Virus record (IMG/VR): IMGVR_UViG_2548876939_000010
Strand: one strand, 5' to 3'
Length of the DNA: 2,378 nucleotides
Source of the DNA: a virus
Lineage: Duplodnaviria; Heunggongvirae; Uroviricota; Caudoviricetes
Shown here: in pieces, positions 1-2,378 of the stretch
How the letters are laid out: each line of letters starts with the position of its first letter
How positions within the stretch are numbered: position 1 is the first letter of the stretch
Translations under genes and position numbers: made by a program
Notes under the pieces: generated by a model
What the model was told of the DNA's origin: nothing
Database searches by the model: none
Seen by the model: the letters and a program-made list of their open reading frames with translations, nothing else

Positions 1-231
1 TCAGGAGTGATTTTCATTGTTCAACCGCCCCGCCCGCTTCGTCTTACGATATTCATCATAAACTTTGGGATCATACTGAAGCTCCCCGCCAGATGCCTCC
101 TGTAGACGCATCGCGCGACCTTCGGGAACTAAATCCCCTTTCCAGCTATAAAGCGAAGCCAAACGAATACCTGCTGCTTGTGCAAGTTTTGTTTTTGAAC
201 CGAAATACAAAAGAGCGTCAGTTTTAAGCAT
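1..231 (-). CDS. dicC: DicC, small Cro-like regulator (76 aa) of the prophage division-control switch
   Basis: Complete minus-strand ORF: ATG is the complement of 229-231, stop TGA is the complement of 1-3. The translation MLKTDALLYFGSKTKLAQAAGIRLASLYSWKGDL... matches E. coli DicC as I recall it. A Shine-Dalgarno AAGGTG (complement of 238-243) lies 6 nt upstream of the ATG. It is divergent from dicA, as in lambdoid immunity regions. Confidence 0.9.
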   Translation of the reverse strand: MLKTDALLYFGSKTKLAQAAGIRLASLYSWKGDLVPEGRAMRLQEASGGELQYDPKVYDEYRKTKRAGRLNNENHS

Positions 232-245
232 TTAAAACACCTTTA

Positions 246-265
246 TTGTTAGCCATGACTAACAA
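246..265. promoter_or_regulatory. Operator-like inverted repeat TTGTTAG-CCATGA-CTAACAA in the dicC-dicA intergenic region (candidate DicA/DicC operator)
   Basis: Seen directly: 7-bp perfect arms (246-252 and 259-265) around a 6-bp centre. It shares the core TGTTAGCCATG with the sites at 757-772 and 795-808 and overlaps the -10/start region of the putative dicC promoter. Confidence 0.5.
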
Positions 266-292
266 AATAGATGTTAACAAAAACATAGTCAA
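264..292 (-). promoter_or_regulatory. Putative sigma70-type promoter for dicC
   Basis: Read on the minus strand: TTGACT (complement of 287-292), a 17-nt spacer, then TATTTT (complement of 264-269). The predicted transcript start sits inside the operator-like palindrome and is followed by the dicC Shine-Dalgarno and ATG. Motif match only; not experimentally anchored. Confidence 0.4.
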
Positions 293-314
293 TACGATTT
301 AGCATTAGCTAACT

Positions 315-722
315 ATGGAAACAAAAAATTTAACTATCGGCGAACGCATTAGGTATCGTCGGAAAAACCTCAAACACACCCAAAGGTCTCTTGCTAAAGC
401 CCTGAAAATCTCCCATGTGTCTGTATCACAATGGGAACGGGATGATAGTGAACCTACAGGGAAGAACCTTTTTGCCCTCAGCAAAGTATTGCAATGCTCA
501 CCAACATGGATTCTATTTGGCGATGAAGACAAGCAACCAACACCACCTGTTGAGAAGCCAGTTGCCTTATCCCCCAAAGAACTAGAGCTCCTTGAGCTGT
601 TTAATGCACTGCCAGAATCAGAACAGGATACCCAGCTCGCCGAAATGCGAGCTCGAGTAAAAAACTTCAATAAACTCTTTGAAGAATTACTAAAAGCCCG
701 TCAGCGGACAAATAAAAGATAA
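315..722 (+). CDS. dicA: DicA, HTH (XRE/cI-like) repressor of the dicB operon, 135 aa
   Basis: ORF 315-722 translates to METKNLTIGERIRYRRKNLKHTQRSLAKALKISHVSVSQWERDD..., with a classic N-terminal helix-turn-helix signature (QRSLAKALKISHVSVSQWE). It matches E. coli DicA as I recall it in length and sequence. No alternative in-frame start preserves the HTH. Confidence 0.92.
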   Translation: METKNLTIGERIRYRRKNLKHTQRSLAKALKISHVSVSQWERDDSEPTGKNLFALSKVLQCSPTWILFGDEDKQPTPPVEKPVALSPKELELLELFNALPESEQDTQLAEMRARVKNFNKLFEELLKARQRTNKR

Positions 723-756
723 CATCATCAATGAGTTATCTTTTACCACATCAATC

Positions 757-772
757 ATGTTAGCCATAACAT
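757..772. promoter_or_regulatory. Operator-like inverted repeat ATGTTA-GCCA-TAACAT downstream of dicA
   Basis: Seen directly: 6-bp perfect arms (757-762 and 767-772) around a 4-bp centre. It contains TGTTAGCCAT, the same core as the sites at 246-265 and 795-808. Confidence 0.4.
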
Positions 773-782
773 ACAAAATCAC

Positions 783-811
783 TTGACCTATATGTTAGCC
801 ATGGCTAATCT
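783..811 (+). promoter_or_regulatory. Putative dicB-operon promoter with operator in the spacer
   Basis: TTGACC at 783-788 (5/6 match to the -35 consensus), a 17-nt spacer, then TAATCT at 806-811 (a weak -10, 3/6). The perfect palindrome at 795-808 lies in the spacer and -10, the expected layout for a repressor-controlled promoter. The -10 assignment is uncertain. Confidence 0.35.
795..808. promoter_or_regulatory. Perfect 14-bp palindrome TTAGCCATGGCTAA (candidate DicA operator at the dicB-operon promoter)
   Basis: Seen directly: the sequence at 795-808 equals its own reverse complement and is preceded by TG, giving the TGTTAGCCATG core shared with 246-265. It sits 81 nt upstream of the ydfA start. 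Confidence 0.5.
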
Positions 812-888
812 TATTTGCATCAACACACCGCACGGTGTTCTCAGCAAACAGTTCCGCTACCCCGGCGTTAAGGGGAAATGAGGTCAAC

Positions 889-1044
889 ATGGATACTATC
901 GATCTTGGCAACAGCGAATCTCTGGTATGTGGCGTGTTCCCCAACCAGGACGGTACGTTCACCGCGATGACGTATACCAAAAGCAAAACGTTTAAAACCG
1001 AATCTGGAGCGCGTCGCTGGCTGGAAAGAAATTCAGGTGGGTGA
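889..1044 (+). CDS. ydfA: YdfA-like small protein (51 aa), first gene of the dicB operon
   Basis: ATG at 889 is preceded by GAGG at 880-883 with a 5-nt spacing. It translates to MDTIDLGNSESLVCGVFPNQDGTFTAMTYTKSKTFKTESGARRWLERNSGG with stop TGA at 1042-1044. The ORF track's GTG start at 835 has no ribosome-binding site and would add 18 unsupported residues. Length and sequence fit YdfA of the Qin prophage as I recall it. Confidence 0.8.
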   Translation: MDTIDLGNSESLVCGVFPNQDGTFTAMTYTKSKTFKTESGARRWLERNSGG

Positions 1045-1045
1045 T

Positions 1046-1174
1046 ATGGATTTCGACACAATCATGGAAAAGGCTTACGAAGAATACTTCGAAGGTCTTG
1101 CCGAAGGCGAAGAAGCTCTCAGCTTCAGCGAATTTAAACAGGCACTTTCCAGTTCGGCAAAATCTAACGGCTGA
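1046..1174 (+). CDS. ydfB: YdfB-like small protein (42 aa)
   Basis: Not in the ORF track (below its length cutoff). I translated it by hand: ATG at 1046-1048 preceded by AGGTGG at 1035-1040 with a 5-nt spacing, giving MDFDTIMEKAYEEYFEGLAEGEEALSFSEFKQALSSSAKSNG and stop TGA at 1172-1174. The start is 1 nt after the ydfA stop, suggesting translational coupling. It matches the 42-aa YdfB of K-12 as I recall it. Confidence 0.75.
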   Translation: MDFDTIMEKAYEEYFEGLAEGEEALSFSEFKQALSSSAKSNG

Positions 1175-1203
1175 TAAGCGAAACAGCACCGCGAGGAATC
1201 AGT

Positions 1204-1422
1204 ATGCAGAAACGAGAACCCGTCATCATCGCGCCAGACTATACCGATGATGAACTTTATGAGTGGATGCGCCAGAAAATTAATGCAGCGCAGGATCTGA
1301 AATGGGCCAATGAAGCCAGGGCTAAGCAGGCTGAAAATCTGTCCGCTCTGGAGCAGGATATCACTAATCTGGAAAAAGCAGCGACATTAAGCATTGCCAG
1401 AATGATTACATACCCGCGTTAA
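1204..1422 (+). CDS. ydfC: YdfC-like protein (72 aa), function unknown
   Basis: ATG at 1204 is preceded by GAGGA at 1193-1197 with a 6-nt spacing. It translates to MQKREPVIIAPDYTDDELYEWMRQKINAAQDLKWANEARAKQAENLSALEQDITNLEKAATLSIARMITYPR with stop TAA at 1420-1422. Length and position fit ydfC of the dicB operon. Confidence 0.85.
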   Translation: MQKREPVIIAPDYTDDELYEWMRQKINAAQDLKWANEARAKQAENLSALEQDITNLEKAATLSIARMITYPR

Positions 1423-1701
1423 TAGCTAACCAACGAAGCTAAGGTTGGTAATTAAGGAGTTCTCCACGGATGAGGTGGAGTGCGTGCGCCGGACACGGGT
1501 GAGCATCCGGCACTGACAGTTTACTGAAAGGATATTTCCCTGAAAAGTCAGACCATAACGCGAAAGCGCACGGCGAGGTAGCTGGTTCATAGATAGCCTG
1601 TCGTTAAATTTTCGTCGACCGTGCGCTTCCGGTTGTGGCAATCCGCGAAATGGCGCGGCGGTAAGTATGGCGGGGTTATTCCTTCCCCCGTTGAGGACAC
1701 C

Positions 1702-1738
1702 GGGTTGTCAGGTTGACCATACGCTTAAGTGACAACCC
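1702..1738 (+). other. Strong RNA stem-loop (9-bp perfect inverted repeat GGGTTGTCA / TGACAACCC, 19-nt loop) about 25 nt upstream of the DicF 5' end
   Basis: Seen directly: 1702-1710 is the exact reverse complement of 1730-1738. It lies in the untranslated ydfC-dicF spacer, which is expected to be part of the DicF precursor. Confidence 0.5.
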
Positions 1739-1763
1739 CGCTGCAACGCCCTCTGTTATCAAT

Positions 1764-1816
1764 ATTCTGGTGACATTTGGCGGTATCAGTTTTACTCCGT
1801 GACTGCTCTGCCGCCC
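1764..1816 (+). ncRNA. dicF: DicF small regulatory RNA (about 53 nt; antisense inhibitor of ftsZ translation)
   Basis: The sequence ATTCTGGTGACATTTGGCGGTATCAGTTTTACTCCGTGACTGCTCTGCCGCCC followed by a TTTTTT run is near-identical to DicF RNA as I recall it, with at most a couple of substitutions. It lies between ydfC and dicB, as in the K-12 operon. The ends are defined by processing and termination, so the boundaries are approximate to a few nt. Confidence 0.85.
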
Positions 1817-1822
1817 TTTTTT
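1779..1822 (+). terminator. Intrinsic (Rho-independent) terminator forming the DicF 3' end
   Basis: GGCGG at 1779-1783 pairs with CCGCC at 1811-1815, with inner pairing CAGT at 1787-1790 against ACTG at 1802-1805. A T6 run follows at 1817-1822. It must be leaky, because dicB and ydfD lie downstream in the same operon. Confidence 0.6.
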
Positions 1823-1827
1823 AAAAG

Positions 1828-1984
1828 TGAATTTTGTGATGCGGTGAATGCGGCTCAGCGCACGCGGAACAGTTAAATCGGTAAAGCGGTCATTTGCTGA
1901 GTAACGAGAATGCTCTGTATCCGGCGTTAATTGTTAACTGGTTAACGTCACCTGGAGGCACCAGGCACCGCATCACAAAATTCA
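1828..1984 (+). repeat. Long-range 19-bp perfect inverted repeat (arms 1828-1846 and 1966-1984) bracketing the dicF-dicB spacer; candidate RNase III-type duplex
   Basis: Seen directly: TGAATTTTGTGATGCGGTG (1828-1846) is the exact reverse complement of CACCGCATCACAAAATTCA (1966-1984). In RNA it extends to 21 bp with a G-U and an A-U pair (1826-1827 with 1985-1986). The upstream arm starts 6 nt after the DicF T-run; the downstream arm ends 5 nt before the dicB Shine-Dalgarno. Confidence 0.6.
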
Positions 1985-2001
1985 TTGTTGAGGACGCGAT
2001 A

Positions 2002-2190
2002 ATGGAAAAGTTATCATGTAATGCCAGCACGTCTGAACTTCGTTTCGAAATTGGCGTTATCACTGGAGACAAAACATTTATTGAAGACGCCATTAAGCAG
2101 AGAAAACTCGAGCAGGACCTGTTAAATGAAGTATGCATTCCTTCAATGCTGGCTCGTCTGGACCTGCTGCAAAAAGGATATAAACAATGA
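2002..2190 (+). CDS. dicB: DicB-family cell-division inhibitor (62 aa; MinC-dependent inhibitor of FtsZ ring formation)
   Basis: ATG at 2002 is preceded by GAGGA at 1990-1994 with a 7-nt spacing. It translates to MEKLSCNASTSELRFEIGVITGDKTFIEDAIKQRKLEQDLLNEVCIPSMLARLDLLQKGYKQ with stop TGA at 2188-2190. It has the same 62-aa length and operon position as K-12 DicB and shares recognisable blocks (FEIGV, EDAI, RK, LLN, SMLARL, KG..Q), but appears substantially divergent. The ORF track's upstream TTG extension from 1894 has no ribosome-binding site and is rejected. Confidence 0.8.
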   Translation: MEKLSCNASTSELRFEIGVITGDKTFIEDAIKQRKLEQDLLNEVCIPSMLARLDLLQKGYKQ

Positions 2191-2378
2191 ATACAACATT
2201 TGCACTCGTTCTGACAGTTTATCTTGTTTCCGGCGAATCTCTTGAGCTGGTGACTGGCTTATACGGTTCAATGAAAGAATGCATGGCTGCAGCAGCAGAA
2301 CAAAAAATTCCCGGTAACTGTTATCCGGTAGATAAAACTACTCACACTAATAATAACGAAATACCGGCAGGACTTTAA
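2187..2378 (+). CDS. ydfD: YdfD-like small protein (63 aa) with a hydrophobic N-terminal segment; K-12 YdfD is reported to be lytic when overexpressed
   Basis: ATG at 2187-2189 overlaps the dicB stop at 2188-2190 (ATGA), with AAGGA at 2174-2178 upstream. It translates to MNTTFALVLTVYLVSGESLELVTGLYGSMKECMAAAAEQKIPGNCYPVDKTTHTNNNEIPAGL with stop TAA at 2376-2378. The N-terminus TFALVLTVYLVSG is consistent with a membrane-associated segment. It sits at the position of ydfD in the K-12 dicB operon. Confidence 0.8.
   Translation: MNTTFALVLTVYLVSGESLELVTGLYGSMKECMAAAAEQKIPGNCYPVDKTTHTNNNEIPAGL

Follow-up and report, generated by a model that had tools for sequence, protein, structure and literature searches.

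The question raised by this locus is whether the window, the whole 2,378-nt stretch of DNA that was analysed, is the division-inhibition module first described in the Qin prophage of E. coli K-12, and whether any part of it departs from that module. We are highly confident that the window is the E. coli prophage dicAC-dicBF module, in which DicA silences the operon for the division inhibitors DicF RNA and DicB. The module is already known and is ordinary except for its dicB-ydfD end, which comes from a prophage lineage other than that of the K-12 reference and equally common. The analysis established which genes the window contains and in what order, to which families they belong, its operators and RNA structures, and its mosaic origin.

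The ends of the window coincide exactly with two stop codons, that of dicC at the start and that of ydfD at the end. Seven open reading frames were found at the sizes and on the strands listed by the first-pass annotation, together with the DicF RNA, and they follow the K-12 Qin order. That annotation had recognised a known Qin-like dicC-dicA switch plus dicB module, and gene content, order and family membership all bear it out. Alignment with the K-12 Qin region from dicC to ydfD (NC_000913.3 1647620-1649985) gave 92.8% DNA identity, end to end and collinear, with gene order unchanged. The K-12 Qin (Kim) prophage (b1569-b1576) also shares the orientation, ORF lengths, operator arrangement and RNA processing stems of the window. 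Matches to the window were found in 4,744 of 5,426 complete E. coli genomes. E. coli ECO2947 is 94.9% identical by megablast and 94.6-94.7% in our own alignments (E = 0); at this locus RefSeq annotates all seven genes and not dicF, which is annotated in the K-12 record. Calling the operon complete, as had been done, holds for dicC through ydfD, all of which are there, but it is slightly generous, since published work counts ydfE as part of the K-12 transcription unit too (PMC10448788). Related prophages carry an exonuclease gene after ydfD, at a position beyond the window end.

The left part of the window carries the Qin-type switch, a divergent pair of Cro-like and HTH repressor genes. dicC (1-231, minus strand) encodes a Cro-like regulator of 76 aa that matches NCBIfam DicC (159.5 bits, cut-off 130) and Pfam P22_Cro and is 100% identical to K-12 DicC. 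dicA (315-722, plus strand) encodes an HTH repressor of 135 aa with matches to NCBIfam DicA (235.6 bits, cut-off 101) and Pfam HTH_3; it is identical to K-12 DicA at 134 of 135 residues (99.3%), the one difference being G43D. No AG or CG dipeptide, and hence no Ala-Gly or Cys-Gly self-cleavage site, occurs in the 135 aa of DicA, and a Pfam search returned HTH domains only and no peptidase domain. The lack of an Ala-Gly site agrees with the published description of DicA (PMC10448788).

Three operator copies in a K-12-like arrangement, all of repeat family D2, were found around dicA. Between dicC and dicA lies Oc (246-265), the 20-nt inverted repeat TTGTTAGCCATGACTAACAA (inverted repeat I3). In vivo binding of DicA has been demonstrated for K-12 Oc, TTGTTAGTCATAACTAACAA (PMC3441716). 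The two operators agree at 18 of 20 positions; both substitutions are central, and the window retains the A whose replacement by C eliminated binding in K-12 Oc (PMC3441716). Two further operator-like copies, ATGTTAGCCATAACATACAA at 757-776 and ATGTTAGCCATGGCTAATCT at 792-811 (inverted repeats I5 and I14), make up the dicBp region (757-811, plus strand), where they flank and overlap a TTGACC -35 hexamer at 783-788. These variants are predicted DicA operators, judged by their likeness to the K-12 sites. The exact dicBp hexamers come from our reading of the sequence, as the consensus scan did not score them, and should be taken as probable. Repression of dicBp by DicA has been shown, and the DicA-DicC pair behaves in the manner of CI and Cro (PMC10448788). 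A dicC-facing promoter-like site (264-292, minus strand; TTGACT, 17-nt spacer, TATTTT), picked up only by the consensus scan, abuts Oc. A putative dicC promoter has been described in the dicC-dicA intergenic region (PMC3441716), and the site at 264-292 is probably that promoter.

Downstream of dicA and on its strand, the genes are ordered ydfA-ydfB-ydfC-dicF-dicB-ydfD. ydfA (889-1044; 51 aa) matches Pfam DUF1391 with 96.9 bits, above the curated cut-off, and is identical to K-12 at 47 of 51 residues (92%). ydfB (1046-1174; 42 aa) is 100% identical to K-12 YdfB, and ydfC (1204-1422; 72 aa) differs from K-12 YdfC at a single residue (71/72, 98.6%). The earlier statement that the window holds no further meaningful ORF stands, the sole candidate being a minus-strand frame of 71 aa in the ydfC-dicF spacer (1426-1641). 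This frame is present in the ORF list, gene callers place a gene of 54 or 71 aa at the corresponding position of several assemblies, and in each of the eight homologues inspected it stays open for 93-126 codons. Still, it is very improbable that it is an unannotated protein gene. It has no Pfam or NCBIfam match, starts with TTG and is unannotated in K-12. Its variable sites are spread 3:5:4 over codon positions 1:2:3, with no third-position excess, and nearly all differences among the translated frames alter the amino acid. Moreover, the plus-strand RNA processing structures account for this region. An additional gene in the window thus has no support.

The DicF sRNA (1764-1816, plus strand; 53 nt) was identified with Rfam RF00039, where it scored 77 bits (gathering score 48; E=1e-16; the full model, positions 1-52; the Rfam start falls at 1764/1765). 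It is identical to K-12 dicF at 51 of 53 positions, with U to A at nt 1 and G to A at nt 12, and the 3' 41 nt are the same. An intrinsic terminator lies at 1778-1822 (plus strand), a hairpin followed by a T-tract of six (1817-1822). DicF is reported to repress ftsZ translation through base pairing (PMC5069750). RNAduplex gave -36.6 kcal/mol for the window DicF against the K-12 ftsZ leader, compared to -38.5 for K-12 DicF and -31.0 +/- 4.4 for shuffled DicF, a calculation that fails to tell the real pairing from the shuffled one.

Two plus-strand RNA stems flank DicF. The first, in the ydfC-dicF spacer (1561-1631; arms 1561-1573 and 1619-1631; inverted repeat I16, 13 nt, 92% complementary), appears in the predicted fold, and a precursor of 190 nt with its 3' end at 1816 would begin near 1627, inside it. 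The 190-nt DicF precursor has been shown to depend on RNase III (PMC10448788). The second is the long closing stem of the dicF-dicB spacer (1823-1989; arms 1823-1846 and 1966-1989; inverted repeat I1, 24 nt, 92% complementary), which terminates beside the dicB Shine-Dalgarno sequence. The predicted fold of 1818-2005 has an energy of -73.1 kcal/mol (z=-6.5), and the 72-nt DicF species (PMC5069750) would end near 1835, inside the long stem. Differences in the long stem among the compared sequences keep the pairing as G-U. The published 5' end of the 190-nt species and 3' end of the 72-nt species map to the first and the second stem, which makes both stems predicted sites for RNase III. Each non-coding structure examined matches either a published DicA operator or a mapped RNase III-dependent DicF end.

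Beyond dicF, the likeness to K-12 drops. The first-pass annotation had held that the sequences reproduce the K-12 module; this is right for the left three quarters and wrong for DicB and YdfD. The window's dicB (2002-2190, plus strand; 62 aa) is a divergent allele whose product matches K-12 DicB at 34 of 62 residues (55%) and differs at 28. The product of ydfD (2187-2378, plus strand; 63 aa), likewise divergent, shares 40 of 63 residues (63.5%) with K-12 YdfD and matches Pfam DUF1482 at 69.2 bits (cut-off 25). Both are clear members of their families and are identical to proteins of the O103:H2 12009 prophage (WP_000413705.1 for DicB, at 100%, and WP_001098307.1 for YdfD).

This divergence could mean that the two alleles have changed function, for example that DicB no longer acts through MinC or ManYZ or has a different target, which would make the module a variant of the K-12 system and not its equivalent. 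The DicB differences are concentrated in the N-terminal 14 residues, of which 6 are shared with K-12, and in residues 20-25, and the N-terminal segment has been reported to be critical for toxicity and MinC binding (PMC4967827). We nevertheless consider a change of function improbable. The window DicB matches the DicB models full-length and gap-free, with 131.8 bits for Pfam DicB (PF05358; cut-off 27; residues 1-62 against model 1-62) and 123.7 bits for NCBIfam NF049927 (cut-off 100). Thirty-two of the 62 columns, including FEIGV, EDAI, RK, LLN and SMLARL, are invariant across the compared alleles. The position and length of dicB, the 4-nt overlap of ydfD with the dicB stop and the upstream RNA structure are unchanged compared to K-12. 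In addition, K2A, K2G and K2R of K-12 DicB keep toxicity, although deletion of that residue is not tolerated (PMC4967827). Action through MinC and the block of ManYZ-dependent lambda infection were shown for K-12 DicB (PMC6832061, PMC4967827), and for YdfD, it is the K-12 protein alone that is known to cause lysis and inhibit IspG (PMC8835842). Because the window DicB differs at so many positions, the critical N-terminal segment included, MinC and ManYZ activity are assumed for this allele. The activities of both window proteins would be those inferred from work on the K-12 alleles.

Where the divergent end came from can be read from the alignments, by which the window is a mosaic of a Qin/ECO2947-type left arm and an O103-type right arm. 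Positions 1-1763 are Qin-type; over this range the ECO2947 prophage (NZ_CP046259.1 767840-770206), which still carries Q, RusA, exonuclease and integrase genes, is ~100% identical. From 1686 to 2378 the window matches the dicB/DUF1482 allele of the O103:H2 strain 12009 prophage with 100% identity. From the mismatch positions to each parent, the crossover would fall in 1686-1763; against L025 the interval widens to 1614-1763. K-12 Qin does not carry the same allele set, DNA identity being 86% in the dicF-dicB spacer, 72.5% in dicB, 75.5% in ydfD and thus 72-76% over the dicB-ydfD arm; in the window spacer the variable hairpin is also longer by 9 nt, and 2 additional nt directly follow the terminator T-tract. 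ECO2947 and Escherichia phage PhiR42_1, whose phage genome record contains the entire module at 93.1% identity, both have dicB and ydfD of the K-12 type, unlike the window. The stretch 1800-2378 (dicF, spacer, dicB and ydfD) is 100% identical in the O103:H2 12009 prophages and in other E. coli, many of them STEC. The right-arm allele is common, being annotated in many E. coli genomes (best match of at least 99% in 398 records), and 10,780 blocks of the assembly collection list it. The O103:H2-type prophages have another immunity region, with an HTH repressor and a YdaS-type partner, a RelB/PaaA2-type antitoxin with a ParE/RelE toxin, and a different gene in the place of ydfC, whereas the window has Qin-type dicAC and ydfC.

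The exact combination of arms was not found in the genome, metagenome and viral collections searched. The junction is absent from all complete genomes, where no match across 1560-1960 exceeds 95.8%. Given this absence, we kept the possibility that the window is an assembly chimera, in which a short-read assembler joined Qin-type dicAC-ydfABC to the dicF-dicB-ydfD of a second prophage at the shared dicF stretch, so that the exact arrangement exists in no real genome. The two parental types do not differ over 1686-1763, the segment in which the junction lies. The region is present in E. coli genomes in a median of 2 copies, with a maximum of 10, and PE164 and E105 have both parental types at separate chromosomal sites. 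However, a true recombinant at a conserved segment is equally expected, lambdoid prophages are well known as mosaics, and the dicB allele is tied to at least four immunity regions. The collections may also simply lack or mask the source strain. We regard the chimera as unlikely, though less so than a change of DicB or YdfD function, and the gene identities are the same under either reading.

As a dicAC-dicBF module, the window represents a lambdoid (P22 immC-like) immunity switch with the start of the leftward early operon, as first described in K-12 Qin. DicA, a short HTH protein lacking a self-cleavage domain, would bind Oc and the related dicBp operators and keep the ydfABC-dicF-dicB-ydfD transcript off, with DicC as a Cro-like counter-repressor. 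Once repression is lifted, a polycistronic RNA would be made; RNase III would cut the 1561-1631 stem and RNase E would trim the 5' end. Either the intrinsic terminator at 1778-1822 or an RNase III cut in the long stem at 1823-1989 would form the DicF 3' end. DicF would then block ftsZ translation via base pairing, and transcripts reading through the terminator would yield DicB and YdfD. DicB would recruit MinC to the septum, stopping Z-ring formation, and through MinC would disable ManYZ, while YdfD would serve as a lysis protein. These steps draw on PMC6832061, PMC5069750, PMC10448788, PMC4967827 and PMC8835842, and what the first-pass annotation states of DicA, DicF and DicB agrees with the literature (PMC10448788, PMC5069750, PMC6832061).

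The P22 immC and lambda immunity regions with the PL operon share this layout of a divergent repressor and Cro with common operators and a leftward early operon encoding a division inhibitor (PMC10448788, PMC6832061, PMC3961180). The P22_Cro match of DicC fits this likeness, and the division inhibitor Kil is a functional analogue. In contrast to P22 and lambda, DicA lacks a RecA-dependent self-cleavage domain, the window shows no N gene and the inhibitors are the sRNA DicF and the MinC-dependent DicB instead of Kil. A second resemblance concerns the dicF-dicB spacer, where the Rfam model of the STnc100 (RF02076) or PasD prophage sRNAs matched with 33.6 bits (E=5e-5), below the gathering score of 47, and the spacer does not qualify as a member. 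The match covers model positions 21-154 of 206. The STnc100 copy that PMC12370729 describes is located in Stx2 phages, downstream of stx2 and not in the early left operon, and what the spacer shares with the model is the closing stem and the CACC-NGGAGGCACCNGG-CACC hairpin.

The genes named by the first-pass annotation were all found in the ORF list at the lengths it gave. The 2,378 bases are bounded by two stop codons, that of a minus-strand ORF at the start and that of the final plus-strand ORF at the end. The genes are dicC on the minus strand (1-231, 76 aa) and, on the plus strand, dicA (315-722, 135 aa), ydfA (889-1044, 51 aa), ydfB (1046-1174, 42 aa), ydfC (1204-1422, 72 aa), dicB (2002-2190, 62 aa) and ydfD (2187-2378, 63 aa). 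DicC, DicA, YdfA (as DUF1391), DicB and YdfD (as DUF1482) passed the curated cut-offs of their family models. DicF matched its full Rfam model at 1765-1816 (77 bits against a gathering score of 48, E = 1e-16), and homology with the K-12 annotation places the 53-nt RNA at 1764-1816. When the 5,426 complete E. coli genomes were searched by megablast, 4,744 matched the window; the number of places per genome had a median of 2 and reached 10. The top full-length match, at 94.9%, was the E. coli prophage ECO2947, where the RefSeq annotation of the matched region lists dicC, dicA, ydfA, ydfB, ydfC, dicB and ydfD. The comparison with the Qin prophage of K-12 MG1655, which the first-pass annotation had called for, gave a collinear alignment at 92.8% identity (NC_000913.3 1647620-1649985). 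Together with the family models, these alignments confirm the identity of the module and rule out a chance match. The judgement "recognised, not novel" was borne out by the collinear K-12 alignment and the family models; the module is already known, with a literature reaching back to the 1980s, and has little significance as a discovery.

The likeness to K-12 was uneven along the window. DNA and protein identities to K-12 were 100% and 100% for dicC, 99.3% and 99.3% for dicA (one change, G43D), 91% and 92% for ydfA, 97% and 100% for ydfB, and 98% and 98.6% for ydfC; dicF was identical at 51/53 positions. For the left three quarters, the K-12 annotation is safely transferable. The dicF-dicB spacer was 86% identical, and identity fell to 72.5% for dicB DNA (34/62 residues, 55%) and 75.5% for ydfD DNA (40/63 residues, 63.5%). 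The proposed Qin likeness holds for that part, but the dicB-ydfD arm belongs to a different, common allele class, and the window is therefore no copy of K-12 Qin. The operon was also called complete, which is true of its genes through ydfD, but the transcription unit runs on past ydfD, to ydfE or an exonuclease gene outside the window. The G43D variant, in the HTH domain of DicA, is common, with 6,616 blocks listed.

The regulatory anatomy of the window is wholly accounted for by published work. The operator Oc lies in the dicC-dicA intergenic region as a 20-nt inverted repeat, TTGTTAGCCATGACTAACAA (246-265), identical to K-12 Oc at 18 of 20 positions. Both changes are central (T8>C and A12>G), and A16, a position needed for DicA binding in K-12, is kept. 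K-12 Oc binds DicA in vivo, and mutation of this A to C abolishes binding (PMC3441716). Two more copies of the operator motif, at 757-776 and 792-811, surround a TTGACC hexamer upstream of ydfA; by its motifs, 757-811 is the dicBp region with putative operators. In K-12, dicBp is repressed by DicA (PMC10448788). A promoter and terminator scan of the window gave no excess of sites over shuffled sequence. Neither dicBp nor the DicF terminator was picked up; the terminator loop exceeds the length that the scan permits. The sole addition from the scan was a putative promoter site facing dicC. DicA consists of an HTH domain only and has neither an Ala-Gly nor a Cys-Gly dipeptide, in agreement with the published description of DicA as a repressor that is not cleavable by RecA (PMC10448788).

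The working of the module has been shown in the literature for K-12, and the window would be expected to follow the same steps. DicA would hold dicBp off, with DicC as a Cro-like partner in a bistable switch (PMC10448788); derepression can be brought about by the antirepressor Rem, which is encoded outside the window, or by heat or urea (PMC10448788). The polycistronic RNA would then give DicF, the 3' part of which would pair with the ftsZ ribosome-binding region (PMC5069750). Read-through would yield DicB, which with MinC would block Z rings and would disable ManYZ (PMC6832061), an effect that excludes lambda and phage 434 (PMC6832061). Read-through would also yield YdfD, a lysis protein reported to inhibit IspG (PMC8835842). 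A put-like or N-independent antitermination RNA between ydfC and dicB was considered, but is speculative and not adopted here.

The DicF-ftsZ duplex had an energy of -36.6 kcal/mol, compared to -31 +/- 4.4 for shuffled DicF; since this is barely better than the shuffles and does not discriminate, the pairing argument rests on the 3' 41 nt, which are identical to K-12 DicF. The two differences from K-12, U>A at nt 1 (1764) and G>A at nt 12 (1775), fall in the 5' single-stranded arm, for which pairing with xylR has been reported. At nt 12, the A agrees with the Rfam consensus. The expected processing sites lie within predicted stems on both sides. Counted back from an end at 1816, a 190-nt precursor would start near 1627, within a ydfC-dicF spacer stem (1561-1573 / 1619-1631), and the 190-nt species is RNase III-dependent (PMC10448788). 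The 72-nt DicF, an RNase III product of read-through transcripts (PMC5069750), would end near 1835, within the 5' arm of a second stem (1823-1846 / 1966-1989).

This second stem, of at least 24 bp, closes a very stable fold of the dicF-dicB spacer (1818-2005, -73.1 kcal/mol, z = -6.5). Differences in the stem among the compared sequences change G-C to G-U on the plus strand and keep the pairing, as expected for a structure at the RNA level. The 3' arm of the stem stops at the dicB Shine-Dalgarno sequence; for this reason, the spacer RNA might gate dicB translation. The hairpin at 1878-1912 is a variable cassette between conserved flanking stems; the window and O103 types are 9 nt longer than the K-12 type and unrelated to it. 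The spacer element also resembles the Rfam family STnc100. It was kept out of that family because the match scored 33.6 bits, below the threshold of 47, and the described copy has a different genomic context, downstream of stx2 in Stx2 phages (PMC12370729).

The first-pass annotation saw no further ORF of meaningful size. The only other candidate was at 1426-1641 on the minus strand, a 71-aa frame with a TTG start. In every homologue examined the frame is open over 93-126 codons, and several assemblies have a gene call for it, of 54 or 71 aa. The frame had no family match in Pfam or NCBIfam, and its variable sites were spread 3:5:4 over the codon positions, with nearly all differences changing an amino acid. 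On these non-coding substitutions, the lack of a family, the overlap with RNA processing structures and the missing K-12 annotation, it was not accepted as a gene.

Mismatch mapping divided the window into two arms. The left arm, to 1763, is of the ECO2947/Qin type at about 100% identity, and the right arm, from 1686 on, is of the type found in the prophage of O103:H2 str. 12009. The crossover interval of 1686-1763 (or 1614-1763) is a segment common to both types, just 5' of DicF. Positions 1800-2378 were 100% identical to the dicB/DUF1482 allele of O103:H2 str. 12009 and of many other strains; the best match was at least 99% identical in 398 records, and the index of the assembly collection listed the allele in 10,780 blocks. 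At least four different types of repressor occur in linkage with the right-arm dicB allele. Unlike the window, O103-type prophages carry this allele behind another immunity region with an antitoxin/ParE-type toxin pair. In prophages with the same dicB allele, this pair (Pfam PaaA2 and ParE_toxin) sits between the repressor gene and ydfA, at 6816-7294 in the compared locus L003 and around 1600-2300 in loci L005-L013; it is absent from the window.

The combination of arms was then sought in other collections. Across 1560-1960, the best match among the 5,426 complete E. coli genomes was 95.8%. Exact junction patterns had 0 matches in the genome and metagenome contig collections, a 190-nt diagnostic pattern had 0 in the viral contig collection, and the window's combination was missing from all 30 places that encode the exact DicB, DicA or YdfC proteins. 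A 106-nt junction pattern, which is not fully diagnostic, matched one IMG/VR contig (L025), which is O103-type upstream and shares the central 106 nt alone. The window could be a rare real recombinant, or it could be a chimera in which the assembly joined paralogous prophages. Both parental types occur together in strains such as PE164. The collections may also simply lack the source. Prophage lineages recombine at the conserved segment around dicF, where short-read assemblies are also likely to misjoin paralogous prophages.

At least two allele classes exist for DicB and YdfD, with about 55-64% identity between the classes, and published functional tests were found for the K-12 class only. 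MinC, ManYZ or IspG activity for the window allele is therefore an extrapolation, and the predicted activity of its DicB is the weakest point of this analysis. The divergent DicB may be changed in function: it shares 6 of the first 14 residues with K-12 DicB, and the N-terminal segment is reported to be important for MinC binding and toxicity (PMC4967827). However, the compared alleles are all alike at 32 of 62 columns, including FEIGV, EDAI, LLN and SMLARL; the length, position and ydfD overlap are the same, and the family scores are very high. Taken as a whole, we consider improbable a reading in which a genuine, rare recombinant puts O103-type dicB/ydfD under Qin-type DicA/DicC, its DicB differs from K-12 DicB in partner or phage-exclusion specificity and, separately, the conserved spacer RNA is regulatory beyond an RNase III site.

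The description as a cryptic-prophage module was correct but too narrow, since the same module is also in deposited phage genome records. The window matched 60 phage records, one of which covers 100% of it; those with the module include PhiR42_1 (PV340562.1, 3001-5366), Tritos, mEp460_ev081 and HannyBb. A 2016 DicF paper had looked through about 2,000 phage genomes and found neither DicB nor DicF. The PhiR42_1 record has no annotation for dicB, and its two minus-strand "hypothetical proteins" lying over dicF and dicB are probably mis-annotations. The dicF region was also present in 189 PLSDB plasmid records (165 Escherichia, 22 Salmonella and 2 Shigella), nearly all non-mobilizable. Several of these records are megabase-sized and look like mislabelled chromosomes.

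Follow-up and report, generated by a model that had tools for sequence, protein, structure and literature searches.

With high confidence, we identify the 20-nt palindrome TTGTTAGCCATGACTAACAA, which lies between the divergent genes dicC (Cro-like) and dicA (HTH repressor), as the operator Oc of a Qin-type immunity region in which DicA represses dicC, DicC represses dicA and the circuit is bistable. A preliminary description of this 2,378-nucleotide stretch of DNA (hereafter the window) had arrived at the same reading from the letters alone. The reading is correct but already known: the literature has reportedly described the operator, the way it overlaps the dicC promoter, its binding by DicA and the DicA/DicC switch since 1986-1988, in the papers of Bejar et al. 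of 1986 and 1988, and tests followed in 2012, 2020, 2023 and 2024. The sequence-only inference was thus accurate, with little weight as a discovery. The comparison of 16 related loci presented here adds the operator bases that are under constraint, a middle site that is not a conserved operator, and a dicA-proximal TTAG-N6-CTAA element that coincides with the mapped dicA start. DicB and DicF, toxic inhibitors of cell division, are under the control of this locus, and knowing its real sites would help the engineering and modelling of the switch.

The window consists of a Qin-type lambdoid prophage immunity-like region followed by the dicB operon (Table 1). Matches were present in 4,744 of 5,426 complete E. 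coli genomes, where the genes are annotated as dicC and dicA. Strain ECO2947 is ∼100% identical to the window over positions 1-1800, whereas over positions 1800-2378 (dicB/ydfD) the identity to both ECO2947 and K-12 drops to 72-84%; this downstream part is a divergent allele, unrelated to Oc. Compared with K-12 MG1655, 80 of the 83 intergenic bases are the same. The three differences are C253 for T and G257 for A, both in the operator centre, and A266 for G, in the dicC -10 element. DicA of the window is 99.3% identical to K-12 DicA, the sole difference being D43 for G43. In a phage record from E. coli ECOR13, PhiR42_1, the dicC-dicA module is 99.3% identical to positions 1-730 of the window, and its genes are annotated there as Cro and cI.

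Table 1. Features of the window in order of position (position 1 is the first nucleotide).
Feature	Position	Strand	Description and basis
dicC CDS	1..231	-	76 aa, Cro-like regulator; ORF list, Pfam P22_Cro E=1.7e-11, E. coli genome annotation
dicC 5' leader, inferred	232..257	-	∼26 nt; AAGGTG Shine-Dalgarno-like before ATG
Operator Oc, TTGTTAGCCATGACTAACAA	246..265	.	DicA (and DicC) site; binding evidence from K-12 ortholog
dicC -10	264..269	-	TATTTT (K-12 TATCTT); promoter scan, agrees with 5'RACE start
Second palindrome, ATGTT-N6-AACAT	271..286	.	in dicC promoter spacer; probable Om, candidate site only
dicC -35	287..292	-	TTGACT; promoter scan; 1.77 bits per column in 16 relatives, TTGATC in three
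Third operator-like site, GATTTAGCATTAGCTAACTA	296..315	.	core TTAG-N6-CTAA 299-312, over dicA -10 and start; motif search
dicA promoter core	300..312	+	-10-like TAGCAT 300-305; start A312, 3-nt leader; no good -35
dicA CDS	315..722	+	135 aa repressor; ORF list, Pfam HTH_3 E=1e-15
Upstream operator copy, ATGTTAGCCATAACATACAA	757..776	.	repeat family D2; 758-773 is a weaker copy, 81% identical to 247-262
dicB-operon promoter	783..811	+	TTGACC 783-788, 17 nt, TAATCT 806-811; hexamers read from sequence
Operator copy, ATGTTAGCCATGGCTAATCT	792..811		between/over the dicB-promoter hexamers; repeat family D2 94%, motif searches
DicF RNA	1765-1816		Rfam RF00039, 77 bits
ydfA, ydfB, ydfC, dicB, ydfD			also in window; ORF list and matching E. 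coli annotation

The two arms of the operator are complementary at 9 of 10 positions around a dyad at 255/256, with a single mismatch (C253 versus A258). The sequence is identical to K-12 Oc, TTGTTAGTCATAACTAACAA, at 18 of 20 positions, and both differences fall within the central 6 bp. Of the other loci fetched, 13 have the exact 20-mer of the window. When the 2378-nt window was shuffled with its dinucleotides preserved, 8% of the shuffles (164 of 2,000) contained a 20-nt palindrome pairing at 9 or more of 10 positions, and the promoter scan returned a total of 2 matches versus 3.6 expected, fewer than in shuffles; neither the palindrome alone nor the promoter match alone is therefore statistically exceptional in a 2.4-kb window. 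What takes the palindrome beyond chance is the recurrence of its motif within the window. Searching with TGTTAGCCATGGCTAACA and allowing up to 3 mismatches gave 2 matches (247-264 and 793-810) versus 0.00 expected, while the core TTAG-N6-CTAA matched 3 times (249, 299 and 795) versus 0.02 expected, a count of 3 being reached in 0 of 200 shuffles.

The preliminary description had read a minus-strand dicC promoter, TTGACT-17-TATTTT, and the same elements were recovered by the independent promoter scan (TTGACT, 292→287; 17-nt spacer; TATTTT, 269→264; 9 of 12 matches). In K-12, 5'RACE located the dicC start exactly 11 nt downstream of the -11 A, and Oc overlaps that -10 element (PMC3441716). As the -11 A here is the complement of T268, the same relation predicts a dicC start at ∼257 on this variant, so that Oc would cover about -8 to +12 and its left half would fall in the transcribed dicC leader. 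The palindrome had been said to lie over the -10 and the start of dicC; it covers the last two bases of the -10, and the predicted start sits beside the dyad. On the transcribed strand the base at 257 is a pyrimidine (C in the window, T in K-12), an unusual start, and the true start may therefore be one base off.

The K-12 20-mer was named Oc by Yun et al. 2012 (PMC3441716), whose experiments addressed its function directly. Multicopy clones of the region were viable only with point mutations in Oc, which indicated titration of DicA (PMC3441716). Placed before an unrelated reporter, Oc conferred DicA-dependent repression in vivo; repression through the isolated site was brought back by plasmid-borne DicA, and one A→C change abolished DicA-dependent repression and binding (PMC3441716). 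That published mutant is TTGTTAGTCATAACTCACAA (CTAACAA→CTCACAA), and the corresponding base of the window, A261, is the intact A, as in all 16 relatives. An EMSA gave a DicA-dependent fragment shift with crude extract, the only preparation with which binding in vitro was shown, owing to the insolubility of the protein (PMC3441716). When dicA fell tenfold, dicC rose 700-fold; the dicA promoter was silent without DicA and regained activity with DicA in trans (PMC3441716). The DicA site at dicC was also recovered by Reg-Seq, as a gold-standard repressor site (PMC7567609). No DicA footprint at Oc was found in the literature surveyed, and the publications on single-target regulators and on RacR hold no site-level information on DicA.

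On the side of DicC, its overexpression lowers dicA (PMC6915034). In a 2024 preprint, the top DicC ChIP-seq peak lies at the dicC promoter and overlaps the known DicA site, a second site is found across dicA, on its other side, and the ChIP motif is palindromic, TT(A/C/T)G...C(G/A/T)AA (PMC11430063). At the resolution of ChIP-seq, the three intergenic sites cannot be told apart as targets of DicC. Spontaneous switching depends on DicC, and Ragunathan and Vanderpool 2023 termed DicA/DicC a functional bistable switch on genetic evidence (PMC10448788). The proposal that DicA, DicC or both act at 246-265 to shut off dicC has thus been borne out for the K-12 ortholog (PMC3441716, PMC7567609, PMC11430063), and the immunity-like bistability that it predicted has genetic backing there (PMC10448788). 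Start mapping, binding and reporter experiments have in substance been done on that ortholog, and none of them refutes the reading. The K-12 results probably carry over to the variant in the window, with its C253, G257 and A266.

We compared 16 non-redundant loci (DicA identity 58-100%), chosen from 166 that were gathered with DicA and a Serratia homolog as scan queries. The scan of genome contigs gave 6 loci only; the diversity came from two scans of viral contigs, the second seeded with the Serratia homolog. The alignment of all 16 loci is gapless between the dicA ATG and the far end of Oc. Operator positions 249, 251, 252 and 259-262 are invariant in 16 of 16 loci, as is the TTAG-N6-CTAA core, and the pair 248-263 is complementary in 15; in the variable centre, the pairs 253-258 and 254-257 are complementary in 11 and 8 loci, respectively. 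The dicC -10 pattern TAnnnT is fixed throughout (T and A at -12/-11, positions 269 and 268; T at -7, position 264). Among 35 close variants, the left flank (237-246) and positions 253, 254, 257 and 258 carry substitutions, and 247-252 and 259-263 carry none. Both operator positions that differ from K-12, 253 and 257, are polymorphic among natural variants, and 13 of the 16 loci of the wider family have C253, making it commoner than the K-12 base. Across relatives the half-sites are conserved, the centre varies freely and the geometry is fixed, as in lambdoid immunity-region operators. Such a pattern would be expected if a dimer recognized the two outer half-sites and put up with changes in between, and it suggests direct reading of the outer half-sites but not of the centre.

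In relatives, the layout of the two operator copies (757-776 and 792-811) is kept. They flank or overlap a second early promoter under repressor control, as with OR plus OL in lambdoid phages; in K-12, dicBp is repressed 22-fold by DicA (PMC10448788).

A third site, missed in the preliminary description, lies on the dicA side of the intergenic region. Its core (299-312) has the sequence and spacing of that in Oc, is invariant in 16 of 16 loci, and no other intergenic block is as well conserved (1.83 bits per column). In K-12, dRNA-seq placed the dicA TSS 3 nt upstream of the ATG (PMC4681348 Table S3), and the start region is identical in the window, which gives the start A312 and the -10 TAGCAT (300-305). 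The core therefore covers exactly the -10 and start of dicA, mirroring Oc on the dicC start. No acceptable dicA -35 was seen in the window sequence, and K-12 has no consensus dicA promoter either (PMC3441716). The naming logic of the K-12 sites and the layout of P22 indicate that 296-315 is probably Oa. It fits the DicC ChIP motif TTnG...CnAA, and we hypothesize that 299-312 is a DicC site that shuts off dicA; part of its conservation may come from promoter function alone.

The second palindrome, which had been put forward as a possible auxiliary site, is indeed present at 271-286, and it is the proposed role that finds no support in chance expectation, spacing, conservation or the published result for Om. 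It is probably Om, if c, m and a in the K-12 names stand for dicC-side, middle and dicA-side and the layout is that of P22. As an auxiliary site it would be filled by DicA cooperatively once Oc is occupied, like OR2 of lambda or P22, would aid repression of dicC and would place DicA near -33 of the dicA promoter, for activation. We regard this role as improbable. Its position does resemble that of OR2 in P22 (centre 36.5 nt from the repressor ATG, versus 34.5 in a P22-like phage), it lies 23 bp from Oc centre to centre, and it holds one copy each of the half-site words TGTTA and TAACA. Against this, its half-sites are 4 bp closer than those of Oc (TGTT-N6-AACA versus TGTT-N10-AACA), and the invariant TTAG-N6-CTAA core is absent from it, the motif search having matched the window at 249, 299 and 795 only. 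Such a palindrome is expected by chance: shuffled windows hold 2.5 perfect 5-N6-5 palindromes each, and 13% of shuffles of the 83-nt intergenic region hold one, or 70% if any spacer of 0-10 is permitted. Nor is the dyad kept in the 16 relatives, where the arm pairs are complementary in 12, 5, 13, 7 and 13 loci (the weakest being 272-285, in 5, and 274-283, in 7), with no compensating double changes among the 16, and where the arms, at 1.23 bits, are among the least conserved intergenic columns. DicA, with 135 aa, also lacks a C-terminal domain of the LexA/CI type for pairwise cooperativity, Pfam detecting only HTH-type DNA-binding domains in it, all in the N-terminal half; DicA might still cooperate by some means other than a CI/C2/LexA-type domain. 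Finally, Om and Oa, each tested alone in vivo, did not bind DicA (data not shown in PMC3441716), a result that, coming from an isolated site, is still compatible with cooperative binding. Our own reading of 271-286 is a decayed OR2.

In the mechanism that we propose, a DicA dimer would bind the outer half-sites TGTTAG and CTAACA of Oc, the central 6 bp not being read base by base. As Oc would cover -8 to +12 of the dicC promoter, bound DicA would exclude RNA polymerase and silence dicC, and the copies at 757-776 and 792-811 would act likewise at the dicB-operon promoter. Occupancy of Oc would also be needed for transcription of dicA, with its weak -10 (TAGCAT) and no -35. Upon loss of DicA, DicC would be made, bind the intergenic region and repress dicA, and two stable states would result.

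How occupancy of Oc could serve dicA allows two answers, which may be weighed together. The starts of dicC (∼257) and dicA (312) are divergent and 55 bp apart, and the dicC -35 (287-292) lies to the right of the place expected for a dicA -35 (∼277-282). With starts so close, the polymerase footprints would overlap and the promoters compete, and we infer that the 'activation' of dicA by DicA is at least partly relief of this competition. Alternatively, DicA at Oc, centred near -56.5 of the dicA start, might activate dicA through direct contact with RNA polymerase, in a class I-type arrangement. This is possible, if somewhat doubtful. It would fit the inactivity of the dicA promoter without DicA and its recovery with DicA in trans (PMC3441716), the lack of a recognisable -35, and the precedent of lambda CI, which Yun et al. 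2012 cite (PMC3441716). However, with footprints that overlap almost completely, silencing the strong dicC promoter would by itself be enough to free dicA; CI or C2 at OR2 acts from -42, not from a centre at -56.5, and no positive-control mutants have been reported.

The identity of the protein that acts at Oc, and of the element itself, leaves much less room. Were Oc mainly a DicC site, the effects of DicA on dicC would be indirect; the strongest DicC ChIP peak overlaps Oc and its motif TTnG...CnAA matches the core (PMC11430063), but repression through isolated Oc depends on dicA, is restored by plasmid DicA and is lost with one base change, and dicC rises 700-fold when dicA falls (PMC3441716), all of which makes this account very improbable. 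Lambdoid repressors and Cro proteins use the same operators, so binding of DicC is no argument against binding of DicA. That the palindrome arose by chance, or serves as an RNA hairpin in the leader of dicC, is hardly conceivable. The frequency of such palindromes in shuffled windows is in favour of this account, but the motif recurs at the dicB promoter, the half-sites do not vary among the 16 diverged loci and the mutational evidence in the literature supports a protein-binding role (PMC3441716). A chance palindrome was rejected on the recurrence and the conservation, and a leader hairpin on the position of the dicC start at the dyad, with which only one arm is transcribed.

Among known systems, Oc of K-12 Qin is the same element, in the same place between dicC and dicA, with the same -35 and the same relation to the -10 and start. 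The immC region of P22 likewise has divergent repressor (c2) and cro genes ∼80 bp apart. The operator centres lie 57.5, 34.5 and 10.5 nt from the repressor ATG in a P22-like phage and 59.5, 36.5 and 9.5 nt in the window, and the P22-like phage has an identical AGTCAA (cro-side -35) and an identical ACTATG at the repressor start. The P22 operators are known as OR1, OR2 and OR3, names reportedly used by Poteete et al. 1980. Judged by position, Oc is the counterpart of OR1, 271-286 of OR2 and 296-315 of OR3. The half-sites differ, being TTAG/CTAA with 6 central bp in the window and of the TAAAG/CTTTA type with 4 central bp in the P22-like phage. Unlike P22 C2, the 135-aa DicA lacks a RecA-cleavable C-terminal domain, and the middle site of the window appears to have decayed. 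DicA has been described as lacking a cleavable C-terminal part, and induction of the Qin type uses an antirepressor (Rem), not cleavage, unlike in P22 (PMC10448788).

The likeness to OR/PR/PRM of lambda lies in a repressor that occupies the lytic-side promoter and on which its own transcript, leaderless or nearly so, depends, in a Cro-like protein that represses the repressor gene, and in a bistable outcome. In contrast to lambda, the dicC and dicA promoters overlap, with starts only 55 bp apart, Oc lies near -56.5 of the dicA start and not at -42, and only one of the three dic intergenic sites binds the repressor when tested alone (PMC3441716).

Tentatively, the asymmetry of the switch might come from the part of the half-site that each protein reads, DicA the outer TG/CA and DicC only the inner TTAG...CTAA core. 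On this account DicA would need TGTTAG...CTAACA and thus occupy only sites of the Oc type (Oc and the dicB-promoter copies), while DicC, needing the inner core only, would also occupy 299-312. If this rather unlikely idea were true, the switch would be built from two operators in mirror image, Oc at the start of dicC and Oa at that of dicA, the site between them having decayed, unlike the three operators of graded affinity in lambda and P22.

Residues 7-71 of DicA align to the N-terminal domain of P22 C2 (PDB 1adr, 2r1j and 3jxb; E ∼1e-19), with DicA His34 opposite C2 Asn32. Three loci (L094, L167 and L161) have Asp for His34 together with a symmetric G.C→A.T change at operator positions 248/263, a hint, in line with that idea, that specificity has been reset at these outer positions. 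The co-variation between the DicA recognition helix and the operator is a hint only, since a single lineage probably accounts for the three loci and some dicB-promoter copies depart from the pattern: those of L006 (His34) also have A at the 248/263-type position, and L167 has C. A further locus, L168, is asymmetric at Oc and, as an apparent hybrid, hints at the same. Its left half-site is changed and the helix-turn-helix region of its DicC (LPSVYKW) resembles that of the L094/L167/L161 group, whereas its right half-site and its DicA match the main type, as if the operator contained a recombination joint.

A third operator-like site lies at the start of dicA and shares with Oc, the palindromic operator over the dicC promoter, the same half-site core at equal spacing. 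This core was unchanged in all 16 of the diverged, non-redundant loci encoding DicA relatives (58-100% DicA identity), the highest conservation of any intergenic block. The site covers both the dicA -10 element, TAGCAT (300-305), and the start mapped in K-12, A312, which leaves a 3-nt leader. It is probably the published 'Oa' of the K-12 dicC-dicA region and a candidate site for the Cro-like protein DicC.

Repeated elements located in the window
Feature	Position	Description
Third operator-like site, GATTTAGCATTAGCTAACTA	296-315 (core 299-312)	TTAG-N6-CTAA
Further operator copy	757-776	5' of TTGACC-17-TAATCT
Further operator copy	792-811	overlaps the -10 of TTGACC-17-TAATCT
Inverted repeat, longest in the window	1823-1846 and 1966-1989	arms of 24 nt, 92% complementary, 119 nt between arms

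The divergent starts of dicC (about 257) and dicA (312) are only 55 bp apart and their -35 regions are crossed, so that use of one promoter should rule out use of the other. Such exclusion would be a simple way to explain the dependence of dicA on DicA other than by direct activation.

Two more operator copies bracket TTGACC-17-TAATCT, the predicted promoter of the ydfA-dicB operon, with the second copy overlapping its -10. This two-copy layout of operator and promoter was found again 3' of dicA in most relatives.

Three of the loci (L094, L167 and L161) carry a symmetric G.C to A.T change in both Oc half-sites, at the equivalents of window positions 248 and 263, accompanied by His34 to Asp in the DicA recognition helix (residue 34 aligns with Asn32 of P22 C2) and by a -35 of TTGATC instead of TTGACT. 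Operator specificity may have been re-set in these loci, which probably represent one lineage. In a further locus, L168, compared over the equivalent of window 228-317 and the flanking genes, similarity to this Asp34 group is seen in the left half-site of Oc and in the helix-turn-helix region of DicC (LPSVYKW); its right half-site and its DicA belong to the main type. L168 looks like a hybrid locus, and this mixture of types suggests a recombination joint within the operator.

Another locus, L003 (JAIIUG010000151.1, 2521 bp), is a contig that had been binned into a 'Collinsella sp.' metagenome-assembled genome. Its encoded DicA is 100% identical to that of the window and its intergenic region is of enterobacterial type. 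The contig is almost certainly a piece of an E. coli prophage placed in the wrong bin.

At the dicF-dicB end, positions 1800-2378 (dicB and ydfD) show 72-84% identity to K-12 and to the E. coli strain ECO2947, the latter otherwise ~100% identical to the window; near-identity holds throughout the sequence 5' of 1800, DicF (1765-1816) included. The dicB and ydfD genes here are a divergent allele, and the region is a mosaic with its joint immediately past the DicF terminator. Directly after DicF begins the left arm of the inverted repeat, whose right arm stops 13 nt 5' of the dicB ATG; in the dicF-dicB transcript the two arms might pair over this distance into an RNA stem.

Follow-up and report, generated by a model that had tools for sequence, protein, structure and literature searches.

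The immunity region of the window

The stretch of DNA analysed here (the window, 2378 bp) is a segment of a Qin-type lambdoid prophage and comprises its immunity and early-left region. The identity of the locus rests on its open reading frames, on annotated E. coli matches, and on Pfam and Rfam (Table 1). The DicA of the window differs from K-12 DicA at a single position, residue 43, which is D in the window (codon at 441-443) and in the Citrobacter and Serratia homologues, and G in K-12. The same immunity region, 98% identical, is found in the complete phage PhiR42_1, where the genes are annotated cI/Cro. By eye, the DicB of the window looks clearly divergent from that of K-12. The operators discussed below set the switch-on of the toxic operon of the prophage (DicB, DicF, YdfD), and through it bear on cell division, phage resistance and persistence-like states.

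Table 1. Features of the window and of the promoter dicBp, with positions counted from the first letter of the window.
Feature	Position	Strand	Sequence	Remarks
dicC	1-231	-		Cro-like regulator, 76 aa; identical to K-12 DicC; Pfam P22_Cro 2e-11
Oc, reference operator	246-265		TTGTTAGCCATGACTAACAA	dicC-dicA spacer; overlaps dicC -10
Om (probable)	271-286		ATGTTAACAAAAACAT	match to published Om assigned from sequence; repeat family D4
Oa (probable)	298-311		TTAGCATTAGCTAA	form TTAG-N6-CTAA, 3 mismatches; match to published Oa assigned from sequence
dicA	315-722	+		CI-like repressor, 135 aa; Pfam HTH_3 1e-15
Hairpin across dicA stop codon	713-745	+	TAAAAGATAAC-N11-GTTATCTTTTA	perfect 11-bp inverted repeat
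OB1, promoter-distal dicBp operator	757-776		A-TGTTAG-CCATAA-CATACA-A	dyad 766/767; about -52 from predicted start
-35 hexamer of dicBp	783-788	+	TTGACC	best -35 in 723-835; invariant in all E. coli-type haplotypes
OB2, promoter-proximal dicBp operator	792-811		A-TGTTAG-CCATGG-CTAATC-T	dyad 801/802; about -17 from predicted start
-10 hexamer of dicBp	806-811	+	TAATCT	right arm of OB2; 17 bp after -35
Probable transcription start region	818-824	+	CATCAA (818-823)	7-8 nt past -10
ydfA (DUF1391)	889-1044	+		first gene of operon driven by dicBp
ydfB	about 1047-1174	+
ydfC	1204-1422	+
dicF	1765-1816	+		Rfam DicF 77 bits
dicB	2002-2190	+		Pfam 7e-39
ydfD	2187-2378	+

The best full-length E. coli match of the window has 94.9% identity, and K-12-like strains have about 93%. 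Its right two-thirds (851-2378) are 95-96% identical to prophages of O157:H7 and O145. Since the part to the right of about 851 is closer to the O157/O145 prophages than the full-length match is, the alignments suggest a mosaic produced by recombination, with its junction near 851. The same position marks the onset of homology to many E. coli prophages with other immunity regions. Further downstream, between dicF and dicB, Rfam matched the stretch 1830-1979 to the sRNA family STnc100 below threshold (33.6 bits where the gathering score is 47; E = 5e-5).

For the comparison across strains and genera we used 80 IMG/VR prophage loci (DicA 94-100% identical) together with K-12, a Citrobacter locus (74% DicA identity) and a Serratia locus (65%). 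We relied on IMG/VR contigs because a scan of genome contigs yielded only 6 loci; the resulting set, mainly IMG/VR prophage contigs, is redundant and biased to sequenced isolates. The dicA-ydfA spacer itself is present in at least 700 E. coli genomes. One contig, L003 (JAIIUG010000151.1, 2521 bp), is binned as a Collinsella sp. MAG and encodes a DicA 100% identical to that of the window. In all likelihood this contig comes from an E. coli prophage and was mis-binned into that MAG.

Two probable operator dyads over dicBp

The earlier note had pointed to two operator-like palindromes overlapping a candidate promoter of the dicB operon, and the strings it quoted are present where it placed them: ATGTTAGCCATAACAT at 757-772, whose 6-bp arms enclose a spacer of 4 bp; TTAGCCATGGCTAA at 795-808, a palindrome perfect over 14 bp; and the TTGACC and TAATCT hexamers, 17 bp apart. 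The core that it described as common to both sites and to a site in the dicC-dicA spacer, TGTTAGCCAT, occurs in exactly three copies, at 247, 758 and 793. Only 0.01 copies are expected, and 0 of 200 shuffles gave three. Taken singly, the palindromes are within chance: in 15% of simulated windows there was a perfect 14-bp palindrome, and 50% had an inverted repeat of the 6-N4-6 type. We judge the sites real because the core repeats and is conserved in the Citrobacter and Serratia homologues, not because of palindromy alone.

The register of the first site had to be redrawn. The form ATGTTA-GCCA-TAACAT is specific to the haplotype of the window: it has 6/8 symmetric pairs here, while K-12 and the 94% lineage have 3-5/8, and its arms use two hypervariable positions, 768-769. 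We rejected it as the functional dyad. The register conserved in 39 haplotypes, in Citrobacter and in Serratia is of the Oc type, TGTTAG-N6-CNNACA, spans 758-775 and is centred at 766/767; here 5/9 pairs are symmetric in the window and up to 6-8/9 in K-12 and the 94% lineage. In this common register the centres of the two sites, which had been put about 37 bp apart, are separated by 35 bp, with a range of 34-36 bp in all lineages. We call the two sites OB1 and OB2; the site name 'Ob1' was not found in our literature search.

Each of the two sites has 2 mismatches in the 12 arm positions of TGTTAG-N6-CTAACA. OB1 has a consensus left arm and a degenerate right arm (CATACA), and it lies in register with Oc within a 38-nt direct repeat (231-268 and 742-779). 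OB2 spans the promoter spacer and the -10, includes the perfect palindrome, and has a degenerate right arm, CTAATC, that doubles as the -10. By reading, OB1 is identical to the Oc of the window at 16/20 positions and OB2 at 17/20. A search for TGTTAG-N6-CTAACA with up to 3 mismatches returned four matches in the window, against 0.89 expected, and these are only Oc, Oa, OB1 and OB2. At this threshold no third operator of the Oc pattern was found in the dicA-ydfA spacer. The inverted repeat at 713-745 was also considered as a third operator and set aside, since an RNA hairpin with compensatory changes explains it better.

Across 39 spacer haplotypes, the invariant or near-invariant blocks are TGTTAG (758-763), AT (766-767), CA.ACAAAA (770-778) and CTTGACC (782-788), followed by TGTTAG (793-798), AT (801-802) and CTAAT (805-809). 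Overall, the arms, the central AT, the -35 and the -10 are invariant or nearly so, and the flanks and centres vary. The TTAG-N6-CTAA of OB2 is conserved in all lineages. Downstream of the Citrobacter and Serratia DicA homologues, OB1, OB2, the -35 and the -10 are found again with spacings of 35-36 bp and 17 bp, in surrounding sequence that has diverged, and the operator layout is kept down to homologues of 65% identity. The earlier note proposed that the number and spacing of operators in this variant would set the threshold; that these differ between variants is contradicted by the alignments: both are without variation between strains and fixed across genera, and only the operator centres vary.

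The TTGACC-N17-TAATCT promoter matches at 5/6 and 3/6 positions, with A2 and T6 of the -10 present. A simple promoter scan did not call it, because TAATCT matches at only 3/6; nevertheless, no other 5/6 -35 in the 723-835 fragment is followed at the canonical 17 bp by a -10 with A2 and T6. The -10 is TAATCT or TAATAT in E. coli haplotypes, with TAACCT and TAATTT seen once each. At the same place Citrobacter has TTGCCA-N17-TAATCT and Serratia TTGCAA-N17-TAACAT (spacers counted by reading). An alternative promoter within 723-835, TTACCA-N18-TAACAT (4/6 + 4/6), was rejected because it is not conserved in the 94% lineage. The CATCAA downstream of the -10 is identical in all five diverged sequences, and from its position we infer that the +1 of dicBp would lie near A819.

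On the upstream side, the inverted repeat across the dicA stop codon folds as RNA with -11.8 kcal/mol (z -5.1), and a diverged lineage, L080, keeps the fold by compensatory changes (z -5.7). This hairpin, which precedes dicBp, may serve as the terminator of dicA and would then insulate the promoter. On the downstream side, the 5' UTR (819-892) showed no sign of a fold (z = +0.45), and its one consensus hairpin has just 4 bp. Within the ydfA leader, the 851-876 block GTTCCGCTACCCCGGCGTTAAGGGGAA is conserved out to Citrobacter and Serratia, with that weak 4-bp consensus hairpin as its only structure. Past the leader block of the Citrobacter locus (L005, about 2110-2125), CGCTCTTTAAAAA follows a GC-rich hairpin; it resembles a boxA such as that of lambda nutL. 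No CGCTCTTTAAAAA-like sequence stands before ydfA in the window.

Variation at the operator centres

The four bases that flank the central AT are hypervariable in all three operators, Oc (253-254 and 257-258), OB1 (764-765 and 768-769) and OB2 (799-800 and 803-804). They obey a simple rule, YYATRR, with C or T on the left and G or A on the right in nearly any combination, and the changes are transitions only. The rule is also true of Citrobacter and Serratia. We compared these centres with three other classes of sites, counting parsimony steps on a tree for which the remainder of the region was used. Of the 12 centre positions 11 were segregating, with a mean diversity of 0.278 and 3.17 parsimony steps per site. 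The corresponding values were 3 of 36 sites, 0.004 and 0.08 for the operator arms; 50 of 156 sites, 0.046 and 0.24 for other intergenic positions; and 6 of 62 sites, 0.018 and 0.10 for the four-fold sites of dicA. The centres thus carry about 30 times more changes per site than the dicA four-fold sites (Fisher p = 3e-8 for segregating sites), figures to be read in view of a centre class that was defined after the data had been seen and of a redundant sample of loci. Among 50 loci with D43 DicA, where the repressor is essentially identical, there were 31 different combinations of Oc, OB1 and OB2 centres.

The P22 repressor C2 binds as a dimer to 18-bp operators and senses four central bases that it does not contact, with a KD ranging from 4.3 to 57.6 nM (PMC4267663). 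The N-terminal domain of DicA is homologous to P22 C2 (1adr, 2r1j, 3jxb; E about 1e-19). Tuning of affinity by the centres is plausible because such non-contacted bases shift the KD of P22 C2. We therefore suggest, tentatively and as something short of the likelier outcome, that the centre bases of every DicA/DicC operator could act as a fast-evolving tuning dial. If selection acts on the affinity for DicA or DicC through indirect readout, as in P22 C2, each natural Qin-type prophage would have its own threshold for firing the toxic operon. On the other hand, the hypervariability of the centres may come from mutation or micro-recombination rather than from selection. If it is mutational, the centres would form a hotspot of transitions, arising for instance by deamination in extruded cruciform loops or in protein-distorted DNA.

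We also compared DicA residue 43 (D or G) with the operator centres and saw no clear covariation; the G43 loci are of low diversity and probably represent one lineage. By a hand alignment to P22 C2, residue 43 presumably matches S41 of that repressor; E44, which helps to sense non-contacted operator bases, follows three positions later. The hypervariable centres are a modest new lead, and provide a natural allelic series for indirect readout and for threshold setting in a bistable switch.

Repression of dicBp and comparison with known switches

Published work constrains where the repressor acts. In K-12, a dicBp-lacZ fusion on a 113-bp fragment showed a 22-fold rise on deletion of dicA, an in-locus fusion rose 165-fold with the antirepressor Rem, and deletion of dicC left dicBp activity unchanged (PMC10448788). 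The primers of the 113-bp fusion (O-PR241 and O-PR242) map to 723-835 of the window, and therefore the promoter and the DicA response of the K-12 allele lie within these 113 bp, in which OB1 and OB2 are the only Oc-like sequences. ChIP-seq of K-12 DicC has a site inferred on the dicBp side of dicA (PMC11430063), and OB2 fits the motif published there, TT(A/C/T)G...C(G/A/T)AA. K-12 Oc, TTGTTAGTCATAACTAACAA, is bound by DicA in vivo in a sequence-specific manner, and a single A-to-C change abolishes binding (PMC3441716). In the same in vivo assay DicA did not bind Om, and DicA alone did not bind Oa; coordinates for Om are absent from that paper. Likeness to Oc is therefore no guarantee of binding. 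The right arm of OB1 (CATACA) departs from the consensus at the position where the A-to-C change abolished binding to Oc. On this region, PMC10448788 states that both spacers 'contain three operator sequences', which it likens to those of lambda PR and PL with reference to Bejar et al. 1988. DicA, it adds, 'is predicted to bind' operators that overlap the promoter; the prediction of operators at dicBp dates from 1988. In the more recent literature surveyed here, we found no footprint, EMSA or ChIP of DicA on OB1 or OB2.

Because the fragment repressed in K-12 maps to 723-835 and the DicC ChIP-seq site falls on this side of dicA, we consider it very probable that OB1 and OB2 are operators of the PL/OL type at dicBp, which drives the ydfABC-dicF-dicB-ydfD operon in a Qin-type lambdoid prophage. 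Each operator would be an 18-20 bp dyad of the Oc form, TGTTAG-YYATRR-CTAACA, and a dimer of DicA, through its P22-C2-like N-terminal domain, would occupy each of the two. Repression would be steric: OB2 takes up the promoter spacer and supplies the -10, both of which a DicA dimer on it would cover, keeping RNA polymerase out. OB1, which immediately precedes the -35, is probably an auxiliary site. The Cro-like DicC probably recognises the same TTAG-N6-CTAA cores, and is thus probably a further user of the two sites, one absent from the earlier note. Direct readout probably does not extend to the central YY/RR bases, which would tune affinity instead, as in the P22 and 434 operators.

Lambda operators comprise three sites about 24 bp apart (about 2.3 turns), and the cooperativity of lambda CI is mediated by an S24-type C-terminal domain. 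In the 135-aa DicA, the Pfam matches are all N-terminal HTH families, and residues 75-135, where an S24/LexA-like oligomerisation domain was looked for, gave none; a RecA cleavage site is likewise absent from DicA (PMC10448788). The OB1-OB2 distance of about 3.3 helical turns differs from the lambda-type spacing. The need to seat the -35 hexamer between OB1 and OB2 explains the conserved spacing as well as cooperation does. Lambda-style cooperative binding of DicA at the two sites, which had been part of the original proposal, is not supported.

These features bear on the possibility that only OB2 works and that OB1, like Om and Oa, is a relic with weak function or none, with no pairwise cooperation. 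OB1 has only 5/9 symmetric pairs in the window, and its right arm is consensus in no lineage (CATACA, CAAACA, CGAACA or CTCAAT). That Om and Oa are not bound by DicA, that DicA has no S24-type domain and that the two sites are some 3.3 turns apart all point the same way. However, a relic should have decayed, whereas the left arm of OB1, its central AT and the C that follows are conserved from E. coli to Serratia amid diverged sequence. The OB1 centre shows the same YY/RR behaviour as those of Oc and OB2, and the distance to OB2 is held at 34-36 bp. We regard a relic OB1 as unlikely, if worth keeping in mind.

A different view is that the sites serve mainly DicC, and that repression of dicBp by DicA is indirect or acts through another part of the fragment. 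The DicC ChIP-seq site and the fit of the DicC motif to TTAG-N6-CTAA (PMC11430063) would be in line with this, and so would the statement in one paper (PMC7567609) that the evidence for a DicA site at dicB is low and its location unknown. Yet dicBp activity does not change without dicC and rises 22-fold without dicA on a 113-bp fragment that holds no Oc-like sequence besides OB1 and OB2, and Oc, which has the same arms, is bound by DicA. This makes a main role of DicC in place of DicA very improbable. The chance that the palindromes are accidents or leftovers of a duplicated spacer with no regulatory role is slighter still, to the point of being hardly credible. It draws on the chance frequency of each palindrome taken singly and on the 38-nt direct repeat that joins 231-268 and 742-779, but the 10-mer core with its three exact copies, the invariant arms beside hypervariable centres, the conservation across genera and the mapping of repression to the 723-835 fragment all speak against it, and as far as the alignments can tell the pattern of conservation already contradicts it.

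The reading as operators of DicA over the promoter of the dicB operon is the part of the earlier note that essentially stands, by their locus, their likeness to Oc, the overlap of one of them with the promoter and the 22-fold repression of the K-12 fragment; the register of the first site and the 37-bp spacing do not. As written, that finding is a rediscovery, since the dicBp promoter, its repressor and the existence of operators are already in the literature. What is added here is a base-level, conservation-backed definition of both dicBp operators and their register, together with the constancy of operator number and spacing over genera and the unexpected hypervariability of the centres.

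The closest known system is dicBp of the K-12 Qin prophage, which has the same locus, promoter and gene order; the alignment that had been proposed as a check shows a nearly identical 170-bp dicA-ydfA spacer. By reading this alignment, the operators show five base differences from K-12, four at hypervariable centre positions and the fifth at the base just before OB1 (C in the window, T in K-12). The centres are CCATAA in the window and CTATAG in K-12 for OB1, CCATGG and TCATGG for OB2, and CCATGA and TCATAA for Oc. The perfect 14-bp palindrome of OB2 in the window is due to base differences from K-12. Oc shares with OB1 and OB2 the arms (TGTTAG / CTAACA), the 18-20 bp dyad and the YYATRR centre, and it too overlaps a -10. 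It differs in having two consensus arms, whereas OB1 and OB2 have one degenerate arm each, and published DicA binding is to Oc only.

The arrangement resembles OL/PL and OR/PR of lambda in that the repressor gene lies between operator clusters for divergent early promoters, with the proximal operator overlapping the promoter core. As with lambda CI and Cro, the repressor and a Cro-like protein probably use the same sites. Unlike lambda, dicBp has two sites, their centres 35 bp apart and the -35 lying in between, DicA is a protein of 135 aa with no S24 or RecA-cleavage domain, and, in contrast to lambda CI, DicA is relieved by the antirepressor Rem. Bistable behaviour has been reported for this switch, with a baseline of spontaneous switching of 1.16% (PMC10448788). 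The likeness to P22 C2 lies in the homologous DNA-binding domain, in the 18-bp dyad and in central bases that are not specified base by base. The operator arm is ATTTAAG in P22, as against TGTTAG in the DicA sites. In addition, the DicA sites have an invariant central AT and variable positions 7, 8, 11 and 12, whereas the non-contacted block of the P22 operator comprises positions 8-11.

Follow-up and report, generated by a model that had tools for sequence, protein, structure and literature searches.

Comparative evidence for a conserved, pseudoknotted RNA domain in the untranslated leader of the prophage small RNA DicF

The untranslated spacer ahead of the small RNA DicF is a non-coding, structured leader in which the prophage early-left (dicBF) transcript is processed. 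Its 3' part holds a discrete and conserved RNA domain that, as judged by comparing homologous loci, has a cloverleaf-like fold with a pseudoknot. We call this domain, 116 nt on the plus strand at 1632..1747, the core. The window, by which we mean the whole 2,378-nt stretch of viral DNA analysed, is the immunity and early-left region of a Qin-type prophage. By the ORF track and comparison with Rfam and RefSeq, it begins with dicC on the minus strand (1-231). On the plus strand follow dicA (315-722), ydfA (889-1044), ydfB (1046-1174), ydfC (1204-1422), the untranslated spacer (1423-1763), the DicF sRNA including its intrinsic terminator (1765-1817; the match to Rfam RF00039 spans 1765-1816), dicB (2002-2190) and the start of ydfD.

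By BLAST, the spacer matches one E. coli chromosome at 100% identity and K-12-derived strains at 97.4%, and it breaks up into blocks with differing distributions, so that it is a mosaic. No plus-strand frame in the ORF list exceeds 31 aa within it, and RefSeq places no feature over it in a K-12-type strain. The minus strand has a stop-free frame of 97-111 aa in some alleles. That frame is not conserved because a common 1-nt indel and the range of lengths of the P2 segment of the core break it: 340-nt and 341-nt spacer alleles, which differ by one C inside a hairpin, stand at 18:13 among unique homologues, and the P2 segment measures 25-31 nt among variants. No reading frame is kept across the homologues. 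A sequence-only reading of this DNA had found no credible ORF in 1423-1763, and with the plus-strand frames at 31 aa or less and the minus-strand frame broken by the indel, we agree. It had also called the spacer highly structured, which is a fair description of the whole of 1423-1763, made up of three hairpins (H1 to H3), a long-range helix (H4) and the core. The four exact hairpins it listed (1462-1467/1475-1480, 1488-1493/1506-1511, 1643-1647/1654-1658 and the 9-bp stem 1702-1710/1730-1738) are all present at those coordinates; helices P0, P2 and P2a, the pseudoknot, H3 and H4 had been omitted.

Taken on its own, the sequence gives a modest signal for structure. The spacer holds 8 exact inverted repeats of 6 bp or more, where shuffles give 3.4 ± 1.9 (P ~0.03); stems of 9 bp or longer turn up in 5% of shuffles. 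Folding z-scores are -2.8 for 1423-1816, -1.6 for 1423-1629 and -1.0 for 1630-1750. Because this signal is modest, the case for structure rests on the comparison with other loci. The weak statistics, including those of the core alone and of the 9-bp stem, are what could be said for the inverted repeats having arisen by chance. In favor of a protein gene on the minus strand, there are the 97-111 stop-free codons of some alleles and the "hypothetical proteins" annotated on that strand over the core in cdtI, F1055, pPE4 and 2H10. We consider it extremely improbable that either of these is the explanation. Contrary to both, all but one of the seven core helices show compensatory changes, and so does H4. 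The G.U pairs of the core are valid on the plus strand only, the 1-nt indel and the range of P2 lengths abolish any shared minus-strand frame, and the mapped processing sites described below match predicted helix boundaries.

The core is predicted to form a four-way junction with a pseudoknot, based on verified pairs, covariation and the minimum free energy (MFE) fold. It is closed by helix P0 (1632-1639/1740-1747), inside which lie P1 (1643-1647/1654-1658), P2a (1660-1662/1699-1701), P2 (1671-1675/1686-1690) and P3 (1702-1712/1724-1738, 11 bp). A 6-bp pseudoknot, GUAUGG/CCAUAC, joins 1665-1670 with 1717-1722 in the loop of P3. Two of the four hairpins listed above, 1643-1658 and 1702-1738, are thus arms of this domain (P1 and P3). 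Every core pair was verified in the window, and the MFE fold of 1630-1750 alone recovers all the core helices except the pseudoknot. The loop of P2 (1676..1685) is pyrimidine-rich and resembles an anti-Shine-Dalgarno sequence, with UCCUU here and CUCCUU, UCCUCC, CUCC or GUCCU in other alleles, so that a YCCU/CUCC motif is kept. The stem beneath it is swapped outright for others of different sequence and length, such as CUGGG/CCCAG, CCAGGUG/CACCUGG and CUGGGG/CUCCAG. A covariance model of the core (model R1) scores 80-165 bits in every complete copy, those of P1 and P7 included, and 58 bits in a copy cut by a contig end.

The earlier reading had proposed a search of Rfam, which we ran. It matches DicF and no family over the spacer, there being none of the Rfam 15 families in 1423-1763 at E <= 1 in a permissive scan. 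The only Rfam matches in the window are DicF and a sub-threshold STnc100 (1830-1979). Seven related loci were also scanned, and in those of cdtI, P1, P7, F1055 and pPE4, no Rfam family overlaps the core. As a tRNA or tmRNA the core was rejected: ARAGORN reports 0 genes, there is no Rfam tRNA match, and neither the long arms (P3 has 11 bp) nor the 116-nt length of the domain fits a tRNA.

A covariation analysis had likewise been proposed, and it places the stems at 1643-1658 and 1702-1738 within a covarying domain of several helices. A MAFFT alignment of 25 variants has 93.3% of its cells paired, compared to 34-54% when the partners are slid, and 7 pairs show compensatory changes, compared to at most 3 in the slid controls. 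When 60 distinct sequences are aligned with model R1, 95.7% of cells pair vs. 35-55% in slid controls, with 11 compensatory pairs vs. at most 4, and 0 of 500 shuffles reach the observed values. An alignment made with the model leans towards the helices that are modelled, but P2a and the pseudoknot are outside the model. In that alignment, they pair in 100% and 99% of cells, respectively, with one compensatory pair each. In both cases the change is from U-A to C-G, seen for P2a in copies of the P7 type and for the pseudoknot in those of the P1 type. With a single compensatory pair, the support for the pseudoknot comes from few evolutionary events.

Immediately upstream of the core is H4 (1561..1631), a long-range helix with arms at 1561-1573 and 1619-1631, which pair at 12 of 13 positions in the window. 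RNAalifold on 21 diverse alleles gives H4 12 pairs, 3 with compensatory changes. It encloses a variable hairpin and a conserved single-stranded motif, GUCGUUAAAUUU (1600-1611), and it is directly contiguous with the 8-bp P0. The probable meaning of H4 comes from published work on K-12. Ragunathan et al. in 2023, confirming Faubladier et al. in 1990, found that K-12 makes two DicF species, of 190 nt and 53 nt, both of which accumulate in stationary phase (PMC10448788). The 5' end of the 190-nt species requires RNase III, and this species accumulates upon inactivation of RNase E, on which the 53-nt species depends (PMC10448788). The mapping primer used in that study is complementary to 1712-1733 of the window, and the K-12 sequence in its Fig. 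S1B contains the entire core. Since the 53-nt form corresponds to 1765-1817, the 190-nt form would start at ~1628 (1817-190+1), a position derived from the reported gel size and not from a base-level mark. This RNase III end falls in the 3' arm of H4, ~4 nt before P0, and H4 provides an extended double-stranded helix at just that end. We therefore take H4 to be the probable RNase III substrate.

On the other side of the core, P0 is directly followed by an AU-rich 17-nt linker, GCCCUCUGUUAUCAAUA (1748..1764). The 5' end of DicF is at 1765 by RF00039 (77 bits vs. a gathering score of 48), and the RNase E-dependent end of the 53-nt form corresponds to 1764/1765, in the linker (PMC10448788). The linker can also fold back on the DicF seed, with 8/8 pairs between 1754-1761 and 1768-1775, which is predicted to put the cut site in a 6-nt loop. 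The RNase III cut (~1628) and the RNase E cut (1764/1765) thus bracket the core, which makes up the 5' two-thirds of "long DicF". Cuts that bracket the domain, one of them at an end lying in a covarying helix, are independent support for the fold. The predicted product of both cuts is a fragment of ~137 nt (1628-1764) that carries the core. The size of the unit recurs elsewhere, with ~185 nt from the Pban start to the terminator in P1 and ~175 nt from P0 to the terminator in phage cdtI. The spacer had been proposed to be a structured DicF precursor whose hairpins direct the cut that makes the DicF 5' end. The part about an untranslated, processed precursor stands, although a second cut, by RNase III and leading to the 190-nt species, was not anticipated. 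The part about the listed hairpins directing the cut does not stand. More than 115 nt separate H1 and H2 from the RNase III cut downstream of them, and the hairpins at 1643-1658 and 1702-1738 are arms of precisely the domain that is absent from many DicF loci retaining H4, P0 and the linker.

The upstream half of the spacer holds the three other hairpins. H1 (1462..1480) is an exact CUCCAC/GUGGAG hairpin with a 7-nt loop; the stem is kept while the loop varies (GGAUGAG, GGGUGAG, GGGUCAG, GGGUUAG), and some other alleles have an unrelated hairpin in this position. H2 (1488..1511), also exact, has the stem GCCGGA/UCCGGC and a 12-nt loop. No other piece of the upstream half is as widely shared, and H2 is found at 86-90% identity in Stx phages, inside early-left operons. 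There are no compensatory pairs in H1 or H2 among the alleles; the loops vary, and the stems change only to G.U. H3 (1513..1551) is a long imperfect hairpin predicted by MFE, with the outer stem, CUGAC/GUCAG, checked. Other alleles substitute a CCCUG/CAGGG hairpin or an H-type pseudoknot module (ACCACC..CCCGG..GGUGGU..CCGGG). As far as the alleles can tell us, then, the leader is a chain of conserved RNA modules, H1, H2, H3, H4 and P0 with the core, that are exchanged between prophages.

The core is common. It is present in 4312 of 5426 complete E. coli genomes (~79%), at 8964 places and with up to 8 per genome, and among the E. coli matches listed, none has an annotated feature over it. About 500 plasmids of Escherichia, Salmonella, Klebsiella and Shigella carry it, mostly non-mobilizable, P1-like and ~95 kb in size. 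The sequence 1632-1747 recurs at 77-99% identity in E. coli prophages, lambdoid phages, a Salmonella phage and P1/P7; the lambdoid phages include cdtI, 2H10, mEp460, HannyBb, Evi, Tritos and Stx2c phages. A scan of genome contigs with a 15-base pattern gave E. albertii as the only real match, the rest being almost all chance, and a viral scan in which the pseudoknot bases were left free returned the same loci and hence no new pseudoknot variants. A full unfiltered search of the whole cdtI genome found no second copy of the core. A 14.8-bit match there, inside an annotated minus-strand ORF, was judged to be noise.

The core is also optional. In a survey of 126 loci, anchored on a conserved block downstream of DicF, it is absent from ~40%. 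Most core-less alleles retain H4, and their P0 is closed by a loop of 4-5 nt, in the form GUUGU-GAAUA-ACAAC or GUUGUGGC-AAUCA-GCUACAAC. Since the core-less loci keep them, H4, P0 and the linker appear to be a general processing scaffold, with the core an optional insert in the loop of P0. The core occurs with different 5' flanks and different 3' sRNAs. Between the lambdoid phages and P1/P7, its sequence is near-invariant, unpaired nucleotides included. That near-invariance, in spite of completely different downstream sRNAs, speaks for a sequence-specific role of the core's own.

As to what that role may be, we put first, while giving it somewhat less than an even chance, the reading of the core as a 5' domain that acts in cis on long DicF, tuning its maturation and its stability. 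H4 stacked on P0 would present double-stranded RNA for RNase III, and the compact core would leave the linker alone exposed and so fix the position of the RNase E cut. The 5' end left by RNase III would lie ~4 nt from P0, buried beside the helix, and would make a poor substrate for 5'-end-dependent RNase E. The 190-nt form might then persist as a reservoir from which the active 53-nt DicF is slowly released. The core would be an accessory that tunes a downstream terminator-type sRNA, the cuts themselves being defined by other elements. The invariant loops and the pseudoknot suggest that a putative specific partner binds in addition.

Three observations run against a role in maturation and stability. 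The DicF loci without the core retain H4, P0 and the linker, and the core is in that sense dispensable for processing. A passive block would not need near-invariant unpaired nucleotides. Finally, the 53-nt DicF is active when expressed alone (PMC5069750).

The genomic context raises the question of antitermination. In all cases, the core lies in sense orientation within an early operon under repressor control, and in every context examined there is an intrinsic-terminator hairpin within 100 nt downstream of it. In P1/P7, the first hairpin of the core comes ~35 nt after the Pban start; in cdtI, 2H10 and Stx2c phages, the core is in a non-coding leader after cI; and in Qin-type loci, it follows ORFs like ydfABC. 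Beyond the terminator lie dicB/kil, exonuclease, xis and int, or, in P1, tRNAs, tciA and ban. No N gene is annotated in the core phages examined, and their small early ORFs match no PHROGs N family. It is possible, though we think it rather unlikely, that the core is a cis-acting processive antiterminator by analogy to HK022 put or Bacillus EAR, in which case the nascent domain would bind the elongating RNA polymerase and allow read-through of the DicF-type and later terminators into dicB/kil, exo, xis and int, or the P1 tRNAs and ban, in phages without N. This would call for the position that the core always has, downstream of an early promoter under repressor control and upstream of the operon's first intrinsic terminator. 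The viable N-less phages mEp460 and HannyBb have the order repressor, small ORFs, core, DicF, dicB, exonuclease, xis, int. All three N-encoding loci examined (POCJ13, phiSTEC1589 and L330) are without an intact core, and a complex fold with invariant unpaired bases would suit a binding surface.

Several facts do not fit antitermination so well. In Qin-type loci, the core is ~800 nt from the promoter, with three genes between. Model R1 finds nothing in the early region of HK022, and the pairwise alignment score with put is at chance (21 vs. 19 ± 4 for shuffles). The cdtI genome carries the core once, whereas putL and putR are both present in HK022. A 1,608-nt transcript has been seen, so the DicF terminator is leaky by nature. 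The inverse relationship to N is not clean either. By tblastn with three N queries, 2 of 83 assessable loci match, and by ORF inspection many core-less loci are N-less too. Because so many N-less loci lack the core, the anticorrelation is not discriminating, and the association is suggestive only. Whether one could go further and rank the core beside HK022 put and Bacillus EAR, as a third class of processive antiterminators made of RNA alone, is a touch more doubtful still. If it were so, this is how N-less lambdoid phages, Qin-type prophages and P1/P7 would carry RNA polymerase into kil/dicB, the recombination and integration genes and the ban operon.

Another possibility is that the core has a function of its own in trans, as the putative ~137-nt fragment or as the body of the ~185-190-nt RNA. 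The sequence-only reading had allowed for a further processed RNA in the spacer as its alternative, and the ~137-nt fragment would be a candidate for it. By analogy to the logic of P1 c4 and P4 CI, it might bind a host or phage protein or pair through the anti-Shine-Dalgarno-like P2 loop. A separate RNA of this kind would be in keeping with the two mapped cuts that bracket the core, with the stability and abundance of the 190-nt species in stationary phase and with the core being a portable, optional module present in up to 8 copies per genome. The retention of the YCCU/CUCC motif in the P2 loop while the stem changes points the same way, as does a 9-mer beside P2, GUUGAGGAC (1690-1698), that is identical to the dicB ribosome-binding region at 1987-1995. 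But the core is predicted to pair with the dicB translation start no more strongly than with shuffled targets (-15.6 vs. a mean of -19.9 kcal/mol), and antisense action on dicB was rejected on that account. The P2 loop with a Shine-Dalgarno sequence yields only -5.2 kcal/mol. No promoter belonging to the core itself was found, and the Rfam C4 and isrK models miss the core yet match elsewhere in the cdtI locus. We judge a trans-acting RNA to be unlikely.

The core's four-way junction, pseudoknot and invariant junction bases are what one would expect of an aptamer, and the terminator is always downstream, so we also asked whether the core might be a riboswitch-like sensor that sets the formation of the DicF terminator and hence the DicF:dicB ratio. 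In the MFE fold of the 190-nt RNA (-70.6 kcal/mol, z = -2.8), the invariant GGCGGUA of the core does pair with the 3' strand of the terminator. A transcriptional riboswitch would have a conserved antiterminator/terminator pairing that overlaps the aptamer, and this pairing cannot form in P1/P7, where the terminator is GCCCAUC/GGUGGGC, though the same core bases are invariant there; the core was rejected as a riboswitch of that kind. Moreover, P0 ends 30-60 nt before the terminator stem, without the overlap seen in known expression platforms, the competing strand of the core is 120 nt further off than the terminator's own 5' strand, and the core is optional. A sensor is therefore quite improbable. 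We reserve a small weight, a little more than that, for explanations that we have not considered.

DicF has been known for longer than most bacterial small RNAs, and few genomes have been studied as thoroughly as those of P1 and E. coli K-12. Nevertheless, the 137 nt that form most of long DicF, so far treated as spacer, contain a discrete covarying, pseudoknotted domain. The fold offers a structural account of the positions of the RNase III and RNase E cuts. The core also yields testable hypotheses on the timing of DicF release and the restraint of dicB/kil toxicity, and it bears on how N-less lambdoid phages and the P1 ban operon pass a terminator that comes right after the early promoter.

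The nearest known system is long DicF itself. The spacer was already known to belong to a DicF precursor that undergoes processing, and the long DicF of K-12 dicBF, with its 5' end made by RNase III and then cut by RNase E to 53 nt, comes from the same locus and is the same RNA as the one described here (PMC10448788). That work treats the extra 137 nt as precursor, with no fold, pseudoknot, optional presence or conservation outside Qin, and the phrase "secondary structure" has 0 occurrences in it (PMC10448788). In P1, a misc_feature called "dicF-like region" (AF234172, 68791-68892) overlaps the 3' half of the P1 core and the terminator. The homology to Qin was thus already noticed when P1 was annotated. 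The feature begins in the middle of P3 and is named for DicF, but what is shared with Qin is the core and not the DicF sRNA. The primary papers of 1990, 1994 and 2004 aside, the searchable literature holds no description of the fold of the core, its pseudoknot, covariation or optional presence, its occurrence in P1/P7 and N-less phages, or its bracketing by the cuts.

HK022 put suppresses termination and pausing by binding the zinc-binding domain of the beta-prime subunit. Both put and the core lie early in the left operon of N-less lambdoid phages, after the early promoter and upstream of the first terminators, though many N-less loci are without the core. The putL and putR sites are early left-operon RNAs with several helices and essential unpaired bases (PMC9378689). 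They differ from the core in that put is two stem-loops with a triplex in ~70 nt, as opposed to four helices and a pseudoknot in 116 nt, and the core, unlike put, is single-copy (in cdtI), optional and able to lie far from the promoter. The core was rejected as a homologue of put, model R1 having no match at E <= 1 in the two HK022 loci searched (L004 and L005).

The c4 RNA of P1/P7 and the CI RNA of P4 are compact and cloverleaf-like; each is transcribed together with its target genes, as part of an operon under repressor control, and is cut out of the operon's leader. Both c4 and the core are present in P1 and P7. The core is not a member of C4 (RF01695) or isrK (RF01394), with no match at E <= 1, whereas these models score 68.4 and 60 bits, respectively, elsewhere in the cdtI locus. 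In the pairing test with the dicB translation start, no complementary target site was found. Finally, EAR of the Bacillales is a pseudoknotted RNA that lies between genes inside an operon and promotes read-through of distal terminators. Any resemblance of the core to it would be functional only, the phylogenetic range being different and no Rfam family, with EAR among them if release 15 includes it, matching the spacer.

In the recurring arrangement of the leader, the core, a pseudoknotted four-way junction, is followed by a terminator and then by a structure resembling the Rfam family STnc100. The STnc100 match in the window falls at 1830-1979, within a region enclosed by a long-range duplex, and scores 33.6 bits against a threshold of 47. 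Matches of 28-43 bits, also below threshold, appear in P1 (L006 2842-2961), P7 (L007 2910-3025), vB_Apl-pPE4 (L009) and two further loci, L011 and L267. They lie immediately 5' of the first protein gene past the terminator, which is tciA/terB in P1 and P7 and kil/dicB in the lambdoid phages. Since these matches occupy the same place in several loci, the succession of core, terminator and STnc100-like structure is a recurring layout.

The enclosing duplex begins directly 3' of the DicF terminator. It pairs 1827-1846 with 1966-1985 over 20 bp, comprising 19 Watson-Crick pairs and one G.U. The 3' end of the reported 72-nt form of DicF, at 1836 (1765+71), maps to the middle of this duplex, and the duplex is therefore very likely where RNase III cuts read-through transcripts.

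Within the core, the loop of the P2 arm (1676-1685) is anti-Shine-Dalgarno-like in every variant. Its pairing with the neighbouring purine stretch is possible in several variants (the window, P7, and loci L044, L032 and L291); it is impossible in P1 and in L127/L128. The 9-mer GUUGAGGAC, adjoining P2 at 1690-1698, has the same sequence as the dicB ribosome-binding region at 1987-1995. A P7-like copy of the core in L022 (4659-4818) has P2 lengthened by a G-rich insertion of ~24 nt with a run of 11 G, which is either a true expansion of a variable arm or an assembly artefact.

The leader varies by replacement and by deletion. In L269, L279, L017 and related loci, the hairpin H3 (counterpart of window 1513-1552) is replaced by an apparent H-type pseudoknot. 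This comes in two versions, ACCACC..CCCGG..GGUGGU..CCGGG and ACCAC..GCCUG..GUGGU..CAGGC, with the sequence changed in both stems. Some natural alleles (L013, L319 and L020) are deletions between short repeats within the leader. One runs from the CACGG(A/G)UGAG motif of the H1 hairpin loop to that of the H2 loop, and another from ACGCGAAAGCGC (1558-1569) to CCGCGAAAUGGCGC in the P1 helix of the core. These deletions show a route by which leader modules get reshuffled.

Two reading frames in the spacer deserve mention. A 10-codon ORF (ATG 1470 to TGA 1502), overlapping hairpins H1 and H2, is preceded at 10 nt by a strong Shine-Dalgarno sequence, AAGGAG (1454-1459); because its start codon is GTG or missing in other alleles, it is probably not a gene. 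In many alleles the minus strand of 1423-1763 runs for 97-111 codons without a stop, and several phage records carry gene-caller "hypothetical proteins" over its counterpart; this frame is not conserved among alleles.

Some observations concern the related phages themselves. The recorded host of vB_Apl-pPE4 is Actinobacillus pleuropneumoniae, yet it carries an E. coli-type region of dicA, core (85% identity), DicF-like sRNA, kil and exodeoxyribonuclease VIII; the host assignment looks doubtful, or else the transfer looks recent. P7 has a barely sub-threshold tRNA-Sec-like match (L007 2713-2797, 46.6 bits against 47), unannotated in its record, 3' of two annotated tRNAs. Finally, phage cdtI (L003 40-228, minus strand) has adjacent Rfam matches to C4 (68.4 bits) and isrK (60 bits), adjoining a putative antirepressor gene. 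A lambdoid phage here carries an immunity module of the P1 c4/ant type.

Follow-up and report, generated by a model that had tools for sequence, protein, structure and literature searches.

What does the long inverted repeat between dicF and dicB do? The prophage products DicF and DicB block division of the host cell and change its uptake of sugars, and in EHEC they feed into the control of virulence; the amounts of both depend on the termination and cutting of the operon transcript. We analyzed a stretch of 2,378 nucleotides (the window) that holds this repeat. The original prediction, made from the sequence alone, was that the repeat forms an RNA duplex that is processed by RNase III. We find that the duplex is almost certainly the RNase III cutting site that was reported for this prophage operon in 1990. 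Judged by sequence and predicted structure, it is also the lengthened closing helix of an STnc100-like RNA module of phages.

The open reading frames and the matches to Pfam and Rfam show the window to be a Qin-type dicC-dicA-ydfABC-dicF-dicB-ydfD locus from an EHEC strain (Table 1). The DicF match (Rfam RF00039, at 1765 to 1816) has 77 bits, as compared to a gathering score of 48. The spacer between dicF and dicB is 185 nt long. The Shine-Dalgarno sequence of dicB is separated from the start codon by 7 nt, between A1994 and the ATG at 2002, and the end of dicB overlaps the start of ydfD by ATGA (2187 to 2190). From 1760 to 2010, the window has the same sequence as E. coli O103 strain RM8385 (100% identity), and its identity to K-12 is about 88%; relatives of this region are present in 4,642 of 5,426 complete E. 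coli genomes.

Around dicA there are three TGTTAGCCATG-like copies (247 to 262, 758 to 773, and 793 to 808), and the copies that flank dicA are partly inverted (249 to 264 with 793 to 808, 94%). All three are expected to be operators for DicA/DicC, located at the divergent promoter of dicC and at dicBp. Also, a 98-amino-acid open reading frame with a TTG start (1894 to 2190) is an in-frame upstream extension of dicB, and it spans the spacer's 3' half, in which the 3' arm of the repeat lies.

Table 1. Features of the 2,378-nucleotide window and the basis for each
Feature	Positions	Strand	Basis
dicC, P22 Cro-like	1-231	-	ORF listing, Pfam
dicA, HTH_3 / CI repressor	315-722		Pfam
ydfA, DUF1391	889-1044		Pfam
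ydfB and ydfC	1204-1422		ORF listing, Pfam
DicF sRNA with terminator (53-nt form, 1764-1816)	1764-1822	+	Rfam match and fold
DicF terminator hairpin	1779-1785/1809-1815 and 1787-1791/1801-1805	+	predicted fold
DicF terminator U-run (T-run in DNA)	1817-1822	+	
Distal weak extension of 5' arm, UUUUUAA, with terminator U-run	1818-1824	+	in minimum-free-energy fold
5' arm of 21-bp closing helix (perfect over 19 nt, 1828-1846)	1826-1846	+	pair probability 0.78-1.0; covariation
Putative RNase III cut in 5' arm	1837-1838	+	equivalent of K-12 72-nt DicF 3' end
Structured core	1847-1965	+	predicted folds, RNAalifold, sub-threshold STnc100 match
Core: AAU junction, then small hairpin	1850-1865	+	predicted fold
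Core: variable stem	1866-1922	+	predicted fold
Core: hairpin A, then single A1950	1923-1932/1940-1949	+	fold; compensatory changes
Core: hairpin B, loop AGGCA	1951-1955/1961-1965	+	fold; compensatory changes
3' arm of 21-bp closing helix (perfect over 19 nt, 1966-1984)	1966-1986	+	repeat search, fold, covariation
Predicted partner cut in 3' arm	1976-1977	+	double-cleavage geometry
UUGAGGA with dicB Shine-Dalgarno GAGGA (1990-1994)	1988-1994	+	read from sequence; directly 3' of helix
dicB, 62 amino acids, ATG at 2002	2002-2190	+	Pfam PF05358 DicB, 7e-39
ydfD, DUF1482	2187-2378		Pfam, 2.8e-19

On a scripted check, 1828 to 1846 (TGAATTTTGTGATGCGGTG) is the exact reverse complement of 1966 to 1984, with 119 nt between the two arms, just as had been described. 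A search for inverted repeats gave somewhat longer arms with the same gap (1823 to 1846 and 1966 to 1989; 24 nt, 92% complementary). In RNA, the pairs G1827-U1985 and A1826-U1986 extend the perfect repeat outward to 21 continuous base pairs, one of which is G-U. In the predicted fold, these are followed by a mismatch (A1825/G1987) and then by seven weaker pairs (1818 to 1824 with 1988 to 1994). The original prediction was also accurate about the placement of the arms, just after the T-run of the DicF terminator and just before the Shine-Dalgarno sequence of dicB.

A perfect duplex of this size was said to be very unlikely by chance, and two estimates agree: across 300 dinucleotide-preserving shuffles, with gaps of up to 400 nt allowed, the longest perfect inverted repeat was 8 to 14 nt and never 19, and the analytic expectation for a 19-bp repeat is about 3.5e-6. 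Folding 1760 to 2010, which had been proposed as a check, gave a minimum-free-energy structure in which exactly this helix closes the spacer (z = -4.45; none of 200 shuffles was as stable). In the wider context of 1700 to 2100, the 21 pairs have probabilities of 0.78 to 1.0. The window also contains a perfect inverted repeat of 10 nt (1980 to 1989, ATTCATTGTT, and 2183 to 2192, AACAATGAAT), that joins the dicB leader, and part of the 3' arm, to the overlap between the dicB stop and the ydfD start. This one may be due to chance, because its length is within the range of the shuffled sequences.

Is the duplex cut by RNase III? Two forms of DicF that differ in their 3' ends are described in papers citing the 1990 study of Faubladier, Cam and Bouche: the 53-nt form results from Rho-independent termination, and the 72-nt form is made by RNase III from full-length dicBF transcripts (PMC5069750, PMC9438474). 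We located the second end in a K-12-type locus (L001), whose record coordinates coincide with those of MG1655 at DicF (5' end at 1649382). Counting 72 nt from the 5' end of DicF leads to ...GUGAAUUUUGU, at nucleotide 10 of the 19-nt 5' arm; here, 72 nt is a gel size from K-12, given in secondary citations, with a leeway of 1 to 2 nt either way. At that reported size, the RNase III-dependent end lies inside the helix. The equivalent position in the window is between 1837 and 1838. The long form of DicF would then have 74 nt here, since the T6A4 tract of this strain exceeds the T5A3 tract of K-12 by 2 nt. This agrees with the earlier suggestion that cleavage defines an alternative 3' end of DicF on read-through transcripts, insofar as the cited size is accurate.

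The abundance of RNA at the site in vivo also depends on rnc. At position 1649470, described as "intergenic dicF-dicB" and flagged as a known site, there were 0 and 0 reads in the wild type versus 26 in an rnc mutant, where the 26 reads are unstranded and the position is a peak in the coverage ratio in K-12 rather than a mapped end (Gordon et al. 2017, PMC5371410 Table S1). When mapped on the K-12 locus, 1649470 is 8 nt 3' of the 5' arm, within the spacer that the duplex encloses. A review lists the dicA-dicF-dicB intergenic region among the classical RNase III substrates. As for size, a stem substrate of RNase III has a helix of about two turns (at least 20 bp), and the window has 21 continuous pairs of high predicted probability, so the duplex is of the typical size that was claimed for it. 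As a rule, the positions between staggered RNase III cuts in vivo are paired, usually with at least one G-C pair (PMC6212723); if the 72-nt size is exact, then the pairs between the cuts that we propose are G1836-C1976 and U1837-A1975, which fits this rule. In the literature that we searched, we did not find a mapped 5' end of the dicB mRNA inside the 3' arm. All of the experimental data about RNase III at this operon are from K-12. Unlike the perfect helix of the window, the one in K-12 contains two neighboring G-U pairs (GAUGUGGUG with CACUGCAUC). Together with the covariation described below, the end of the 72-nt DicF and the rnc-dependent reads support the original prediction that the duplex is an RNase III substrate.

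A different RNase III cut in this operon has been studied more. It forms the 5' end of a 190-nt precursor of DicF, "between positions 813 and 814" (PMC10448788), which maps to about 1626/1627 in the window. This is in the 3' arm of an upstream stem, which is long and irregular (about 1553 to 1638, with an inverted repeat of 1561 to 1573 and 1619 to 1631; z = -3.2). Therefore, two RNase III-type stems flank DicF.

Very probably, then, the helix forms on read-through transcripts and is cut by RNase III, which makes the long 3' end of DicF and severs dicB-ydfD from the RNA upstream. The steps would be as follows. Some transcripts of the dicBF operon would read through the DicF terminator, and in the resulting RNA, 1826 to 1846 would pair with 1966 to 1986 over about two turns, enclosing the structured 119-nt spacer. 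RNase III would make a staggered double cut near the middle of the helix, at about 1837/1838 and 1976/1977; the partner cut is placed by applying the geometry of a 2-nt 3' overhang to the cut at 1837/1838. The 5' product would be the long form of DicF (72 nt in K-12), whose end would lie slightly beyond the terminator hairpin, up to which it could be trimmed. On the 3' side, the cut would leave a dicB-ydfD mRNA that starts near A1977 and has about 25 nt of leader. The core that is cut out, of about 139 nt, would be degraded: the zero coverage of the spacer in the wild type suggests that it is degraded rather than kept. We infer where exactly RNase III cuts in this strain, that it also cuts the 3' arm, and any effect on the translation or stability of dicB.

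The RNA between the arms resembles a known family. Using cmscan, 1830 to 1979 matched STnc100 (RF02076) with 33.6 bits and E = 5.2e-5, which is below the gathering score of 47. The match covers positions 21 to 154 of the 206 in the model; the 3' extension (155 to 206) is unmatched. From the cmscan alignment and a family alignment of 178 unique cores, the shared core comprises innermost pairs of GGUG with CACC, a GGUGAAU junction, a small G+C hairpin, a variable region, and a CCNGG-AGGCA-CCNGG hairpin. The element is not a free-standing sRNA gene with its own 3' extension; it runs straight into the ribosome-binding site of dicB. A 2026 preprint linked STnc100 to the Hfq-associated PasD sRNAs of prophages, and it does not mention dicF or dicB.

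Between strains, the variable stem is exchanged as a whole (1878 to 1915): the window, L003, and L004 share one version, while K-12 (L001) and most of the dicB loci have another (ACCAAAAACAGUGUUAUGGGUGGAU). The flanking helices are unchanged around it, which suggests that the variable stem is a tolerated or swappable domain.

The helix was kept in every one of the E. coli loci that we examined, which were picked by BLAST similarity alone. Besides the two G-U pairs of K-12, the helix has one G-U pair in loci L003 and L004 and a single A-C mismatch in locus L006, and in the Rac-type loci the stem is longer still and has a bulge of one base. For a wider search, we scanned viral and genome collections for a motif from the 3' part of the core (CACCNGGAGGCACCNGGCACC), which excludes the outer arms. 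This identified 240 loci in phages and prophages of Enterobacterales, including 194 unique copies with GGTGAA upstream. We described each closing stem by the length of its near-continuous helix; this replaced the count of pairs in minimum-free-energy mini-hairpins, which failed to tell true from mismatched arm partners. The lengths are bimodal: 168 unique copies have stems of 4 to 13 bp, and 26 have stems of 18 to 28 bp. The short-stem copies are bona fide members of STnc100 (48 to 165 bits). Among the long-stem loci, L001, L007, L008, L140, L146, L183, and L201 had no STnc100 match at the gathering score.

The two classes have different neighbors. A Shine-Dalgarno sequence and an open reading frame follow shortly after 25 of the 26 long stems (at 7 to 22 nt in 22 cases and at 35 and 51 nt in the other two) and after 26 of the 168 short stems. 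Upstream of most of the long-class copies there is a DicF-like terminator, and its U-run is the distal part of the 5' arm. The long class includes dicB loci, Rac-type kilR loci, loci with a Rha-family gene, and loci from Lelliottia, Scandinavium, Buttiauxella, and Klebsiella. In the Qin, Rac, Lelliottia, and Scandinavium prophages, the module lies within the leftward early operon, with the CI-like repressor on one side and the recE/exonuclease genes on the other; it is also found in phage genomes such as mEp460, Rac-SA53, and Stx phages. We did not find a Pfam family for KilR or for the downstream open reading frames of L140, L183, and L070.

Across the long class, the sequences of the arms vary and their complementarity is maintained. 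For instance, the arms of the Lelliottia locus L140 (AAGCAGGUUUUAAGGUGUGGUG and CACCACACCUUAAAGCCUGCUU) are very different in sequence from those of the window and form 22 bp, and the Klebsiella locus L201 has 18-bp complementary arms of very different sequence as well. Scandinavium L146 and Buttiauxella L183 also have differing arms that are still complementary. For the 26 distinct long-class sequences, the RNAalifold consensus recovers the 21-bp helix along with the inner hairpins. Within the helix columns, 98.5% of the cells form standard pairs, which is an inflated percentage because these 26 sequences were chosen for a long stem. The compensatory changes and the bimodal lengths are independent of that selection. 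Both sides have changed in 10 of the 21 pairs (24 cells), which none of 500 column shuffles matched, and if the partners are slid by 1 to 3 columns, then pairing falls to 34 to 53%. Thus, the conservation and covariation of both arms, which had been put forward as the critical check, are borne out. Furthermore, the helix has about 39 G-U cells versus 5 A-C cells across the 26 loci. G-U is far above A-C, and therefore the selected structure is the RNA of the + strand, not the DNA and not an opposite transcript.

Several individual loci bear mention. In the Rac-type loci (L007, 1543 to 1701, and L008, 1507 to 1675), the module precedes kilR and has a 28-bp stem with one bulged base, which runs from the U-run of a DicF-like terminator to UAAAAA, just before the Shine-Dalgarno sequence of kilR. 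L007 also has a DicF homologue above the Rfam threshold (53.8 bits). In the literature that we searched, there was no report of the processing of kilR by RNase III. L009 (1501 to 1621) has a copy of the core inside a tRNA cluster of a 120-kb linear phage-plasmid; its closing stem is 9 bp (AUUGCGGUG with CACCGCAAU), and two compensatory pairs distinguish it from the stem in the window. Phages P7, D6, and RCS47 also match the core. Bona fide STnc100 occurs in tandem arrays of 2 to 5 units that are interleaved with tRNA genes (L021, L031, L053, L086, and L209), and isrI adjoins some of these arrays (L086 and L133). Finally, L010 (1501 to 1549), which is before a Rha-family gene, has lost the 5' arm and retains only the 3' arm and the core's 3' half. 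This truncation is probably a recombination breakpoint within the module.

We considered other explanations for the long stem. The stem might mainly gate the translation of dicB, which would be activated when RNase III cuts the stem or when the stem is unwound, as in the lambda N leader; the 3' end of DicF would then be a by-product. Between the helix and GAGGA there are 3 nt, and in the distal extension UUGAGGA is predicted to pair with the U-run of the terminator. In the fold of 1764 to 2040, the Shine-Dalgarno bases have a probability of being unpaired of 0.02 to 0.18, versus 0.86 to 0.89 for bases 1991 to 1993 in the isolated 3' cleavage product. The genes that closely follow nearly all of the long stems also fit with gating. 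However, the pairs between the U-run and the Shine-Dalgarno sequence reach probabilities of just 0.11 to 0.39 in the context of 1700 to 2100, the Shine-Dalgarno sequence is just outside the stem in kilR-type loci, and the tail of DicF and the leader of dicB could stay annealed after cleavage (predicted ddG of -11.5 kcal/mol). Given these predicted structures, an effect of the stem on dicB translation is plausible. We view gating as the main role of the stem as quite possible, if somewhat short of probable; it is compatible with processing by RNase III and does not exclude it. Another proposal is that the stem serves for excision, as at the 16S and 23S rRNAs, and that the core of about 139 nt is released as a stable STnc100/PasD-like sRNA, so that the operon would have three products. 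The core is a homologue of STnc100, and RNAs related to it have been annotated as sRNAs of prophages that associate with Hfq; in addition, its hairpins covary, and once excised it is predicted to be stable (a 9-bp closing stem and -53.5 kcal/mol). However, the reads from the spacer, which were absent from both wild-type replicates and present in the rnc mutant, are the opposite of what accumulation would give. Also, the core lacks the 3' extension of STnc100, and the literature that we searched does not describe an sRNA from the dicF-dicB spacer. We consider a stable sRNA to be unlikely.

Could the long stem be unrelated to RNase III? The element is placed like a 5' leader, with its P1 helix adjoining the Shine-Dalgarno sequence; the 3' half of the core has two stem-loops that are one base apart; and the loop sequences of the core are strongly conserved. 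These features are reminiscent of a put-like processive antiterminator or a riboswitch-like leader, in which case the long stem would be a plain P1 helix. However, the dependence of the region on RNase III is documented. We rejected a put-like antiterminator because the search of phages found no similarity to HK022 and because the element is downstream, not upstream, of the terminator. A riboswitch-like leader is unlikely because most members of the family are in tandem arrays beside tRNA genes, mostly without a Shine-Dalgarno sequence and open reading frame close downstream. Overall, we judge a leader of either kind to be very improbable. The repeat might instead act in the DNA, as the terminal inverted repeats of a MITE or as a palindrome that binds a protein. 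It does look like a MITE, in that a 157-bp unit has inverted repeats of 19 to 24 bp at its ends and is present in several places per genome (median 2, up to 9). However, there is no target-site duplication at its boundaries (AAAAG/TGAA... and ...TTCA/TTGTT), all of the copies that we examined are in the same syntenic slot, and the arms vary by compensatory substitution instead of having a fixed sequence. The covariation, the excess of G-U over A-C, and the absence of a target duplication led us to reject this explanation, and we give it almost no credence.

Returning to the processing of read-through transcripts by RNase III, what is new? Cutting by RNase III between dicF and dicB has been known in substance since 1990, and because the site is not new, the original prediction rediscovered it. 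Two points were not found in the literature that we searched: the placement of the site on a covarying 21-bp helix, and the identity of this helix as the lengthened closing stem of a module like STnc100, which recurs before dicB, kilR, and other small genes. Placing the RNase III event on this helix gives the exact nucleotides to mutate. Because the same long-stem version precedes other small genes, the stem most likely serves to couple read-through both with processing and with expression or decay of the gene downstream. The presence of the module before kilR and other small genes suggests that such prophage genes share a form of post-transcriptional control, and it connects the STnc100/PasD family of RNAs to a defined processing event. 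More tentatively, the dicF-dicB duplex could be one case of a conserved "long-stem" variant of STnc100/PasD in the lambdoid prophages of several enterobacterial genera. These prophages would have lengthened its closing helix to a size that RNase III cuts and would have positioned it after a DicF-like terminator and before small genes (dicB, kilR, rha, and others), of which some are toxic. As a leader gated by RNase III, it would tie read-through of the terminator to whether the message for the cell-division inhibitor is expressed or decays, and the core might be released as an sRNA. We consider this broader proposal to be possible but somewhat unlikely. The literature that we searched contains no description of such a variant.

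How does the helix compare to known systems? The RNase III site of the K-12 Qin prophage is in the orthologous locus, which is 88% identical, with the arms at the same positions and the 72-nt end inside the 5' arm. The window differs in having a perfect helix, 2 more nucleotides in the T/A tract, and another sequence for the variable stem. The core architecture of the module is that of STnc100 (RF02076)/PasD, and the hosts are alike, namely lambdoid and P1-like phages of Enterobacterales. However, bona fide copies of STnc100 are in arrays beside tRNA genes and have stems of 4 to 13 bp, whereas the stem in the window is 21 bp (28 with the extension) and is before a coding gene.

In the leader of phage lambda N, RNase III cuts a stem, which was proposed to relieve a structural inhibition of translation. 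As in the window, a long stem in the leftward early operon of a lambdoid phage is directly upstream of a gene's ribosome-binding site. However, the stem of lambda N is a local hairpin, while the dicF-dicB helix is long-range and encloses an RNA with several hairpins, and we found no relationship between their sequences. An RNase III-sensitive stem in the lambda N leader was reportedly described by Kameyama et al. in 1991. The stems of 16S and 23S rRNA are similar in that long-range complementary segments bracket a structured RNA. They are cut on both strands with a 2-nt stagger, and a double cut of this kind is what we propose for the dicF-dicB helix. The enclosed RNA is different: at dicF-dicB it is 119 nt, and it seems to be degraded rather than kept. 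Lastly, RNase III also acts at sib of phage lambda, on transcripts that read through in a leftward prophage operon, and the site determines what becomes of a neighboring RNA. At sib, the RNA affected is the int message upstream, which becomes exposed to 3' exonucleases, whereas at dicF-dicB, the terminator hairpin of DicF should protect the upstream product.

Follow-up and report, generated by a model that had tools for sequence, protein, structure and literature searches.

The dicB gene at positions 2002-2190 of the window, by which we mean the whole 2,378-nucleotide stretch of DNA that was analysed, is an intact member of the DicB family, and its differences from the gene of Escherichia coli K-12 probably reflect old allelic divergence and not decay. 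In the reading that we favour, a module consisting of DicF, a spacer, dicB and ydfD was joined by homologous recombination to a dicC-dicA-ydfABC segment of the Qin, or K-12, type, and the protein would act by a K-12-like mechanism. The allele is common and already named, not an unusual variant; it is catalogued, and is known rather than new. Its pairing with K-12-type dicA and dicC is rare. The window contains a complete dic locus (dicC, dicA, ydfA/B/C, DicF, dicB and ydfD), in which we distinguish the following parts; STEC denotes Shiga-toxin-producing E. coli.

1-231, minus strand: dicC, a Cro-like regulator of 76 aa (Pfam P22_Cro, 1.7e-11), with 100% nucleotide identity to K-12
315-722, plus strand: dicA, a CI-like repressor of 135 aa, with 99.3% nucleotide identity to K-12
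889-1044, 1046-1174 and 1204-1422, plus strand: ydfA, ydfB and ydfC respectively, of Qin type, from open reading frames and family matches
1690-1763, no strand: predicted crossover interval, from mismatch maps against strain ECO2947 and locus L014 and from alignment
1765-1816, plus strand: DicF small RNA (Rfam RF00039), in the variant of STEC-type loci (A at 1775)
1878-1912, plus strand: variable spacer from the DicF terminator to the dicB leader, from alignments; common to STEC-type loci
1913-2001, plus strand: dicB leader with a GAGGA ribosome-binding site, in frame with dicB, from alignments
2002-2190, plus strand: dicB, STEC-type allele, 62 aa, 55% identical to K-12 DicB
2187-2378, plus strand: ydfD-like DUF1482 gene, 63 aa, WP_001098307.1 by DNA match, 63% identical to K-12 YdfD

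The K-12 reference was MG1655 Qin, taken from NC_000913.3, in which DicB is b1575 (NP_416092.1). The open reading frame on the plus strand at 2002-2190 encodes a protein of 62 aa, MEKLSCNASTSELRFEIGVITGDKTFIEDAIKQRKLEQDLLNEVCIPSMLARLDLLQKGYKQ, which BLASTP aligns with K-12 DicB without a single gap and with 34 of 62 residues identical (55%; E=1e-21). The 28 differences are distributed across the N-terminal half (residues 2, 3, 5, 6, 8, 9, 13 and 14; 20-25 and 27; 32 and 33) and the C-terminal half (36, 38 and 39; 43, 44 and 47; 54, 56, 57, 60 and 61), so that eight of the 14 N-terminal residues and all six at positions 20-25 are changed. By a simple residue grouping, 22 of the 28 changes cross residue classes. 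Leu5 of K-12 is replaced by Ser5 in the window, the net charge is -1 instead of +3, and there are two cysteines and one proline where K-12 DicB has three of each. Nucleotide identity to K-12 Qin differs sharply between the two sides of the locus: on the left it is 100% for dicC, 99.3% for dicA, 91.0% for ydfA, 96.9% for ydfB and 98.2% for ydfC, whereas on the right it is 72.5% for dicB and 75.5% for ydfD. At 55% of amino acids and 72.5% of nucleotides, the gene lies below the identity of about 95% or more to b1575 by which near-identity with the K-12 Qin allele was judged. An earlier note on this DNA had described DicB as strongly diverged from K-12, with the SMLARL segment (48-53) and the overall length kept, beside dicA, dicC and DicF that are close to K-12. 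Alignment bears this out, placing the differences at the positions that had been named; DicF has one difference from K-12 inside the Rfam model, G to A at window position 1775, and the base at 1764 also differs.

The features that define the family are retained. Window DicB scores 131.8 bits on Pfam PF05358 (cut-off 27), where residues 1-62 cover profile positions 1-62, and 123.7 bits on NCBIfam NF049927 (cut-off 100); K-12 DicB, also of 62 aa, belongs to the same family models. A core is common to both proteins, comprising F15, I17-G18-V19, F26, E28-D29-A30-I31, K35, E37, L40-L41-N42, I46, S48, A51, L53 and G59. In a family sample weighted to K-12-like sequences, 25 columns are conserved at 90% or more; the window protein departs from the consensus in two of them, with K3 and S5, and agrees with it in the other 23. 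Among unique family sequences, 91% have Leu in column 5. It is the variable columns that carry the 28 differences between window and K-12 (mean entropy 1.58 vs 0.56 bits; Mann-Whitney p=2e-8). The genomic setting is likewise that of a dicB gene, with DicF upstream, an overlapping DUF1482 gene downstream and dicA/dicC at 1-722. In K-12 too, dicB sits after DicF and before an overlapping ydfD, and has a leader and ribosome-binding site nearly identical to those of the window; the overlap of the dicB stop by the ydfD start (ATGA) is the same in both. A scan of the window for promoters and terminators found none above shuffled expectation.

Among the matches listed, window positions 1990-2378 are 100% identical in complete genomes of O157:H7, O26, O103, O121 and O145. 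The gene beneath the 100% DNA match in O157:H7 strain TR01 is WP_000413705.1, named 'cell division inhibition protein DicB', and is followed by the DUF1482 protein WP_001098307.1. The exact window DicB protein occurs in 10,780 blocks of an assembly collection. A sensitive search with dicB alone found dicB-like DNA in 3,777 of 5,426 complete E. coli genomes, at up to six places per genome. When the matching records are divided by identity, 504 lie at 99% or above, 24 at 95-99%, none at 80-95% and 3,261 at 60-80%, and the gap indicates that the allele classes are discrete. The listed carriers of the window allele are mostly Shiga-toxin-producing E. coli, in which it resides in lambdoid prophages beside yccA/tusE. 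Deposited phage genomes lack the allele, and the only dicB alleles present in them are 48-57% identical to it.

The prophages encoding WP_000413705.1 (beside yccA/tusE, in O157:H7 and, by DNA match, in O26, O103, O121 and O145) resemble the window in the DNA of dicB and ydfD, which is 100% identical, but differ from it elsewhere. Their immunity region is a different one, with other HTH repressors and a PaaA2/ParE pair, and a gene of 129-212 aa occupies the place of ydfC, whereas the window has K-12-type dicC, dicA and ydfABC. We sampled ten contexts of the exact window DicB protein (L006-L015), most of which lie beside yccA/tusE. In every one, a PaaA2/ParE-type toxin-antitoxin pair is situated between the repressor gene and ydfA, at about 3600-4340 of each locus; the pair is absent from that place in the window and in K-12.

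The earlier note had described this DicB as a divergent variant relative to K-12. Among DicB alleles it is not an unusual one, and DicB is polymorphic in general. A profile search returned 227 proteins, and for all of the 120 listed PF05358 is recorded; these carry the source names Escherichia, Shigella or Salmonella and are 44-100% identical to the window allele. Single-linkage grouping at 85% divided 99 full-length representatives into 14 allele groups. The others include a PPompW/Stx-phage type, a METLLLNSTTPETRF... type and the natural mosaics P0006 and P0009, of which P0006 joins a K-12-like N-terminus to a window-like remainder within the gene. Full-length representatives of these groups are about 62 aa long and have the same conserved core, and several share the window segment 'ITGDKTFIEDAI', but their identity to the window allele is 44-87%. 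Of the representatives examined, only those of the window's own group have the N-terminus MEKLSCNAS; one mosaic starts MEKLLCNAS. Clustering of 1.84 billion proteins at 50% left only three full-length DicB representatives, and the family is therefore narrow yet internally variable. A literature search found no paper comparing DicB alleles.

Between window and K-12 dicB, dN/dS is 0.54 (dS 0.56, dN 0.30), compared with 0.13-0.15 for the flanking genes; across pairs of dicB alleles it ranges from 0.23 to 0.61, with large dS values of 0.5-1.9. All pairwise dN/dS values for dicB are below one, also when the N- and C-terminal halves are taken separately, and so give no sign of positive selection. 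Judged by these rates, the DicB alleles appear to be old lineages under weak purifying selection, neither decaying nor under gene-wide positive selection. The diversity of DicB contrasts with the near-invariance of MinC, its known partner, within E. coli: 5,421 of 5,426 genomes have a minC that matches K-12 at 95% or more, and in 4,304 records the match is 99% or better. Variation of the target within E. coli would therefore not explain the diversity of DicB.

The two halves of the window have different closest relatives. Positions 1-1450 are 99.9% identical to Qin-type loci that carry K-12-type dicB, for example that of strain ECO2947, and beyond 1600 the first mismatch between ECO2947 and the window is at 1764. 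The last mismatch with L014, a STEC-type prophage locus, is at 1689, and the two are identical from 1690 to the end of the window. Because the 74 nucleotides at 1690-1763 are identical in both parents, we place the crossover within them; the exchange point thus appears to lie just upstream of DicF, so that DicF would belong to the incoming right-hand module. By this mapping the module comprises DicF (with A at 1775), the spacer at 1878-1912, dicB and ydfD. The earlier suggestion of a mosaic locus, in which a conserved switch and small RNA are combined with a diverged effector, holds in so far as the locus is mosaic relative to K-12, and its joint can now be mapped; the small RNA, however, is not part of the conserved switch but arrives with the effector module. 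DicF scores 77 bits over Rfam model positions 1-52, where the gathering score is 48, and seems to look K-12-like only because it is conserved everywhere. The effector has also to be redrawn: dicB is diverged, but the diverged unit is not dicB alone and takes in most of ydfD. The block that differs from K-12 begins at codon 2 of dicB, ends at about codon 45 of ydfD and is flanked on either side by conserved DNA; divergence fades over the last third of ydfD, and the DNA downstream is about 90-94% identical again.

The combination of these two halves may instead be an artefact, a short-read assembler having joined two prophages of one genome across the conserved repeat of the DicF region. We think this unlikely, but several observations are in its favour. 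Searches for the exact junction (1590-1782) in GTDB representative genomes, JGI metagenomes and IMG/VR found nothing; among complete E. coli genomes, none aligns with the whole window at more than 94.9%; and none of the collections searched contained the pairing of K-12-type dicA/dicC with the window dicB. The exact window DicA protein, present in 6,616 blocks of the assembly collection, is accompanied by K-12-type DicB in all ten contexts sampled, and none of the ten sampled contexts of the exact window DicB has a P22_Cro gene of DicC type or a DicA of 135 aa. The joint moreover falls in a repeat common to many prophages, with up to ten window-matching places per genome. Against this, complete genomes contain natural recombinants joined elsewhere, such as that of strain 14EC001, in which a window-type dicB follows a DicF and spacer of K-12-like form, and the mosaics P0006 and P0009 are recombinant within dicB itself; real exchange at conserved blocks is therefore common. 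The dicB allele is real whether or not the mosaic of the window is a chimera. Far less probable than misassembly is a decaying, non-functional prophage remnant in which divergence follows from lost constraint. Prophage DNA is often defective and a dN/dS of 0.54 is fairly high, but the reading frame is intact and free of indels, conservation extends to the ribosome-binding site and the coupled start of ydfD, thousands of assemblies contain the identical protein, dS exceeds dN and the family core is kept, and on these grounds we rejected the pseudogene reading. Homologous exchange between intact loci remains our preferred origin for the window; lambdoid prophages ordinarily exchange modules in this way, and the sequence feature itself matters little. 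A shorter junction pattern had no match in GTDB representatives or JGI metagenomes and one in IMG/VR, L026, which was discarded as an ordinary STEC-type locus, the shorter pattern not being diagnostic of the left parent.

Window DicB most likely works in the manner of K-12 DicB, by MinC-dependent inhibition of division, although the homology on which we base this amounts to only 55% identity. A K-12-like mechanism is favoured because the conserved core, the position in the operon and the translational coupling to ydfD are all kept. By homology, the operon would be transcribed when repression by DicA is lifted, and MinC-dependent DicB activity would inhibit ManYZ and block entry of the DNA of lambda-like phages. 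K-12 DicB binds MinC directly, and MinC mutants that lose the interaction no longer show the effect of DicB on division, nor those phage-resistance and sugar-growth phenotypes for which they were tested (PMC6832061). Binding to MinC's C-terminal domain, and a division block that depends on MinC and ZipA, are known only for the K-12 allele (PMC6832061, PMC4967827). An AF2 model of window DicB, of moderate confidence (pLDDT 80, pTM 0.49), has a disordered N-terminus (1-10) followed by two helices, a short one (11-21) and a long one (24-61), and says nothing about an interface. Searching solved structures by sequence gave only a chance match (E=0.85), and a Foldseek search of the model against the PDB gave nothing significant (best E=8.8), a two-helix model being too simple to inform. 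On a helical wheel, the separation of conserved and variable faces of helix 24-59 is a trend only (p about 0.08-0.09), which we did not count as evidence.

The one published lead towards different behaviour of the allele concerns the N-terminus. In mutagenesis of K-12 DicB, lethal toxicity was lost with every truncation tested at the N-terminus (2 to 26 residues removed), the N-terminal ~13 residues were reported as essential, and L5A lowered toxicity enough for colonies to grow, whereas K2 could be substituted and the last 8 residues were dispensable (PMC4967827). The window protein has the same length over this region but Ser5 in place of Leu5 and changes at 2, 3, 5, 6, 8, 9, 13 and 14, a comparison to be read with the inconsistent numbering of that study in mind: its Table 1 gives 'T4A', but residue 4 of K-12 DicB is Leu (M-K-T-L-L), and the identity of the critical 'L5' consequently carries a small uncertainty. 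It is possible, though we consider it the less probable reading, that the window protein is still a DicB but has attenuated potency or an altered partner or target specificity, such as weaker activation of MinC or a different phage-exclusion spectrum. Responsibility would lie with the rebuilt N-terminus (E2, K3, S5, C6, A8, S9, L13 and R14), the turn between the helices (20-25), also rebuilt, and the change of net charge from +3 to -1. Besides the effects of L5A and of N-terminal truncation in K-12, this is suggested by S5 and K3 being the sole departures from columns conserved at 90% or more, by the 22 of 28 changes that cross residue classes, and by a dN/dS for dicB above that of the flanking genes. 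The presence of up to six dicB-like places in one genome leaves room for specialisation, and pathogenic strains have been reported with several dicBF loci (PMC5069750).

On the other side, what alanine does at position 5 of the K-12 protein is no guide to serine in a co-adapted background, and the numbering discrepancy bears on that very residue. No pairwise dN/dS exceeds one, and the changes occupy columns that vary across the family while 23 of 25 conserved columns are kept. The literature search found no experiment on the window allele, and the O157 study that it did find used primers for a different dicB allele. A more specific proposal, to which we give slightly less credence still, is that the STEC-type allele, with its rebuilt N-terminus (Ser5) and a net charge of opposite sign, inhibits division more mildly or has a different inner-membrane target and phage-exclusion range. 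If so, the DicB allele groups would constitute a natural specificity series kept by phage-host conflict and not by drift, and the rare pairing with K-12-type DicA/DicC would place a different effector under Qin regulatory logic. The useful by-product of the comparison is a map of natural DicB diversity, comprising about 14 allele groups, chimeras, and a conserved core set against variable positions. Such an allelic series could cheaply reveal the residues on which MinC activation, toxicity and phage exclusion through ManYZ depend, and position 5 and the N-terminal segment are obvious starting points for mapping function.

At position 1801, within DicF, the window has G, as do L014 and L007, and several O157-type loci have A. 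The spacer at 1878-1912 exists in at least three forms (window/O157, K-12 and L020 types), and that of the window is 12 nucleotides longer than that of K-12. The ydfD-like DUF1482 protein co-varies with dicB as one cassette, and its RefSeq name is only 'DUF1482 family protein'; lysis and the inhibition of IspG are activities that it may have kept. K-12 YdfD is a lysis protein, the effect of which is offset by DicB (PMC8835842).

The dicB leader (1913-2001, the 89 nucleotides before the ATG), compared between K-12, the PPompW type, the window type, L020 and L024, is almost invariant, against differences of 28-50% between the coding sequences of dicB. These loci diverge from codon 2 onwards, and upstream the frame of dicB is free of stops back to 1894. 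RNA structure in the leader is no better than in shuffled sequence (z=-0.52). The leader may serve as a linker for recombination, act as a site of regulation or processing, or be coding. Many DicB entries in databases are 90-100 aa long and start in the conserved leader (…ALIVNWLTSPGGTRHRITKFIVEDAIM-ETLL…), among them P0007, P0008, P0011, P0012, P0015 and P0027; these are probably miscalls of the start codon, or else represent the longer in-phase open reading frame described in 1988.
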